This document shows, piece by piece, positions 1-64,000 of a DNA stretch of 64,000 bases (within the stretch, counting starts at the first letter, position 1; the number at the start of each line of letters is the position of its first letter). This DNA is from Heteronotia binoei. Taxonomy: Eukaryota. The DNA lies in contig NC_083230.1 of NCBI RefSeq assembly GCF_032191835.1, positions 72,354,001-72,418,000 on the forward strand, written 5' to 3'. The notes below the pieces were generated by a model that saw only the letters and a list, made by a program, of their open reading frames with translations, was not told the DNA's origin and did no database searches. Position numbers and translations under genes: made by a program.

Positions 1-2091
1 TACAGAATGACTCCAATCTATATCAATTGATTTCAAGGAACCAGAGTTACTGCATATGATTGCACTGTTTGTTCCCCAGGGTTCCTAATGCTAAAAAGAA
101 GGAATGGGGATGGAGACTTTGCTACTGCTGACCCTGACAAGTGGTGAGACAAAATTTCTAAGAAAGCCACTGAATTAATGGACTGATAATCACAGAATGC
201 TGGACATGGGGAAAGGGGATGGTGTGCAGTTCTGATAGTTAGATAGCAGAAAACAATTGTTGGGGATAACATCAAAAATGAATTAAGTAGGGAAGGCAGT
301 CCAATGGCAGAGATCAAGGGGTGGGGGTTATTAGAGAAACAACTGAAGCAAGGGGATTGTCCACATGATTATTGATAGCACCAAGGAGCAAGGTGAGCAG
401 AGGTGTTGTCAGACAGGCAGAAGGTTAGCCAAGAAACAAGGTCTGAAATAAATTTGAGAGGGGTTTGAAGGGGCAGGGAAGAGAGATCTAGGTCTGCAAC
501 ATGGAGGTGCAAAGGAGAGTACAATCATACCAAATGAACCTGGGATAGGGACACAGAGTGGTAGGATGTGAAAAGCAGTCCAGCATTCAGGACAAGAGGG
601 TACAAGGAGAGACAACTGAAAAGCAGAGCAGCAATTCTAGAGAAAGAGAATGTTGTGCTTTTACAATAAAATTAATGTTGCAAAATCACTTCAAAAGACA
701 ATACTGTTTCTGGAAAATTGTCCTGATCAGGGAAGTGGGGAATGTATTAAAACAGGAAGCTGTACACTATGTATTTCAAAGGCATGGATTCCTTTTTTGG
801 GGGGAGGGGACAACTTTGTCACTTTCCTGTGTTGATACCATACTATGGTCTTCAGCAAGTATAACAAAAGAAATAATCACAATGAATGCTATTAAATTTA
901 AACTCCTTTTTTTTGCCGTTGAAAATAACCTTGAAAATAACCAAGATTGCACTCCACAATAACATCTTGCTTGCAGCTGAATTTGAAATGTTATCATGCT
1001 TTCTAGTCTGGAACACTTGAGAAAAAGGCATAATATTTTTATGTATCAGACAAAAATAGATTCTCCCCCCCCCCCCGCACACACATTCTGGAAAAACGAT
1101 ATCTTGCTCAGTCTATGCCTTCTTGATGTCAAATATTTTTGCTTGATATCTCAGGAGAGTTGTATAAGTTAATTTGAAAACTCAATGCAAGTAAGCATCT
1201 TATGCAATTAAGCAGTTGGATTCATTCACCCTATTAGTCATTGTCAAAATATATTGAATCAAAATGATAAACTTACCTACATAGACAATATTTATTCCAA
1301 AGTGTATTTTTTCTCTATCAAGTAGTAAATATTCTGCGATAATCTTAGGTAATGATTGTTTGTACCAGCACATCTCAGATGAATACATGAGACTACAATA
1401 TGTTTGATTTAAACCAAGTTTCTTAGTTATTACTTCGTAAACTGCCTGGAGCAGGTCTCTACAGAAGGAGGTGGTTTCAACCCTTTTCTTGTATGCCTCT
1501 TCCATAATTTGAAACCCTCCTCCCAGGCTGCAATGAGGTCTGCTAGAGAAATGTGATGTCTTCTAGGGACAAATGTAACTTTATGGGATCTCGAAAACAA
1601 CCAAAAGAAACCAAGTGAAACTAGTGAGCTTTTCTTCCTCAGTATCCTGAGTAAGATCAGTGTGTTCGGTATCACACAAAGCTTCCAAAAATTGGGTTGA
1701 AGTAGTTGTCCCAAATATGTGGCATTCATTTATTTATTCATTGATTCCAATACAATAAGATGCTTCTGAGACAGTTTTAAAGGATTCAGTTTCCCTTTAC
1801 AGACTTATTAAAATTCACTCGGCAGATGTCATGTATAACTGTATAAAGTGTTTATTAATTCTGGGCTTCTGTAAATGTTGTGACATCTCTCCTAGCATCC
1901 ACATATTACCAGAACTATGTGGTTTTGAAACTTTGGTGTAGAACTGGATGGCTGTGATGGCAAACAAACAGTAACAGTAATGTCACTGAGATCTTTCAGT
2001 GCAATGAAATTATGCATAGTTCTTCAAGTATTTATTCATATGTTGAACATTGTGAGCAGTTCCATTCACATAACTCTGACCTGGTCCTGTG

Positions 2092-2260
2092 AAACAGAGC
2101 AAAATTTCAGGGGGACCTTAAAGACTAGTAGGATTTATTTCTGTATAAGCTTTCGTGAGACACACTCACTTCTTCCATGATTCACAAAGCTCATAAAGAA
2201 ATACATTTTGTTAATCTTTAAGGTGCCTGTGAACTTCTGTTTTGCTACAGTGAACTAACA
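2092..2260. mobile_element. Penelope-like (PLE) inverted terminal-repeat remnant with a degenerate hammerhead core
   Basis: The left arm (...GGACCTTAAAGACTAGTAGG...AAGCTTTCGTGAG) and right arm (...CTCATAAAG...TTAATCTTTAAGGTGCC...) are inverted. The minus strand reads tgGAAGA-A-GTGAG-tgtgt-CTCAC-GAAA-GCTT, the same family as 28069-28737. Confidence 0.65.
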
Positions 2261-2366
2261 TTTATTTATTTTTTGTACTTATATCCCGCCCTCCCTGCCG
2301 AAGCAGGCTCAGGGCGGCTAACAACAATTTAACATCAGACAGTAAAAACAATAAGCAAACAATTAA

Positions 2367-4287
2367 ATTAGTAATCCATTATCAATTAAGGTCCAATCGC
2401 TCCGCCATGACTGCCCTGCCAATTTAGATGCAGTAAGTGAACTCGAGGCCCAATGCATGTCTTCTGATTTAACCCTGGATTGCCTCGCCCCGCTCAGCTT
2501 GGAGGAAGTCGACAGAATACTTGGCACTGCACGATCCACAACTTGCGATCTGGACCCATGTCCCTCCTGGCTAATTAAGGCCTGCCAGGAGGAACTAAGG
2601 TGTCCTATACGGGACATCGTAAATCGATCCCTTTCAGAGGGTATTTTTCCAACACCCCTGAAAGAAGCAGTGGTCCGCCCTCTCCTGAAAAAAGTTACAT
2701 CAGACCCGGCCGAATTGGCACACTACCGACCGGTCTCAAATTTGCCCTTTTTGGGCAAAATTATTGAGAGGGCTGTGGCGTTGCAGTTACAGGATTTTTT
2801 GGAGGACGCTTCCACCCTGGACCCATGCCAGTCCGGCTTTCGCCCGGGCCATGGGACAGAAACAGTCTTGGTCGCCCTTATGGATGACCTCTGGCGGCAA
2901 CTGGACCGAGGCGGCTCGGCAGTATTGCTGCTGCTAGACCTGTCGGCTGCGTTCGATATGGTCGATCATCGGCTGCTGACCCGCCGCCTCGCTGACGCAG
3001 GAATTCGGGGGTTAGCCTTACAGTGGCTCTCCTCCTTCCTTGAAGGTCGGGGACAAAGGGTGGCAATTGAGGGGGAGCTGTCTCAGAGACACCCACTTTA
3101 CTGTGGGGTGCCTCAGGGGGCAGTTCTCTCCCCGATGTTGTTTAACATCTACATGCGCCCCCTTGCCCAGATTGCACGGAGGTACGGGCTTGGTTGTCAT
3201 CAGTACGCTGATGATTCCCAGATCTATCTATTGATGGACGGCCGGACTGGCAATGTCCCTATAAATCTGGACCGGGCGTTACAAGCCGTGGCTGACTGGC
3301 TCAGGCTGAGTGTGCTGAAGTTGAATCCGGCGAAGACTGAGGTCCTTTGCGTGGGCCGGGTCGGACCAGGAGGGGAGATCTCCCTACTGGCTTTTGACGG
3401 TGCGCCACTGATACCAGTGCGCAGGGTCAAGAGCCTGGGAGTGCTACTGGAATCCTCTTTATCAATGGAGGCCCAGATAGCTGCCACGGCTAGATCCGCC
3501 TTCTTCCACCTCAAGAGGGCGAGGCAGTTGGCTCCCTTCTTGGAATGCAGCGACCTAGCAACTGTGATCCACGCAACAGTCACCTCGAGACTAGACTACT
3601 GCAATGCCCTCTACATGGGGCTGCCCTTATGCCGAACACGGAAACTTCAGGTAGTACAGAACGCGGCGGCCAGGCTGCTGCTGGGACTACCTCGGTGGGA
3701 ACACATGCAGCCTGGGCTGCGGGACCTGCACTGGCTGCCGGTTGTGTACCGTGTTCGCTATAAGGTGCTGGTTATTACCTTTAAAGCCCTATATGGCCGA
3801 GGACCTGCCTACCTTAGGGACCGCCTCTCCCCATATGTTCCCCAGAGAGCACTGAGATCTAGCTCCCAAAACCTCTTAAAAATCCCTGGGCCAAGGGAGG
3901 CTAGACTGAAGACAACCAGGGAGCAAGCCTTTTCAGCAATGGCCCCTCGATGGTGGAATCAACTTCCAGAGATGGTGCGAGCCCTGCGGGACCTGAACCA
4001 GTTCCGCAGGGCTTGCAAAACCTCTCTGTTTCAGCTTGCCTTTGGGACAGAACCTGGTTAAACGGATCTGTAGCTATCCAGCCATCTTGTGCATGATTGG
4101 GATCTACAGCACTTTATAGCACCGTTTGATCCATCTAATTAACTATGTAACTGAATTGTATTTTAAAATTGTTTGTTTTATATTGTATTTTATTTATATC
4201 ACAGTGTTCCATGTCTGTGAGCCGCCCTGAGCCCGCCATCAGCGGGGGAGGGCGGGATATAAAAATAAACTTATCTTATCTTATCTT
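2367..4287 (+). mobile_element. 5'-truncated L2-clade LINE, young
   Basis: 10-bp TSD AAACAATTAA at 2357-2366 and 4288-4297; (TTATC)n tail; open RT ORF; CpGs retained; highly similar to the copy at 11764-16400. Confidence 0.92.
2457..4061 (+). CDS. L2 ORF2, reverse transcriptase and C-terminal part (endonuclease missing by 5' truncation)
   Basis: 534-aa ORF with CDLDPCPSWL, QSGFRPGHGTET, DLSAAFD, GVPQGAVLSP, YADD and SRLDYCN motifs. Confidence 0.9.
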   Translation: MSSDLTLDCLAPLSLEEVDRILGTARSTTCDLDPCPSWLIKACQEELRCPIRDIVNRSLSEGIFPTPLKEAVVRPLLKKVTSDPAELAHYRPVSNLPFLGKIIERAVALQLQDFLEDASTLDPCQSGFRPGHGTETVLVALMDDLWRQLDRGGSAVLLLLDLSAAFDMVDHRLLTRRLADAGIRGLALQWLSSFLEGRGQRVAIEGELSQRHPLYCGVPQGAVLSPMLFNIYMRPLAQIARRYGLGCHQYADDSQIYLLMDGRTGNVPINLDRALQAVADWLRLSVLKLNPAKTEVLCVGRVGPGGEISLLAFDGAPLIPVRRVKSLGVLLESSLSMEAQIAATARSAFFHLKRARQLAPFLECSDLATVIHATVTSRLDYCNALYMGLPLCRTRKLQVVQNAAARLLLGLPRWEHMQPGLRDLHWLPVVYRVRYKVLVITFKALYGRGPAYLRDRLSPYVPQRALRSSSQNLLKIPGPREARLKTTREQAFSAMAPRWWNQLPEMVRALRDLNQFRRACKTSLFQLAFGTEPG

Positions 4288-6284
4288 AAACAATTAAAAC
4301 AGTTTAAAACAATTTAAAAATTAAAACAATTTTGGTGCTAAAGTTGGTACGGTACGTTCAGCGATGTTGGGCATCTACATAGTTGGGCTGAAGGCCAGTT
4401 GAAATAGAGTTGTTTTGCAGGCCTTGAGAAACTGGGCAAGATCCCGCAAGGCTCTTACCTCTTCTGGGAGTTGGTTCCACCAGTGGGGGGCCGCAGTTGA
4501 GAAGGCTCTTTCTCTGGTAGCCTTCAGTCTTGCCTCCCTCGGTCCAGGGATTGACAGTAAGTTCTGCGATCCAGATCTAAGTACCCTCTGGGGAACATGT
4601 GGGGAGAGACAGTCCCTAAGGGCCCCTTTGCAATAATTATGGCTGGTCTTATGAAAAGTATAATAGCTATTGGAGGAAATGCTCTAATTCTGCTGGTTTT
4701 AACTATTTACTTGTGTATTTCTCTCAACCAAAGACTTTCAGCATGTTCAACCACAATCTACCGGCTTTGATGGCTATCATCATGGTTTAGCTAGTCACCA
4801 GATTTGTTTGGTTTGGCAGAAAAAAGTCCAAACAAGTTGCAGAGAGGTTTGTGGCCATATATTAGCCACACTTACTAGTATTTAGTGGCTAGAATCCATG
4901 AAGACAGCCAATCAGAGCAGTTCTTGCTTGTATCACAATTGGTTGCCTAGCAGAAAAATGCAAAGAAGAGCTTTTCTAGAAGAGTCTATCCTCCATCACA
5001 GGGATCACAGCAGATTTTGTTTTGGCAAGCAAAATGCAATGCTCTTGCTTTCTTTTGGGGGTGATTTGCACTGTGCTACATATTTTTTTAAAGATATGAA
5101 ACAATCTGCAAGGGAAAAATCTATACTTCCCGTGGTGCTTTGTAAAATCTTTCTTTCACACATACACACACCATCCAAACACATCGGCAGCTATTACCAT
5201 CGCTAAGAAATACAGAAAGCAACACTGAACTGTTGGTTTTTTTTAAGAGAGAGAGAGCCTTGAGTTGCCAGTCTATATGCTTCATGATTAATTTAATTCT
5301 ATGGTTTGGATGCAGAGCAAGAAGGTGCATATAGAAATGCCTAAGGTTGGGGGAAGAGAAGTGCACTGGGCTGTGTGACAATGCAAATGTGTGATGGTTA
5401 ATCATACAGTACCATGTTTCTTGAGAAGGAGTAAAGTTACCCCTTGAACATCTGCAAATGAGTTGCGAGAAGCTGAACCAATCATAGAATAATTGGCTGC
5501 CTGATCATATCAAGATGTGATACAAATTGGCTGGTGTTCAAGCATCCCTAATTTTTTTTGTCTTAAAGAATATGTTTTGCAGAAGTCTGCTGTTAGCTTA
5601 CATTTGTTTTGCATCTTCCTGTTTTTCTAATTTGGGCAAGGATGCCACTTTTAAAGAAAGCCTTTGGCTTTTGATGGCTTCTTTGGCTCTGCTCATTAAC
5701 CATCCACCCTGGTAGATCTGATGGTATATTTCCTCATCTGTGATATACATTCTATCTGAGCTTCAATTATTGTGGATTTAAATAACTTCCAAGTTTCCAG
5801 AAGAGATTTGACCTTCTTTACCGGCCCTTTCAACTTCCTTTTGACAAATCCCCCTATTTCTGAGAATTAAAAGAATGAAAAAGAACTCACAGGGGGGGAA
5901 AGCTGACAAATTCAGTCATCTCTAATTTTGACTCTTGTCTTTTTATAACATTTGAGACATTTCTAAGAGAGTATAGAGGTCAGTGGGCCAATATGTATAA
6001 TTTCCATTTTCAGTTGCCACACTGGTGTATGCACATGAACCATTATAATTGTTCAAATAACCTACTTTTTCATGCTGAAGTGCCCATATAAGAAAATAGT
6101 CCCCAGACCTGAGGAACAGGGCTACAATCCTAAGAACATATCCCTGGAAGAAATAAAATGTTTCTTCTGAGTATATCTGTTTAGGATTGCTCCCTCTGTG
6201 TACCAATAATTTTTATTACCATTAAATATTCCCACTTTTTTAAAAGGAAGAACTCAAAACAACTAATTCAAAACATTACCATCT

Positions 6285-6812
6285 GAGGGTAACCAAGATG
6301 ATCAGGGGGTTGGATTACCTTTCCTATGAGTATGAGACTATTCAATTTAGAAAAATATAGCTAAGGAAGACACGACTGAAGTTTTTTTTTTTTTAACTAT
6401 TAATGGGATGGTGAAAGATACTAGAAATCAGGGACCCCCAATGAAGCTGATGAACAGTTAGTACAGGATAGACAAAAGGAAATATTTCTTCAGTCAATGA
6501 GTAACTAAATAGTGGACTTTGCTGTTAATGGAGGGATGGTGGCCACAAACATATAATGCTTTACAAGGGAGTTAAATTCATGGAAGATATAGGTCCATCA
6601 ATGGCTACTAGCCATGGTGAGAAAAGAGAACCTCCATTGTCATAGTCTGATACCCAATTATAGGAGACAATATCAGGGTAGGGCCTTGGCTTTTGTGCCT
6701 TGTTTGCTGGCCTTCAGGGCAACTGGTTGTGTGAATCAGGATGCTGGACCAGATGGGTCACTAGTCCAGCAGGGCTCCTCTTTGATTCTTAACTACCTAT
6801 GCAGCTTATTGT
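6285..6812 (+). mobile_element. Decayed CR1 LINE 3' fragment
   Basis: CR1-like ORF2 end and 3' UTR text (GATAGACAAAAGGAAATATTTCTTC..., GGTCCATCAATGGCTACTAGCCATGG, GCTGGACCAGATGGG...CAGCAGGGCT). Confidence 0.6.
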
Positions 6813-7611
6813 AGAAGGTAGAATGCTTTTTACACATAATTAAAAACAACAGTCTTAGCCAATGATAGAGTTTGGGTTACAAAATACTTAGTATGTCATG
6901 TAACTGGAAGTCCTAATACAGGAAGGAGACTATGACAAAATGCTGAAACTTGATGGGATGACACTCACAACTGGAATATTAGAATTCAGGGTTAAAACTT
7001 ATTTAAAAGAGACAGGCAAATGAGAATCCGGCCCCTTCCTGCCCGCACTGCTGCTTGGCGGTATAGGGCGGGGGCCGCATTTGCCTCCCCAGATGGAGCC
7101 GAGGCAAACGGATCTCCGCCCATCCGGGTATGGCTGGGGGCGTGGACGGGGGCTTTATTGGCCCAGCCAAGCCTCCTGTGGCGCAGTTTCTCGGGCACTT
7201 TCGGCTGAACGGGAGCGTATTCCGACGCTCCAGCCGATCGGCCTGGGGGGCTTTGCTGCGGCGGCATTGGCGGTGCAGCGACGGAGCTGAGGAGCATGCT
7301 CCGCTTCCATCCCTCTTCCGTTTGAAGGCCTGAGGCCACACACTGGTGCAGCGTCGGGTTCCCCCCCCTCCTCAGCTTTGGTGGCAGTGATTTGGGGGTG
7401 AAGCAAGGGTTGGCTGCCCCCACCCTCCCTCCTCACAATCGCGGTGTTCTGGGGATTGTTGGAGGACATTCTGTGTGCAGCTGCAGGCTGCAGTACTGTG
7501 GCCTTAACCTTCTGGGTTCATTTCCCCCCTCCTCTCACCCCCCCCACCCCAAGGTTAGCTTTGGTGACACCCTTCCTCCTGCTTAATGTTGATAAGGGGT
7601 TTAAGGCAGAG

Positions 7612-9187
7612 CGATGGCTCCTAGGAAGGGACAGGGCAGGTCTAAGGGCAAGCAGCCCCTGAAGAGAGTGCCCGGAAGGCGCATGCCCACTGAGCACCCT
7701 GGGGAAGTAGATGAGGCACACACCAGGCGTGCTATAATTGAGCAGCTTGCTGCATTAGAGTGGCAACAGAGTTTGGTCCCTGGGTCAACGTGCCAGCTAG
7801 AGGGTGGAAGGCTGCACGGATCTCTACCAGGGCCTTCAAGCAGGAGGTCCTGGCACGTCTTTCTACTTTACAGGATATGACCATGCGGCCTGGTCCTTCG
7901 GGAGTGCCGAGCTGGGATCCACCGGACAACAACCCAGATGATGACGATGAGGTTAATAGTCTGGATGGGGCAAGTCTGGCGGATCTGGAGGTCCGGCGCC
8001 AGTGGTGTTAGCTGTTAATGCGGATGACTCTGATGGTAAGCATGTCTGCCGTGGTAATAATAGTGGGTGGCCCTGGGGGGGGGGGGGTTGGGGGCCCCTC
8101 TGCATTACGGGTGCGGCTGGCTCTGCGGCCATGTTCGGTACGGGATGTGTTCGGGGGTCACCTAATTTATCCTGTCTGTCAGGGGCTTGGGTCCCTGGGA
8201 CTCATGGGCAGGTTTTACCATGGGGGTCTGCTGAGGTGTCTTTGGTGGCTGCTACCCCATCTACCTCGTCCAGGGCTTTGACCCAGCAGTTATCGGTTGG
8301 GTCATTACCGTGGGGTCATCAAATGAGTGGGCAATGGCCAGCCGGATGGCCAGCCGCCCAGTGGGGGGGATGGGGCTTGGCCCCAACTCCCTATGGGGCA
8401 GTTCCTTTTCAGTGTCGTCCATTCGGTGACACCGCCATGCCCCTGAGGATCATTTGACAGTGTCTACCAGAGAAAAGATCTTGCGTGGGGAGTATGTGGA
8501 TGTTTTTAGCCTTCTCTATAGGGAACTCGAGAAGAAGGACAAGGACGAACTGGAGGATAAGGATAAGGAGACACTCAAGCGCAGAAAGATTGAGAGGAAT
8601 TGGGCCAACTGGTTAGCGGGGTTTTTGATTTATGCGGGGGTGATAGCGCGGGCACAGCCTTTACGGGCGGCTCCACTATTCCAATACTGCAACATCATTT
8701 ACAAGGCTTATACAGACTTTGCGGGTGCTGCATGGCTGCAGTACGACGAGGAGTTCCGTATGAGGGCAGCATTGAACCCCGCAATTCTCTGGGACCAGAT
8801 TAACCAGCAGCTGTGGCTGCAGCTCACGTCTCCGGCTAAGCCTAATACCGGTGGCAGGTCGGACAGCGGTCATCTTGTGAGTACAATACCATAGACCTTT
8901 ATTGGCATTAACATCTTGTGAGTAAACAGGCAAGTGTAGTGGGTCCCCGCACAGCAGTGGGGCAGTCGGTTCAACCCCGGCTGCTGTGTTGGGAGTACAC
9001 GTCGCAGGGCGTGTGCAATAGAAAAACGTGCAAGTACAAGCACGAGTGCCCGCTGTGTGGGGGTTCGCATGCATTATCGGCATGCAATAAATCCAAGCCC
9101 AGACCAGGGAATAAGCGGTCAGGTGGCAGCGGGAATACCCAATCAGCTAACAAAAGAGCCCAGCCCCATCAAGCTGATGGTACTTAA
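7612..9187 (+). pseudogene. gag-like ORF1 of the YR retrotransposon with C-terminal CCCH and CCHC-type fingers
   Basis: Starts MAPRKGQGRSK, then is frameshifted. It contains REKILRGEYVDVFSLL...WLQYDEEFRMRAALNP...W, typical of DIRS/Ngaro gag, and CWEYTSQGVCNRKTCKYKHECPLCGGSHALSAC. Confidence 0.8.
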
Positions 9188-9950
9188 GGATCTTTTGGCA
9201 GAGTACCCAAAGGTTGGGGACAGGGAGTATCTGTGGGAAGGATTTTGTTGTGGGTTTCGTATCCCATTCCAGGGCCCTAGAGGACCCTGTATGGCAAGGA
9301 ATTTACGTTCAATCCAGGGGATGGAACATGTGGTGAGGGATAAGATCGGGAAGGAGTGCAAGGAGGGCTGGATGTTAGGCCCTTTTGATGAACCCCCTGT
9401 CCCGAATTTGCAGGTATCCCCTTTAGGAGTGGTGCCCAAGAAGGCTCCGGGGGAGTTCTGGCTTATTCACCATTCGCCCTACCCAAAAGGGGGGTCGGTG
9501 AATGATGCCATTCCCGACTTCCTAGCTACAGTTCGGTATACCTCCTTCGACCAGGTGGTCAAAGTGGTATGGAGTTGTGGGATTGGGGCGGAGATGGCGA
9601 AATGCGACATTAAGTCTGCATTTTGCCTTCTGAAGGTGCACCCCGATGATTTTGAACCTTTGGGTTTTATGTTTGAGGGTAAGTTTTATATGGACAGGGC
9701 CTTGCTGATGAGTTGTTCCATCTCTTGTTCAGCTTTGAACGTTTTAGCACTTTTTTGGCTGGGTCCTGTGCGAACGGTTGGGCTCAGCTAATTCAGTTCA
9801 TTATCTGGATGATTTTTTGTTTGTGGGCCCGCGGGGGTCGGGTCAGTGTGCCCGGCTGCTTCAGTCCTTTTTACGGTTGGCTGAGGACCTGGGGGTCCCG
9901 CTGGCCCATGAAAAGACAGAGGGTTCTTCGTTAGTATTGACTTTTCTGGA
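9150..9950 (+). pseudogene. Reverse transcriptase of the YR retrotransposon
   Basis: SPLGVVPKK..GEFWLIHH, GGSVND, AKCDIKSAF and HYLDDFLFVG motifs. Frameshifted, with an apparent deletion after LTFL near 9947. Confidence 0.9.
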
Positions 9951-10414
9951 ATGCAGCAGGATTTTGAGGTATGGGAGCAGTTTTTGTCCTCATTTAATGG
10001 GGTTTCCTTTTGGCGCAAGGATATGAGAATTGAGGCTGATCGGACGCCGCTGGATCCATTGGTTTTGGGGTATACTTTCAAGGGCATTGGTGTGCTGAAA
10101 GTTGGCCCAGCGAATGGTTGGGCAGTGAACTATGTCGCAATTTGACCTTTCTTGAGTTTTTTCCTATAGTAGTAGCTGTTCAGTTATGGGGAGCGGAATT
10201 GGCTAATCATGTTGTGCATTTCTGGTGCGACAACATGGCTGTAGTTCATGTTATCAATACATTGACTTCTAAATCCGTTCTGGTTATGAGACTGGTTAGG
10301 GCATTCACTTTATGTTGTTTAAGTCTGAACATTTTATTTCTCGCTAAGCATGTGCCAGGTGTGTGCAATGGTGTGGCGGACACTCTGTCTCGCTGGCAGA
10401 TGGAGCGATTTTGA
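9951..10414 (+). pseudogene. RNase H of the YR retrotransposon
   Basis: TFLEFFPIVVAVQLWG...FWCDNMAVVHVIN...AKHVPGVCNGVADTLSR, a DIRS-type RNase H. Confidence 0.88.
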
Positions 10415-11163
10415 CAGCTTGCACCAGAAGCTGACCTCCTGCCGGCCCGGATGCCCCCAGAGATGTGGCAGCTTGGAGAGTGAGGCTGACTGGGCAATGA
10501 TGAGAGTTGAGGCTGACCGGGCAATGATGTTAGCTCTGGCTCTCAGTACCAGGAAGGCCTATAATCGCTCTGTTAAGCAGTTCCATGCATTTAGGGAACA
10601 GGTAAGGTTGGGCAGGCTTTGGCCCATTCCAGGGTCACACCTCATGCAGTTCTACGTCCATTTGAAAGGTAAGGAACTTGTAGTTAAGTCTATAAGGGCC
10701 AAGCTCGCAGCCTTAGCGTTTACAAGTAAAATACAGGGTTTTACGGACACTTCAAGTGATTTTAGGCTTTGTAAGATGTTGGAGGGTTGGGCCCGGGAGC
10801 AGGGCCCTCGGCCCGACACTCAGGAACCCCTTTTCACCTTCTGTTTTAAAGGGATTGCAGGCAGTTTGGCCTGGACTTTGCTCCTCAAAGTTCGAGGCTT
10901 TATTATTTCAGGCTGCAGCTATGACAGCCTTTTTCGGGGCGCTCAGGGTCAGCGAGCTTGTGGTTAGCTCTCACCATGACTCTTCTGGCCATTCCCTTCA
11001 GTCTGGTGATTTGAAAATACAGGGTGATTGTGTATCTATTAAGGTTCAACAGTCTAAGACCGATCAGAAACAGAGGGGTACTGTTATCACCTTTGGTTCG
11101 TGCCTAGATCAGGAAATTTGCCCTGTGATCACCCTGAAGAGGTATACTGCAGCAAGGGGAGAT

Positions 11164-11400
11164 AATAATAATAATAACATTTTATTTATATCCCGCCCTC
11201 CCCGCCAAAGCAGGCTCAGGGCGGCTAACAACATCTCAATCCATACAATAAATTATACAACAGGTTTTAAAATCACATTCACTTAAAACATTCCAATTAA
11301 AATTAACATTCCTGGTGCTACTCTATTAGACATAAATATTATGGCAGAATCACTTAAGGCGAATCATCAGTTGTTCAGTCAGTTAAAGGCCATCCTAAAA
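11164..11400 (-). mobile_element. Severely truncated L2 3' end inserted antisense in the YR ORF
   Basis: (TTA)n tail, the L2 terminal motif GCCGCCCTGAG...GGGCGGGATATAAA, and ORF2 end FRMAFN* on the minus strand; putative AGAT TSD (11160-11163 / 11453-11456). Confidence 0.85.
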
Positions 11401-11453
11401 AGGTTGCCCCATGCCGTGTTTTGTTCAATAAAGTTGCCCTGTTTATTTACCCA
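11401..11453 (+). repeat. Captured copy of the Ngaro 3' end (matches 17400-17452)
   Basis: 52 of 53 bases identical by direct comparison. Confidence 0.95.
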
Positions 11454-12019
11454 GATGAGGCCGGCCCCTTATTTTGTCATGAGGACCAGTCACCTTTGAC
11501 CAAGTTTCAGTTCTGGACCATCACCAGCAGGGCCTTGAATAGGCTAGGGCTGGGTGGGGTCAAATTTGGTACCCACTCTTTTCGCATTGGGGCAGCATTT
11601 ACAGCGGCTGCTATGGGGTATCCTGGAGCAGCCATTCAGAGAGTGGGCCGTTAGCGGTCCACAACATATAAGGGTTATGTTGCCCATTGGATACCCAACA
11701 GGCTGATGTTTGATATGTTGTTTCCAGTTTTGTGTGGTTCACGTTGTTCCTTTCTATTTTTTATAATAATAAATAAATAAATAAATAAATTTTATTTTTA
11801 TATCCCGCCCTCCCCCACCAAAAGGCGGGCTCAGGGCGGCTCACAGACATGACTACGTCATGATTCAATTAAAAGCAGATAAACATTATGAATACAATAC
11901 AATTACATATATAGATTAAAATACATAAAAATAGGTGCTATAATTTCTGATGTCACAATTACATATTATCAGCTTCAGTTACAACATAAGATGGCTAGAG
12001 TTAGAATGATTTTATCAAG

Positions 12020-14999
12020 TTAGTCTGGTCCTAATTCAAATGCGAGTTGGAAAAGAGAGGTTTTGCAAGCCCTGCGGAACTGGTTCAGGTCCCGCAGGGC
12101 TCGCACCCCCTCTGGGAGTTGATTCCACCAGCGCGGGGCCACTAATGAGAAGGCTTGCTCCCGAGTTATCTTCATTCTAGCCTCTCTTGGCCCAGGGATT
12201 TGTAGGAGGTTTTGGGAGCTAGATCTTAACGCTCTCCTGGGGATATATGGGGAGAGGCGGTCCCTGAGGTAGGCAGGTCCTCGGCCATATAGGGCTTTAA
12301 AGGTAATAACCAGCACCTTATACCGAACGCGGTAGACGACCGGTAGCCAATGCAGATCCCGCAGCACCGGCCGCACATGTTCCCACCTAGGTAGTCCCAT
12401 CAACAGCCTGGCCGCTGCGTTCTGCACTACCTGAAGTCTTCGCGTTCGGCACAAGGGCAGCCCCATGTAGAGGGCATTGCAGTAGTCTAGTCTTGAGGTG
12501 ACCGTTGCGTGGATCACAGTTGCTAGGTCGTCGCGTTCCAGGAAGGGAGCCAACTGCCTCGCCCTCTTGAGATAGAAGAAGGCGGATCTTGTGGTGGTAG
12601 CTATCTGGGCCTCCATTGATAGCGAGGATTCCAGTAGCACCCCCAGGCTCTTGACCCTGCGCACTGGTGTCAGTGGCGCACCGTCAAAAGCTGGCAGAGT
12701 AATCTCCCCCCCCCGGTCCGTCCCGACCCACGCAAAGGACCTCAGTCTTCGTTGGATTCAACTTCAGCCCGCTCAGCCTGAGCCAGTCAGCCACGGCCTG
12801 TAACGCCCGGTCCAAATTTGTAGGGACATCACCAGTCCGGCCTTCCATCAATAGATAGAGCTGGGTATCATCAGCGTACTGATGACAACCAAGCCCATAC
12901 CTCCGGGCAAGCTGGGCAAGGGGGCGCATAAAGATGTTAAACAATGTCGGGGAGAGAACTGCCCCCTGAGGCACCCCACAATGAAGCGGGTGTCTCTGAG
13001 ACAGCTTCCCCCCAATTGCCACCCTTTGTCCCCGATTTTCAAGGAAGGAGGAGAGCCATTGTAAGGCTAGCCCCCGAATTCCTGCGTCGGCGAGGCGGCG
13101 GGTCAGCAGCCGGTGGTCGACCATGTCGAACGCCGCCGACAGGTCGAGCAGCAGCAATACCGCCGAGCCGCCCCGATCCAGTTGCCGCCGGAGGTCATCT
13201 ATGAGGGCGACCAAGACTGTTTCCGTCCCATGGCCCGGGCGAAAGCCAGACTGGCATGGGTCCAAGGTGGAAGCGTCTTCCAGAAAATCCTGTAACTGCA
13301 ACGCCACAGCCCTCTCTATAATTTTGCCCAAAAAGGGCAAATTTGAGACCGGCCGATAATGTGCCAATACGGCCGGGTCTGATGTAGCTTTTTTCAAGAG
13401 AGGGCGGACCACTGCCTCTTTCAGAGATGTTGGGAAAACACCCTCCGAAAGAGATCGATTTATAATGTCCCGTATAGGACATTTCAATTCCTCCTGGCAG
13501 GCCTTAATTAACCAGGAGGGACATGGGTCCAGATCACAAGTTGTGGATCGTGCAGTGCCAAGAATTCTGTCAACTTCCTCCAAGCTGAGCGGGTCGAAGC
13601 AGTCCAAGGTTACATCCGAAGACACGCATTGGGCCTCAAGTTCACTTACTGCGTCTAAATTGGCGGGGCAGTCGTGGCGGAGCGATTGGACCTTATCTGC
13701 AAAAAACTTCGCAAAAGCCTCGCAGCCTATCTCCAATTCCTTAGCTTTTGGGTTGCCCTGTGGCAGTGAAGTAAGGTTCCGAATTATTCTAAACAATTGA
13801 GCTGGGCGCGAATTTGCAGATGCAATCTTGGTCGCAAAGTATGTTTTCTTTGTGGCCTTGATTGCCATCTCATAGGTCTTCATAAACTTCCTATAAGATG
13901 TTCTAGTCGCTTCGTCGCGGGTACGCCGCCATTGCCTCTCTAGCCGTCTAAGGCCTTGCTTCAGCCGGCGCAGTTCCGGGGTATACCACGGAGCCGGCTT
14001 AGTCCGAGGCCGCAGAGGACGCCGAGGTGCAATCTCCTCGATGGCTCTGGAGAGCCGATTATTCCAGGACTCAACCAGGCCATCGAGAGAGGTGCCAGAG
14101 GGCCAGGGATCCCGCAGAGCCATTTGGAACCGTTCCGGGTCCATCTGGCTCCGCGGGCGAGCCATAATAGGCTCCTCGCCTAAACAGGTTTGGGGAGGCA
14201 AGTCTACACGGGCCTTGAGGGCAAAGTGATCCGACCATGGCACCGCCTTGGCGGTTATATCGCTCACAACAACCCCGGCCGCAAAGATCAGGTCTAACAT
14301 GTGACCAGCCTGGTGAGTGGGGGTTACAACAAGTTGAGAGAGTCCCAGTGTCGCCATGGAAGACACTAGGTCCATCGCCTGACTGGAGGACGGGTCATCA
14401 GCATGGACGTTGAAGTCACCCAGGATTATCAACCTTGGGTGCTCCAACGCCCAGCCCGTCGCCGCCTCCAGTAGGGATGGTAAGGCGCTGGCTGGTGCGT
14501 TAGGCGTACGGTACACCAGCCAGACCGCCAACCCCTCTCCAGCCTCCCACGCCAGGCCGGCACACTCAATACCTTCAATCTTTGGGGCCGGGAGTGCCCT
14601 GAAGGAGTAAGCCTCCCGTACAAACAATGCCACCCCTCCCCCCCGCCCACTAGTCCGTGATTGATGTAGGACTGAGTAACCTGGAGGAGTTGTTTGCGCG
14701 AGGGCCACTGTCTCACCCTCCCGGGTCCAGGTTTCAGTCACGCAAGCCAGGTCCATATTTTGTTCGAGAAGAAATTCTCGAAGAATTGAGGTCTTATTAT
14801 TAATGGACCTGGCGTTGCACAACACCAATGACGGAGGTGGGTTATTCCGTCTGGCCCTGCTACCTGTCTCCCTTGGGATGGGACGCAGACTGGAAGAGGA
14901 CCGAGCACTGTCTTGTCTCTGTCCTCTTCCCTTATAATATCTGCTCCCACCGCTGTATCTCCCCCTCCCCAGGAGCACTGGGATCCCTGAGCCTGCCAT
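12020..14999 (-). CDS. L2 ORF2 (APE endonuclease + RT), intact except for one frameshift in a G/C homopolymer near 12706-12714
   Basis: 771-aa ORF with LCNARS, ACVTETW, VYRTP, GDFN and SDH endonuclease motifs plus DLSAAFD, GVPQG and YADD, continued by a 214-aa ORF (SRLDYCN...FRRACKTSLF). Confidence 0.9.
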
Positions 15000-16379
15000 C
15001 TCTCGCTGGTGGCAACTGCTAAGTTCACCACTATCAGATTGGAATCAAGGATATTCCACTAGCTCGACCCACTAGGTCCTGATAATCTAATTGACCCACA
15101 AATTTGAGAATCTTCCCTCCCTCAGTTTCTTATATATATTTGGTAAATTGACTCCTGTAGCAAATTAATTTAATCCCTCCCACTATTTTAAATTAACCAG
15201 CTAAAATTCATACAATTCAGTCCAGCTAAGAAATTCATACAATTCAATCCAAATATACAATAAATTACTCTAATGTGTCAATTAATAACAATCCAATTTA
15301 TCAGTAGGTTACGAGGTGCAGTTGTAAAGTGCAGTGCAAAATCCTCTCATAAAGATAGTGAGGTAGCAACAGAGTACTGTGGGTATTGCTGCAAAGATGT
15401 TTAGCAGTCAATGTAGGTTAAAGTGCAATGGCAGGCCAATGTGGGTTAAAGTGCAATGCAACGCCAGAGTTCCAGTCTAAAACTTTAGCAGCAGAGTTGT
15501 TATATAGATGTTCTTTAGATGTTCTATAGATGTCCTGTGTGGTTTTGTTGGTCGTAGGCTCTGAATACCAGATCTTGTGGTAAGGGGACTACCCGATGTT
15601 TCCTGCATAGGCTGGTGGGTCCGCAGTGAGTAAAAACCCCCCACGTACTCCCCTCGCCACGCAATGGGGTCCCCTCCCGCTTTGTCTATAGGGGCGACCA
15701 GTTCGTAGTTGGCCCCATTCAGCCTATACATCCCGTCGCAGACCACCCAGTTCACCTGCGTCAGTTGACCGCGTCGCTGATTCCACCCTCGGCTCCAGTC
15801 TCAGCCCTCTTCCAACGCAAACCAGCAGCTCCGGCCTCCGTCGACTGCCGGACCGCGGCGTCAATTCCACGCTCGGCCCGGGCGTTCGTATCACTGTCCC
15901 GGTCGGTCGGGCCGTAGTCCACTCCGCCGCCGCCGCAATTTCCAGCTGGCAGGCACCGCCCCCAGTCCAACTCAGTTGTTCGGCGTTCGATGTTGGGGCG
16001 TTCGGCGTTGGGGCGTGCCTCGCGGCCGCCGGGCACAGCGTCAGCCTCGGCGTCAGTGCCAATTCCACCTCCAGTCCATCGCCCGGACCGCCGCCGCAGT
16101 TGGTTTATCAAACACCGCACGCTGCCTCGACTATGGTCACGGTCGGGCTGGAGCCGGAGCAGATCTCACCCCGGCTAGACTCGGCGTTTCAGCGTTTCAG
16201 ACTCAGCGTTTCAAGCCGGCGTTAGAGGCGTTCCCTTGGCACCCCGACTCTCCCAGGTAGTCCGTTGACTCACCCCCTACCAGGGATTGATATCAGTCTG
16301 TCTGGTTCTCTCAGGAAGTGGTGAAAATATAAGAAAAGGACCCTATTATCAGGAGCTCTAGCACCTGAGCTCCTGCCTA

Positions 16380-16400
16380 GGTCGCCATCTTGAAACCGAC
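16380..16400 (-). promoter_or_regulatory. YY1-like motif (CAAGATGGCG) at the L2 5' end; putative internal promoter
   Basis: The plus strand reads GTCGCCATCTTGAAAC. YY1 sites are known at LINE 5' ends (L1); function here is inferred. Confidence 0.5.
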
Positions 16401-16441
16401 ATAAGCCAATCTTACAATGTTCTAAGGAACATCCTGACAAC

Positions 16442-16505
16442 CTGGGTGGCTCGCCCTATCCGGACAGGGAAGGGTCAGGGAGTTTGGCCTATCTGGGAGT
16501 TTTAG
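16442..16505 (+). repeat. Captured copy of the Ngaro 3' end (matches 17338-17401)
   Basis: 64 of 64 bases identical by direct comparison. Confidence 0.95.
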
Positions 16506-17092
16506 CTGCTGTGGCGCGGCGTGAGAGGCGGAGGATTCTGATCGCTGGCCACAGCATGGTGTTTTGGGCAGCCCACCAGGCCCGGTGTTCACCAATTGGA
16601 TCGCAATTGGGGCTCAGTGAGTGGGCTGTGGTTGAGTGTCAGGGGCATCAGGGCCTTCAGTGGTCCGGGCTCCTGCCTCTCCTTTTCCAAGGGAGGAATG
16701 GTCCTCTGCCTCATGTTTTGGTTATCCACCTTGGTGGTAATGATCTTGGCTTGCTGAAGGGGAAGGCCCTTTCACTGCAGGCGATTGAAGACCTCAGAGT
16801 GATACAGAGCAGGTGGCCCGAGGTGCTGATTTTGTGGTCCACCATCCTTCCCCGCAGGGTTTGGAGGGCTGCCTGGGACCCTGCAGGGATCGAAAGGGCT
16901 TGGCACAAGGCGATTAAGAAGGCACTGTGTGGAGGCTTAGGTGTTTACCTGCCTCATCCTGCTATAAGGTTGGAGTCGGCGGACCTATATTGGCAGGGCG
17001 GCATCCACCTGTCCGTAAAAGGTAACAGGGCATTTTTGCTTGAACTATGGCTGGGGCTTCGGTTGGCCCAACCGGTGGGCCCAACTGCCTAA
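16506..17092 (+). CDS. SGNH/GDSL-family esterase-like ORF of the YR retrotransposon
   Basis: ILIAGHSMVFWA (block I Ser), VIHLGGNDL (block III), WSTILPR, and LYWQGGIHLS (block V, with the usual Asp apparently replaced by Gly). The frame is open for about 195 codons and has no ATG upstream of the catalytic Ser. Confidence 0.82.
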
Positions 17093-20000
17093 GTGGAGGC
17101 TTGGCATTGTGGTGGCAGGGGTTTGATTTGGGCTATGTAGTTAACCGGTGAGCACCCGTTTCAGGGAAAGTAGTGGGCTGGGACAGCAGCTGGGCTGTAT
17201 GGCTCTGTGCGGTGATGCCCGCTATAGGGTTCCCTCCTCTGGCTGGCCACTCCTGAGTGGGCGGCATTGCCACTTGGGGGTATTCCCGGCCTTTGCCGGC
17301 CTAGCAGTAGCCAGTACAAACTGGCTACTGCCGGGGGCTGGGTGGCTCGCCCTATCCGGACAGGGAAGGGTCAGGGAGTTTGGCCTATCTGGGAGTTTTA
17401 GGTTGCCCCATGCCATGTTTTGTTCAATAAAGTTGCCCTGTTTATTTACCCAATACAACGTGTTGTCTCATTCTTCCAACTGGGGGGGGCAAAGGGCAGA
17501 GGCATAGCAATATATGTGAAGGAGGTATATACTTGTGAGGAAATATGTGAATCTGAGCATGGCAGCTCAGTTGAGAGTCTCTGGGTAAAAATAAAAGGAG
17601 TAAGAAATAATAGTGATATTATTGTGGGGGTCTGCTATAGACCACCAAGCCAGGCAGAGGACTTGGATGAGATACTCCTATAACAGTTTGCAAAGGTCTC
17701 CAAAAGAAGGGATACAGTGATCATGGGAGATTTCAATTACCCAGACATCTGTTGGAAGTCCAACTCTGCTGAAAATGAAAAGTCAAATAGATTCCTGACT
17801 TGTCTAGCTGACAACTTCCTTTTCCAGAAAGTGAAGAAGGAAACAAGGGGATCTGCTATCTTGGGTTTGATTCTCACTAACAAGGAAGAATTGATTGAAG
17901 ACGTGGAAATAGTGGCACCCAGGGCAGTAGTGACCATGTGATTTTGGAATTTACAGTCTTAGGGAAGGGGAAAGCTATACGTAGTCAGACTTATAGATTG
18001 GACTTCAGAAAGGCAAACGTTGATAAACTTAGAACTATGCTGGGTAATACCCCATGGTCATAAATACTTAGGAGGAAGGGGGTTCAGGAGCGGTGGGAGT
18101 TTCTTAAAAGCAAAATACTGAAAGTGCAATCATAGATGATTCCTATGAGAAGAAAAAATGAAAAAAAGTCTAAAGAAGCCAAAGTGGCTTCATAAACAGC
18201 TCTCTAAAGACTTGAGAAATAAAAAAAATAGTCTTTTAGGAATTGGAAGGAGAGCCTTATAACCAAGGATGAATATAAACAAATCACCAGTGCTTGTAGA
18301 TAAAAAGTTTGGAAAGCTAAAGCTCAGTATGAGTTTAGGCTGGCAAAAGATGCTAAAAACAAAAAAAGGGTTCTTTTCTTACGTTCAGAGTAAAAAAAAG
18401 ACCAAGGACTTGGTAGACCCATTGTGAGGGCAAGAAAGTGAAATTTTAACAGGTAATGAAGAGAGAGCAGAACTGCTCAATTCCTACTTTTCCTCAGTTT
18501 TCTCTTCTGAGGGAAACGATGCTCAACATGGCAAAAACAGAACATATAAGAAGGGTATGAAGTTCCAACCTAGGATCAGCATAGGGGTAGTACATAAACA
18601 CCTAGTTTCTTTAAATGAAACTAAATCCTCAGGGCCAAATAAATTGCATCCAAGGGTTCTAAAAGAGCTTGCAGATGTAATTTCTGAACCTCTGGCTATT
18701 ATTTTTGAGAATTCTTAGAGAACAGGAGAGGTGCCGGAAGATGGGAGGCGGGCAAATGTTGTCCCCATCTTCAAGAAGAGGAAAAAAGATGATCTGGGTA
18801 ACTACCAACCCGTCAGCTTGATGTCTATATCTGGAAAAGTTTTAGAACAAATCATCAAATAGTCAGTCCTGGAACATTTAGAAAGAATGGCTGTGATTAC
18901 TAAACCAGCATGGGTTTCTCAAGAACAAGTCATGTCAGACTAACCTGATCTCTTTTTTTGAGAAAGTGACTACCTTGCTGGATCAGAGGAATGCTGTAAA
19001 CATAGTTTATCTTGATTTCAGTAAGGCTTTTGATAAGGTTCCACATACTATCCTTGTTGACAAGTTGGTAAAATGTGGTATCCTGTTACCATTGGGTGGA
19101 TCTGTAACTGGCTGACAGATCGCACCCAAAGAGTGCTTGTGAATGGTTCCTCATCCTCATGGAGAGGAGTGACAAGTGGAGTGCCTCAGGGATCTGTCCT
19201 GGGACCTGTTTTGTCCAACATCTTTAAAAAATGATTTGGATGAACGAATAGAGGGAATGCTTATTAAATTTGCCGATGATACTAAATTGGGAAGGGTTGC
19301 AAATACAATAGAAGACAGAAACAGGATACAGGATGACCTTGGCAGGCTGGAAAACTGGGCTAAAATCAATAAAATGAATTTTAAGAGAGATAAATGTAAA
19401 GTTCTGCATTTAGGTAGGAAAATTCCAATGCATGGTTATTGGATGGGGGAGACTTGTCTTAGCAGTAGTATGTGTGAAAAGGATCTAGGGGTCTTAGTGG
19501 ACCATACACTGAACATGAGTCAACAGTGTGATGCAGTGGCTAAAAAGGCAAATGCAATTTTGGGTTGTATCAACAGAAGTATAGTGTCCAGATCACGTGA
19601 TGCAATGGTATCACTTTACTCTGCTTTGGTAAGACCTCACCTAGAGTATTGAGTTTTGGGCACCACATTTTAAGAAGGCTCTAGACAAGCTGCAACGGGT
19701 CCAGAGGTGGGCGACGAAGATGGTGATGGGTCTGGAACCAAGTCCTATGAGAAAAGGTTGAAGGAGCTTGGGATGTTTGGCCTGGAGAGGAGGTGGTTGA
19801 GAGGTGATATGATCACCATCTTCAAGTACTTGAAGGGCTGTCATAGAGAGGATGGTGTGGAATTGTTTTCTGTGGCCCCAGAAGGTGGAACCAGAACCAA
19901 TGGGTTGATATTAAATCAAGAGTTTCTGGCTCAACATTAGGAAGAACTTCCTGACAGTTAGAGCAATTCCTCAGTGGAACAGGTTTCCTTGGGAGGTGGT

Positions 20001-21039
20001 GGACTCTCCTTCCTTGGAGGTTTTTAAAAAGAGACTAGATGGCCATCTGACAGCAATGAAGATCCTGTGAATTTAGGGGGAAGTGTTTGTGAGTTTCCTG
20101 CATTGTGCAGGGGATTGGACTAGATGACCCTGCAGGTCCCTTCCAATTCTATGATTCTATGATCATGTTAATGAAGAAGATATTGATTTCTAAATAAAAG
20201 GTATTTAAAGGTAGATTACAGAATCTTTTTTGTCTCACTCTTATTCCTTTTTATTAAGTACTGGGACAAAAAGTTGGCTGTGAAAGTTACGAAAGAGGAG
20301 TTGAATTTGACTGGAACTTTTAATGTAATTTGTATAGCATTTTTGTTGTCAGGGTCTTTGGCAGGTGCAACATTCAAGTGTCTGTAGCAAATGGGACACC
20401 ACCAGCCTCGTAACCTGTTGAGATTCCATGTTCTGCACAACTAGTAGAGGACTCTGGCAGGACATTTGGCCATCTGTGGTTGAAACTGCCACTAATAGCA
20501 CAAAACAGACATCTGCCAAAGCCCCAGTTTGGATCAAGGCATATAGGGAGACCAGAAGGGATCTAAACCTTCACCTAGAGCCAAAGTGCTCCCACACCTT
20601 ATTGAAAATTTGGAACAGGCACAAAGCAGTGCCTCAGTCATATAGGCTGGGAACTAAATTATTTTCTTAATAGTGGATATGTGCCTTTATTGGCCATCTG
20701 CCAGGCCAAGGTTGTATTTCCAGCCTGACAATGTAGCGATGGGGAAAGCTGACCTTGTTGAAGCTCTGCTTGACATATAACTCCAAAAAATGTACAGCTC
20801 TGTAAGGGGATGAAAGGCAACCTTGTTTGTTTACAATTGTCATTTCCTGTCTGAAAACTGTGGCTACTGCATGTTCTCAGATTGTCTCAGCAGTTATCTC
20901 TCATCCCAAGGAAAGAGGGTTCACCTGGATCTGCTATATAGCAACAGTCAATAAAACTTTTACCAAAAAAAGGAATTCAAAGTGTATGTGTATTATGTAT
21001 TTATTTCATCTATACCTTGTATTTCTCTCCAATGGGGAC

Positions 21040-22540
21040 CAAAAATGGCTTACATTGCTCTCCTCTTTTCTATTTTGTCATCGCAACAACTCAGTGAGAT
21101 AAGTTGGGCTGAGAGTGTGACTGGCCCAAGGTTGTAAGTCAAAATGCCCTCAAAACAAGGTTGGGGAATTGACAGGTGGGCACCTGGCTTAAAAAGGATC
21201 TTTGAATCTATGTATACAGGATACACATCCAGAAATTATTGCTTAAATTCACCAGGGACATTAATAACAATTAAAATTTATTATAGAAAAATATAGAACA
21301 CACATTCAAGACAATAAACTCATAAAACATACATATAGTCCTAAGAAAAAGAGAGAGAGAGATGCAGAGGTAACACAAGGATGGACAAACAGGGTGATAA
21401 TTACCAATCGTAGTCTTCAAGGAAGGCTCCAATGGCGATGAACGAGGACTAGGGGGAGGGGACCCTCAACTGGCCAAGAATCAGGGATGTATCTAGACAG
21501 CAGAACTGGGGTACTGCTAGATGCACACCTGTGTGGAGCTGGGCCACAGCTTATAAGGACTACCTTGAGCCCTTAGGGGATGACAGTGGTCAGCTGGAAC
21601 ATGACCTCAGAAAAAGGGGAGGCTCTGCAATGACCATAAGGGCTGGACTTATGCAGTAGCCAATAGCCAGTTAATTGGCGGTCCCTGATTGGATGCTCAT
21701 AGCTAGCCAATAAGCAGACTTGGCCTTAGTTACCTGATTGGACTTCCAGGTAACAATGGGCCAAGGTGGAGGCTCCAGGATGCCCATTAAGGGAAAGAAT
21801 GGGAAAAATTGTTAAGGTGGGGGGTACTTAAATCTATCAAACTTATCTAAAAAGGTGACAATAGATGGCCAGATTGCTACCTAGGTAACACCCGGTTTAT
21901 ACAAAGAAACTTGGCTCTGGGTGAAGATGTTCTTCCTCCTCTTCGATCTTCTATTGGCACCAGTCTTTGTCTTGAGTTCCTTTGGACAAAGGCTTAGGCA
22001 GTCTGGCAGGATCCACGTCTAAGATAAGCTTGATGGCTTTATGCTTAGTGACATCAGTCTGAGTATGTGAGCCTCCCACTTTGCTGTTATGGAGTCTGGC
22101 ACAGCAGGAAGATAGCTGCTGGTGGTGTTAGCCTTCCAAGATGGATTCTATGGTTGAGGCTGGAAACCGCTTGCCTGGACAGTTCCTGGCAGCGTACCTT
22201 CTTCCGCTGCTATGGCCGGGATGGGGATCGCACGGAGCGACTGGAAACCATCTGTTCTCCTGGTTAGCACTCCTCTAGAGACACAGAGTGCTGCTGCAAC
22301 GTTGTGGTTGTTAGTACTCATAAGTCCCTTCCAGTCTGGTAGACAAAATCCACATTCTCCTGGTAGATGTGTGTGAGTTGAGTCTCCAGGCACCCTGGCA
22401 ACTAAGTGGGTGACTACAATATTCTGGAATTAGGGATATTTTTCTCACAAGGTTACCCACTGAGCTTCCAGGTATGAGTAGGGATCAGAGCCTGGGTGTT
22501 CCAGATACTAGTCCAGCACTCTTAACCACTACACTGCTAT
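21040..22540 (-). mobile_element. tRNA-derived Squam3-like SINE split by a solo LTR
   Basis: ...GTGTGACTGGCCCAAGGT | TACCCACTGAGCTTCC...CTAGTCCAGCACTCTTAACCACTACAC is the reverse complement of the SINE body and tRNA head. Confidence 0.7.
21133..22449 (-). mobile_element. Solo LTR, about 1.3 kb
   Basis: TGT...ACA termini; exact 4-bp TSD AGGT (21129-21132, 22450-22453); AATAAA on the minus strand near 21276. Confidence 0.8.
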
Positions 22541-25500
22541 GTGTTAACAGTGTAGTTAGAAATCGGAGACAGCTTTAGCTATTCCCATCTGACATAATTT
22601 CTCATTTGCATTTGAAGTACATTGGAATACTACTGCCATTTCTAAGGTCTAACTGCTGCTGGTTCACAACTTGCCATATTTTGCAAGGCTAAGGAAAATT
22701 GGGCTTATTTACCCTCAGTTCAAGATACCCAACTATTGGGTTGCTCAGAAATGGTCCACTGTTTTAATCGGTACTCTTTTTTTTTTAATCAGCACTCTTA
22801 CATCACAAGGCACAGTCTCTTAACCTTTCAGTCTGTCACTGACATTTGTACTTTTTGTCTATTATATTTGTTCCCACTGTCATTTTTTCTATTATCCACT
22901 GCAATGGGAAATCAATGCATCATGGTTACTGATGGATCTTCCTGTCTCTACCAGATCCATTGTGCTGACAGTCAGGGTTAGCTTTTCCTTTTTTTCTCAG
23001 TTCTGAATTTTGGACTTGCTTTTCATTTTATTGTAATCACTTTGAGGCATCCATACAATTTTATGTTAAGCAATGACTATTGAAACAGGGGCTATGTAGT
23101 TCTGACATGTATGTGACCTACACAGATGGAGGAAGGAAGTGCATGCACAACACCATTTGGCCTCCCCTGCAATTGATTCATGGTTGTGGCAACATTTTGC
23201 AAGTCAACAGAGACAGTTTTCAGCTTCAGTTTTCAGTTCACTGCGATCATCTAAAGCACTGATCTAGGCCCAAAAAAAATCAAATTGCAAATAAATACGT
23301 ATTTGTTATTTATTTACACAGTTTAGTGTTTTCCCTAGACCTTGAAGACAAAGAGATGTGTTGCTGTTGTTTTTGTTGTAATTTAGCATTTTATATTTAA
23401 GTGTAGAAGTGTCTGTTTGTACTACACATTTCACAACACACCATGTGTGAAAAACATGTTTGAAAAACTGTTGGATCCTGCTGCTGCATCTCAGCTCTGT
23501 ACTTTGTTTCTGCTAATCATGATAACGTATTATATGGAATTCATAAAATTCCAAGGTTTTCTTTTCTGAATGAAACCTGTAGTTTCTGCTCTTACATTAT
23601 TATATTGACTTGCTGAATGAAATGTTGATATTCCAGTCATAGGAAGTAGTCCAGAGTAGCTCAGGAAATAATAATTGGCTAGGCTTTTGGTTTATTAATT
23701 CTTGCTCAGCTAGTTTCACTCTACTCCTATTTCTAGAAAGTCCTCTTAAGAATACTGCTTCCAAGTCAGATAGGTAAACAAATGCAAAGGAATTACTACT
23801 TCTACCATACATTGATTTAGAATCAAGACTGGGGTGGTATTGCATCAATGTTCAAAGTAGAGCTTATTATCTGCATCCTTAAGCACACTGTTTATGCTTC
23901 CAGTGTACTGATACAGGCATGTATAGTGATGAACATGGGTGAGGGATAGGGTTGTATTGAGAGGCTCCTGGTGAATCTGTCTGAGTCTCTACAGCCTCCC
24001 ACCCCATGTTTCTCTGCCCCTCCTCCTGCTGTGCCTCCAGGTGGGGTAGCATATGTGTTGGCATGGGTTGACACCCTCTAGGACCTTGTGCTCTCTGTAT
24101 GAAGAGCACCACTACAGGGTGCCCAGGGCACTGATGGGTGATGCCTTCCTCCCCACTGACAGGTGGCTGGGCTTGTAATAGGATTTGGTTTCTTTAAGGG
24201 GGCATGTGCCACAGAGGAGGAAAGTTGCTCCTGAGGCCCATCCCTCTCCACCCCTGCCAGTGATGGATGCTTGGCTTGGCTTCCTCAACTAGGGATAGAC
24301 TGGGAAAAGGTGGTTTGGTTTGAGGTCCGTGGAGGCCTACAGACTGAACTCCAAACCAAAGTGGCTTCACACAGACTGAACCCATCCAGGAAGTTTGGGA
24401 CACAGCAGAACACAGGAGGGGGGAATCTTCTGGGAAAGGACTTCCCTTGCCCCTTTCTTATGGCCATGGCTTGTTGCAGCCAGGAGAAAGGGGGGAATTG
24501 CCCAGGAAGAGGGTTTAATTCAATCTGATAGTTTTTCTCCCCACCCTTCAAAGTGGCAGGGAGCAAAACTGTCACTCAGCTGTTAGGTTTACGTGGCTGC
24601 CAGCCATTTAACCCTTCCATTTTGCTCCCCACCTTTCAAAGGGGGATAAAACCAGAGGGTTAAACATGGGGATGAAGTGCCTCCCAAGGCATTTCACACA
24701 CACCCTCCTTTCTGCTGGTGCAATTGTCTTGGGCTCCCTCCCTCAGCTCACCTAAAGGAGTGGCATGAGGGAGCCCAAGACAGCCGAGCTTACAGAGAGA
24801 GACTGAACAGCCCCCAAGTTCCAAACTGAACAGGCTGAAGCTCAGTAAATGTTCAGGGAATGCATGTTCTTTGAACATCACTTTCTGAGCCCTAAACTGG
24901 CCCGAGTTGGCCCAGATTTTGACTCATGAGCTGGTTCATGCCCATCCTATCCTTCACTCGTGACTCCCATTGGTCCTGCCTGCCCTATCCATCATGCCAC
25001 CCCCCACCTTGCAGTAACTCTGGAATGGAACATTGCAGCAGGATTGCCACAAATTCTGCCACAGCAGCACCTGGCAAAACTGTTGGGACACACTTTTTCT
25101 CATTTGCCCATAGTGTAACTATCCCTGAAGGGAGGCGACTAGTGGTGCTACAGTTGCACAATGGCTGGCCAATGCAACACAGAATAGCTCTGCTCATAAA
25201 CTTGTAAGACTCCCCAAGTATTTGAAATAGAATGAAACTTAGCTCTATGCCAGATAGTGATTTATCTTCTAACCAAGCTTTAATTCATATTTTCACAATT
25301 AATTAACCATCAACCTAATCATTATACACATAAGGCATTTAAATTGATCTATGGAGAATGATGGGGGAAGAATAATGCTTTGAAGATCCATTTCAAATTA
25401 GTTATTAGATTAATGAATATTCCACAAGGGCATTTCTTTGATGACCTCTACTGATGACTTAAGGAAAGACATGTCTGTTTAGATAAAGAGGAGACAAAAG

Positions 25501-26516
25501 GCGTGTGACTTATCACTGGCAAGAATGTTCTATAGAATTACAAGGATTAATTCTCACACAATGTATCTGGTTTTGTGTAGCCTTTTTGAGATAACATAGA
25601 ATTAGAAGATCAATAAGCAAAGACTGGCATTTTGAAGATGCTACTTCATGATAACATTTTTGCTATGTTTGCCCATTCAGTTTCTCCGGGTGAGTCAGCA
25701 GCGTAAATGGTTGGAAAAGCTTTCCACAATAAACTTTGTTATAGGATTTGTGTCTTGCTTCATCAGTCTCTAAACCTCCACATTATCTGGTTGGATTTCT
25801 TAAGAACAAATATAGAAGATTGGATCTCTACAACCATTTTAAAGTAATCAAAAGGAAGTTATTTGCTTGCCTTTGGTTACATTCTTTTTCTTTGTTAATT
25901 AACACTGGGGAGCACATCAAAATCCTAAACTTTAAAGTAAAAAATTAATGGAATGAATTAGAAATATCTATGAAATATTTGAATTGCTGACATTGCATTT
26001 CTTACATCTTCCAGAGATGTTTCATCTGTCATTGTCAATCACATGCACTCAACAAGCAAAATAAGGAATCATCTCAAGGATTCTTCTTGAGTTTTTTTGC
26101 TTTCCTGCTGACACAAAAAGGAGGAGGAGTGATTTTGCTCTATCTCATGTGGCATTTTTATCCATGCAGGTTCCCCAGTCCCTGACATAGGATTGGAAGC
26201 AGGTTTTGAATGGGAGCACTTTTCCAACTTGCACCATTAGATAAGCTGGCAAGAGTCAACTTTTGATTTTTGGATGACAAAATGGCTATTGTTAGCATTT
26301 AATTAAACTTTCTACTATAATGTTATTAATGCTAAGTAATAGATCCAGGTGCTGAATAATGCTACTCCACAGATGCAAACATACTCATTTTGAATTGGAA
26401 GGAAATCTTCAAGGTGATCAAAAGAAGGTTAATATGACAATAATGGGAATTTTGAACAAGTTAAGATTGGGTAAACTCAGAACTCAATTTATCTGTAAAT
26501 TAGGGCAAATCTAGGT

Positions 26517-26903
26517 CAGGGGTCCCCAGTGTGGTGCCCATGGGCACCATGGTCCCCTCTGACACATTTTTTGGTACTCACCAAATGTTTTTAGAAAGTG
26601 AGCAGGGCCAGGTATTGCTCCATCCTAGAGGGGCTTCTGACAGGCTATGGGAGATCTGATGGCTTTACAGATTAAATTAACTTAGTTTTGGCATTTGCTG
26701 CCACCACAGTGTTGGTTTCTTTCTTTCTCTCACTCCTCTTTCCCAGAATATTTTTCAAACTTACCCTTGTTGTCTCATGCACTTGGGCTTCCTCTGTGTC
26801 TGTGTGACTCCACGTCGCATCAAGGCCATTTTGTGATTGTGCCCACCATTCTGTGCCAAAATTCCAAAGTTGCCTTCAGGCTCAGAAAGGTTGTGGACTC
26901 CTT
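26517..26903. mobile_element. hAT (Charlie-like) MITE, decayed
   Basis: TIR CAGGGGTCCCCA with a degenerate partner TGTGGACTCCTT; flanks ATCTAGGT / ATCTTAGA. Confidence 0.55.
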
Positions 26904-27329
26904 ATCTTAGATCAAAGCTGCTGAACCAACAGGAGAGCTATCCAACAATTCAGCTATTGCTTGGTTGGTTGGAAAGAGATGTTACGCTGGCAAAATCAGC
27001 CTGCTAGCAGAGTAAAAGCTGATAGTAAGGGCAGAACTAGGTGAAAGGTCAAAAATTCTCAGTGGGTTCTCCCCCTGCTTCCTTTCAAAAGAGTAACCCT
27101 TTCATTTTGAAGTTGGTGTGTGGATGAAATATCAAGGGTATACTTGTTCAGTCTTAGGAACACCAAAGAAAAACAAAGGAGACGGTATCTTGGCCATCCA
27201 TTGACCACAAGATATTGAGGGCTTTATGGATCAATTGAATTGAGTCCTGTAAACTATCATAAGGATAGACATTAGAACATAATATATATTTGTCCCAGAG
27301 TCTGCATCACCTGAAACTTCTGGATAGTT

Positions 27330-27351
27330 TGTGTGTGTGTGTGTGTGTGTG
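27330..27351. repeat. (GT)n microsatellite
   Basis: Direct reading. Confidence 0.9.
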
Positions 27352-28068
27352 AGTTAGCAACCCTTGCCAAGGCTGCTACTCTCTCTCTTTTAGCATAAAG
27401 CCAAGGGACACTCCAGATAGCTTCCAATGACAGCACCCTCTTTTACCCCCCACCATTCTTCCAGCTTTCACACAAACACATACAAGGACAGGGGGGGGGG
27501 GACTGGAGGGTGACCAGGATTGTTGGTTCCCATCACTATTTCCATTATCTCAGTCCTGAAATTATTTTTAAAAATATTTATGTGCACAACAAAGAGCTTC
27601 CCCCTCAAACAGTTTGCTTCCTTTAATGCTGTTCTTTGACTGCCCTAAAGATATCTGTTGTGTGGGCACTGTCAGCATATTTTAGTCCTGACAGGAACTA
27701 CACCAGGTTACCCAGGAGATAACAAAAGCCTGGAAAGAAATCTTGGTGGCTGCTCTCCCTTTCATGTACTTTTCTATTCACTGTTCATTTTCCTGGTGAT
27801 AATCTGGACCAGAGATTAATTTTATTTCTGTGATGCAAGTGATGAATAATGTCATGATAAAAGCTCTAAATGACCTGGCGGTCCTTACAAACTTTAGATG
27901 AATAATATGGTCAAAAGAATTGACTTAGTTCACAATCAGCTATGCTCATTTGATCTGAGTATTGTTGTTGTTAAAATGCCCACTTTGCTGTTCTTTCTTA
28001 CATGGTCCTGTGGGACACAGCTTTAGCTGGGAAGGCCACAAGCATGTTTAAGTAACATCCTTAAGGGT

Positions 28069-28302
28069 TAGAATAAAGTAGGAGTCCAGTGGCACCTTTA
28101 AGATCAACAGAGTTTTATTCAGAATGTAAGCTTTCGTATGCATGCATACTTCATCAGACAATGGAATGGGGTACAGTGAGCAGAGCTACTTATAGCTGGT
28201 AGGTAGTGGTTTAGAATGCAAAGTGGTATAAAGTTAGAATCCATTGGCAAAATCCTACTTTGTTCTACTGCTTCAGACCAACATGGCTGCCCACCTGGAT
28301 CT
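28069..28302. mobile_element. PLE-derived inverted terminal-repeat unit with a hammerhead core
   Basis: Flanked by ATCCTTAAGGGT (28057-28068, 28303-28314). The minus strand reads TGT-CTGATGA-A-GTATGC-AT-GCATAC-GAAA-GCTT-ACA. Confidence 0.78.
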
Positions 28303-28336
28303 ATCCTTAAGGGTAGCCTTCCATTAATATAGATCC

Positions 28337-28737
28337 CAGTGGGTAGCTATGTTGGTCTAAAGCAACAGTATAAAGTTAAGAGTCCAGTAGCACCTTTAAG
28401 ACCAACAAAGTTTTATTCAAAGTATAAGCTTTTGTGTGTACACACATACTTCTTCAGATACAATGAAATGGGAGAAAAATAGTCAAACTTATAGACAGGG
28501 TTGAGAAAAAAACAAATTAGCATATAACATGGTGTAGACATTTTGAGACAAAGCAGGGACAACAAGCCAAGTGCACAGGGTCAACAGCTGTACAGATCCA
28601 ATTAAGGGGGGGGGACAACATTTAAAGTAACAGAGGGAGAGAGGGGAGGGGATGCATAAATATACAAAGAATGTATATCAAGCTTATACCTTGAACAAAG
28701 CATTGTTGGTCTAAAGGTGCTACTGGATTCTAACTTT
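28337..28737. mobile_element. Second PLE-derived inverted terminal-repeat unit, tail-to-tail with the first
   Basis: TAGATCCCAGTGGGTAGC...GGCACC/AGCACCTTTAAGACC arm plus an inverted partial arm at 28690-28737. The minus strand reads GTAT-CTGAAGA-A-GTATGTGTGTACACAC-AAAA-GCTT-ATAC. Confidence 0.75.
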
Positions 28738-30261
28738 ATCCTTAAGGCTTAACAGGCAGCTAGGCCTCACTGAGAAGTAAAGACAGAAGAGTTACCAACA
28801 TTCCAATCTTATCTATAACAGAAACACAACTATAACAGAAACAATGCCTTACTGAATCTTTACTGTATTTCTAAGTAACAATAGATATAGGGGGTTCTTA
28901 TAGCCCAAACTGTATTTATGTGACGTGGGATTTCTTTCTGCAACATAAATCTTACCAATGAACTGATGCCAACCTGGCAAAATGTATCAGTAGTGTGTAG
29001 TTGGTTCTCACAATGAAATTATGCTGGCTGTTGAATCCAATTAGTATGTGTATATGCTAACATATGCCTATGTGTCATTAAGGCTATATAAAGTGCTGCC
29101 CACCCTGAAAGGAGGTAGAGCAGCTGATTATGCAGGCTTTGGCTTAGCTCTGCTCTCTGTTTATTGCAATAAACTTTTTTTCCCTTCCTCCTCCATCAGA
29201 TTTCACTGTGTGTTTCTATTGGTTGAGAACACTTAAGAGCACAGATTTGTGTAACAGTCCTACAGCATGGATTAGAACACATGTTATGTTCACAATAATT
29301 CTGTTAGGGCAGTGAAAATAATTATTTTTAAAAGGTAAAACTCACCTAAAAGCATCTAGTGATAGCTGATGCAAAATTAACCTTTTGTGTCCTGAATTCA
29401 AAGCCAGTATTCTGTGTATTGTACTATACAACCCAGTGGTAAATTACATATTTTGCATGTACAAAGGACCTCTAGTAAAAAGTTGTAATCTTGGAGAGTT
29501 GCCATCAGTTAATATAGGTATCATGAACTAATGGTCTAATGGAGCAGACGGCAACTTCAGTTATTCATCATATGTAATCTTATGCTCACTCCCTGGAAGG
29601 AAGTTTTGTTACACTTAAGTGTCCCAATCACTTTAAACAGAAATGAATCACTAAAGAAGGAAAGAATCGAAGAATGAACAGTGGTATTTCCTTCAGATGC
29701 TTAGTTTTCTGTGTTAATATTAGCATTGTTGCCATTCACACATATTCACAGATAACTGATCAATGTTTCAAGGATGGGAGATTTAAAATATATTACATAT
29801 TCTTTGTTTGGCTCTGAGTAATAACTATATTATATTGAGTGTATATTTAGAAAGGCAACATATTGCATGCTTACTGATAAAATCTCAACACCCAGTCAGG
29901 TTGTATTACTTGACAGCAGGCAAATAAAACAAGGTTTCTACTCAGTATTTCTTATTTTGAGGTATGTATTCTACATTTTTCATGAATAATAGTTTGCATT
30001 GTTTGAGACCAAGATCTCAATCTAGCTTGAAACAAGGTCTCAAGCAGCGCAAATCCATTTCAATGTCCTAAAAATTTCATAGAATTCTTATGACAGTGGA
30101 AAACCACTATCTGAAGCTGGGATCAAGGTAATGTTCCCCTGGAAGATTATTATCATACTAATGTGTAGGTTTCTACAGTCCTACCAATAGAGCTTTAGAA
30201 ATTGGTTCTAATTTTGACCATGGACCTTTACATTTGTGGACATCAATAGTTTCTGCCACTA

Positions 30262-31150
30262 TTATTTATTTATTCATCATATGACAGAGTTACTTACAGG
30301 AAGCATGTAATAATTTAAATTCACAACCAAGTTGATACAACAGGTGTGCAGACCAATTGGGCAACCTCCTAAATACTAATATCTAAATTTTCAATCCATT
30401 CAATCACACCTGGGGAAAATATAAAGTGCTCCATTACATCTCCTTGGAAAGCACAATACGCACATTCCTGTGACAGATGGAAAATACTTTGGTGGGCTGC
30501 ACCATAATTGCATTCAGGTCTTTGTATTTTACCCCATTTAAGCAACAGATCTACAAAACTGTCAAAACCTGTTTGTGTTCTATTAGCCATTTTCCATACT
30601 TCACATGACAAGTCAAATCCTGCTGGCCTCTCATTGGTGTTTATCTGGTTATGGATATCAGGTGGAATTGATTGTATTCATTTTTGCAACAATTCATTCC
30701 CTAGCTCAAAATTTTGTGATTGCAGGTTTTGTACAGATTTTATTGCTGGGTATTGGGATCTTAGTCTGGATAGACCCACGTCAGCCATGTCTTAGTGGAT
30801 AGATAACTCTCTGTTTTCAGTGATCTTTCTATATTCAAAAAGAAGAGCATCTTATTTTTGGAGATACAGGGGAGCAATTTGGCACAATGTGGGTAGCCAA
30901 TAGGTCCAAGTAGGTTTAATGAATCCACTGATGGTTCTTATTGAGTTGGACATCAAATTTGTGGACATGGGAGCTGTTGAGCCACACATTTCTGCCACTG
31001 AATTATCTTGACACAAGAATAATCTTAATGTATCAACTCTTGTTGAAGTTAGTAAAAAAATGGCAACTTTCAGAATACAGTAGATAAAAACCAGAAATAC
31101 TGAGCATCCTATAGTAGTTTAAACAATTCTCACATTGATTATTACAATCA
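30262..31150 (-). mobile_element. Vingi/Ingi-like (I group) LINE 3' fragment
   Basis: The minus strand encodes YSVAE...IRTISGFIKPT..WLPTL..IAP, GFDLSCEVW..NRTQTG and LLKWGKIQRPECNYGA..HL..EC...WIENLDISI*, followed by an (AATA)n tail. Confidence 0.7.
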
Positions 31151-33867
31151 ATGGACACAAATGAGAATAAATTGATGTTTTCTATTTGGCTATTTCCAGA
31201 TGTTTGTTTAAAAAGCAGAGGACTAAAAAATAGTAAGTCACAGTGATAGTCCTATAATAAATTATTCCATCCTAATACTCATTTTGTAATCATTAAACTC
31301 TAATGAGAACCTATCAAGAGAATTGAAAAGGACAGTATATCATAAATGCTAGAAAACGTGGTTTCAATAAGACCCTTGAGGATGTAAGTGCTAGGCAAGA
31401 AAAATGCCACTTCTTGATTTATTAGAGAGCTTTGCTTTGCTAAGTGCCTAATATTGCATCTATTATAATGTATGTCCTGTCATGCCTTATTGATTAAATT
31501 AAAAGTTCATCATAAATTAAATTTAATATTTTAAGAAACAAATTGAACAATTAGTTTGTTTCTAATTATTGTCAAAAGCAGCTGGTGCAAATAGGCATAG
31601 ATGTCAGACTCATCAACAAACAATGTGGAAGTTTTATCAGGTGAATAGCTTAATTGTAGCTGGATACAGATCAGTAGAATTCTAGCTTCTGAAACACTAT
31701 TTCCCAGTAGAAAAAGTAGATTGTTTGTGAACGGTATAAACAGGTGGTAGTGAATGACCCATTAGAAAATGCCAGCTGGAATCCTTATATACTAGAATAA
31801 GAATTTTAATTTTGATTGCCCTGTGAAGGCAGATGTCAAAGGAAATTGCCCTCCTAAGAAAAATCCTGAAGACTTCTTTGGAATAATTGAGCACTGATAA
31901 GTTACCAATGTAGTTAACAAAAAAGTTTATGCAAAAGAATCCTAGTTGGTTCTTATTCTTTGCCAGAAGATCACATTTGGTTCTAGTGGATTAGTGCTAT
32001 GAAGTTTGAACTAGAGGTATGCTGTTTGGATTTGGAAATATTCAGAAATCATCAAATAATGTCATATTCAGAATATTTTGAACATTTCTAGATCAAATGT
32101 TATAATTTCAGATATTGAATTCCATTGACTCTTATAGAAAACAGGCTGGACTGCTTAGAAAGGAAAAAGAATCCTAGTTAGCCTGGCAAGAAGGCTTAGG
32201 AGGCTAAGTGCTGAGTGACTTCATGATAGGAGTGGCCATAGATTTGTCAAGGGACTGGGTGACAGTAAAACTTTATAACTGAGAGTTCTCTGTATTTATG
32301 GAATTCTGATGTAGGCACAGACAACAGAAACCCCTTTCAGTACAGGAAGATAAGCATAACTGCTTTATAATCTTCCCTGCTGACCTCCTCTATGCTGACT
32401 GGATTAGTGGACTGAGAGGGAATCTTTTTTGTGGAGGTCTGGCCAGGGTGGCAATGGGACTAGTTTTCTGCTCAGTAGCCAGTGTGTCCAAATGTTCTCT
32501 CAAGCAGGCAGCATTGGCAATCCACACCACTCCCACTCGTACTGGAGCCAGGACTGATGGAAAACTGACTTTCATTAAGGTTAGCTTCTTACACCTTGGA
32601 TTCCCTAAGTTAAGTTTTGAATAGGTGAGAGAAGTACACTCTAGCAACTGACTCATAAGTCAGTTGCTTGACCTTCCAGCATGAGCTGTCTGCTGCTTCA
32701 GTCTGTCTGCCATTGCTGCCAAGGGTATTTGGCTGCCTCTGGCACCACTGGGGCATGCCAAGTGCTGCCTTGGTGACATTCTGGCTGTTCAGGGTTTTGA
32801 AGTCATTGCCTAATTTTATTTATTTATTTAGTTTTTAGACTTCAATACCACCCTCAGGGCAGTGTACAAGAGTTTTAAAATAAAAGAACATATTAAAATA
32901 CAATCTGTTGATATATTGTTGTCTAGCATTTGAGCAATAGCTGTGCACTTGCCACATCTGCTCATCTCCTTGTAGTCAGCAAAGGCTCTGGGAAAAGATC
33001 AGGGCTGGTTTTTAATGTATGTTTCCTATTGACTTTAACAGAATTCTGCAAATTCAGCGACTGCTATTGGAAGGAATATGAACAATGTGCTAGGTACATA
33101 TGGAGGAAGAAAATGGGAAAATTCAGTGGTGAAGCAGGTTACAGAGCAACTGGATTAAGCAGCAAGATGTAAAGCAGACAGCTGAGAAAAGAAGAATCCC
33201 AAGAACAGTCAACATACCAGTAATAGGCTGGGTCCAGACTGGCAGTTTGAGGCGACACAGGGATGGATTAAAAAATCAAGTCCAGATGTGAACATCTGGA
33301 GACCAACCCCTTCCCGCATTCACCCCATCCTCCAGCATTGTAGAAGTGCTTGAAAAAGCTACCACTTTCAAAGTGGTAGCAAATCACCACGGCGCTTCCC
33401 TGCTGCCTTTCCTGGCCATCTGAACAGGCAGGGAGCATTTGGGAAGCACTGCTTGAGCAGCCTGATTGCTCCTCTGGGTCACATGCAGCCCATCCCTGTC
33501 CTGGCAGCAGGCCACACACAGTCTGACCACCACCAGGGCACTTCTCTTTCTGCTAGCTTACTTTGGGACAGGAGGCTGCTGCTCTAAGCTGCTGGGCTGG
33601 ACCCAGCCCTCTATATGATGCACTTTGATCACTTAGCTCTTTTACTGTGCTTCTTCCAAAGTATCACCTTTCCTTATTAGTATCTGTTTCCACGTAGGTG
33701 CTAGGCCATGTTCCCAGCTGAAGTTCTTTCCCCAGTTCCTTGAGCTCTTGTCCTAGCCACTGCACTCTTTCTTCAGGGTTAAGCCAAGGTTAAACCAATA
33801 TGCTGGCTCCTTCTTAGCCAAAAGTGGCCCATTTCAAAAATCCAGGAAGTTTTATCTTTCCCATCCC

Positions 33868-34254
33868 CAGGGCTTTCTTTGAGCAGGAATGCACAGGGAC
33901 ACAATTCTGGCTCTGTCCTCTCTGCTGCCTCCAGCCTCCAATGGGCTTGTGAAGAGATTGAGAGACATGGAGCTGCCCCCTCCCAGAAGAAGCTGGGCCT
34001 GCTGCTGGCCACTCTGCTGCATGTGGCTCTCTTTCTCTGGCCATGTTTTTCTTGTGTGTGGGGGGGGACAAGGTCTCCCACTGCGTTGTGCAATAACACA
34101 CATCCACTAAATGCAGCTGATGGCACTGTACTGTTCTCTATCACTATGCGGAAAGTAACTGACTGAATGAGTGATGTCACTTCCGGTGGTATCAGGGTGT
34201 GTGGCCTAATATGTAAATGATTTCCTGCTGGACTTTTTCTACAAAAAAGCCCTG
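33868..34254. mobile_element. hAT MITE
   Basis: TIR CAGGGCTTT...AAAGCCCTG; perfect 8-bp TSD CCCATCCC (33860-33867, 34255-34262). Confidence 0.85.
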
Positions 34255-35427
34255 CCCATCCCTCAAAGATTCCAAGCCTGGCTATTGCACCTTCCCTACT
34301 AAGAACTCACTGCTTCTCTCAAAGTTGGAGCCTTTTATCTCACTTCACATGGCCATCTCTAGTTCCTGTTTTCTATTCCTAACCAAGTTCTTTCTCTCAT
34401 GGAGGCCTTTACCCAGAAGAGTCCTTTGTTCCTTTGGGAATTAGTATTGGTTGGCCTTCCACCCAGCTGGTCCTCCCTTGCTGTTGCCTTCCAAACTGGC
34501 TCTCTTTTTAGCTCTGCAACTGGGTTGTTGCCTTCCTCAGAGCTATGCCCCCACTCTACCCCTTCTGCCCCAGGGGTAGGGTGCTCTGGGCTGTGACAGG
34601 GGTGTTAGTTTTTATTTACCAATTTGAAGTAACCAACTAAAGCTTAATTTTTTTCCAGTTGCATAATATACTGAACAAATTATTTGAGAAGGCAAAAAGA
34701 TATTTATTGAATAGGGGTATCAACATTTATTCAAATCAGTTGCCGTATTTCCATGCAAGAGCTAGCTTGTTCAATTGCATACTGTTTTCTCTTCAAGTGG
34801 ATAAGTCAACAGGGAAATGTTTGGAAGAGATTATGCTCAAATGTGTCATGCCTGAATTTAAATTATCCAGGTGGTGAATGGGTTTGACATTGACCTGGTC
34901 AAGTGGTTTTGACAATCTGCACTGTGCATTAAGTGGGGAGGAATAACAAGTAAATGAAGCTTCAAAACTAAAACAAAACTATCATTTGATGATAAATAAA
35001 AGAAACAAAACCTCAGTTGACAAGATCAATGAAAATCAGATAGATGACTGAGATTCATTGTGATTGGCGTAAATAAAGTCTATAGTTTCTCAAAGCCTTC
35101 CTATTTCTATGGGTGTCATACCCATGTGTTCACTGTTTGTACTACTCCTTGCAAACCAGACAAGCTTTCAGTGCAAATCGGAATGCAAGCAATCATTATG
35201 CGTCAAACAATTCAAGCCTGTAATGTGACAAGACATCATCCATTATGGCCTGAAGTGGCCCCTGTCCCTTTGCCCCTTTAATACCAAGCAAGGAAGGTAC
35301 CAGCATACAGAATCTTGGGACTCCCTAAGCCAACATGAGTGCCAATGTGTTGTTGTTAAGAGCAGAAGACTAATTTGGAGAACAGAGTTTGATCCTTCAC
35401 TGCTTTATATGAAGCCTACTTTACAGG

Positions 35428-35714
35428 GGGCGTTTTCGCACTCACCTTCAAGTGGCGCGACCACCCTCTTCACGCCGGAGGATCTGCAGGGATTTCGCAT
35501 AAGAAGCGCCGGAGCAGCCAAAAGAGCCGGCGACTTCCGTCGCAAAAGCCGCTCAAACGTTTTCCTGCTTCTTGGCGGTTTCCGTTTGAGCGGGTTTCAC
35601 GACGGAACTTTCCGGCTCTTTTGGCTGCTCCGGCGCTTCTTATGCGAAATCCCTGCAGATCCTCCGGCGTGAAGAGGGTGGTCGCGCCACTTGAAGGTGA
35701 GTGCGAAAACACCC
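35428..35714. mobile_element. Fold-back MITE (about 132-bp inverted arms, 23-bp spacer) beside or within a Squam3-like SINE
   Basis: Arms 35428-35559 and 35583-35714 are near-perfect reverse complements and CpG-rich. The TSD is ambiguous (AGG or CAGGG); Harbinger-like termini are possible. Confidence 0.85.
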
Positions 35715-38215
35715 AGGGTTTGATTCCCCACTCCTTTATATGAAGCCTGGGTGACCTTGGGCCAGTTACAGTTCTCTCAGACTCACCTACCTCATATGGT
35801 GACTGTTGTGGGGAAATGAAAGGAAGGTGAATGTAAGCTGCTTTGAGACTCCTTAGGGTAGAGAAAAATGGGGTAAAAAAACCAATTCTTCTTCTCTCCT
35901 AAGCGCCCTCAACATCCTGTGAATAATCATCCTTACCTGTTGCTTAGCGTTGCATAAATCTCAAAGCTGTGTTCATTGTGAGCACTGGGACTGAGGCCAG
36001 ATCCTATATCTGGCACAAAGCAACTAGTTGTATTCTTGCACCATTTCAGGGATCCTTTCAGCAAATCTCACCTACCTTTGCCTTGTTTTAGTTGACTTCA
36101 GAAGTCAACAATAAGCTGCAGCTCTGACTGCTATCATGCCTCAACCTAAACATTTTGGCTGCATTGGTACATCTGGTTGTCACCGCTTTGATATAAAGCA
36201 ATCGAGAGAAGATTCCTCCAAGGAACAACATACTCAAAATGGAAGACAAGAGGTAGCAGAAGGACTCTGCAGAGACATAGCTTCTCTTCTGTGGAGCTGG
36301 CATATAGTCTTTTGTTCCAGCAGCAGTCCTGAGTTGACAAGGAGGCTTCCAAACACTTTTGTCTTTTTTGCCCCAGTAAAGACAAAAGGCACACATTCTG
36401 GTCAAACAAATTGCATAGTAAAGCAATTTGAGTAGGAAATGACTAAAGATAAAAACAATATTTCAAAATAGGTAAGAAATCAAGACAGGTTGAGAGATCT
36501 TTAGGGGGAAAGGGATGCTAAAGGCAAAGAGAGCAATTGCAAGGGGTCTAAATAAAATGTGTGCATCTGTCATCAAATGATGCTGGAAAAATACCTATCC
36601 CTTAATCCTTTTTCTAGAAAGAGAAAGTTAATATCATAATGATGTACCCCAGTGAATAACAATGTCATCCTAAGCAGAGTTACACTCTTTCAAGCCCATG
36701 GACTTCAACAGTCTTAGAAGTGTGAAACTGTGCTTAAGATTTTACTGTAAATGCAATACAATGATTTAAAAAGAATGAATCCTGCATCAAGCTTGTAATC
36801 TTCTTCTTCTTTTTGTTAATAAAATGATTGGCTTCCTAACCTTAAGATCACACTGCTGTCATGTACAATATCCTTTGAACTGCTCCTAAAATGTCCACCA
36901 TCTAAACTCAGAATATTGCCTACAATTTCATGAAGAATGTCAACGGGATTTTTTTTTTTAAAAAAAAAGCACAATAATTTGACAATGGACAGGATTCTGC
37001 ATTTTTCACATGAGAAGTACAGTGTCAGTGCCTGAAATATTATGCTCACCTTGAATGCTTGTGCTGGATTCCATTTTATTGGCAGAAACAAAGGACTGAG
37101 GCACTGGCTTTTTTTTTTATTATTTCCAAGGGCTTATCTAATGCACTTCACATTGGACATACAACCTTTCCTGTGGCTGCATTTTCTTGGTCCTTTGAAT
37201 GATTTAGTAATAGCAGTTAATGATGCAAAATGGGTTTCAATAGTGATTTTACTAGCCAAATGAATCACAGGCTGATAAGGGAAATCAGCAGTCTTCTGAC
37301 GTGCACTAAATTGCTAAATGGCCAATTCAACATATCTCAGAGGAGAAGTTAACAGTAGGAGGTACTCAGGGAAGAAAAATAGAGCAACATGTCTACTTTA
37401 CAGTCAGAACGAGTTTTAAATGCATTAAAATATGACCTCTGTTTTTCTTTCTGGAGTTGTTTTTCAAAGAAGTCAATGCTGCTTTCTTAGCACTAAGCTG
37501 ACCCTTTTTCCTGTGCCAACATACAGTTTTGAAATTGCTTTTTTTCTCACTTTTTTGTACATTAACTTTCTGTAATGCAGCCTCCACACTATTATTTCAA
37601 AACATGAACATGATTATCTTGCTTTGTAATTAGCATCAACATAACTTGCTTTTGACTGTTGTTTAAATGTTGTGCTATTTATTTATTGGGAAAATGATAC
37701 AAACTAAGTAACATCTTGTTAAAGCATGACAGAGAATCCAACACCAATGTAATGCACTACTCTTAGGGTAGTCATCACATATAATGACCCTTGGTATTTC
37801 ATTTTAATTCTTTTATAAAGAAAAAATAGATGGTGTCTCTCAACGCGATTCTTGAGAAGTGGTTTATTAGGCAAGTCTGGGTAGCATTTTATGGAGCATA
37901 GCTTTTCTTGAGTTTTAAATAAATTTTACTCCTGGTGACAGCTTAATAAATATTTTACTAGGATATTAGCTATAAATTTATTAATATCAGTAGTGGACAA
38001 AAATGATAGCCCAAATATTTTGAGGCAAAAGTAGAACTGTGAGGCAGGAAATGGAATGGAAGAAGAGATGAAGTTTTTAGCAAGCTCAGTTGTTAGAAGG
38101 CTGAAACAAGAAAATCACACATGAAAGAGAAATAATAATTTGTTTTCCAATAATGTGGATGCGTAGAGAGGCCTAGTGGTAAATAAGGCAGTTCTGTGAA
38201 TTTCTATACATAGAA

Positions 38216-38820
38216 CAGGGGTCTCAACAACATGCAGCCTGGGGGCCAAATCAGGCCCATGGAGGGCTCCTATCAGGTCCCCAAGTAACTGTCTGTCATC
38301 TACTTCCTTCTCCCTCTCTCTTGCTTCCTTCTGTATCATGGTTTGCTTTGCAAGGCTTGCTCAATCACTCAGGAGCTACAGAGCAAAATCTCTATTTTCT
38401 CCATTGGCTGAGGCTCCTTCCTATGGAGGAAGGATAGCTTGCTTTGCCAAGCTCTCTCAATCGCACAGCACAGCTACTGAACCAAGCCTCTCTTCTTTCT
38501 ATTGACTGAGGATTCTCCCCCTCCTGGTCCCTTGGAGAAAGAATGAAAGAGCCAGAGCTTCCTTTGCCCAGTTCTCTGAATCCCATGGGAGAAATACAAA
38601 GGAAGCACCTTTAAAACCAATGAGTGCTAATGTTTTAAGCATGTTTTATTTTAAGTTTTAAAAAATCTTTTACTGTGTTTGTCTGTGTCCTTTATAAAGT
38701 TTATATCTCTGCTACCTAATCTGAAATAGGTACACACATGGTCCAGCCCAACACAGCCCAGCCCAACAAGGTCTCATTTATCTCCGATCTGACCCTCATA
38801 ACAGATGAGTGACGCCCCTG
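38216..38820. mobile_element. hAT (Charlie-like) non-autonomous element
   Basis: CAGGGGTCTC...GACGCCCCTG termini; TSD ACATAGAA / CCATAGAA (7 of 8 match). Confidence 0.8.
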
Positions 38821-40269
38821 CCATAGAAACAGTGCCTAGGAGATGGTGCTAGGAAGTACAAGATTGCCTCATGGTGCTGATAACTGGGATCAGCACAGGT
38901 TCAGGTTTACTATCGAAGGGCACCAGTAGACTAGATGCTTCACAATTCCAGAAGCTTCATTTTTGTTGTAGGACTGTAATTCAGGTTTTTTTTTTAAGCT
39001 AATGGTAATCAGAACAGAAATTATAATCAGGGAGAAAATTATCTCAATTTTTCTGTTATTTTTCTTGTTGGGTCTGAAAAGGCTCTGGATTTCATGCATT
39101 GATTAGACTGTTAGTGATTAACAGAACATGACAGGTCAAACATAGTTTCTTTCAATAACCATACCAAGACAGTTTGAGTCAATTTTCTCTATCCTTAAAA
39201 TTCTTAGTCATATTTTTACCTGGATGAAGGAATTGTTCAGTCATGAAACACATCTCCCCAAAAATCATGCTTCTCTTGGGCAATGATGACTACATACCAG
39301 CTGGAAATCACCTCCTATCAGACTGTATACTGGAAACATTTCTGAATTTTCCAAAGACCTAGAATGTAGTTCTCGCAGTGAGGAACACCTTTTATGTTTC
39401 AGTCCACTGTGACATGTAGAAACTAGAACTACATCATAGAAGAAGCTGAACTCAGAATGTAATCCTTATAAAACTGTGAGTAAATAAGGGTTTATTGAGG
39501 AATTAGCATACTTGATAGGAAAGAGGAAAGACATAGAGGAATCTATCTCTAACTACATCTCTAGGAGAGAGAGAGGGTAAGACTGAGTGTGGCACTTCCA
39601 AGAAGAAAGGGGAAATTGCCCTGAGAATAGCAATCTGTGTTTCCCAAAGTGGGCGATATTGCCCCCTGGAGTGCGCTGGAATGATCCAGGGGGACAGTAG
39701 TAGCCTTGGGTGCAATTGGGGGGCAGTGAATAAAAATAAGGGAGTGGTGGAAGCATAAAGGGAGAAGAGAAGAGGGTGGGAGGTGTCAAAACATCACGTT
39801 TCTGGGAGGGGTCCAGAATTTCTAATTTAGAGAAAAATTCCAATTAATAAAAATAGAGGGTTCCTTTTTGTCTGCTACTTAGTGAAATTTCAGCCAATTA
39901 GACTAGTAATGAGGACCAGAACTCTTTCCAATTAAAATATAAGAAGGATGCAGTTTATTTACAAGACAGACAAACAAGAAAGACAGAAAAAAACCCTTAC
40001 TAGTCTATCCTAGCCAACACTTGCTATAGCTAGCAGCTTCTCAAGGTTGCTTGCAGTTTCTCTCTCAGCAATACAGTTCAAGTCAGGAGAGTGGAAGCAC
40101 TGAGGCAATTACAAAAACTTCTCTGAAGAGTTTCAACCTGTAGCTTGCTCCTCACAAGGTTTTCTGCAGAGCATCAAGCTTCTTACAGTTCTCTGGTTAC
40201 CAGGTGGTTGCTTCTGTTGATTTCAGTCAACCACAATGCCCCAGACACAGAGACCAATTTTCCACTCAT

Positions 40270-40491
40270 CTTAAGTGGCTCTCAAACTCCTCTTCTCAGC
40301 AGGACTTCCCTTTAATTTCACACTATTTGCCCCAGGGCTGCAGCTTGCATCCGCTTTTTCATGCCACAAACTGGGTTTTAGAGGTTTCTGTTTGCAGTGC
40401 GAAAAAGCTGAAGCTAGCTGCAGCTCCCAGGCAGATAGTGTGAAATCAGAGGGAAGTCCCGCTGAGAAGAGGAGCTTGGGAGCAGCGTAAG
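40270..40491. mobile_element. Older fold-back MITE
   Basis: Imperfect inverted arms of about 90 bp (CTCTTCTCAGCAGGACTTCCCT...TTTCACACTAT vs ATAGTGTGAAA...AGGGAAGTCCCGCTGAGAAGAG). Confidence 0.7.
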
Positions 40492-42559
40492 ACAACTGGG
40501 AAATCAGTCAGAGTGTCTTCTCAGGGTTGCCACTAAAATTTTATTTTTCTCTTCCCTGACCAACATTTATCAGTTTCCCTGACCACCATTCAAATATAAC
40601 CACAAGTTAAAAAATGAATAGGTTGTGTTGCATTAATGCAAGGCTTAATGAAATGTTCTACTCTACAACTAAACAAGTCTCAACTGCAAAAATATTTGTC
40701 AAAGTAAGAGATTAATATCAGCTTCTTTCAACATTAACAGCAGCAACATCTATTTTGCAATTGCACCAAAAATTACATCAAGATGCAAACTTCAACTCAA
40801 GTAAACTCTGAATGCTAACAAGTAGAAACTTTCCAAAGCTGGGAAAGTTTCACTTTCACTTGCTGGTTCCAGAAAGTGTAATGAGCAGATCAGCAAGAAA
40901 GGAGGTGGAGTTTCTGCAATCTAGAGAAGCAGACAACCCGCATTTGCAACCTTTATGCATGGGAGAAGTCAGGAAAGAGGGTGAGAGAGCTGATACTCTG
41001 TAAACTCCAGCAGGAACAATCACATTCGCAAAATTTACTTTGCATGGTGCAGAGTAGAAAGTGCTAGTTGTCTATTAAATCCAACAATGACAAAATTCAT
41101 TTGCAACTCTGTTCTGGGTTTAGCAGGAGATAAAACATCCATTCCATACACAAGCATGACCCAAAAACATGCTTATTTTTATATGTAAGTTAAATGCAGC
41201 AGGGGCATAGCTAGGGCTTTGGGGGCCTGGGGCCCAAGATTTATGTGGGCCCCCCTATGTTTGTGCACGCCGCCAGAAACAGGATATGATGTCACTTCCT
41301 GAAGGTTGGCAACTCTACTGGAAAAAGAGTTAAAGAACTCAGGCACTACCACAGAAAAGCCTTGCCTGTGATGCCCTCCCCTTAGCATTTAAATGTGGGG
41401 ATGGAGAGTAAGAAGATTACAATGCTGAACAATTCAATGGGGTGGGTCCTGCCCCTAGCCTATCACCCCACTGATCCAAGTGTATTTATTTATTACAATA
41501 TTTATATCCCAGCCTTTCCTTTTGGCTCAAGTTTGAAACCTTCCTCCAATCTAAGTGGCTGTAAGTGGTACCGAATAGAGAAATATCTTACCAAACATGA
41601 TATTCTCTCAAAAAATCGCTTCTCCCACGATCTGCTCTACTTTAAAAATGATTTATGTTATTAAATGTTTAATGAATAAGTGAGTTTATAATATAAATCT
41701 GTTTAACTTTATTCTTACCCTGTGGAGTTTTAAGTATCCAAGATTGTTTATTTCCATATTTGTATCCTTTGTTTTTCTCTTTGTTGTACACTATGACCTC
41801 ACCAGTGCTTTTGTTTGATTTTTTTTGTTATATGTATATTGTTTTTTTTAAAAAAACTGATTATTATAATAATAGATACAAATAAATTTTAAAAGGAATA
41901 AGGCTTTTGACCCTTGCCTTTGGTCAGACAGTAATTATCAGAATAACTTCATCTAGGTCAGTTTAGGATAAATGAATGTGGTATAGTTATGTCAGGAGCC
42001 ATGTTTAGCATTATTAGTTTGACTACTGAGCAAGGGTCAATATTTCTCACTTATAGATGACATTTTATATTATCAATGGTAATTAGGCTAATGTGGGGAC
42101 CAATTCCTGTATATTTTTGCACATTTGTTTATATTTTTAATTTTTTAATTTAATTAACATTATTATTGGGCCTATACATTTATATTTTCTTAACCTTCTT
42201 GTACTTACTTCGGTTTGGATTGGGTTAAATTTATTCTCCTCACCCCCTTTTTCTCATTTTCAGTTAAGATTAAAAATGACCCATTATAAAAACTACATGT
42301 GTAATCTTTAATAATCTGTTTATATTTAGAGGCCCCTCATGATCTGAGTCCTTAAACTCAAGTTGGCTTAGTTTGGACATAAATCCAGCTCTGGTTCCTC
42401 CATATCTTTACCTGTGAATTCAAATAATCTTTCCCCATAAGGCATGCAAAGGCCAATGCTGGCACAAATTGGGGGAAGGAGGGGCTCCTATATAGTTTGA
42501 GTACACCCAATGCTCAGCCCTACAGTTTTTTGTGTGTGGGATATTTTTGTATTTTCATG

Positions 42560-42770
42560 TGTGTGTGTCCACACTTGGAAGTAATGATGACCTCTGGTGA
42601 CCCACCTCTACTGGAGGCCTGAAAGATATTCAGGGAGGTGGCTGAATAAGCCTGCCCCTCTCCTCCAGAATGGGTATTTCAAGGAAGTATCCCATCCAAG
42701 TACTAACCACAGTTGACCCTGCTTAGCTTCCAAGATCTGATGAGACTGAGTTTACCTGGGCTAACCAGCC
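42560..42770 (-). mobile_element. 5S rRNA-derived SINE
   Basis: The minus strand reads CTCATCAGATCTTGGAAGCTAAGCAAGGGTCAACTGTGGTTAGTACTTGGATGGGA, a diverged 5S head with A and C boxes, followed by a non-5S body. Confidence 0.7.
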
Positions 42771-43369
42771 ATAAATCTGAATGTGTTCAACGGGGCTTAC
42801 AGTCGAAGTGAGCCCAAATGTCCCAGCCTGAATCTGATCATCCCTGTGTTGTCAAATCAAATAACAAAACAAAAATTAATCCCAGGGTTGCCCAAGAGGG
42901 AAAAAAGCCTCAAGTCTAGTTCTACCCAAACAGCAGCTCAGGTTGAAAACCTGCCTGTGACAAATTCCTCTGGCTCTGAAGGCCTCCCAAGATTGAAGGT
43001 TTTCAGTTTTAAATTAAAATCTCAATACAAAGAAAACTGCCATAGATGTATCTAAACCTACTGCACTGCTAACTGGCATTCTTGATGTCTAATCAATTCC
43101 ACCCCCACCACCCCCCCCCTGGCCAAAATCTAGCAATCTGCCTTAAGTTTCAGCAGAAAAGCGCGGGTCACTTTAAAAATGATTACCAGAACTCCCTTCA
43201 GAGTCCAGTCCTGCTTGTCACAATCTTGCTCCACCTGCAAAGTCCCCAGATATTTCCTGAGTCGGACCTGGCAACCCTAGCGTGATGTGGGATTGTCATT
43301 GTACCTTCTTCACAACCAAGTCAATGACAAAGTAGTTTGGTTTGCCCGGGATGTAACTTGGAAGTACAA

Positions 43370-43903
43370 AAGAATGCAGCCTCACGCGTCTATAGAAACG
43401 TGTAAAGGAAAGAGTTCCTGCAACAGCGGCCGCTCCTTCCCCCCTCCCCTCCCTTAACCAACCACGGGCTAGAAAGCCCCGCATCTTTGGATGCGAAGGC
43501 CGACCTGGCGTGGCAACTGCTTCCCTCTCCTCCCCCCCCACAAAAAACCCCCCAAACCGCAACCCTGAATGCTGGGCGAGGAAGGCAGCCCGCCCTGCAG
43601 GCAAGGAGGGGCGGGATTCACCTGCAACGCTGGCCAGGAGGCGCCGCGCTGGCTGGCAAGGTTGCGTTGGGAGGGCGGAAAGAGGAAGCGGGAGAGCTCT
43701 CGCTAGTTACCGGCCGGGGGCGGCAGCAGGCAGCTTTCCCAAGGGCACTCGAAGACGCAGCGCTTGCTTGCTTGCTTAGCGGCCGGAGCACTGAGCTGGG
43801 ACACGGCCATTGTTCGGGACCCCCCTTGGCAATTGCGGGGGCCCCCCAGACCCCCCAGACCTGGGGCGACCCGCCCCCCCCGCCCCCCCTCCCTACGCCA
43901 CTG
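43370..43903. promoter_or_regulatory. CpG-island-like, GC-rich segment with GC boxes
   Basis: High CpG density with GGGGCGGG and GGGCGG boxes against an AT-rich, CpG-poor background. Promoter function is not shown. Confidence 0.45.
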
Positions 43904-44929
43904 AAATGCAGTACTAGCAGGTAGGGATGAAAACAGATGTTTAAAGTTTGTATATTGCTAAACGTTTAAACTAGCCTTGCTTTGCCAATGCTACAGGCAG
44001 ACTTTGGAAATCATACAGGGACAGAGCTCAACAAACACATTAGGCTGGTTGCTGGGGGTGGAGCTGAGAAAAATGTGGAACTGGGAAAGGGCATCATTAA
44101 GTTTTACGTGTATTCTGCTAGTTCTCTATTCCAGTTGCCACAAGAACAGATCATGCTCTTGCAGCAGCAGGTAAAAAATCCACTGCTTGAATATATTTTA
44201 CTCACAATTTCCATGACTTTCCCTGACCAATTTCCATTTCCCTGACTTTCCAGAAAGTGGCAGCCCTGCTTCTGCAGGGCCAGCACATGGGAGTATGTGA
44301 GTAAGCGACCATCTAGGGTGCCACCCTGCCAGGGGGTGCTGCCCCTTACTCCCCCTTCCCTTGTGGCATGATTGTGGCAGCCAGCAGGCAAGCCAAGAGC
44401 CCCAGGCAGTGCTGCCACACTGCCGCTTTTCTTTGCAGGGCAAACATTGCCTGCGCTTGTCATAGGCTCCCAAGGAAGCTTCCAAAGAGTGCCCCATTTT
44501 ACTGCTGCCTGCTGCTTTCAGGTTGAAAGCGGCTGGGCGGTGGCACCTTTCCATTGCGTTAGTTGGAGCTGACAAGGGGAGGGTGGATAATAATTATAAA
44601 GAAATTTCAAAAATTTTCTGTGTATGGGAATGTTACTATGGTTGATTTTATAAAATAATTTTAGAATTTCAAGCTTCAAAGTGTCTTCTTTACATCTTTG
44701 TTTAATCTGTGTGCAAATATGTCGTTGCATCTTTTAGTCCACTTTTTGAAGGTGGATTTCCAGGCAGGCACTGTGTAACTTGTTTTCTGAAAAGGGGGCA
44801 TTAGGCTAAATAAGTTTGGGAACCTCTGCTGTAGACAGAAGGAATGACACTTAAAATGAGAGAAAGTGCTGACCTCACTATCCTAATTGTTTTCTTGCTG
44901 TCCCCTGCAGGTGTTCTCTTTTTCTTTGT

Positions 44930-45725
44930 AGGGATCTACAACAAGCCTTTTTGGAACTGAAGTACCCACCTGATGAAGTCAGGAAACAGATTAACAAAAC
45001 CAGAATAGTACCCAGAGAAAACCTGTTACAGGACAGGCCCCAAAGAGACAACAATAGAATACCACTAGTAGTTACATACAACTCTCAACTCACAACAGTT
45101 CAATGCATCATCAATGACTTACAACCTCTACTAGACAATGACAGTTCTCTTTCACAAGTACTGGGGGGCAAAATTTTTCTTGCACACAGACAACCCCTCA
45201 GTCTCAAACAATCCCTCACCCACAATAAGGCAATATTTGTTTTGAACACAGGCACTGGTACCAAAGCTTTCAGTAAACCCAAATGCCAACTTTGTTGCCA
45301 TATACACCCAGACAACACAATCACTGGATCTAACAACATCAACTACAACATCTCAGGCTCCATCACTTGCTCATCTTCTAACATTGTATATGCCATTAAG
45401 TGCCAACAATGACCTTCTGTTCTCTACATAGGACAAATAGTCAAACCCTACACCAAAGGATAAATGGACACGAATCACACATCATGAATCACAAAACTGA
45501 GAAACCTGTAAGTGAACACTTCATCTTTCCAAGAGATTCAATGGGTGACCTCAAATTACTGCAAAGGAACTTCAAGAACAGAATGGGAAGAGAAATTGCT
45601 GAATTACAAATTATTACAACACTTAGAACAAACACCTCTCCAGGACTTAACAGGGATATTGGTTTTTTATCTCACTACATATGCTAAACTCATTCAGTAC
45701 TTACATCTGTACTCTCACCAAGCAG
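44930..45725 (+). mobile_element. Penelope-like element (Neptune-type) RT C-terminus plus GIY-YIG endonuclease, pseudogenised
   Basis: DLQQAFLELKYPPDEVRKQI, RIPLVVTY, CQLC.HI, TCSSSNIVYAIKCQQ(C)..LYIG.T..TL.QRINGH, KPVSEHF, GLNRD. Confidence 0.85.
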
Positions 45726-45729
45726 GGCT

Positions 45730-45990
45730 ATAAAGGTAAAGGTAGTCCCCTGTGCAAGCACCAGTCATTTCCAACTCTGGGGTGACGTCACATCACGACA
45801 TTTTCATGGCAGACTTTTTATGGGGTGGTTTGCCATTGCCTTCCTCAGTCATCTACACCTTATTCCCCAGCAAGCTGGGTACTCATTTTACCGACCTCAG
45901 AAGGATGGAAGGCTGAGTCAAGCTTGAGATGGCTACCTGAACGCAGCTTCCACCGGGATCGAACTCAGGTAGTGAGCAGAGAGCAGGGCT
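45730..45990 (-). mobile_element. Sauria SINE (BovB-related tail)
   Basis: TAAAGGTAAAGGTAGTCCCCTGTGCAAG...GCAAGCTGGGTACTCATTTTACCGACCTCAGAAGGATGGAAGGCTGAGTC. Confidence 0.85.
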
Positions 45991-46344
45991 ATACATCCTC
46001 TTTATTTTAGTGTATTTCTTATTAGAAATAGCAGAATAGCAATTGTAATTGTAGTGCGATGAATTAGAGTGGAATTTTGGAATGCACTCCTCTGCTGAGA
46101 AAAAGATACTATCATTTACCTTCACCTTTGAGAGGAGACTGACAACAGGGTCATATAATCACTCTTAACATTCTTAAAACTCTGAGACATTTATTTGCCT
46201 GTTTTCTCCAGGAATTGAATCTGAACTTTGAACTTAGCTTGTTATTTTTGTTTGCATATGCTAAAACATTTCAGTATATTGTATGCTTGTATACTAATTT
46301 GCTGTTCAACCTCTGCATTTTATATATATATGGACAGGCAAGTC

Positions 46345-46455
46345 TGATACTCTGATTCCATCCCGTTTGACAAAGTGTGCATGCACACAAAAGCTCACAT
46401 CCTGAATAAAACTGTTATTAGTCTTAAAGGTGCTATTGGACTCTAACTTTGTCTC
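46345..46455 (+). mobile_element. PLE terminal repeat with a decayed hammerhead core
   Basis: GT-TTGACAA-A-GTGTGC-AT-GCACAC-AAAA-GCTC-AC followed by TTAGTCTTAAAGGTGCTATTGGACTC. Confidence 0.7.
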
Positions 46456-47099
46456 TTTGTACCCCAGACATTGCTTTTTTCAACAAACATGACCTGCTAA
46501 CTTGTGAATACATGTATTGTTTTAATGATACTCTAAATTTCTAGATTTGTCTTCTGTGAAAAAAACAAACAAAAACACCTTATCCTGTGGAATGAAACAA
46601 AACTTCCTCTTCTTGGGATGTGGCTTACAGAAAATCATGAAGCATAAATCAGTCACAAACTAATTTATATCCCATTTTTATTTTGGAATACAATCCATTA
46701 TGCAAACAAATATAGAGTACAATGCACTTGTCTTTGTTTAATAAATAAATGAAATTACTCACATGTTAATATTAACTCAACTTTTTAGTTTTCATAACTA
46801 ATTTTCATTTCCATTGCCATATATGTCTTAAAGTAACACTATAATTGTGTCACTTCTAGTTTACACTTTCTGAGTAGATTCATAATGAGCACTTGGGACC
46901 TTGAAAGCCTAGCAAAATGTGCAAGTAAGATTTAAAAACTTTAAATTGAAAACTTTTAAAAAACATTTCATTATAACTGCATAATGAAAGACATCATTGA
47001 TCAAACAGATTGTATTAGATTTGGGTGTTAAGAAGTCTTGTAATCATATATGTTTAAGCTTCAAATTTTCATTGTTTTATCTTTTAGATTTATCAAAAG

Positions 47100-47345
47100 C
47101 CAGTTTATTTAGAGCTGGTTTGTTGTAGTGATTAAGGGCATGGACTTTTATCTAGGAGAACCGGGTTTGATTCCCCACTTCTTCACCTGCACTTTCACTT
47201 GCTGTTCTTCTCAAGAGCAGTCTCAGAGAGCTCTCTCAGTCCCACCTATTTCACTGTCTGTTGTGGGGAGGGGAAGAGAAAGGAGATTGTAAGGCACTCT
47301 GAGACTCTAAGTGAAGGGCGTGGTATAAATCCAACCTCCTCCTCT
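47100..47345 (+). mobile_element. Squam3-like tRNA SINE
   Basis: tRNA-like head (GTAGTGATTAAG...GGGTTTGATTCCCCAC) and an L2-like 3' tail. Confidence 0.75.
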
Positions 47346-48664
47346 GGCTGGAAAACCATGATATGTACAACATACTGGCATGGGAGTATATGCATATGAA
47401 CCTAAAAGGCTACTTGTGGCCCAATTCAGTGCAATGCTGATCTACTTGCCAAGCACAGGTTCAGCTCTTGACATCTCCACAGTGGAGCATCTGGAGTATC
47501 AGTACTTCCTGTAATCCTGGAGAGGGTTCTGACTCAGTAATGCTGCTGAGTATTTTTATATATGATCAAGTGCATGCAAAAGTTCTTAGTGCCCTTAGGC
47601 TGGAATTCAGTGGCATAGTAATACTGTACAAAAATGGTGACAAATTTGGTTTATAGCCCAAATACTGTTTATACTCCAACAGGAAGACATTTCATATCCA
47701 AATGAATATGAAATCTATTGACAACAGAGATTAAATAATTTGAAACAAACCTGAATATGAGGAGTGCCTAGCTTTGTTTTGGAATATTCATAATTCAAAA
47801 TGAAACAGGGAATTTTGTCTCAGACCTGGAATATATGAATGCACACCCCTAATAGAGAATCTATATACTGATAGAGTATATATATACTCTCTCTCCTCTA
47901 ATATTATAGTTTTCAACAAAGGCCAGCAGCTATACTTCCCCACTTGTTGTTCCCAATATCTGGTAGTCAGTGGCATGCCGTGTCTGAACACACCTGGTTC
48001 ATATCTGTTGATGGACTTACTATCCATAAATTTCTCAAATGCTTTTTAAAAAAGCAGTCCGTTTGCTTTTTTAAAAAAACAATAAAACATGTTACATCGA
48101 GGCAATGTGAATCAGAATTTAATTAAATGCTGCATGAAGTATTACTTTTTTTTTGTCTGTTCTGAACCTACTGTGAATCAGTTTCACTATGTGAACATGA
48201 ATTCTGGTGAAATGAAAAGAGGAAAAAAATCTCTGTCCACTTTCCCCACTCCATTCATAATTTATCAACCTGCACCATTCTAGTGCTTGAATGACGAGAG
48301 GTTAGCCCCCACCCATTTCCCTATCTATCTAGTGCATTTTAATGCTGCCCTTCCCCCAGAAAGTTCAGGGTGGTGTACAGTGTTCCTCCTTTCCCATTTC
48401 ATCTTCACAGTAACACTACAAAGTAGGTTTGGCTGAAAGACTGTTTGCCACACATTCACATTAATTCAACTGCAAGCTTGACCCAAAAATGACCCCAGTA
48501 CACACAGATCTTTGTTTTAAAGTTAGTGTTCTATCATGGGTTGTGTTTCTTAATTCTACAAGGGGGGGGCTTAACCCTTCCCTGTACATTCCAGTTTACC
48601 CCTTCAATTGGCGCCAGAATATTTCCAAAACATTTCCCCCATGTCAGTTCATAACCAGACGTAA

Positions 48665-50630
48665 GAATTTCTGGGACCAGATCAGATGTGACCTGGCTAC
48701 AGTGACCCATGTGATGGTCAATTCCAGGCTGGATTATTGTAACTCTCTTTACATGGGGCTGTCCTTGACTCTGACCAGAAACTTCAGCTGGTGCAGAACG
48801 TAGCTACGCAGATGTTGACTTTGCCGCCTATATGGGCATGGATCCATCCTGTGCTGCGCAAACTGCACTGGCTGCCCATTGAGTACTGGATCCAATTCAA
48901 GGTGCTGGTACTTACCTTCAAAGCCCTATATGGTCCTGCCCCCAAAGAGCACCAGAACACCACAACATGCTCAGTGTGATGATAGCATCTGAAAGTGACA
49001 TTATTGTGCTGAGCACATTGCAGGGGAAATGCTCTAGTATTTGGGGGGAAACTCTATGACAATCATAGAGTTTTTCCCAAATGCTACAGTGTCCCCTTGC
49101 AACATGCCTGGCACAATAACATCACTTCCAGGTGCTGTCATCATGCCACACACACCTTGTGCGTGCAAAGAAAATTCCCCTGTCAAGAGCCAGGTAAAAC
49201 CTGGCAACCCTAGGGCCAGCATACCTTTGGGACTGCCTCTCCCCATATGAGTCCTATAGGTCTTTAAGATCAGCAATTCAACATCTCCTGGTGCGATCTG
49301 GAACCAGAGACTGTTACAGGCAATGCTTTAAGTCTCTTAATTTTGATGGGGAAATTAGCTAAGAGTTTTGGTAGAGCAAATTTAGGAGCGAAGATCTTTT
49401 CTTTTAATAATACAGAGTTCGGGTTTTTAGCCAAGAACAGTCCAAGCAATTGTATTTTTATAGTGTTTTCTTGGGATATGTAGCAAAAGGATTTACACAC
49501 ACAGAGAGATCTTGTACAAGCAATCAAGAGACTAAGAAAATAGAGGTTATCGATAGAGGAATTCAAGGGTTGTTGAAGCAGGTAATATTCACCTGATCCA
49601 GAAGAGGAGACGTCCGTTCAGTGGGAAGTACACAGAATGCAAATGACCAGCGTAATGTGCCCTATAAACCTAATTGCAGGAGTAACGGGTGGTACAGACT
49701 GCAAATGGCACCCCACAGAATGCACTCTGAGGTGGGCGTTTGACCCACACTATATAGTTGTAAGTTACCAAGGGGCTTTGATGTTCCATTGATGGCTATC
49801 TTGAATCGCTATGTTGGGAAGCTTTGCAGATTTTGCTAGGATGACAAGCTCAGACCAATTGAATAATTTGTTACCGGTTTTTGGCTGACACTTGGAAAGG
49901 GATCAAAGACCTTTAAGGGTCAAATCAATCAAATTATGCATTTGATTGAAGTTAGCAATGTAGAGCTGATAGACTGGAGGAAGGGACAATTGGCAAGTAG
50001 CAGAAGATTAGCATGAGAGTTGTACTTAACCGCAGTTCTCGTGTTATTATGCATCCCGTTTGGGCAGAGGCATTGGAGGGGGGAATGGGTGAAACTATGC
50101 TGAGAGACAGAATTCAGGCGCCAACCAAAACAAGCTCTCTACTGGGTCCGCTCCACCTGTTTAGATGGAGTGTTTTCTTGGCCTGTCTTTGGTCAGACTC
50201 TATTTTGTTTAATAGAAGTAGGAGACCCTCCCTCTTTATTTGCACTAGGGTTCTCCATTTCTATCAGGCAGCGTCTCTCAGTAACAAGACATCCGACTTG
50301 CCTTGACTAGGGCCCTTGCCTGGTGGAATGAGCTTCCCTTGGAGATCAAAGCCCTGCACTTCTGCAAGGGCTGCAAAGCAGGGTTCTTCTACCAAACCTT
50401 CAGTTGAGGAGGTGGATGTTGCCCTTTATTAGGCCTCCCCACCCCCACCTGGCAATCTTGAGATTTGATGGCGCTCTGGACTGATTGGTCAGAACTGTTG
50501 AGGCAGATTTTTTTGTCTGTATTTTAGCTGTTTTATATTGTAATTTTACTCTTGTTTTTAAATTGTTTATCTTTCTGATTGAACTCGCCCTGAACTCACT
50601 TTGCAGGAGGGGCAGGATAAAATAAAGTAA
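48665..50630 (+). mobile_element. Old L2 3' fragment interrupted by a MITE (about 48960-49225) and a solo LTR
   Basis: VNSRLDYCNSLYMGL and LHWLPIEYWIQFKVLVLTFKAL; resumes after the LTR as ...GCCTGGTGGAATGAGCTTCC and ends GGGCAGGATAAAATAAA. Confidence 0.75.
49312..50286 (-). mobile_element. Solo LTR, about 975 bp
   Basis: TGTTAC...GTAACA 6-bp inverted termini; exact 4-bp TSD AGAC (49308-49311, 50287-50290). Orientation is tentative. Confidence 0.82.
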
Positions 50631-53109
50631 AATAACAAAATGTGTGTTAGGTGGAGGGGGGGTTGCAAGGTGGATGTGGAAGGATCTCCTCCCTTCTCAT
50701 AAGCATGCCTCTGTTTATGTTATCTTGGCAAGCACTGACTAGCATTTCCAAAAGGAATGTGTGGTCCTCACCAGCCAGTGAATACTGTATCATCCATTTT
50801 ATATGACTCTTAACTTTTTTTGCTTAAGTGTATGAAATATTCCAATTGCCTATATAAAAGCACCAGAGTCACTATTGAGTTTTATACACAAAAGCAAGAA
50901 TTAACCCCCCCTGCTGTGTTTAAAAAAATAAAGAGCAACTTCCTTAAAATGCTAGTACTTTGTGTATAATATTGTCTTAACATTTACAAATAAATATGAG
51001 TTTTCCATGCAGGAGTTAAAATTAATTATTAAATAGACTCTTTGAAAAATGTTATCAGCCTACCTTATGCCCTTTCTTTTTCAGATTATCTTAATAAGGA
51101 AATAATGATGCTGCCTTTTCAGACTTCCAGTTGTTTTTTCATTAAGTAAACTTTTTTTTCTTTAGAAAGGGATTGAAGAAATATACTGAATTTTGATGAT
51201 AATTGCAATTTCAATGCATTTTCCATGGCACCAAGGGTCACAAGATTGGTTTGGCTGAAAACAATATTTTTTCTTTGAGAAACACTGTTACACCAAGAAA
51301 AGAAAAGAACCTGTCCTCCTGCTTCCTCTTTAACTGGAAGCTCTGCATGATTATTTTTATTTATATCTACATCCCTGAGGTCTAGAGTTTTATGGGTCTT
51401 TGTGGTGGGGAGGAACTGGTGACACATCTTAACATTATGACAATAATCTACTTAATCCTTTCATGGATTGGTAACTGGTTTAAAAATGAAACAGCAGAGA
51501 CTTGGAATACAGGGACAGTTTTCACAGTGGAGAAAGCTGAGCACAGGGGTTTATATTTAATTTATTCATAAATGACTGTGGGTGAACAGTGAAGTAGCAA
51601 AGTTTGCAGATTACACCAAATCAAAAGAGCCTCACAGGCAAAATATACCACAGCACAGCATGCTGAATCAACAAGAACAAATCAAGTAAAATTGCTAGGG
51701 GTATACAATTGGATATTGCCAGTGTGATAAATTGCCCAGTATTTCCAGTATCAGATTGGATCAGCAATCTCTGATTTTGTGAAAGCCCCCCTCCAATGAT
51801 TCCTAATTCTGATATTTCTTCTCATGATAATATCAGAATAGGCCATTGTTTTGGGGAGGCAGCTGGAGGAAAGAGAGATACAAGGAGAAAAGACTCATCC
51901 TGGACTCCAGCTGGTCTGCAGCATACTGGCCCTTTAAACTAGTAGGGCTCATCCTATAATTATGCATTTGATTTTTTTCAGCCTAAATGCAGAACTTTAC
52001 ATTTGAATTGCACACACTAAAAACTGCCTCTTCCTCCCTGTGCGTACGGCTTGTATCAATTAAGCAGGAAAAAGGAGATTTCACCTGATGCCCCATTGTT
52101 GCTACAACCTTCTGTCCTGTGAGGGTCTCCTAATCTTCAAATGGATGTCTGGACAAACAGCGGGCAGCATTAGGAAAAGGAAGGTTAGGAAAAATCCACT
52201 CTTCCAAATAATTACATGAACTCTTCCAGTGGATCCAGCTCCATGTAATTATTGTCTTTTCACAATGGATGAAAAAAAAAAAATCACTGAATAAATTCAG
52301 AGTCTTTATGTGGAATACCATTGGCTCAGGTAGATAGTTGATACAATAACCAAGATTCTTGTAACACATTAGATGGACAAATTTATGGTGGCATAAGCTA
52401 CCATAAACCAGCGCCTACTTCATCAGTTACTGATTTTATATGATTCTGTAAATTGCTTAGTTGCCTAAATGCCTGTACAAATTTGCTAACATGTAAGCCA
52501 GTTTAGGTAAAAACAGAGGCATAAAAGATGTTTTCTTAATCACAAAACCTGAAAGAAGTCTGTTCTATCAACAAGATTGTACCAGCTGTTTTCTTATTTA
52601 TTGATCACCAAAAGGCTTTTGCCCATGCCATTCATTTCATTATAACTCACACACACCATCTGTCGCACTTTAATAGATATGGACTTTCTGCATCATCCCA
52701 TTGATTTTTGTGAATTAAATAAATCAGCAACAGTACGATGAAATGGTCATGAAAATGACCCATTTCCTTTTGGAAAGAACATTATAGCAGCTGAATTTTA
52801 TAACTTTATGCCTTTAACCTTTACAGTCAAATAGGTCATTTAATCTGCCTGACAAAAGGTGGTCAAATAAAACACATCAGTTCCATTTGTATTTTACCTT
52901 CAGGAAATGGCAAATATATTTTGGCCACATTGGGAAAACAGCATAGCAAAGTATACAGCAGATGAATGGTAGAGAGTAGAAGGGATTAGTGATCTGCTTT
53001 CTTCCCAATGCCAGTGTGTCATGAACATCACCACCTTCTTTTGGTGGTGGAAAGTGCCATCAAGTCACAGACTTTTGACAACCCCATAGGGTTTTCAAAG
53101 CAAGAGACA

Positions 53110-53240
53110 TTCAGAGGGGGTCTGCCTCTGTGCCACAACCCTGGTATTCCTTGGAGATCTCCCATCACAATACTAGCCAGGGTTGACCCTGCTTAGCTTT
53201 CAAGATCTGATGAGATTAGGCTAGCCTGAGTATCCAGGTC
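53110..53240 (-). mobile_element. 5S rRNA-derived SINE
   Basis: GGTTGACCCTGCTTAGCTTTCAAGATCTGATGAGA, same family as 42560-42770. Confidence 0.65.
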
Positions 53241-54251
53241 AGTACCTCATTTTGCTTTTGCGCAAATGTTCAGTGCTAGATCTCTAAAACAATTTCACAA
53301 GATATGTACATCATAATTTTTGGTGGATGGCAAACTTGCTTTCGAGTGGAAAACACAAAAATAAGTTGTAGTCCCTGCAATTGAGTTAATGTGAACTGGG
53401 TATGCAAGACCTGAAATACTTTTTAAAATTTTCACTGTATGAATAGACCATCTATAAGAATGGCAGTATTATTTTTACATATCAGTTTCATGATGGCAGT
53501 TTCAGTGCTGGATCTGAACATGCAACCCCCCCAATTAGTTCCTGTTTTTTCTTTGCAATGACAATTCTGTTTTGGAGGAGTTCTGTTATTGAATCAGCTG
53601 TTTACAAAAATATGCACTTACACCACCTTTGTAGGTTGCTTTTTTTTTTTGTTAAGTAGTATATTAGAGAAACGGGGACCCATGAGATTCATTGAGAGGG
53701 ATCCTATTCTTTTTGTTTATCCTCCCTGCTGTGCCAGCCTCTTGTCTCCCCTACAGAGCTGCTTCCTGCCTTTCAAATGTAGCTATTATGGCAACTCCAG
53801 CTCTTTCCTTCATTTCCCCACCTGCCAAAATCCCATCCTCACTCCCCCCCCCCCCCAAGCAGGCTGCCAGTTGCCAGCCAGACTCCTCAACTGCACTGCC
53901 ACTCCCATGACCTGGCTGAGGCAGAGGGAGAGGGCTGTGGCAGATCCACCTCCCCATCTGCCTAGTTCAAGAAGCAGGGGGCAGTAGCTGCTGATCCTCT
54001 TCCACTGCCTGTCTTCAGTGTCAATGCCTCAGCAGCAGAGAGGGGTGGCAGCAACTTCCTCTCCCTTTTCCTTGCCTGACCCCCTAAGAAGGTATTAATT
54101 TCTCAGCCAATGAGAGGGTATTCGTTTGTTAAGGTACATATGCTGGTTCTTTTGTTTTGGTATTTTTAACTCCCCAATGTAGGATGATGCTTATGATGTT
54201 GATGATGATGATAATGAAGAAGAAGAAGTGTCACAGACAGATATTAGACTA

Positions 54252-54650
54252 GTAAAGGGGTCCCCAACCACTGGGCTGTGAACCAGTACCGGTCTGTGAC
54301 CTGCTAGCAACTGGGCCGCAAAGTAAGGCAAAGGTGTCGCACCGCCCCTGCCCGCTTGGGACCCGGGTGGACGAAAGAGGCAGTGTGGCCTTGCTTCGAG
54401 GCAGAGAGGTCTTTAAATGGGAGGGAGAGGCAAATTGGCTTTCTGCCACCTAGCCACTTAGTGGGGAGGTGGCAGAAACAGCTCCAGTCTCCTCCCCATT
54501 TAAAGATCCCCATGGGGGGCAGGGACAAAGCATGGGTGGGGTGGCAAAAACCTCAGCACCCTCCCCCACACCAGTCCATGGAAAAATTGTTTTCCACAAA
54601 ACCAGTCCCTGGTGCCAAAAAGGCTGGGAGCCACTGGAATAGTAGATGGT
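54252..54650. mobile_element. hAT (Charlie-like) MITE
   Basis: AGGGGTCCCCAACC...GAACCAGTACCGG at the left end; CCTGGTGCCAAAAAGGCTGGGAGCCACTG at the right end. Confidence 0.65.
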
Positions 54651-54725
54651 ATTCTGCAATTTGAGATCTAGCCAAGTTCTTGGGAATTACAATTGTAGAA
54701 TTCTTGCTGTTCTGAGCAGCACTGT

Positions 54726-57520
54726 CATAAGAACATAAGAGAAGCCATGTTGGATCAGGCAAATGGCCCATCCAGTCCAACACTCTGTGTTGCACAGTGG
54801 CCAAAAAAATTATACACACACACATACATATATATATATATACACATATATATATATATACACACTGTGGCTAATAGCCACTGATGGACCTCTGCTCCAT
54901 ATTTTTATCTAACCCCCTCTTGAAGCTGGCTATGTGGAAGCAAAAAATGTATTCAGCTTCTCAGCCATTTCCCTATCCTCCTTCAGTAATCCTTTTACCC
55001 CTTGGTCATCCAAGGGCCCCACTGCCTCCCTGGCTGGTTTCCTGCTTCTAATATATTTGAATTTTATTGTTGGTCTTTATGTGTTTTGCAATATGCTCCT
55101 CATAGTCCCTTTTTGCTTGCCTGATCACAGTCTTGCATTTGATTTGCCACTGCCTGTGTTCCCTTTTATTAATCTCACTTGGACTAGATTTCCACCGCTT
55201 AAAGGAGTCCTTCTTACCTTTTACAGCTTCCATTACTTTGTTTGTTAACCATGCAGGCCTTTTCTTATACCTGTTTGTGCCTTTCCTAACTTGTGGTATA
55301 TATTTTATCTGAGCTTCTAGGATTGTAGTTTTAAATAGCCTCCTAGCTTCCCCAAGGGTTTGGACTGTATTTACCTTTCCTTTCAGTTTCCTCTTCACAT
55401 GCCTCCTCATCTCAGAGAATTTACCCCTTTTAAAGTTAAACATGATTGTGCTTGTCTTTTGGGGTAACTCTATTTATACAAATGGTGAAATCAATAACAT
55501 TATGGTCACTGCTCCCAAGCGGTGCGATCACTTTTACATCTTGGGCATTACTTAGGACCAAATCCAGGATCGCCCCACCCCTTGTAGGTTCTGTGACCAT
55601 CTGCTCCATAGCACAGTCATTGAGAGCGTCTAGAAATGCAATCTCTTTCTCTTGACCTGAACACATATTCACCCAATCAATCTGCGGGTAGTTAAAATCA
55701 CCTATTACGACACAGTTTTTACATTTAGCTGCTATCTTTAATCCTTCCATCATATTATAATCGTCCTCTATCTTTTGATTTGGTGGGCGATAACAAACTC
55801 CCATAGTTAAATTTTCTTTTGGGCCCACTATTTCGACACAAAGCATTTCTAGAAGGGAATCTAATTCTCTGACCTCAGTCTTACTAGACTGTATACCCTC
55901 TCTGACATACAGAGCCATCCCACCTCCAACCCTTCCCTCCCTATCCTTCCGATATAACGTATATCCAGGAACCACCGTGTCCTACTGATTCTCCTCATTC
56001 CACCAAGTTTCTGAAATTCTCACAATGTCTATGTTTTCTCCCAACACTAAACATTCCAACTCACCAATTTTACCTCGAACACTTTTAGTGTTTGTATACA
56101 AACATCTATAATTTCCCATGCAAGCTAGGCCCACATCCTTCCTCCTGCCGCCTCGAGGCTTTGGCAGATAGTCCATACTGTTTGTCACCATCTCAGTGGA
56201 CAACTCTGATCCCTTACCAGGTAGAAAAGTAACAGCTAACCCTTCATCTCTTTGAGATGAATCCTCCCGAACCAGTGATGTTTCATCTCCTGTCAGCTTT
56301 CCCCCAAGATTTAGTTTAAAAACTGCTCTGCCACCTTTTTGATTTTAAGTGCCAGCAGCCTAGTTCCATCTGGGGAGACCATCTTTTTTGTACAGCTCCT
56401 GCTTGTTCCAGAAAACATCCCAGTGCCTAACAAACTTAAACCCTTCCTCCTTACACCATCGTCTCATCCACACATTGAGACTTCTAATTTGAGCCTGTCT
56501 CTCCAGCCCTGCACGTGGAACAGGTAGCACTTCTGAGAAGGCTGCCTTGGAGGTCCTGGCCTTAAGTCTCCCGCCTAGCAGCCTAAGTTTTTCCTCCAGG
56601 ACCTCATGACTGCATTTCCCCACATCGTTGGTGCCAACATGCACCACGACCACAGGCTCCTCCCCAGCACTGTCTATCAACGTATCTACAACATGCATAA
56701 TGTCCGCTACCTTCGCACTAGGCAGGCAAGTCACCATACGGTCAGTACGTGGTTTTGCCACCCAGCTGTCTACTTGCCTAAGGATCGAATCACCAACTAC
56801 CAAGACCCCCCCTCTCTCCCTGCCCAATACCTGCTCACCAACTGATGAAGAGGTCCCTTCTGAGGGCGCATTCCCCTTATCCTCAGCATGGTGCCCTGTT
56901 CCCTCTCAACCCTCATGCTCCCTGGCAGCAACGGGGCTGCCACGTTCAGAGCGGGGCTCATCTAATACGTCCCCAAGAGCCTTCTCTGAGTGCCTAACTG
57001 ACTGTCTCTGCTTCTCCAGGTCAGTCACCTTGGCCTCAAGGGTACAAACTCGTTCCCGGAGGACCAGGAGCTCCTTGCATCGAGCACACACAAGACTTCT
57101 GTCCTGTGGGCAGATAGTCATACATGTGACACTCAGTGCAAAACACTGGAAAGTCCCCACCCCCCTGCTGGCATTCTACCTTCATGATAGCTTTTTCAAA
57201 AATATACAGTCCCCTTTCAAATCCTGTTTGTTTATGTGGCTCCCCTTCTGGAGGGTCAACTTACCTTATTGGGAGCACAAGGAAAATAGGGATCTGGTTT
57301 CCTGGTCCTTACAGAGCCCCAGGCTAAGAGCCACAGGTCAAGAGACCTTTAGCTCTTGCCCTTCGGCTCGTGCCAAAAGCAGACCCTCAAACCAAATCCT
57401 CAGCAACCACAAACTCAGAATCTTCAGCAATCACACAGTCACACAAACTCAGAAATTCTCAGCAACTTCCCCAGCTGTTTAGAAAGCCAAACCTCACCCT
57501 TATAGCACTTCTTCTCTGCT
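54726..57520 (-). mobile_element. Internally deleted CR1: 5' UTR, ORF1 (zinc finger/leucine zipper + esterase), endonuclease and linker joined directly to the 3' end; RT absent
   Basis: ORF1 CxxC..CARCKELLVLRERV..LE (56906-57160); GDSILR/HVGTND esterase (56360-56827); endonuclease GVCYRPP and GDFNYPQIDW (55436-56203). The linker ...AEKLNTFFAS abuts the CR1 3' end near 54934, with a TTCTTATGTTCTTATG tail. Confidence 0.85.
56330..57160 (-). pseudogene. CR1 ORF1 with SGNH esterase domain
   Basis: VLVVGDSILR, VVVHVGTNDV and SEVLPVPR; the DGLH motif is broken by a small deletion (reads DGLPRWN*). Confidence 0.85.
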
Positions 57521-57549
57521 TTGTCTCAGAGCTCTCCGAAATGTGCTCA

Positions 57550-58010
57550 GCCTCCGGCAAGGTGCAGCTTAATAATGCCAATGTCTTCTGGAGCTGGGCT
57601 GGTTTATTTTCTTAATGCCCAGAATGTCCAGCTGTTTCTTGAGACTTCTAGGCATTGCTCCAAGGGCTCCAATGACAACTGGTATGATGGTCTCCTTCTT
57701 CTCCCAGAGGCACTCTTGGTATTTCGTGATTGTCTCCTGTTATTTCTTTTCTATTCTGTTGTCTCCTGGGATTGCAGTGTCAATTATCCAAACCCTATTC
57801 CTCATTTTTTTCCTATAAGTGTGACGGATTTTATGCTCCAGTTTTTATCTGTCATCTTTGTTTCATCATTCTCCATGATCTTGTCTAGTTTGTGCTTCCA
57901 TGAATTTCTGGCTGATGGTAAGTCATACATCCTACAGAGATTCCTGCAACATAGCTACAACTTTATTTTGACGTTCTTTATAGTCACTTTGACAATGTGG
58001 TTGACTGTTT
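57550..58010 (-). mobile_element. R4/Dong-clade LINE 3' fragment (restriction-like endonuclease)
   Basis: The minus strand gives WIIDTAIPGDNRIEKK..KYQ and IIPVVIGALGAMPRSLKKQLDILG. Confidence 0.7.
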
Positions 58011-58084
58011 CTTCTTCTTCTTCATCATCATTATCATCTTGACTGATTTTTCTGCATATCAGGGCTTTTCTCTGGTTTGTAGAA

Positions 58085-58236
58085 AGATCTTCCTTGGAGG
58101 TTTTTAAACAGAGGCTAGATGTCCATCTGACAGCAATGCTGATCCTGTGAATTTAGAGGGAGGTGTTGTAAATTTCCTTCATTGTGCAGGGATTGGACTA
58201 GATGACCCTGGGGTCCCTTCCAACTCTATGATTCCA
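58085..58236 (+). mobile_element. CR1 3' end
   Basis: TCCTTGGAGGTTTTTAAACAGAGGCTAGATG...GGACTAGATGACC...CCCTTCCAACTCTATGATTC; same subfamily as 20000-20163. Confidence 0.85.
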
Positions 58237-58362
58237 TGTTTGTGGCCCCAGTCTCCAGATTTAAGTATCCACAGATTGGGCTATGTTGAGAATTAGATAT
58301 ATTGATAAACACTCTCTTTGTGAAAGGGGGTATTAAACTATTGTGCTGACCTTCCTGAGACT

Positions 58363-58536
58363 CAGGGCTTTTTCTGTAGCAAGAATTCTTTTGCATAATA
58401 GGCCACACTGTCTGATGTAGCCAATCCTCCTGGAGATTACAGCAGGCCCTGTAAGTTCTTGGAGGACTGGCTACATCAGTGTGTGTGTATGGCCTAGTGT
58501 GGGAAGGAGTTCCTGCTACAAAAAAACCCCAAACTG
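58363..58536. mobile_element. hAT MITE
   Basis: CAGGGCTTTTT terminus; perfect 8-bp TSD CTGAGACT (58355-58362, 58537-58544). Confidence 0.8.
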
Positions 58537-59495
58537 CTGAGACTCATAATAAATGTGACCCAGGAGATCTGTGTGCCTCTCCAGGCCATCACACTGGACA
58601 TATGAAATGCAGCTACTTTTAACTTGCCTCTTAGAAGATCTAAATCTTTTGGAGATGAATGACAGTTTTCTGAAACCAGACTCAAGCCAAGTTACAATGA
58701 TAATAAAAACAATATACAATTAAAAATGGATAAAAACTAAAAAATCATCAAAAATAAGTAGGTAGAAGAGTATCAAAGGGTTTCCTCAATAACTATAGCT
58801 TATAGAATTTTTGCAATATTTGTTAACAGTTTTAGGAAGGAATGGCCAACCTAACAACCCTACAGGATGGAAAAGAAGAGTAGAGTTGCTGGTAATGGGA
58901 CCTGCATATTTGTGGGTTCTAGGCCATAAAGTGCTTCAAAGGTTCCATCCAGCACCTTGAATTACCTTGAACAAAAATACAGTAATCACTGCAGAGTTCT
59001 CAGAACACTCATAATGAGTGCCAAATAGCCAGCTGCAGCTAGAAACCAAGCTGTACTGCTGTATTTTGCGCCAGCTGAAGTTTCTAAATTGCCTTTAGGG
59101 CAGTCCCAAGAGAAGGTCTCATATATAGCCAGACTTTTCCTTATTACTAAATGGTCAGGTTGTTCCTAAAGATGGGGATTAGGAAGCCAAGTCAGAGGAT
59201 AATAGCTCCCAGGTTGGCATGAGCCCAGAACTCCGCTCTTTAGAAATTAAACAGTGAGCAATGGTAGGCATTTCAGCTGAAGATCCTTCATTTTATGCTA
59301 GTTCTAGAATGTATTCTTTTCTCCACTTGCTAAACCAGAGTATCCATTTGAACAAGAAGCTTGTGATTGATTTGTTGTTGCTGACACAATGAATAAATTT
59401 GAAGTAGGATGAAAATTGCCTGGTAAGAATGATTCAAATATCACCTGTCTTCCTGGGTGAACGAGCATTTATTTACTTCTTTCTTTTTTTCACAG

Positions 59496-59581
59496 CGTAT
59501 TCAGTGACCTTTAAGGGAATGGTGGGGACTGCACACATGCCAACATTTAAGAAATTATGTTCTGGCTATCTGGAAGCAAAG
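59496..59581 (+). CDS. Candidate 86-bp exon of an unidentified host gene
   Basis: Acceptor TTCTTTCTTTTTTTCACAG and donor AAG|GTAAGA; only one open frame (YSVTFKGMVGTAHMPTFKKLCSGYLEAK); not repeat-like. Confidence 0.5.
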
Positions 59582-60384
59582 GTAAGAGATAAACAAGTTC
59601 TGTGGAGAGAAAATGACTGGTTATCCATTTTGTTGGTTATACATGCATAGACGAATGCAAATATATTAGAAGCCTGAGGTTCTTTTCCTTTATTGAAGTG
59701 TATCCACCATATAGTCAAACTGAAACTTCTTTTACATTTTCTAAGGTAAATTGGCTTATTGTTTTACTCTTCACATTAAAATTGTGTTAGGTTTTTTCCA
59801 GAAGGGAAATGCATTTGGATGCTGAAAACAGACATCTTGTGGGCAGTAATTCACATCATATCTAATTGAACACAGTGTATAGCAATGCTTTTCCCACCTG
59901 TGTGCATGCCCTCTGGGCTTTGCATGTAAACAGTAAACAAGGTACATTACACTGTGGTGATTACCTCATTCCAACAGGGTACACAAACCAAACCAACCTC
60001 TCAGTAATAAAACAAACCATGGTCTCTAGAGTTCTTAATTTGCTGTTTCACTGAATGCTAGGAGTTTCTTAATACATAGCAATATATTCTCACATGGAAT
60101 ATGATATATTCAGTAATATTGTTTTTTTTAAAAAAAAAATACTTTAGTCTAAGATCTATGTATGGTTCTGCAGTTCAATAATTTGAATATTGCAAAAGCT
60201 AAGAGCTTCAATGCCAGATGTTGGAAATGCAAAAGTACAGATTCAACATTCTATCATATATGGTGGTCTTGTGATAAAGCAAAAAAAAAAAAAAAATTGG
60301 GCAAAGATCCATGAAGAAATACAAAAGATATTAAAGTTAATTTTCCAATGGATCAAAAAAAAATGCCATTAAATATATTTTAAA

Positions 60385-60532
60385 AAGGTAAAGGTAGTCC
60401 CCTGTGCAAGCATCAGTTGTTTCCGACTCTGGGGTGACGTTGCTTTCACGTTTTCACGGCAGACCTTTTACGGGGTGGTTTGGCATTGCCTTCCCCAGTC
60501 TTCACCACTTTCCCCCCAGCAAGCTGGGTACT
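60385..60532 (-). mobile_element. Truncated Sauria SINE
   Basis: AAAGGTAAAGGTAGTCCCCTGTGCAAGC...GCAAGCTGGGTAC. Confidence 0.8.
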
Positions 60533-61142
60533 TAAATATATTACCATTAAATATATAAAAAACTCACAGTGAACTATTTAAATATATGTTAACAGCAGCA
60601 AGAGTGGCATTTGCATCCATATCGAAAACTGAAATATGCCCAGAATTGACTGCCTGGAAAAATAAACTGAGTATGCAACAATGGCAAAGCTAACATTTTA
60701 CTTCTATAACAGACCAGATTCAGAATTCCAAGAACAATTGAATGCCTTTTTGAATATATAGCTCAAAATCAGGGTGGAAAGCTTTAAAGATTAAAATACT
60801 AATTAAATGATAAAGTCCAGAATTATTAAGCAATATATGTTTATAAAGACCAAATGTTAGAAATGTTTGGAATGAAAAAAAATACATACCAAAACAAAAG
60901 TATATGTAATCTCTATGTAAGATCTGATCAACAATTTACTAGATTAAAAATGTGGTTAGTTACAATTTAATAGACAATATTAATGATTTAAGTGATGGTC
61001 TTTCTCTTTTATTAATATTTATGCTTTCATCTACCAAATATGATTGTCTATATATAATTGTAGTAATATAGCATTTCTATTCCATTTTTCTTCTCTGTGT
61101 ATTGTTTTTATGTTTGTTAATATAAAAATTAAAAATATTAAA

Positions 61143-62180
61143 AATCATAGAATCATAGAGTTGGAAGGGGCTTCTAGTCCAACCCCCTGCTCAATGCAGG
61201 ATCAGCCTAGAGCATTCCTGACCAGTTTTCATCCAGCCACTGCTTAAAGATTGCTTGTGAGGGGGAGCTCACCACCTCCCTCAGTAGATGATTCCACTGT
61301 TGAACAACTCTTACTGTAAAAAGGTTTTTCCTAATATCCAGTTGATACCTTCTCACCCTTTTTGAGAGCCAGTTTGGTGTATGTTTAAGTGTGCGGACTC
61401 TTATCTAAGAGAACCGGGTTTGATTCCCCACTCCTCCACTTGCAGCTGCTGGAATGGCCTTGGGTCACCCATAGTTATCACAGAGCTTGTCCTTGAATAG
61501 GGCAGCTTCTGGGAGAGCTCTCTCAGCCCCACCCACCTCACAGGGTGTTTGTTGTAGGGGAGGGAGATAAAGGAGATTGTGAGCCACTCTGAGACTCTTG
61601 AGTGGAGGGCGGAATATAAATCCAATGTCTTCTTCTTCTTCTTCTAATTTAAACCCATTATTATAAGTCCTCTCCTCTGCTACCAACTGGAACAGCTCCC
61701 TGCCCTCCTCTAAGTGACAACCCTTCACATGTATAGCAAGCAATCATATCTCCCCTCAACCTCCTCTTTTCCAGACTGAACATTCCCAAGTCCCTTAGCA
61801 TTTCCTCACAGGGCTTGGTCTCCAGGCCCCCAACTGCTGGCTGCTCATATTTAACTTATGGTCCGCTCATACCTGAACATCTTGTTCACACACACTGCTA
61901 CCCGGAAGTGTATCCCCAATCCAGTATGTGTGTTTCTCATTTTTGTTTCTGAGATGTAGAACGTGGCACTTATCCTTGTTAAATTGCTTCTTGTTCACTT
62001 CCACCCACTTTTTCATCATATTCATACCTTGTTGAATTCTAACTCTATATTCCGGTGTATTTTCTGCTCCTCCCAATTTGGTGTAATTCACACCCTCATC
62101 AAGATCATTAATAAAAATATTGAAAAGTACAGGGCCAAAATCTGAGTCCTGTGGTACCCCACTGGACACCTCCCTCCATT
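61143..62180 (-). mobile_element. CR1 3' fragment with a nested SINE
   Basis: (CATAGAAT)n tail at about 61144-61160. The minus strand encodes GVPQDS..GPVLFNIFINDLDEG and FNKDKCHVLHL. Confidence 0.85.
61366..61637 (+). mobile_element. Squam3-like tRNA SINE
   Basis: GAGAGCCAGTTTGGTGTA...GGACTCTTATCT...GGGTTTGATTCCCCACTCC head; GAGGGCGGAATATAAAT plus (TTC)n tail. Confidence 0.8.
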
Positions 62181-63133
62181 CAGATGTAATGCCATAATAA
62201 TTTGAATATTAACTGTGCAATCAGGGGCAGGTCTACTTAGAAGTAATTCCCAATTATGTCCATACTCCCAGGTATGTGTGCAGCCTTATGACTACAGCCT
62301 TAGACTTGGAAGTCTAAGGCTGTGGTCACATGGCAGGGTTAGCACAGTCTGGCCCATCTCTACTTTCTGAACTTTTGTGTAACAGAGAAATCTGATCAGA
62401 CATCCCATCCTTAACCTGCTTCACCTCACACACAGCCCATGGAGTACCAATCAGACAGCAGCCACAGAGTAGGAGCTTTTCTTTATTATTTGTCACTTGA
62501 GCATTGTGCATAAGTACTTATGGGAAGTATTGTTTCAAACACCTGGCGACCAATGGAATTGCTGGAGGAGACTGCTGGGATTTGTAGTGTGGCTGTGTTT
62601 TTTAAAAATTATTTTTTTCAAAAGTTGCAAAGCTGAGGGGAAAGAAGCCTCATCCTGTGTCCTGTGTGCTGATGTTTTTATTTACAAGCTTGGAGTGAAG
62701 CTTAGAGTCTTGACATCATTCTCAGACCACCTCCTTCCGCACTCCCTCTCTGAAAAAAAAATCTCATATTTTCAGTTAACCCCTTTCCCAGCCACATGTG
62801 CTAGAAAGTTGTAGGCAGAAAACAGATGAAACAAATAGGTGCCTTTCTTTGAAAGTTTTAAAAAGATTTTTAAAAGAGAAATACATGAGGCAAAGATCTG
62901 CTTAAGCACACACTGCTACATAATTTTTTAAAAAATGGTGCCAACAAAAATGTGCCCTCTAGTTTTTCAAATGACTTGATTTTGCAAGAGAACTCCAGGG
63001 AGATGTAGAAATTGCATGGCAAGACCAATTCAATTCACAAAGATCTGTTTTTTTTTCTGGCATCCAGAAAGTGAGTACAGGCCACCAACTGCAGAATAGG
63101 AGACAAATGTCACTGTCCAAATGATCATTTTTA

Positions 63134-63442
63134 TTAGGATTTGTAGAATCTTTCGGGATCAAGTGCCGTGTTCTACTGGAGAAAGTTTTCCTTCCAGACG
63201 TTTTGTTCTCAGCTGTGGAGAACATCCTCAGTGGCGTTGCAGCCGGAGCAGGCACTCAGACCTTCTTGGCTGCTGTGCACAGGTCTGAGCGCCTGCTCCG
63301 GCTGCAACGCCACTGAGGATATTCTTCGCAGCTGAAAACGAAACGTCTGGAAGGAAAACTTTCTCCAGTAGAACACGGCACTTGATCCTGAAAGATTCTA
63401 CAAACCCTAATGATGTTACCAGCCGTGAAAACCTGAAATCTT
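63134..63442. mobile_element. PLE terminal-repeat insertion with an inverted duplication (about 130-bp arms) and two hammerhead cores
   Basis: Arms 63133-63262 and 63282-63411; TSD TGATCATTTTTA (63122-63133, 63443-63454); plus-strand core CCA-CTGAGGA-T...GAAA-CGTC-TGG at 63310-63350. Confidence 0.85.
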
Positions 63443-64000
63443 TGATCATTTTTAATTTGTAAGAGAGAGGCAATAAAACTGGGTCAAATAATGCATCTGA
63501 TCACAGCCTAAGAATCCCTGAAGGCTCCTTGTCTCAATAAATAATTGGATACTCAGGTTAGTGAGTAGTGTGGCCAGGTAAGATCAAGTTATAAATATAC
63601 AACTTTAAATTTAAGGTAACCATCCTAATATCATTTTGTTGTGTTATGAACCTTGTGTGTAATGATGGTCATGTTTACAGCGTTACCTATAACAGGGCTT
63701 TTCCTAGTCTGCTGTTATAGAGATGACAGAGATCTCTTCTCAGTGAATGTTCTATTACATGTTCACTTTTTACTACCCAACTACCTACATCTCCCTGGCC
63801 TTACAAAAAGCTTCTTGGAGCAGTCTTCCACCCTGGGAATATGTGGGAGAGTCATGACCTTTTCTGTGAAAAGGAGAGGTGTCAGGGTGATACCGTTGGA
63901 TTGCTGTGCTGCCTTTCTGTCAACCTATCAAAAGGATATGATTCAAACCCATTCAGCAGAGTGGTCAGGAGCGTGGCAATTCCAAGACTCCTTCTGGGCA

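What the first reader, a model, noticed from the sequence alone, without database searches (positions are those of the whole stretch)
7021..17487. Squamate Ngaro-like tyrosine-recombinase retrotransposon with an accessory SGNH esterase and no visible split direct repeats
Seen: gag with CCCH/CCHC fingers, RT, RNase H, YR and a fifth SGNH ORF; no methyltransferase; insertion into CR1 without a TSD. Known: Ngaro elements normally have A1...B1-A2-B2 split direct repeats, and SGNH-bearing Ngaro elements are described mainly from amphibians. By eye I find no repeat of the 5' end near the 3' end, only a 7-bp inverted match (AATGAGA at 7019-7025 / TCTCATT at 17466-17472). Inference: either a reptile lineage with a different terminal architecture and replication route, or a recombined or truncated copy.
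Basis: partly seen in the sequence, partly recalled or inferred. Interest (0 to 1): 0.8.

Follow-up and report, generated by a model that had tools for sequence, protein, structure and literature searches.

The report
Damaged Ngaro retrotransposon, one repeat lost
This is an old, broken copy of an ordinary lizard Ngaro retrotransposon with an SGNH esterase gene; it seems to lack the family's split repeats only because one repeat set was lost, and two LINE insertions inflate it to 10.5 kb.

Summary
The anatomy was misread.

- **Size.** The 10.5-kb span holds about 5.4 kb of Ngaro. The rest is a near-full-length minus-strand LINE (11764-16441) and a 290-bp LINE-tail insert inside YR (11164-11453).
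- **Ends.** The true ends are 7027 and 17490, inserted into a CR1 reading frame with only a 2-bp AA overlap.
- **Termini are authentic.** The 5' end aligns to repeat A of a gecko relative. The 3' end aligns to the last ~70 nt of repeat B in four relatives.
- **Relatives are canonical.** Ten young copies in Eublepharis and Rhineura have A1...B1-A2-spacer-B2. Two nearly identical siblings have A1-internal-B, which is the window's architecture.
- **Reading.** The copy is a derivative that lost B1/B2's intervening A2, not a new terminal design.
- **Missed repeats.** A 64-bp and a 53-bp direct repeat exist. They are adjacent pieces of B copied to the 5' junctions of the two LINE inserts. Their origin is unexplained.

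The scan has noted SGNH-Ngaro copies elsewhere in this genome, both with and without split repeats. Interest is low.

The parts
7027..17490 (+). Whole inserted block: Ngaro element plus two nested insertions. One AA dinucleotide is shared with the target (7025-7026 and 17491-17492).
   Evidence: The native CR1 sequence ...GGCAAATGAGAAAGGGCAGAGG... is seen uninterrupted in a contig of run X2 (tables 7 and 8). The CR1 frame is continuous across the insert. Sequence read.
7027..7613 (+). 5' terminal region: an A1-equivalent repeat at the very end, then the 5' UTR.
   Evidence: W 7070-7142 aligns to repeat A of L001 (5096-5171), z=8 against shuffles, colinear with the start of A at about 7030. The terminal motif AA|TCCGGCCCC resembles AAT|TCGGCTCTCCC in L002.
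7614..9178 (+). gag-like ORF1, broken: N-terminus 7614-7760, core 8448-8879, CCCH and CCHC zinc fingers 8912-9178. A conserved splice donor lies at 8035|8036.
   Evidence: tblastn with the intact gag of L008: 76% over 144 aa in the core and 54% over the finger region. Donor GATG|GTAAG read and compared with the exon 1 end of the Eublepharis gene model.
8946..10477 (+). RT (YLDD) and RNase H, with a stop, frameshifts and a 243-bp deletion at 9948 (pol residues 354-434 of the relative are missing).
   Evidence: pol 20-353 maps to 8946-9948 and pol 435-615 maps to 9948-10477. Colinear DNA match to L001.
10324..11163 (+). Tyrosine recombinase, N-terminal SAM-like part and first half of the catalytic domain.
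   Evidence: Pfam Phage_int_SAM_1. tblastn to L008 YR residues 4-275.
11164..11400 (-). 5'-truncated LINE 3' end with an (ATT)n tail, inserted into YR.
   Evidence: It interrupts an otherwise contiguous YR: L001 9695 joins 9696 across it. The tail matches LINE tails at 11772-11850, 2272-2326 and 4211-4263. Sequence read.
11401..11453 (+). X1: a 53-bp copy of part of repeat B, sitting as filler at the 5' junction of the small LINE insert.
   Evidence: 98% identical to 17400-17452, E 7e-20. Absent at this position in relatives.
11454..11763 (+). YR C-terminal part (HxxR and catalytic Tyr region, 11454-11681), then the polypyrimidine tract of the SGNH splice acceptor.
   Evidence: Pfam Phage_integrase. 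63% over 90 aa to L008 YR. Sequence read.
11764..16441 (-). Nested, near-full-length non-LTR retrotransposon (LINE) with an APE+RT ORF2 at 12020-14999 and an (AAAT)n-type tail at 11764-11795.
   Evidence: Pfam Exo_endo_phos 2.6e-12 and RVT_1 8e-37. A second copy at 2387-4288 is 90.6% identical. The 5' limit is inferred from where the B-derived repeat starts.
16442..16505 (+). Y1: a 64-bp copy of part of repeat B at the 5' junction of the big LINE. Its last 6 nt (TTTTAG) coincide with the native splice acceptor or TSD.
   Evidence: 100% identical to 17338-17401, E 1e-27. Relatives have no such sequence upstream of the SGNH exon.
16506..17092 (+). SGNH/GDSL esterase exon. GHS and GGND motifs are kept. 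The Asp of the DxxH block is replaced (GGIH).
   Evidence: Pfam Lipase_GDSL_2. 68% over 170 aa to L008 SGNH. 62-69% to Eublepharis proteins. The exon start equals L001 9964.
17093..17490 (+). Short spacer after the SGNH stop, then a single copy of repeat B (its start, about 17112, is estimated only from the relatives' stop-to-B1 spacing). It holds a perfect hairpin at 17300-17335, Y2 at 17338-17401, X2 at 17400-17452, and AATAAA at 17426-17431 with CA at 17451-17452. No A2, spacer or second B follows.
   Evidence: 17415-17485 aligns to the last ~70 nt of B in L001, L002, L003 and L008 (z 5.6-13.5). Hairpin. No other repeat found.
17491..18400 (+). Flanking CR1-type LINE ORF2 (endonuclease domain). 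This is the target of the insertion, not part of the element.
   Evidence: Translation KGRGIAIYVKE...VGVCYRPP...[10 protein letters not shown]. Hundreds of related contigs were laid here.

Best explanation
The block is one old, inactivated copy of a canonical squamate Ngaro-type tyrosine-recombinase retrotransposon: gag, RT/RNase H, YR, and an SGNH esterase expressed from a spliced message.

It integrated by YR recombination into a CR1 at a 2-bp AA core, which left no TSD. Its family normally carries A1-internal-B1-A2-spacer-B2. This copy keeps an authentic A start and an authentic B end but has only one B.

The likeliest cause is homologous recombination between the two ~400-bp B repeats. That removes B1/A2/spacer, the counterpart of solo-LTR or solo-AB formation. 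With A2 gone, A1 has no partner, so no split repeats are visible.

Later, two LINEs inserted on the minus strand, one in YR and one in the SGNH splice acceptor. Each carries a short filler copied from repeat B at its 5' junction.

- Shown: the domains, the nested insertions, the termini, the single B, and the canonical relatives with single-B siblings.
- Inferred: that the loss happened by B1 x B2 recombination, and its timing.
- Inferred: that a single-B copy cannot rebuild its ends. Its transcript should end at the poly(A) site 38 nt before the B end, and no internal B-A junction remains as a template.
For: - Domain map against the intact relative L008.
- YR is contiguous across the 290-bp insert, and the YR end joins SGNH across the LINE, when compared with L001 and L002.
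- The LINE has APE+RT domains.
- Clean insertion into CR1 with an AA overlap.
- The 3' end is homologous to the end of B in four families, and the 5' end to A of L001. Junction motifs are shared...GGCAA|TCCGG in the window against ...GGCAAT|GCGG and ...ACAAT|TCGG.
- Canonical split repeats in 10 of 12 young copies from Eublepharis and Rhineura.
- L006 and L009 are A1-internal-B and are 99.8% and 99.6% identical to canonical siblings.
- Distance from the SGNH stop to the element end is 398 bp in the window. One B plus its spacer is about 450 bp in relatives.
- Recombination products of Ngaro repeats (solo AB) are reported in Cafeteria (PMC8547959).
- Unchecked same-genome notes list both repeat-bearing copies (6.1-7.3 kb) and repeat-less copies (5.5-6.0 kb).
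Against: - No other copy of this subfamily from the window's own genome could be examined. The runs found hold 8% or less of the words and are other organisms. That this subfamily has canonical repeats therefore rests on relatives about 67% identical in DNA and on unchecked notes.
- The A homology is significant for only one of four reference families.
- The time and mechanism of the loss cannot be told from the structure. It could be post-integration recombination or integration of an already reduced circle.
- The two B-derived fillers meet at the same nucleotide. The explanation does not account for this.
Confidence: 0.8

Rival explanations
1. The copy never had B1-A2-spacer-B2 in the chromosome. 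Recombination between the two B copies (or the two A copies) took place in the extrachromosomal circular DNA. That produced a one-unit circle, A-internal-B, which still contains the B|A junction, and the YR integrated this reduced circle normally. Single-B copies would then be primary, dead-end integration products rather than later deletions.
For: - Both ends are authentic and the insertion is clean, with a 2-bp core.
- The single-B siblings L006 and L009 are very young, 99.6-99.8% identical to canonical copies, and have normal core-flanked ends.
- 2 of 12 young copies is a high share for post-integration loss.
Against: The structure is identical to that of a post-integration deletion, so nothing here separates the two. 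430-bp identical repeats 350 bp apart are also good substrates in the chromosome. Circular double-stranded intermediates are a model, not an observation, for these elements. For DIRS-1, linear single-stranded cDNA is reported (PMC7192593).
Confidence: 0.15
2. A squamate Ngaro lineage has a different terminal architecture, with no split repeats, and therefore a different way of restoring its ends.
For: - No A2 in this copy.
- Other first-reader notes in the same genome also report complete-looking copies without visible split repeats (unchecked).
- One Xenopus family, DIRS-54_XT, is reported without split repeats (PMC9210276).
Against: - The ends are homologous to A and B of canonical relatives.
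- Repeat-bearing and single-B copies coexist within one subfamily at over 99.5% identity in two genera. The single-B state is therefore a derivative, not a lineage trait.
- Same-genome notes also list complete A1...B1-A2-B2 copies with SGNH.
- The predicted poly(A) site lies 38 nt inside B, so the end problem that split repeats solve still exists.
Confidence: 0.04
3. This is an assembly artefact. The two identical B repeats were collapsed by the assembler, which removed A2 and the spacer.
For: Identical ~400-bp repeats 350 bp apart can collapse in short-read assemblies. No reads of this individual were available.
Against: The window has no N in 64 kb. It resolves the 100%-identical 64-bp repeat and two LINE copies. 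Chromosome-scale assemblies of two other species show the same single-B form beside resolved canonical copies. This copy is old, so its two B repeats would have diverged.
Confidence: 0.03

Closest known systems
Ngaro-like families with an SGNH hydrolase ORF in Xenopus (DIRS-53_XT, DIRS-54_XT; PMC9210276)
   Same: gag, RT/RNase H, YR and a fourth SGNH hydrolase ORF after YR. No methyltransferase. Split direct repeats A1...B1-A2-B2 are present in DIRS-53_XT and in the squamate relatives. DIRS-54_XT also lacks visible split repeats.
   Different: The host is a squamate. The squamate relatives have a ~170-bp unique spacer between A2 and B2, and repeats of about 170-205 bp (A) and 420-440 bp (B), against 236 and 152 bp in Xenopus. 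In squamates SGNH is modelled as a spliced Gag-N fusion. This copy has one B only.
Annotated 'uncharacterized protein LOC...' loci of Eublepharis macularius and Rhineura floridana (L001-L013)
   Same: Same gene order. 62-69% SGNH identity and about 67% DNA identity over gag-RT. Homologous A start and B end. L006 and L009 have the same A1-internal-B form.
   Different: Those copies are young with intact ORFs. The window copy is decayed, carries two LINE insertions and a 243-bp pol deletion, and comes from a different subfamily and species.
Solo AB repeats of Cafeteria Ngaro elements and solo LTRs of LTR retrotransposons (PMC8547959)
   Same: Loss of part of a retroelement by recombination between its own direct repeats.
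   Different: Solo AB and solo LTR forms lose the coding interior through A1 x A2 or LTR x LTR recombination. Here the interior stays and only the B1/A2/spacer segment is lost, through B1 x B2.
DIRS1-like and PAT-like YR retrotransposons
   Same: YR-mediated integration without a TSD at a 2-3-bp core. Same gag and RT/RNase H genes.
   Different: DIRS1-like elements have inverted terminal repeats, an internal complementary region and a methyltransferase domain. PAT-like elements also encode a methylase (PMC7192593). None of these features is present here.

Membership tests
Ngaro superfamily (DIRS order) | Encodes a tyrosine recombinase instead of a DDE integrase | tested here: met
   Pfam Phage_int_SAM_1 and Phage_integrase on the pieces. 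48-63% identity to the intact YR of L008, including the HSFRIGAA region.
Ngaro superfamily (DIRS order) | Gene order gag, then RT/RNase H, then YR, without a methyltransferase domain | tested here: met
   Colinear map to L008. No methyltransferase hit in the window pieces or in the intact L008 ORFs, and the pol ORF ends right after RNase H.
Ngaro superfamily (DIRS order) | Split direct repeats A1 ... B1-A2-B2 | tested here: not met
   In this copy there is one B and no A2. The feature is met in 10 relatives. The same defect occurs in siblings L006 and L009 of canonical copies, so I read it as secondary loss.
Ngaro superfamily (DIRS order) | Integration without a target-site duplication, at a short core shared with the circle junction | tested here: met
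   The uninterrupted CR1 sequence and the window flanks leave only a shared AA. Relatives share AAT or CAA cores.
Ngaro superfamily (DIRS order) | RT/RNase H groups with Ngaro reference elements (for example Ngaro1_DR) in a phylogeny | not tested
   No Repbase or Dfam reference sequences are available in the tools. Classification rests on architecture and on the relatives' repeats.
SGNH-bearing Ngaro subgroup | Extra ORF with an SGNH/GDSL hydrolase domain downstream of YR | tested here: met
   Pfam Lipase_GDSL_2. 37 homologues, nearly all squamate.
DIRS1-like superfamily | Inverted terminal repeats, an internal complementary region and a methyltransferase domain | tested here: not met
   The only inverted pairs are short, 71-81% complementary matches, none of them terminal. 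No methyltransferase.

The most novel reading that the evidence does not exclude
The two B-derived fillers may be captured traces of Ngaro RNA. X1 ends at a CA 21 nt after AATAAA, a predicted poly(A) cleavage site. Y1 starts right after a perfect 12-bp-stem hairpin (17300-17335) and ends in a 6-nt microhomology with the target. The two pieces abut at one nucleotide in B.

This fits second-strand priming of each LINE insertion on sense Ngaro RNA, from its 3' end in one case and from a microhomology in the other. Copying would stop at a block and then switch to the LINE cDNA. If so, LINE 5' junctions record the 3' end and pause sites of a YR-retrotransposon transcript.

Separately, single-B copies might be direct integrations of reduced circles.
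Probability: 0.2. Interest if true: 0.5.

Novelty: new member of a known kind. Interest (0 to 1): 0.22.

Why it matters
It matters little for biology at large. It does correct the reading that squamate Ngaro elements lack split repeats, and it shows that SGNH-bearing Ngaro elements are widespread in lizards, not mainly amphibian. It also gives annotators a simple rule: A-internal-B copies about 0.75 kb shorter than their siblings are single-B derivatives, found in 2 of 12 young copies sampled. The only open point is the origin of the two abutting B-derived fillers at LINE junctions.

Tried and rejected
- **The Y and X repeats as split repeats.** Rejected. Their order (X1...Y1...Y2X2) does not fit A1...B1A2B2 on either strand. 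X1 interrupts the YR frame. Both sit exactly at LINE 5' junctions. Relatives lack them at those positions.\n- **A LINE-mediated processed retrocopy of Ngaro mRNA.** Rejected. There is no tail, the ends extend beyond the predicted poly(A) site, and there is no TSD.\n- **A 6-bp TSD GGCAAA.** Rejected. GGCAA at the 3' end is the conserved end of B, and the native CR1 sequence leaves only AA shared.\n- **RNA structure of Y alone as a stall site.** Not significant, z = 0.45. Only the hairpin upstream of Y is clear.\n- **Other copies from the same genome through sequencing runs.** The runs held 8% or less of the words and belong to other organisms. They gave the CR1 target sequence but no Ngaro termini.\n- **Lookups that gave nothing usable.** The P0028 lookup found nothing. 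L007, L014 and L015 were too rearranged or old to score.\n- **Literature.** No open paper found describes SGNH-Ngaro elements in squamates.


Full report
**What is in the span.** ORF listing, repeat search and composition show that 7021-17487 is not uniform. Plus-strand coding pieces run from 7614 to about 11700 and from 16484 to 17092. Between them, the minus strand carries a 771-aa ORF at 12684-14999.

Pfam gives weak but coherent hits on the plus-strand pieces: RVT_1, RVT_3, Phage_int_SAM_1, Phage_integrase and Lipase_GDSL_2. On the minus-strand ORF it gives strong Exo_endo_phos and RVT_1 hits. That ORF is a LINE, and a second copy of it lies at 2387-4288, 90.6% identical.

**Relatives.** A protein search with the SGNH ORF returned 37 hits, almost all annotated genes of squamates. 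They come from Eublepharis macularius (62-69% identity), Heteronotia, Gekko, Rhineura, Sceloporus and Elgaria.

I fetched 15 loci. An intact Eublepharis copy, L008, encodes four ORFs:
- gag of 518 aa, ending in CCCH and CCHC fingers;
- RT/RNase H of 624 aa;
- YR of 356 aa;
- SGNH of 198 aa.

It has no methyltransferase domain.

**Map of the window copy.** Mapping these proteins and the L001/L002 DNA onto the window gives a colinear but decayed element:
- gag N-terminus at 7614-7760, core at 8448-8879, fingers at 8912-9178;
- RT at 8946-9948;
- a 243-bp deletion at 9948;
- RNase H up to 10477;
- YR at 10324-11163, continuing at 11454-11681;
- SGNH at 16506-17092.

L001 position 9695 joins 9696 across window 11164-11453, so those 290 bp are an insertion in YR. 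The insertion is a LINE 3' end with an (ATT)n tail plus 53 further bases.

The YR end and its polypyrimidine tract (to 11763) are separated from the SGNH exon (from 16506) by the 4.7-kb LINE and 64 further bases. The Ngaro portion is therefore about 5.4 kb.

**True ends and target.** Contigs of four runs were laid on 16200-17700. They gave no copy from the same genome. One contig of run X2 matches 17491-17692 with 6 differences, and immediately before that it carries ...AAAAGGGACAGGCAAATGAG.

The uninterrupted CR1 therefore reads ...GGCAAATGAGAAAGGGCAGAGG..., which translates as LFKRDRQMRKGRGIAIYVKE. The window's flanks give the same frame on either side.

The insert is 7027-17490, with one AA shared between the two junctions. 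There is no TSD, as expected for YR recombination at a short core. The relatives share AAT or CAA cores in the same way.

**Are the ends authentic?** The last ~70 nt (17415-17485) align to the last ~70 nt of repeat B in four reference families, with z of 5.6-13.5 against shuffles. The alignments end within 5-9 nt of the end of B.

At the 5' end, 7070-7142 aligns to repeat A of L001 (z = 8), colinear with the start of A at about 7030. Cross-controls (5' end against B, 3' end against A) are not significant.

The junction motifs agree: the window has ...GGGGGGCAA|TCCGGCCCC, L001 has ...GGCAAT|GCGGCAC, and L002 has ...ACAAT|TCGGCTC.

**The family architecture.** Self-comparison of the loci shows canonical split repeats in L001-L005, L008 and L010-L013:
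- A1 of 170-205 bp at the 5' end;
- B1 of 420-440 bp right after the SGNH stop;
- A2 overlapping B1 by about 3 nt;
- a unique spacer of about 170 bp;
- B2.

All of these repeats are 98.5-100% identical within a copy.

Two loci have none. L006 (Rhineura) is 99.83% identical to L003 from the start of A1 to the end of B1, and then the flank begins. L009 (Eublepharis) relates to L008 in the same way, at 99.58%.

These are A1-internal-B forms, which is the window's architecture. In the window, 398 bp lie between the SGNH stop and the end. That is one B with its short spacer and nothing else.

First-reader notes from the same genome list both complete A1...B1-A2-B2 SGNH copies (6.1-7.3 kb) and complete-looking copies without split repeats (5.5-6.0 kb). 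The size difference is what the loss of A2, spacer and one B would give. These notes are unchecked and I used them only as leads.

**Mechanism.** The simplest route is recombination between B1 and B2, which deletes B1/A2/spacer. Recombination products of Ngaro repeats (solo AB) have been reported in Cafeteria (PMC8547959).

The same product would arise if the exchange happened in a circular intermediate and the reduced circle, which keeps the B|A junction, was then integrated. The structure cannot separate the two routes.

The predicted poly(A) site is AATAAA at 17426-17431 with CA at 17451-17452, conserved in L008. It lies 38 nt before the end of B. A transcript therefore lacks the end of B. 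In the accepted model for these elements, the internal B1-A2 junction supplies the missing ends (PMC9210276, PMC7192593). I infer that a single-B copy is a dead end.

16442-16505 equals 17338-17401 (64 bp, 100%). 11401-11453 equals 17400-17452 (53 bp, 98%).

In B the two are adjacent, overlapping by the dinucleotide AG. Each displaced copy lies at the 5' end of one of the two minus-strand LINE inserts, in the opposite orientation to the LINE.

They are not split repeats, for three reasons. The order fits neither strand. One interrupts YR. Relatives lack them at those positions.

Their edges are suggestive:
- Y begins 2 nt after a perfect hairpin at 17300-17335.
- Y ends in TTTTAG, which matches the native splice acceptor and target.
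- X ends at the predicted poly(A) CA.

One reading is that the second-strand primer of each LINE insertion first copied sense Ngaro RNA and then switched to the LINE cDNA. Alternatives are filler copied from the nearby DNA, or 5' transduction from source LINEs lying in another Ngaro. None of these explains well why the two pieces meet at one nucleotide. I leave this unexplained.

**Comparison and verdict.** This is a Ngaro-type element of the SGNH-bearing kind described in Xenopus (PMC9210276). It is present in many squamates, although I found no open paper saying so.

It fails the split-repeat criterion only as a secondary loss that siblings of canonical copies also show.

The finding is an ordinary damaged copy, so interest is low.

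Noticed in passing
window 11401-11453 and 16442-16505 (sources 17400-17452 and 17338-17401): Two adjacent pieces of the element's 3' repeat B are copied, in inverted orientation relative to the LINEs, to the 5' junctions of two separate minus-strand LINE insertions. In B the pieces abut at one nucleotide. Their outer edges coincide with a hairpin base and a predicted poly(A) site.
   Followed up: partly
window 11764-16441 (minus strand): Near-full-length LINE with an APE+RT ORF of 771 aa followed by a 214-aa ORF. It has an AT-rich spacer with 27-28-bp tandem units at 15204-15464. A YY1-box-like AAGATGGCGAC lies about 50 nt from its 5' end (16381-16391, minus strand).
   Followed up: no
window 8035|8036 and 16505|16506; L001 6414|6415 and 9963|9964: NCBI gene models in Eublepharis, Rhineura, Elgaria and Heteronotia (325-347 aa) splice the gag N-terminus in frame to the SGNH exon, skipping RT, RNase H and YR. 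The window keeps the donor GATG|GTAAG and an acceptor TTTTAG| in the same phase. This resembles a subgenomic message, as other first-reader notes proposed.
   Followed up: partly
L001 11192-11361, L002 11167-11336, L003 10263-10481, L008 10258-10431: In all canonical squamate copies A2 and B2 are not adjacent. A unique spacer of about 170-220 bp lies between them, unlike the textbook B1-A2-B2 drawing.
   Followed up: no
window 17300-17335: Perfect 12-bp-stem hairpin (GCAGUAGCCAGU / ACUGGCUACUGC) inside repeat B, upstream of the poly(A) signal. It dominates the centroid structure of the 3' region.
   Followed up: no
window 9948: Clean 243-bp in-frame-sized deletion that removes the linker between RT and RNase H (pol residues 354-434 of L008).
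   Followed up: no
L011 309-1716: A second, partial Ngaro 3' end of another subfamily (SGNH end plus B-A-B, with B copies 98.6% identical) lies about 2.4 kb upstream of the complete element in the same Eublepharis locus.
   Followed up: no
window 16506-16862 and 17322-17372: Contigs from three other organisms (runs X5, X9, X10) match the SGNH N-terminal half and a short part of B at 80-95% identity. Related SGNH-Ngaro families therefore exist in those species too.
   Followed up: no

What the first reader, a model, noticed from the sequence alone, without database searches (positions are those of the whole stretch)
11401..17452. Both L2 insertions captured abutting pieces of the host element's own 3' end
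Seen: 11401-11453 matches 17400-17452 (52/53) and 16442-16505 matches 17338-17401 (64/64). Each piece sits at the 5' junction of a different antisense L2, about 6 kb and 1 kb from the source, and together they tile 17338-17452, meeting at TTTT/AG. The first piece ends at CA, 21 nt after AATAAA (17426), where transcript cleavage would be expected. The second joins its target through TTTTAG microhomology. Inference: the target end was extended on a Ngaro 3'-end template (RNA, cDNA or circle) by template jumping during L2 integration, or the L2 endonuclease nicked TTTT/AG in that repeat. This points to physical coupling between a LINE and a YR-retrotransposon replication intermediate.
Basis: partly seen in the sequence, partly recalled or inferred. 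Interest (0 to 1): 0.8.

Follow-up and report, generated by a model that had tools for sequence, protein, structure and literature searches.

The report
L2 insertions borrowed host Ngaro tail
Two separate L2 LINE insertions inside one lizard Ngaro retrotransposon each carry, at the L2 5' junction, a short copy of that Ngaro's own 3' tail; this looks like an unusually long, long-range case of the known templated filler at LINE junctions, not proof that the two element types are coupled.

Summary
16442-16505 equals 17338-17401 (64/64) and 11401-11453 equals 17400-17452 (52/53). These are the only short high-identity repeats in the 64 kb window.

Both pieces are foreign where they sit:
- X1 splits a continuous tyrosine-recombinase frame and has a 3-4 bp target duplication.
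- Y1 lies between the polypyrimidine tract and the SGNH-hydrolase exon.
- Seven gecko Ngaro copies and the read depth show neither piece at those places in normal copies.

Each piece abuts the 5' end of an antisense L2: one a 237-nt 3' fragment, the other apparently full length.

New points:
- The source 115 nt starts 2 nt after the strongest hairpin of the 3' repeat.
- It ends 21 nt after AATAAA, about 41 nt before the element's DNA end.
- The inner borders show microhomology: AGG with L2a, TTTTAG with the target.
- Y1 shares a private base and a rare 25-nt segment with this copy's Y2.

Best reading: templated 5' filler made during L2 integration, copied from this host copy's own transcript end or DNA. 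Coupling to a Ngaro replication intermediate is possible but not shown. The junctions could not be checked read by read.

The parts
7021..17493 (+). Host Ngaro-type YR retrotransposon (gag, RT, RNase H, YR, SGNH hydrolase, one 3' B repeat), inserted in a CR1 ORF2. GGCAAA stands at both borders (7015-7020 and 17488-17493).
   Evidence: ORFs. Nucleotide and protein homology to Eublepharis Ngaro L001. CR1 reading frame on both flanks.
11164..11400 (-). L2a: 5'-truncated L2 fragment holding the 3' UTR, the last few ORF2 codons and an (ATT)n tail. Its 5' end is at 11400-11403.
   Evidence: The tail is similar to the L2b tail. Reads of the L2a family continue from 11403 into the L2 ORF2 end at 12058/12059 (joints).
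11401..11453 (+). X1: 53-nt copy of 17400-17452. It shares AGG with the L2a family sequence at its left border and 1 nt (A) with the target at its right border.
11454..11456 (+). GAT, duplicated from 11161-11163: the 3-4 bp target-site duplication of the [L2a+X1] insertion.
   Evidence: The two YR pieces map to adjacent gecko codons and overlap by this one codon.
11763..16441 (-). L2b: apparently full-length L2 with an APE endonuclease + RT ORF2 (12684-14999) and a 5' region reaching about 16441. It is inserted after the T-run 11757-11762 of the polypyrimidine tract before the hydrolase exon.
   Evidence: Pfam Exo_endo_phos and RVT_1. Sequence. Read depth stays multi-copy up to at least 16417.
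16442..16505 (+). Y1: 64-nt copy of 17338-17401. Its last 6 nt (TTTTAG) could equally come from the target's splice-acceptor region.
   Evidence: Depth falls from about 275 at 16458 to about 10 at 16491 and rises to about 83 at 16506 in run X1.
17300..17335 (+). Strongest hairpin of the B repeat: 12 perfect base pairs with an ACAA loop, -25.4 kcal/mol. It ends 2 nt before the start of Y.
17338..17452 (+). Source segment Y2+X2 (115 nt) inside the single B repeat.
17426..17431 (+). AATAAA. The CA at 17451-17452 is 21 nt downstream, and a GU-rich stretch GTGTTGTCTC lies at 17460-17469. The block is conserved with gecko Ngaro.
17494..19940 (+). 3' part of the CR1-like LINE that the Ngaro interrupted. 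Its 5' part ends at 7020.

Best explanation
One Ngaro copy, itself sitting in a CR1, was hit twice by L2 LINEs in antisense orientation. Each insertion came in as a unit made of the L2 plus a short filler at the L2 5' junction. Both fillers are copies of the same 115-nt stretch of this host copy's 3' repeat. That stretch runs from just after a strong hairpin (17338) to the predicted poly(A) cleavage site (17452). The fillers were made at the 5'-joining step of target-primed reverse transcription. A 3' end that could not yet pair with its partner was extended on a second template, then annealed by microhomology. This is the 'annealing / 5' extra nucleotide' pathway known for L2-clade LINEs. The inner borders were set by microhomology: AGG between the truncated L2a cDNA and the template, and TTTTAG between the template and the L2b target. 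The two microhomologies touch in one TTTTAGG heptamer, which is why the pieces abut. The template came from this very copy. I favour its own transcript 3' end, or a short cDNA of it, over its duplex DNA, because both outer borders fall on RNA landmarks. Shown: the anatomy, the non-native status of the pieces, the microhomologies, and the variants shared with the local copy. Inferred: which enzyme did the copying, the nature of the template, and the order of the events.
For: The repeats are exact and unique in the window. The YR frame is continuous across [L2a+X1], with GAT duplicated. L2-clade TSDs peak at 3-5 bp (PMC4245944). L2a family reads continue from 11403 into the L2 body, so L2a is truncated exactly where X1 starts and shares AGG with it. 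Seven gecko Ngaro loci have the order A1-body-B1-A2-B2, with no B fragment in the YR or before the hydrolase ORF. The gecko acceptor reads ...tctctttgcag|GTGCGG where the window has the T-run, L2b, Y1 and then CTGCTG. Read depth at the Y1/ORF3 border shows that family copies do not have Y there, and no 16480-to-16506 joint was listed. Y starts 2 nt after the strongest hairpin of the repeat. X ends 21 nt after a conserved AATAAA, upstream of a GU-rich block and about 41 nt before the DNA terminus. Y1 and Y2 share A at 16491/17387, while 12 of 12 reads from other copies have G. Most family copies also lack the 25 nt at 16481-16505 (joint 16480 to 11401, 51 reads). About 40-50% of zebrafish ZfL2-2 copies have 5' extra nucleotides, many templated from flanking sequence (PMC2666801, PMC4245944).
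Against: Known L2 5' extra nucleotides are described as 'several' nucleotides taken from immediately flanking sequence. Here they are 53-64 nt taken from 0.9 and 6 kb away. No poly(A) follows X1, as a polyadenylated RNA template might leave. The poly(A) site and the RT stop at the hairpin are predictions, not measurements. The true 5' terminus of the L2b family is unknown, so the L2b/Y1 border is placed only to within about 20 nt. The reads listed did not include any with the locus's own A at 16491, so the sequenced animal may differ from the assembled one, and no junction was confirmed by a spanning read. Two hits on the same 115 nt remain a coincidence unless that segment is unusually available.
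Confidence: 0.55

Rival explanations
1. The same templated filler, but copied from the host copy's duplex DNA in cis. The L2 cDNA end or the broken target end invaded the B repeat 0.9 or 6 kb away by microhomology, was extended by the L2 RT or a repair polymerase (SDSA or polymerase-theta-like templated insertion), and then rejoined.
For: The private A at 16491 and the rare 25-nt segment point to this very copy. DNA in cis is always available. L2 5' extra nucleotides are reported to derive from flanking DNA (PMC4245944). The 6-nt TTTTAG and 3-nt AGG microhomologies fit.
Against: This model does not explain why the outer borders fall at a predicted RNA cleavage site and 2 nt after the strongest hairpin. 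Reported flank-derived fillers are short and local.
Confidence: 0.25
2. One reading: the L2 reverse transcriptase jumped onto a Ngaro replication intermediate supplied in trans. A candidate is a short minus-strand cDNA running from the RNA 3' end to the hairpin pause. This would show physical coupling of LINE integration with YR-retroelement replication.
For: The 115-nt unit has the borders expected of a nascent minus-strand cDNA. Its polarity fits a jump of the growing L2 cDNA onto an antisense single strand. DIRS-1 does make linear single-stranded extrachromosomal cDNA (PMC7192593).
Against: The variants shared only with the host copy argue against a family-wide pool. Both captures lie inside the same Ngaro copy, which a trans pool does not predict. 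How Ngaro primes its first strand is unknown.
Confidence: 0.1
3. The L2 endonuclease nicked TTTT/AG (17399/17400) in the B repeat, and the two nicked ends served as template ends. The shared border is then an enzymatic cut.
For: L2b itself inserted after a T-run followed by AG in normal copies, so TTTT/AG resembles its nick site. X starts and Y ends at that site.
Against: The two insertions are different L2 subfamilies and therefore separate events, yet the source site is intact today. L2a inserted at AGAT/GAGG, not at a T-run. Microhomology alone explains both borders, and AGG occurs only 4 times in the 115 nt.
Confidence: 0.05
4. The pieces travelled with the L2 RNAs as 5' transduction or chimeric source elements nested in other Ngaro copies. 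Alternatively they are native Ngaro repeats or an assembly artefact.
For: 5' transduction is known for LINEs. Ngaro elements naturally repeat their 3' region as B1 and B2.
Against: Transduction would need two different source loci whose transduced pieces happen to abut and happen to match the recipient's private variants. Native status is contradicted by the YR frame, the gecko architecture and the read depth. The clean TSD and microhomologies are not what a misassembly gives, and the window has no gaps.
Confidence: 0.05

Closest known systems
5' extra nucleotides (5' EX) of L2-clade LINEs, annealing pathway of 5'-end joining (ZfL2-1/ZfL2-2; PMC4245944, PMC2666801)
   Same: The filler lies between the LINE 5' end and the target. 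It is templated from an identifiable sequence of the target region. There is microhomology at the borders, the TSD is 3-5 bp, and the host LINE belongs to the L2 clade.
   Different: The filler is 53 and 58-64 nt rather than 'several' nucleotides. The source lies 0.9 and 6 kb away rather than in the immediate flank. Two independent insertions drew on the same 115-nt source, whose outer borders coincide with RNA landmarks.
Template-switch chimeras of L1 (U6-L1 and mRNA-L1 chimeric retrogenes) and end-to-end template jumping of R2 reverse transcriptase (references cited in PMC2666801; otherwise my own knowledge)
   Same: A second nucleic acid is copied at the LINE 5' end during one integration event. 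One piece ends at the template's 3' terminus.
   Different: Those chimeras join the two RNAs in the same sense. Here the Ngaro piece is antisense to the L2. So the template was either an antisense strand read by the first cDNA, or the sense RNA read from the second nick.
Twin priming (5' inversion of L1; discussed in PMC4245944)
   Same: The 3' end freed by second-strand cleavage primes a second reverse transcription. The two cDNAs then join by microhomology. This would give the observed polarity if the Ngaro sense RNA was the template.
   Different: Twin priming copies the LINE's own RNA and yields an inverted LINE segment. Here a bystander sequence was copied. PMC4245944 reports 5' inversions only for human L1 in human cells.
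Split direct repeats of Ngaro/PAT elements (A1-B1-A2-B2; PMC4157794)
   Same: The duplicated sequence belongs to the B repeat, which normal elements carry twice.
   Different: Normal B copies are about 430 nt, lie after the hydrolase ORF and flank A2. The two pieces here are 53 and 64 nt and sit inside the YR gene and before the hydrolase exon.

Membership tests
Ngaro (YR retrotransposon) - host element | Encodes RT/RNase H and a tyrosine recombinase | tested here: met
   The YR C-terminal piece hits Pfam Phage_integrase weakly (E 1.8e-4, below the curated cut-off). Both YR pieces are 53-70% identical to the gecko element's YR. The RT/RH region aligns to L001 at 67%. Pfam did not call the RT piece that was submitted.
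Ngaro (YR retrotransposon) - host element | Split direct repeats A1-B1-A2-B2 with the internal repeats downstream of the YR (PMC4157794) | tested here: not met
   This copy has A1 and a single B and lacks A2-B2. Six of seven gecko relatives show the full A1...B1-A2-B2 order and one (L003) shows no A or B repeat pair, like the window copy. Loss by B1 x B2 recombination is inferred.
Ngaro (YR retrotransposon) - host element | No methyltransferase domain (distinguishes Ngaro from DIRS/PAT) | tested here: inconclusive
   The ORFs scanned gave no MT hit, but not every ORF of the element was scanned.
L2-clade LINE - the two inserts | APE endonuclease + RT ORF2, microsatellite 3' tail, TSD of 3-5 bp | tested here: met
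   L2b hits Exo_endo_phos and RVT_1. The tails are (ATT)n and (AAAT)n. L2a has a GAT/AGAT TSD. Placement in the L2 clade by phylogeny was not tested. The C-terminal HWLPV motif is recognised from my own knowledge only.
LINE 5' extra nucleotides / template-jump filler | Extra sequence exactly between the LINE 5' end and the target, templated, with microhomology at the borders | tested here: met
   L2a ends at 11400-11403 by family reads. AGG and TTTTAG overlaps are present. For L2b the 5' terminus is known only to about 20 nt.
LINE 5' extra nucleotides / template-jump filler | A few nucleotides derived from the immediately flanking sequence | tested here: not met
   The pieces are 53 and 64 nt, from 896 and 5999 bp downstream.
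L1-type chimeric retrogene (small RNA-LINE fusion) | The captured RNA is fused in the same sense, 5' of the LINE | tested here: not met
   The Ngaro pieces are on the + strand and both L2s are on the - strand.
5' transduction | The same extra sequence is present upstream of a source L2 copy and in sibling copies | not testable with these tools
The read output did not list the relevant loose ends.

The most novel reading that the evidence does not exclude
The 115 nt (17338-17452) may be a discrete molecule: a short Ngaro minus-strand cDNA, or an R-loop-exposed strand, running from the RNA cleavage site back to a hairpin where synthesis pauses. L2 reverse transcriptase would use it repeatedly as a bridging template. 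If so, these two scars would be the first sequence footprints of where a vertebrate Ngaro starts and pauses first-strand synthesis, and of a LINE enzyme meeting a YR-retroelement intermediate.
Probability: 0.12. Interest if true: 0.75.

Novelty: new variant of a known kind. Interest (0 to 1): 0.45.

Why it matters
How the 5' end of a LINE is joined to the chromosome is the least understood step of LINE integration. Natural scars with long, traceable fillers show which templates the enzyme can reach. These two scars are long enough to read all four borders. They suggest that an L2 enzyme, or a repair polymerase, can copy tens of nucleotides from a sequence kilobases away, or from the target gene's own transcript. 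The outer borders also give a testable prediction for the unmapped poly(A) site and for a strong reverse-transcription stop in a vertebrate Ngaro. As a single locus it does not change the picture of LINE or Ngaro biology. A genome-wide census would decide whether it is a curiosity or a rule.

Tried and rejected
1. Native split direct repeats as the explanation: rejected. Gecko Ngaro loci L001-L007 show A1-body-B1-A2-B2, with no B fragment at either position. The YR frame is continuous across X1. Read depth drops at the Y1/ORF3 border.

2. Laying reads to confirm each junction and to see the normal joint 11163 to 11454. Only the 15 best-supported of 200 joints, and 18 of more than 7,000 loose ends, were printed. 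The locus's own junctions and the normal YR joint were therefore not visible. This is no evidence either way.

3. RNA runs to map the poly(A) site: none was listed.

4. Looking for an interrupted gecko Ngaro with similar captures. The one long gene model (L008) holds several Ngaro fragments, and no such junction was identified. Too few loci were examined to say anything.

5. A hairpin formed by Y itself, to explain the shared inner border: not supported. The minimum-free-energy fold is not better than shuffles (z -0.69), and the centroid structure keeps only the upstream hairpin.

6. Conservation of the 17300-17335 hairpin in gecko: the strongest gecko hairpins lie elsewhere in B.

7. Pfam on the ORFs of the L2b 5' region gave nothing, so the L2b 5' terminus rests on read depth and position only.

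8. Single-event and rearrangement histories (deletions in tandem copies, an L2 first inserted in B and then moved): rejected by reasoning. None yields X between two exactly adjacent YR codons with a TSD.
Full report
**Observation.** The two repeats exist exactly as described. 16442-16505 equals 17338-17401 (64/64). 11401-11453 equals 17400-17452 (52/53), with the one mismatch at 11416 G against 17415 A. The source intervals overlap by AG and tile 17338-17452. A self-comparison of the whole 64 kb window finds no other repeat of at least 22 nt at 94% or more. The window has no gaps.

**Layout.** ORFs, Pfam and comparison with a leopard-gecko (Eublepharis macularius) Ngaro give the following map:
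- gag, RT, RNase H and the N-terminal two thirds of the tyrosine recombinase (YR) run up to 11163;
- L2a, an antisense L2 3' fragment, 11164-11400;
- X1, 11401-11453;
- the YR C-terminus, from 11454;
- a polypyrimidine tract ending in the T-run 11757-11762;
- L2b, an antisense and apparently full-length L2, 11763-16441, with endonuclease + RT ORF2 at 12684-14999;
- Y1, 16442-16505;
- the SGNH-hydrolase ORF, up to 17092;
- one B repeat, which contains Y2 and X2.

The whole Ngaro sits inside a CR1 ORF2. The left flank reads ...NLFKRDRQ and the right flank reads KGRGIAIYVKE. GGCAAA stands at both borders, at 7015-7020 and 17488-17493. The element's DNA terminus therefore lies about 41 nt beyond the end of X. 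Homology to the gecko B repeat also continues past 17452.

**Are the pieces native?** They are not.
- In seven gecko loci the architecture is A1-body-B1-A2-B2. One locus (L003) shows no A or B repeat pair, like the window copy, which keeps a single B. No B fragment lies in the YR or before the hydrolase ORF.
- The two YR pieces map to adjacent gecko codons and overlap by one codon, GAT (11161-11163 and 11454-11456). [L2a+X1] is therefore one insertion with a 3-4 bp target-site duplication. That is the length typical of L2-clade LINEs (PMC4245944).
- Before the hydrolase exon the gecko reads ...tctctttgcag|GTGCGG. The window reads ...ctatttttt, then L2b, then Y1 ending in ttttag, then CTGCTG.
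- In the reads of the same species, depth in run X1 is about 275 inside Y (16458), about 10 in its last 25 nt (16491) and about 83 just after it (16506). At 16506, 165 of 170 reads across the three runs show G where this copy has C. No joint from 16480 to 16506 was listed. Family copies therefore do not carry Y before the hydrolase exon.

**Do the pieces sit at L2 5' junctions?**
- For L2a the answer is yes. 85 reads of its family (three runs, two joint variants) run from 11403 into the end of L2 ORF2 at 12058/12059. L2a is truncated at 11400-11403 and shares AGG with X.
- For L2b the answer is probably yes. The region up to at least 16417 is multi-copy (about 50 reads across the three runs against about 2x expected for single copy, assuming a genome of about 2 Gb). 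The family's exact 5' terminus could not be read.
- L2a and L2b have different 3' UTRs; only 62 nt near the tail align, at 85%. They are separate events.

**New anatomy of the source.**
- The 115-nt source starts 2 nt after the strongest hairpin of the B repeat. That hairpin spans 17300-17335, has 12 perfect pairs and scores -25.4 kcal/mol.
- The source ends at a CA 21 nt after AATAAA. This is followed by GTGTTGTCTC, in a block conserved with gecko.
- Both outer borders are what a reverse transcriptase copying the Ngaro transcript from its cleaved 3' end would produce: a start at the RNA end and a stall at the hairpin.
- The inner borders are microhomologies. AGG occurs four times in the 115 nt. 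TTTTAG matches the target's acceptor region, and TTTTAGGT is unique in the window.
- The two microhomologies touch in one TTTTAGG heptamer. That explains the abutment without a nick at TTTT/AG.

**Cis or trans?** Most family B copies lack the 25 nt at 16481-16505: 51 reads join 16480 directly to 11401. Of the reads from the few copies that keep this segment, 12 of 12 have G at 16491, whereas Y1 and Y2 both have A. Y1 was therefore copied from this very copy or a near-identical one. This speaks against a general pool of replicating Ngaro. It fits either the copy's own transcript or its own DNA. One caveat: no listed read showed the locus's own A, so the sequenced animal may differ from the assembled one.

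**Mechanism.** L2-clade LINEs join their 5' ends by annealing. About 40-50% of zebrafish ZfL2-2 copies carry 5' extra nucleotides, many of them templated from flanking sequence. This has been read as trial extensions that create a stable synapsis (PMC2666801, PMC4245944). The present scars fit that scheme. The L2b filler ends in a 6-nt match to the target end, and the L2a filler starts at a 3-nt match to the cDNA end.

The polarity (Ngaro sense, L2 antisense) allows two routes:
- the growing L2 cDNA jumped onto an antisense strand, which could be the bottom DNA strand or a Ngaro minus-strand cDNA;
- the target's second-strand 3' end primed on the sense Ngaro RNA, which would be twin priming on a bystander RNA.

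I cannot separate these routes. The RNA landmarks at the outer borders favour an RNA-derived template. The cis signal and the literature favour local DNA.

**Verdict.** Its explanation is a long, long-range variant of a known LINE 5'-junction phenomenon, drawn twice from the host copy's own 3' end. The claim of coupling between a LINE and a YR-retroelement replication intermediate is not supported by the evidence available. Other first-stage notes in this genome mention template-switch scars at L2 5' junctions. These are unchecked, and a census would be worthwhile.

Noticed in passing
window 6850-7020 and 17494-19940: The Ngaro is inserted inside the endonuclease domain of a CR1-like ORF2 (…ETWWDDTHNWN…NLFKRDRQ | KGRGIAIYVKE…). 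GGCAAA is present at both element borders. This resembles the short crossover homology (AAT) seen at the gecko element's borders.
   Followed up: partly
window 7021-17493: This Ngaro copy has A1 and only one B repeat, with no A2-B2. Gecko locus L003 likewise shows no A or B repeat pair. This may be the YR-element counterpart of solo-LTR formation by B1 x B2 recombination.
   Followed up: partly
window 16481-16505 (= 17377-17401): Most copies of this Ngaro family in the species' reads lack these 25 nt: 51 reads join 16480 directly to 11401. The gecko B repeat has a homologous stretch, so the majority subfamily seems to carry a deletion that removes the TTTTAGG site.
   Followed up: partly
window 16506 and 11653: 16506 is C here but G in 165 of 170 family reads; it is the first base after the predicted splice acceptor of the hydrolase exon. 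11653 is A here, giving TAG (a stop in GR*RS), but G (TGG, Trp) in other copies. This copy's YR is therefore also broken by a point mutation.
   Followed up: no
L001-L007 (Eublepharis macularius) and proteins P0001-P0016: NCBI gene models of about 338 aa join the Ngaro gag N-terminus to the SGNH hydrolase across a span of about 4.6 kb. This agrees with other first-stage notes that predict a spliced subgenomic mRNA.
   Followed up: partly
window 15204-15251, 15409-15464, 16386-16397: The L2b 5' region holds two short tandem duplications. On the L2 sense strand it also has CAAGATGGCGAC about 45 nt from its 5' end, which resembles a YY1-type box near LINE transcription starts (from my own knowledge, not tested).
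   Followed up: no
window 2387-4272 (+) and 2273-2326 (-): A second L2 of the L2b family (87% identical, 5' truncated) lies here, with an antisense L2 tail fragment directly upstream of it.
   Followed up: no
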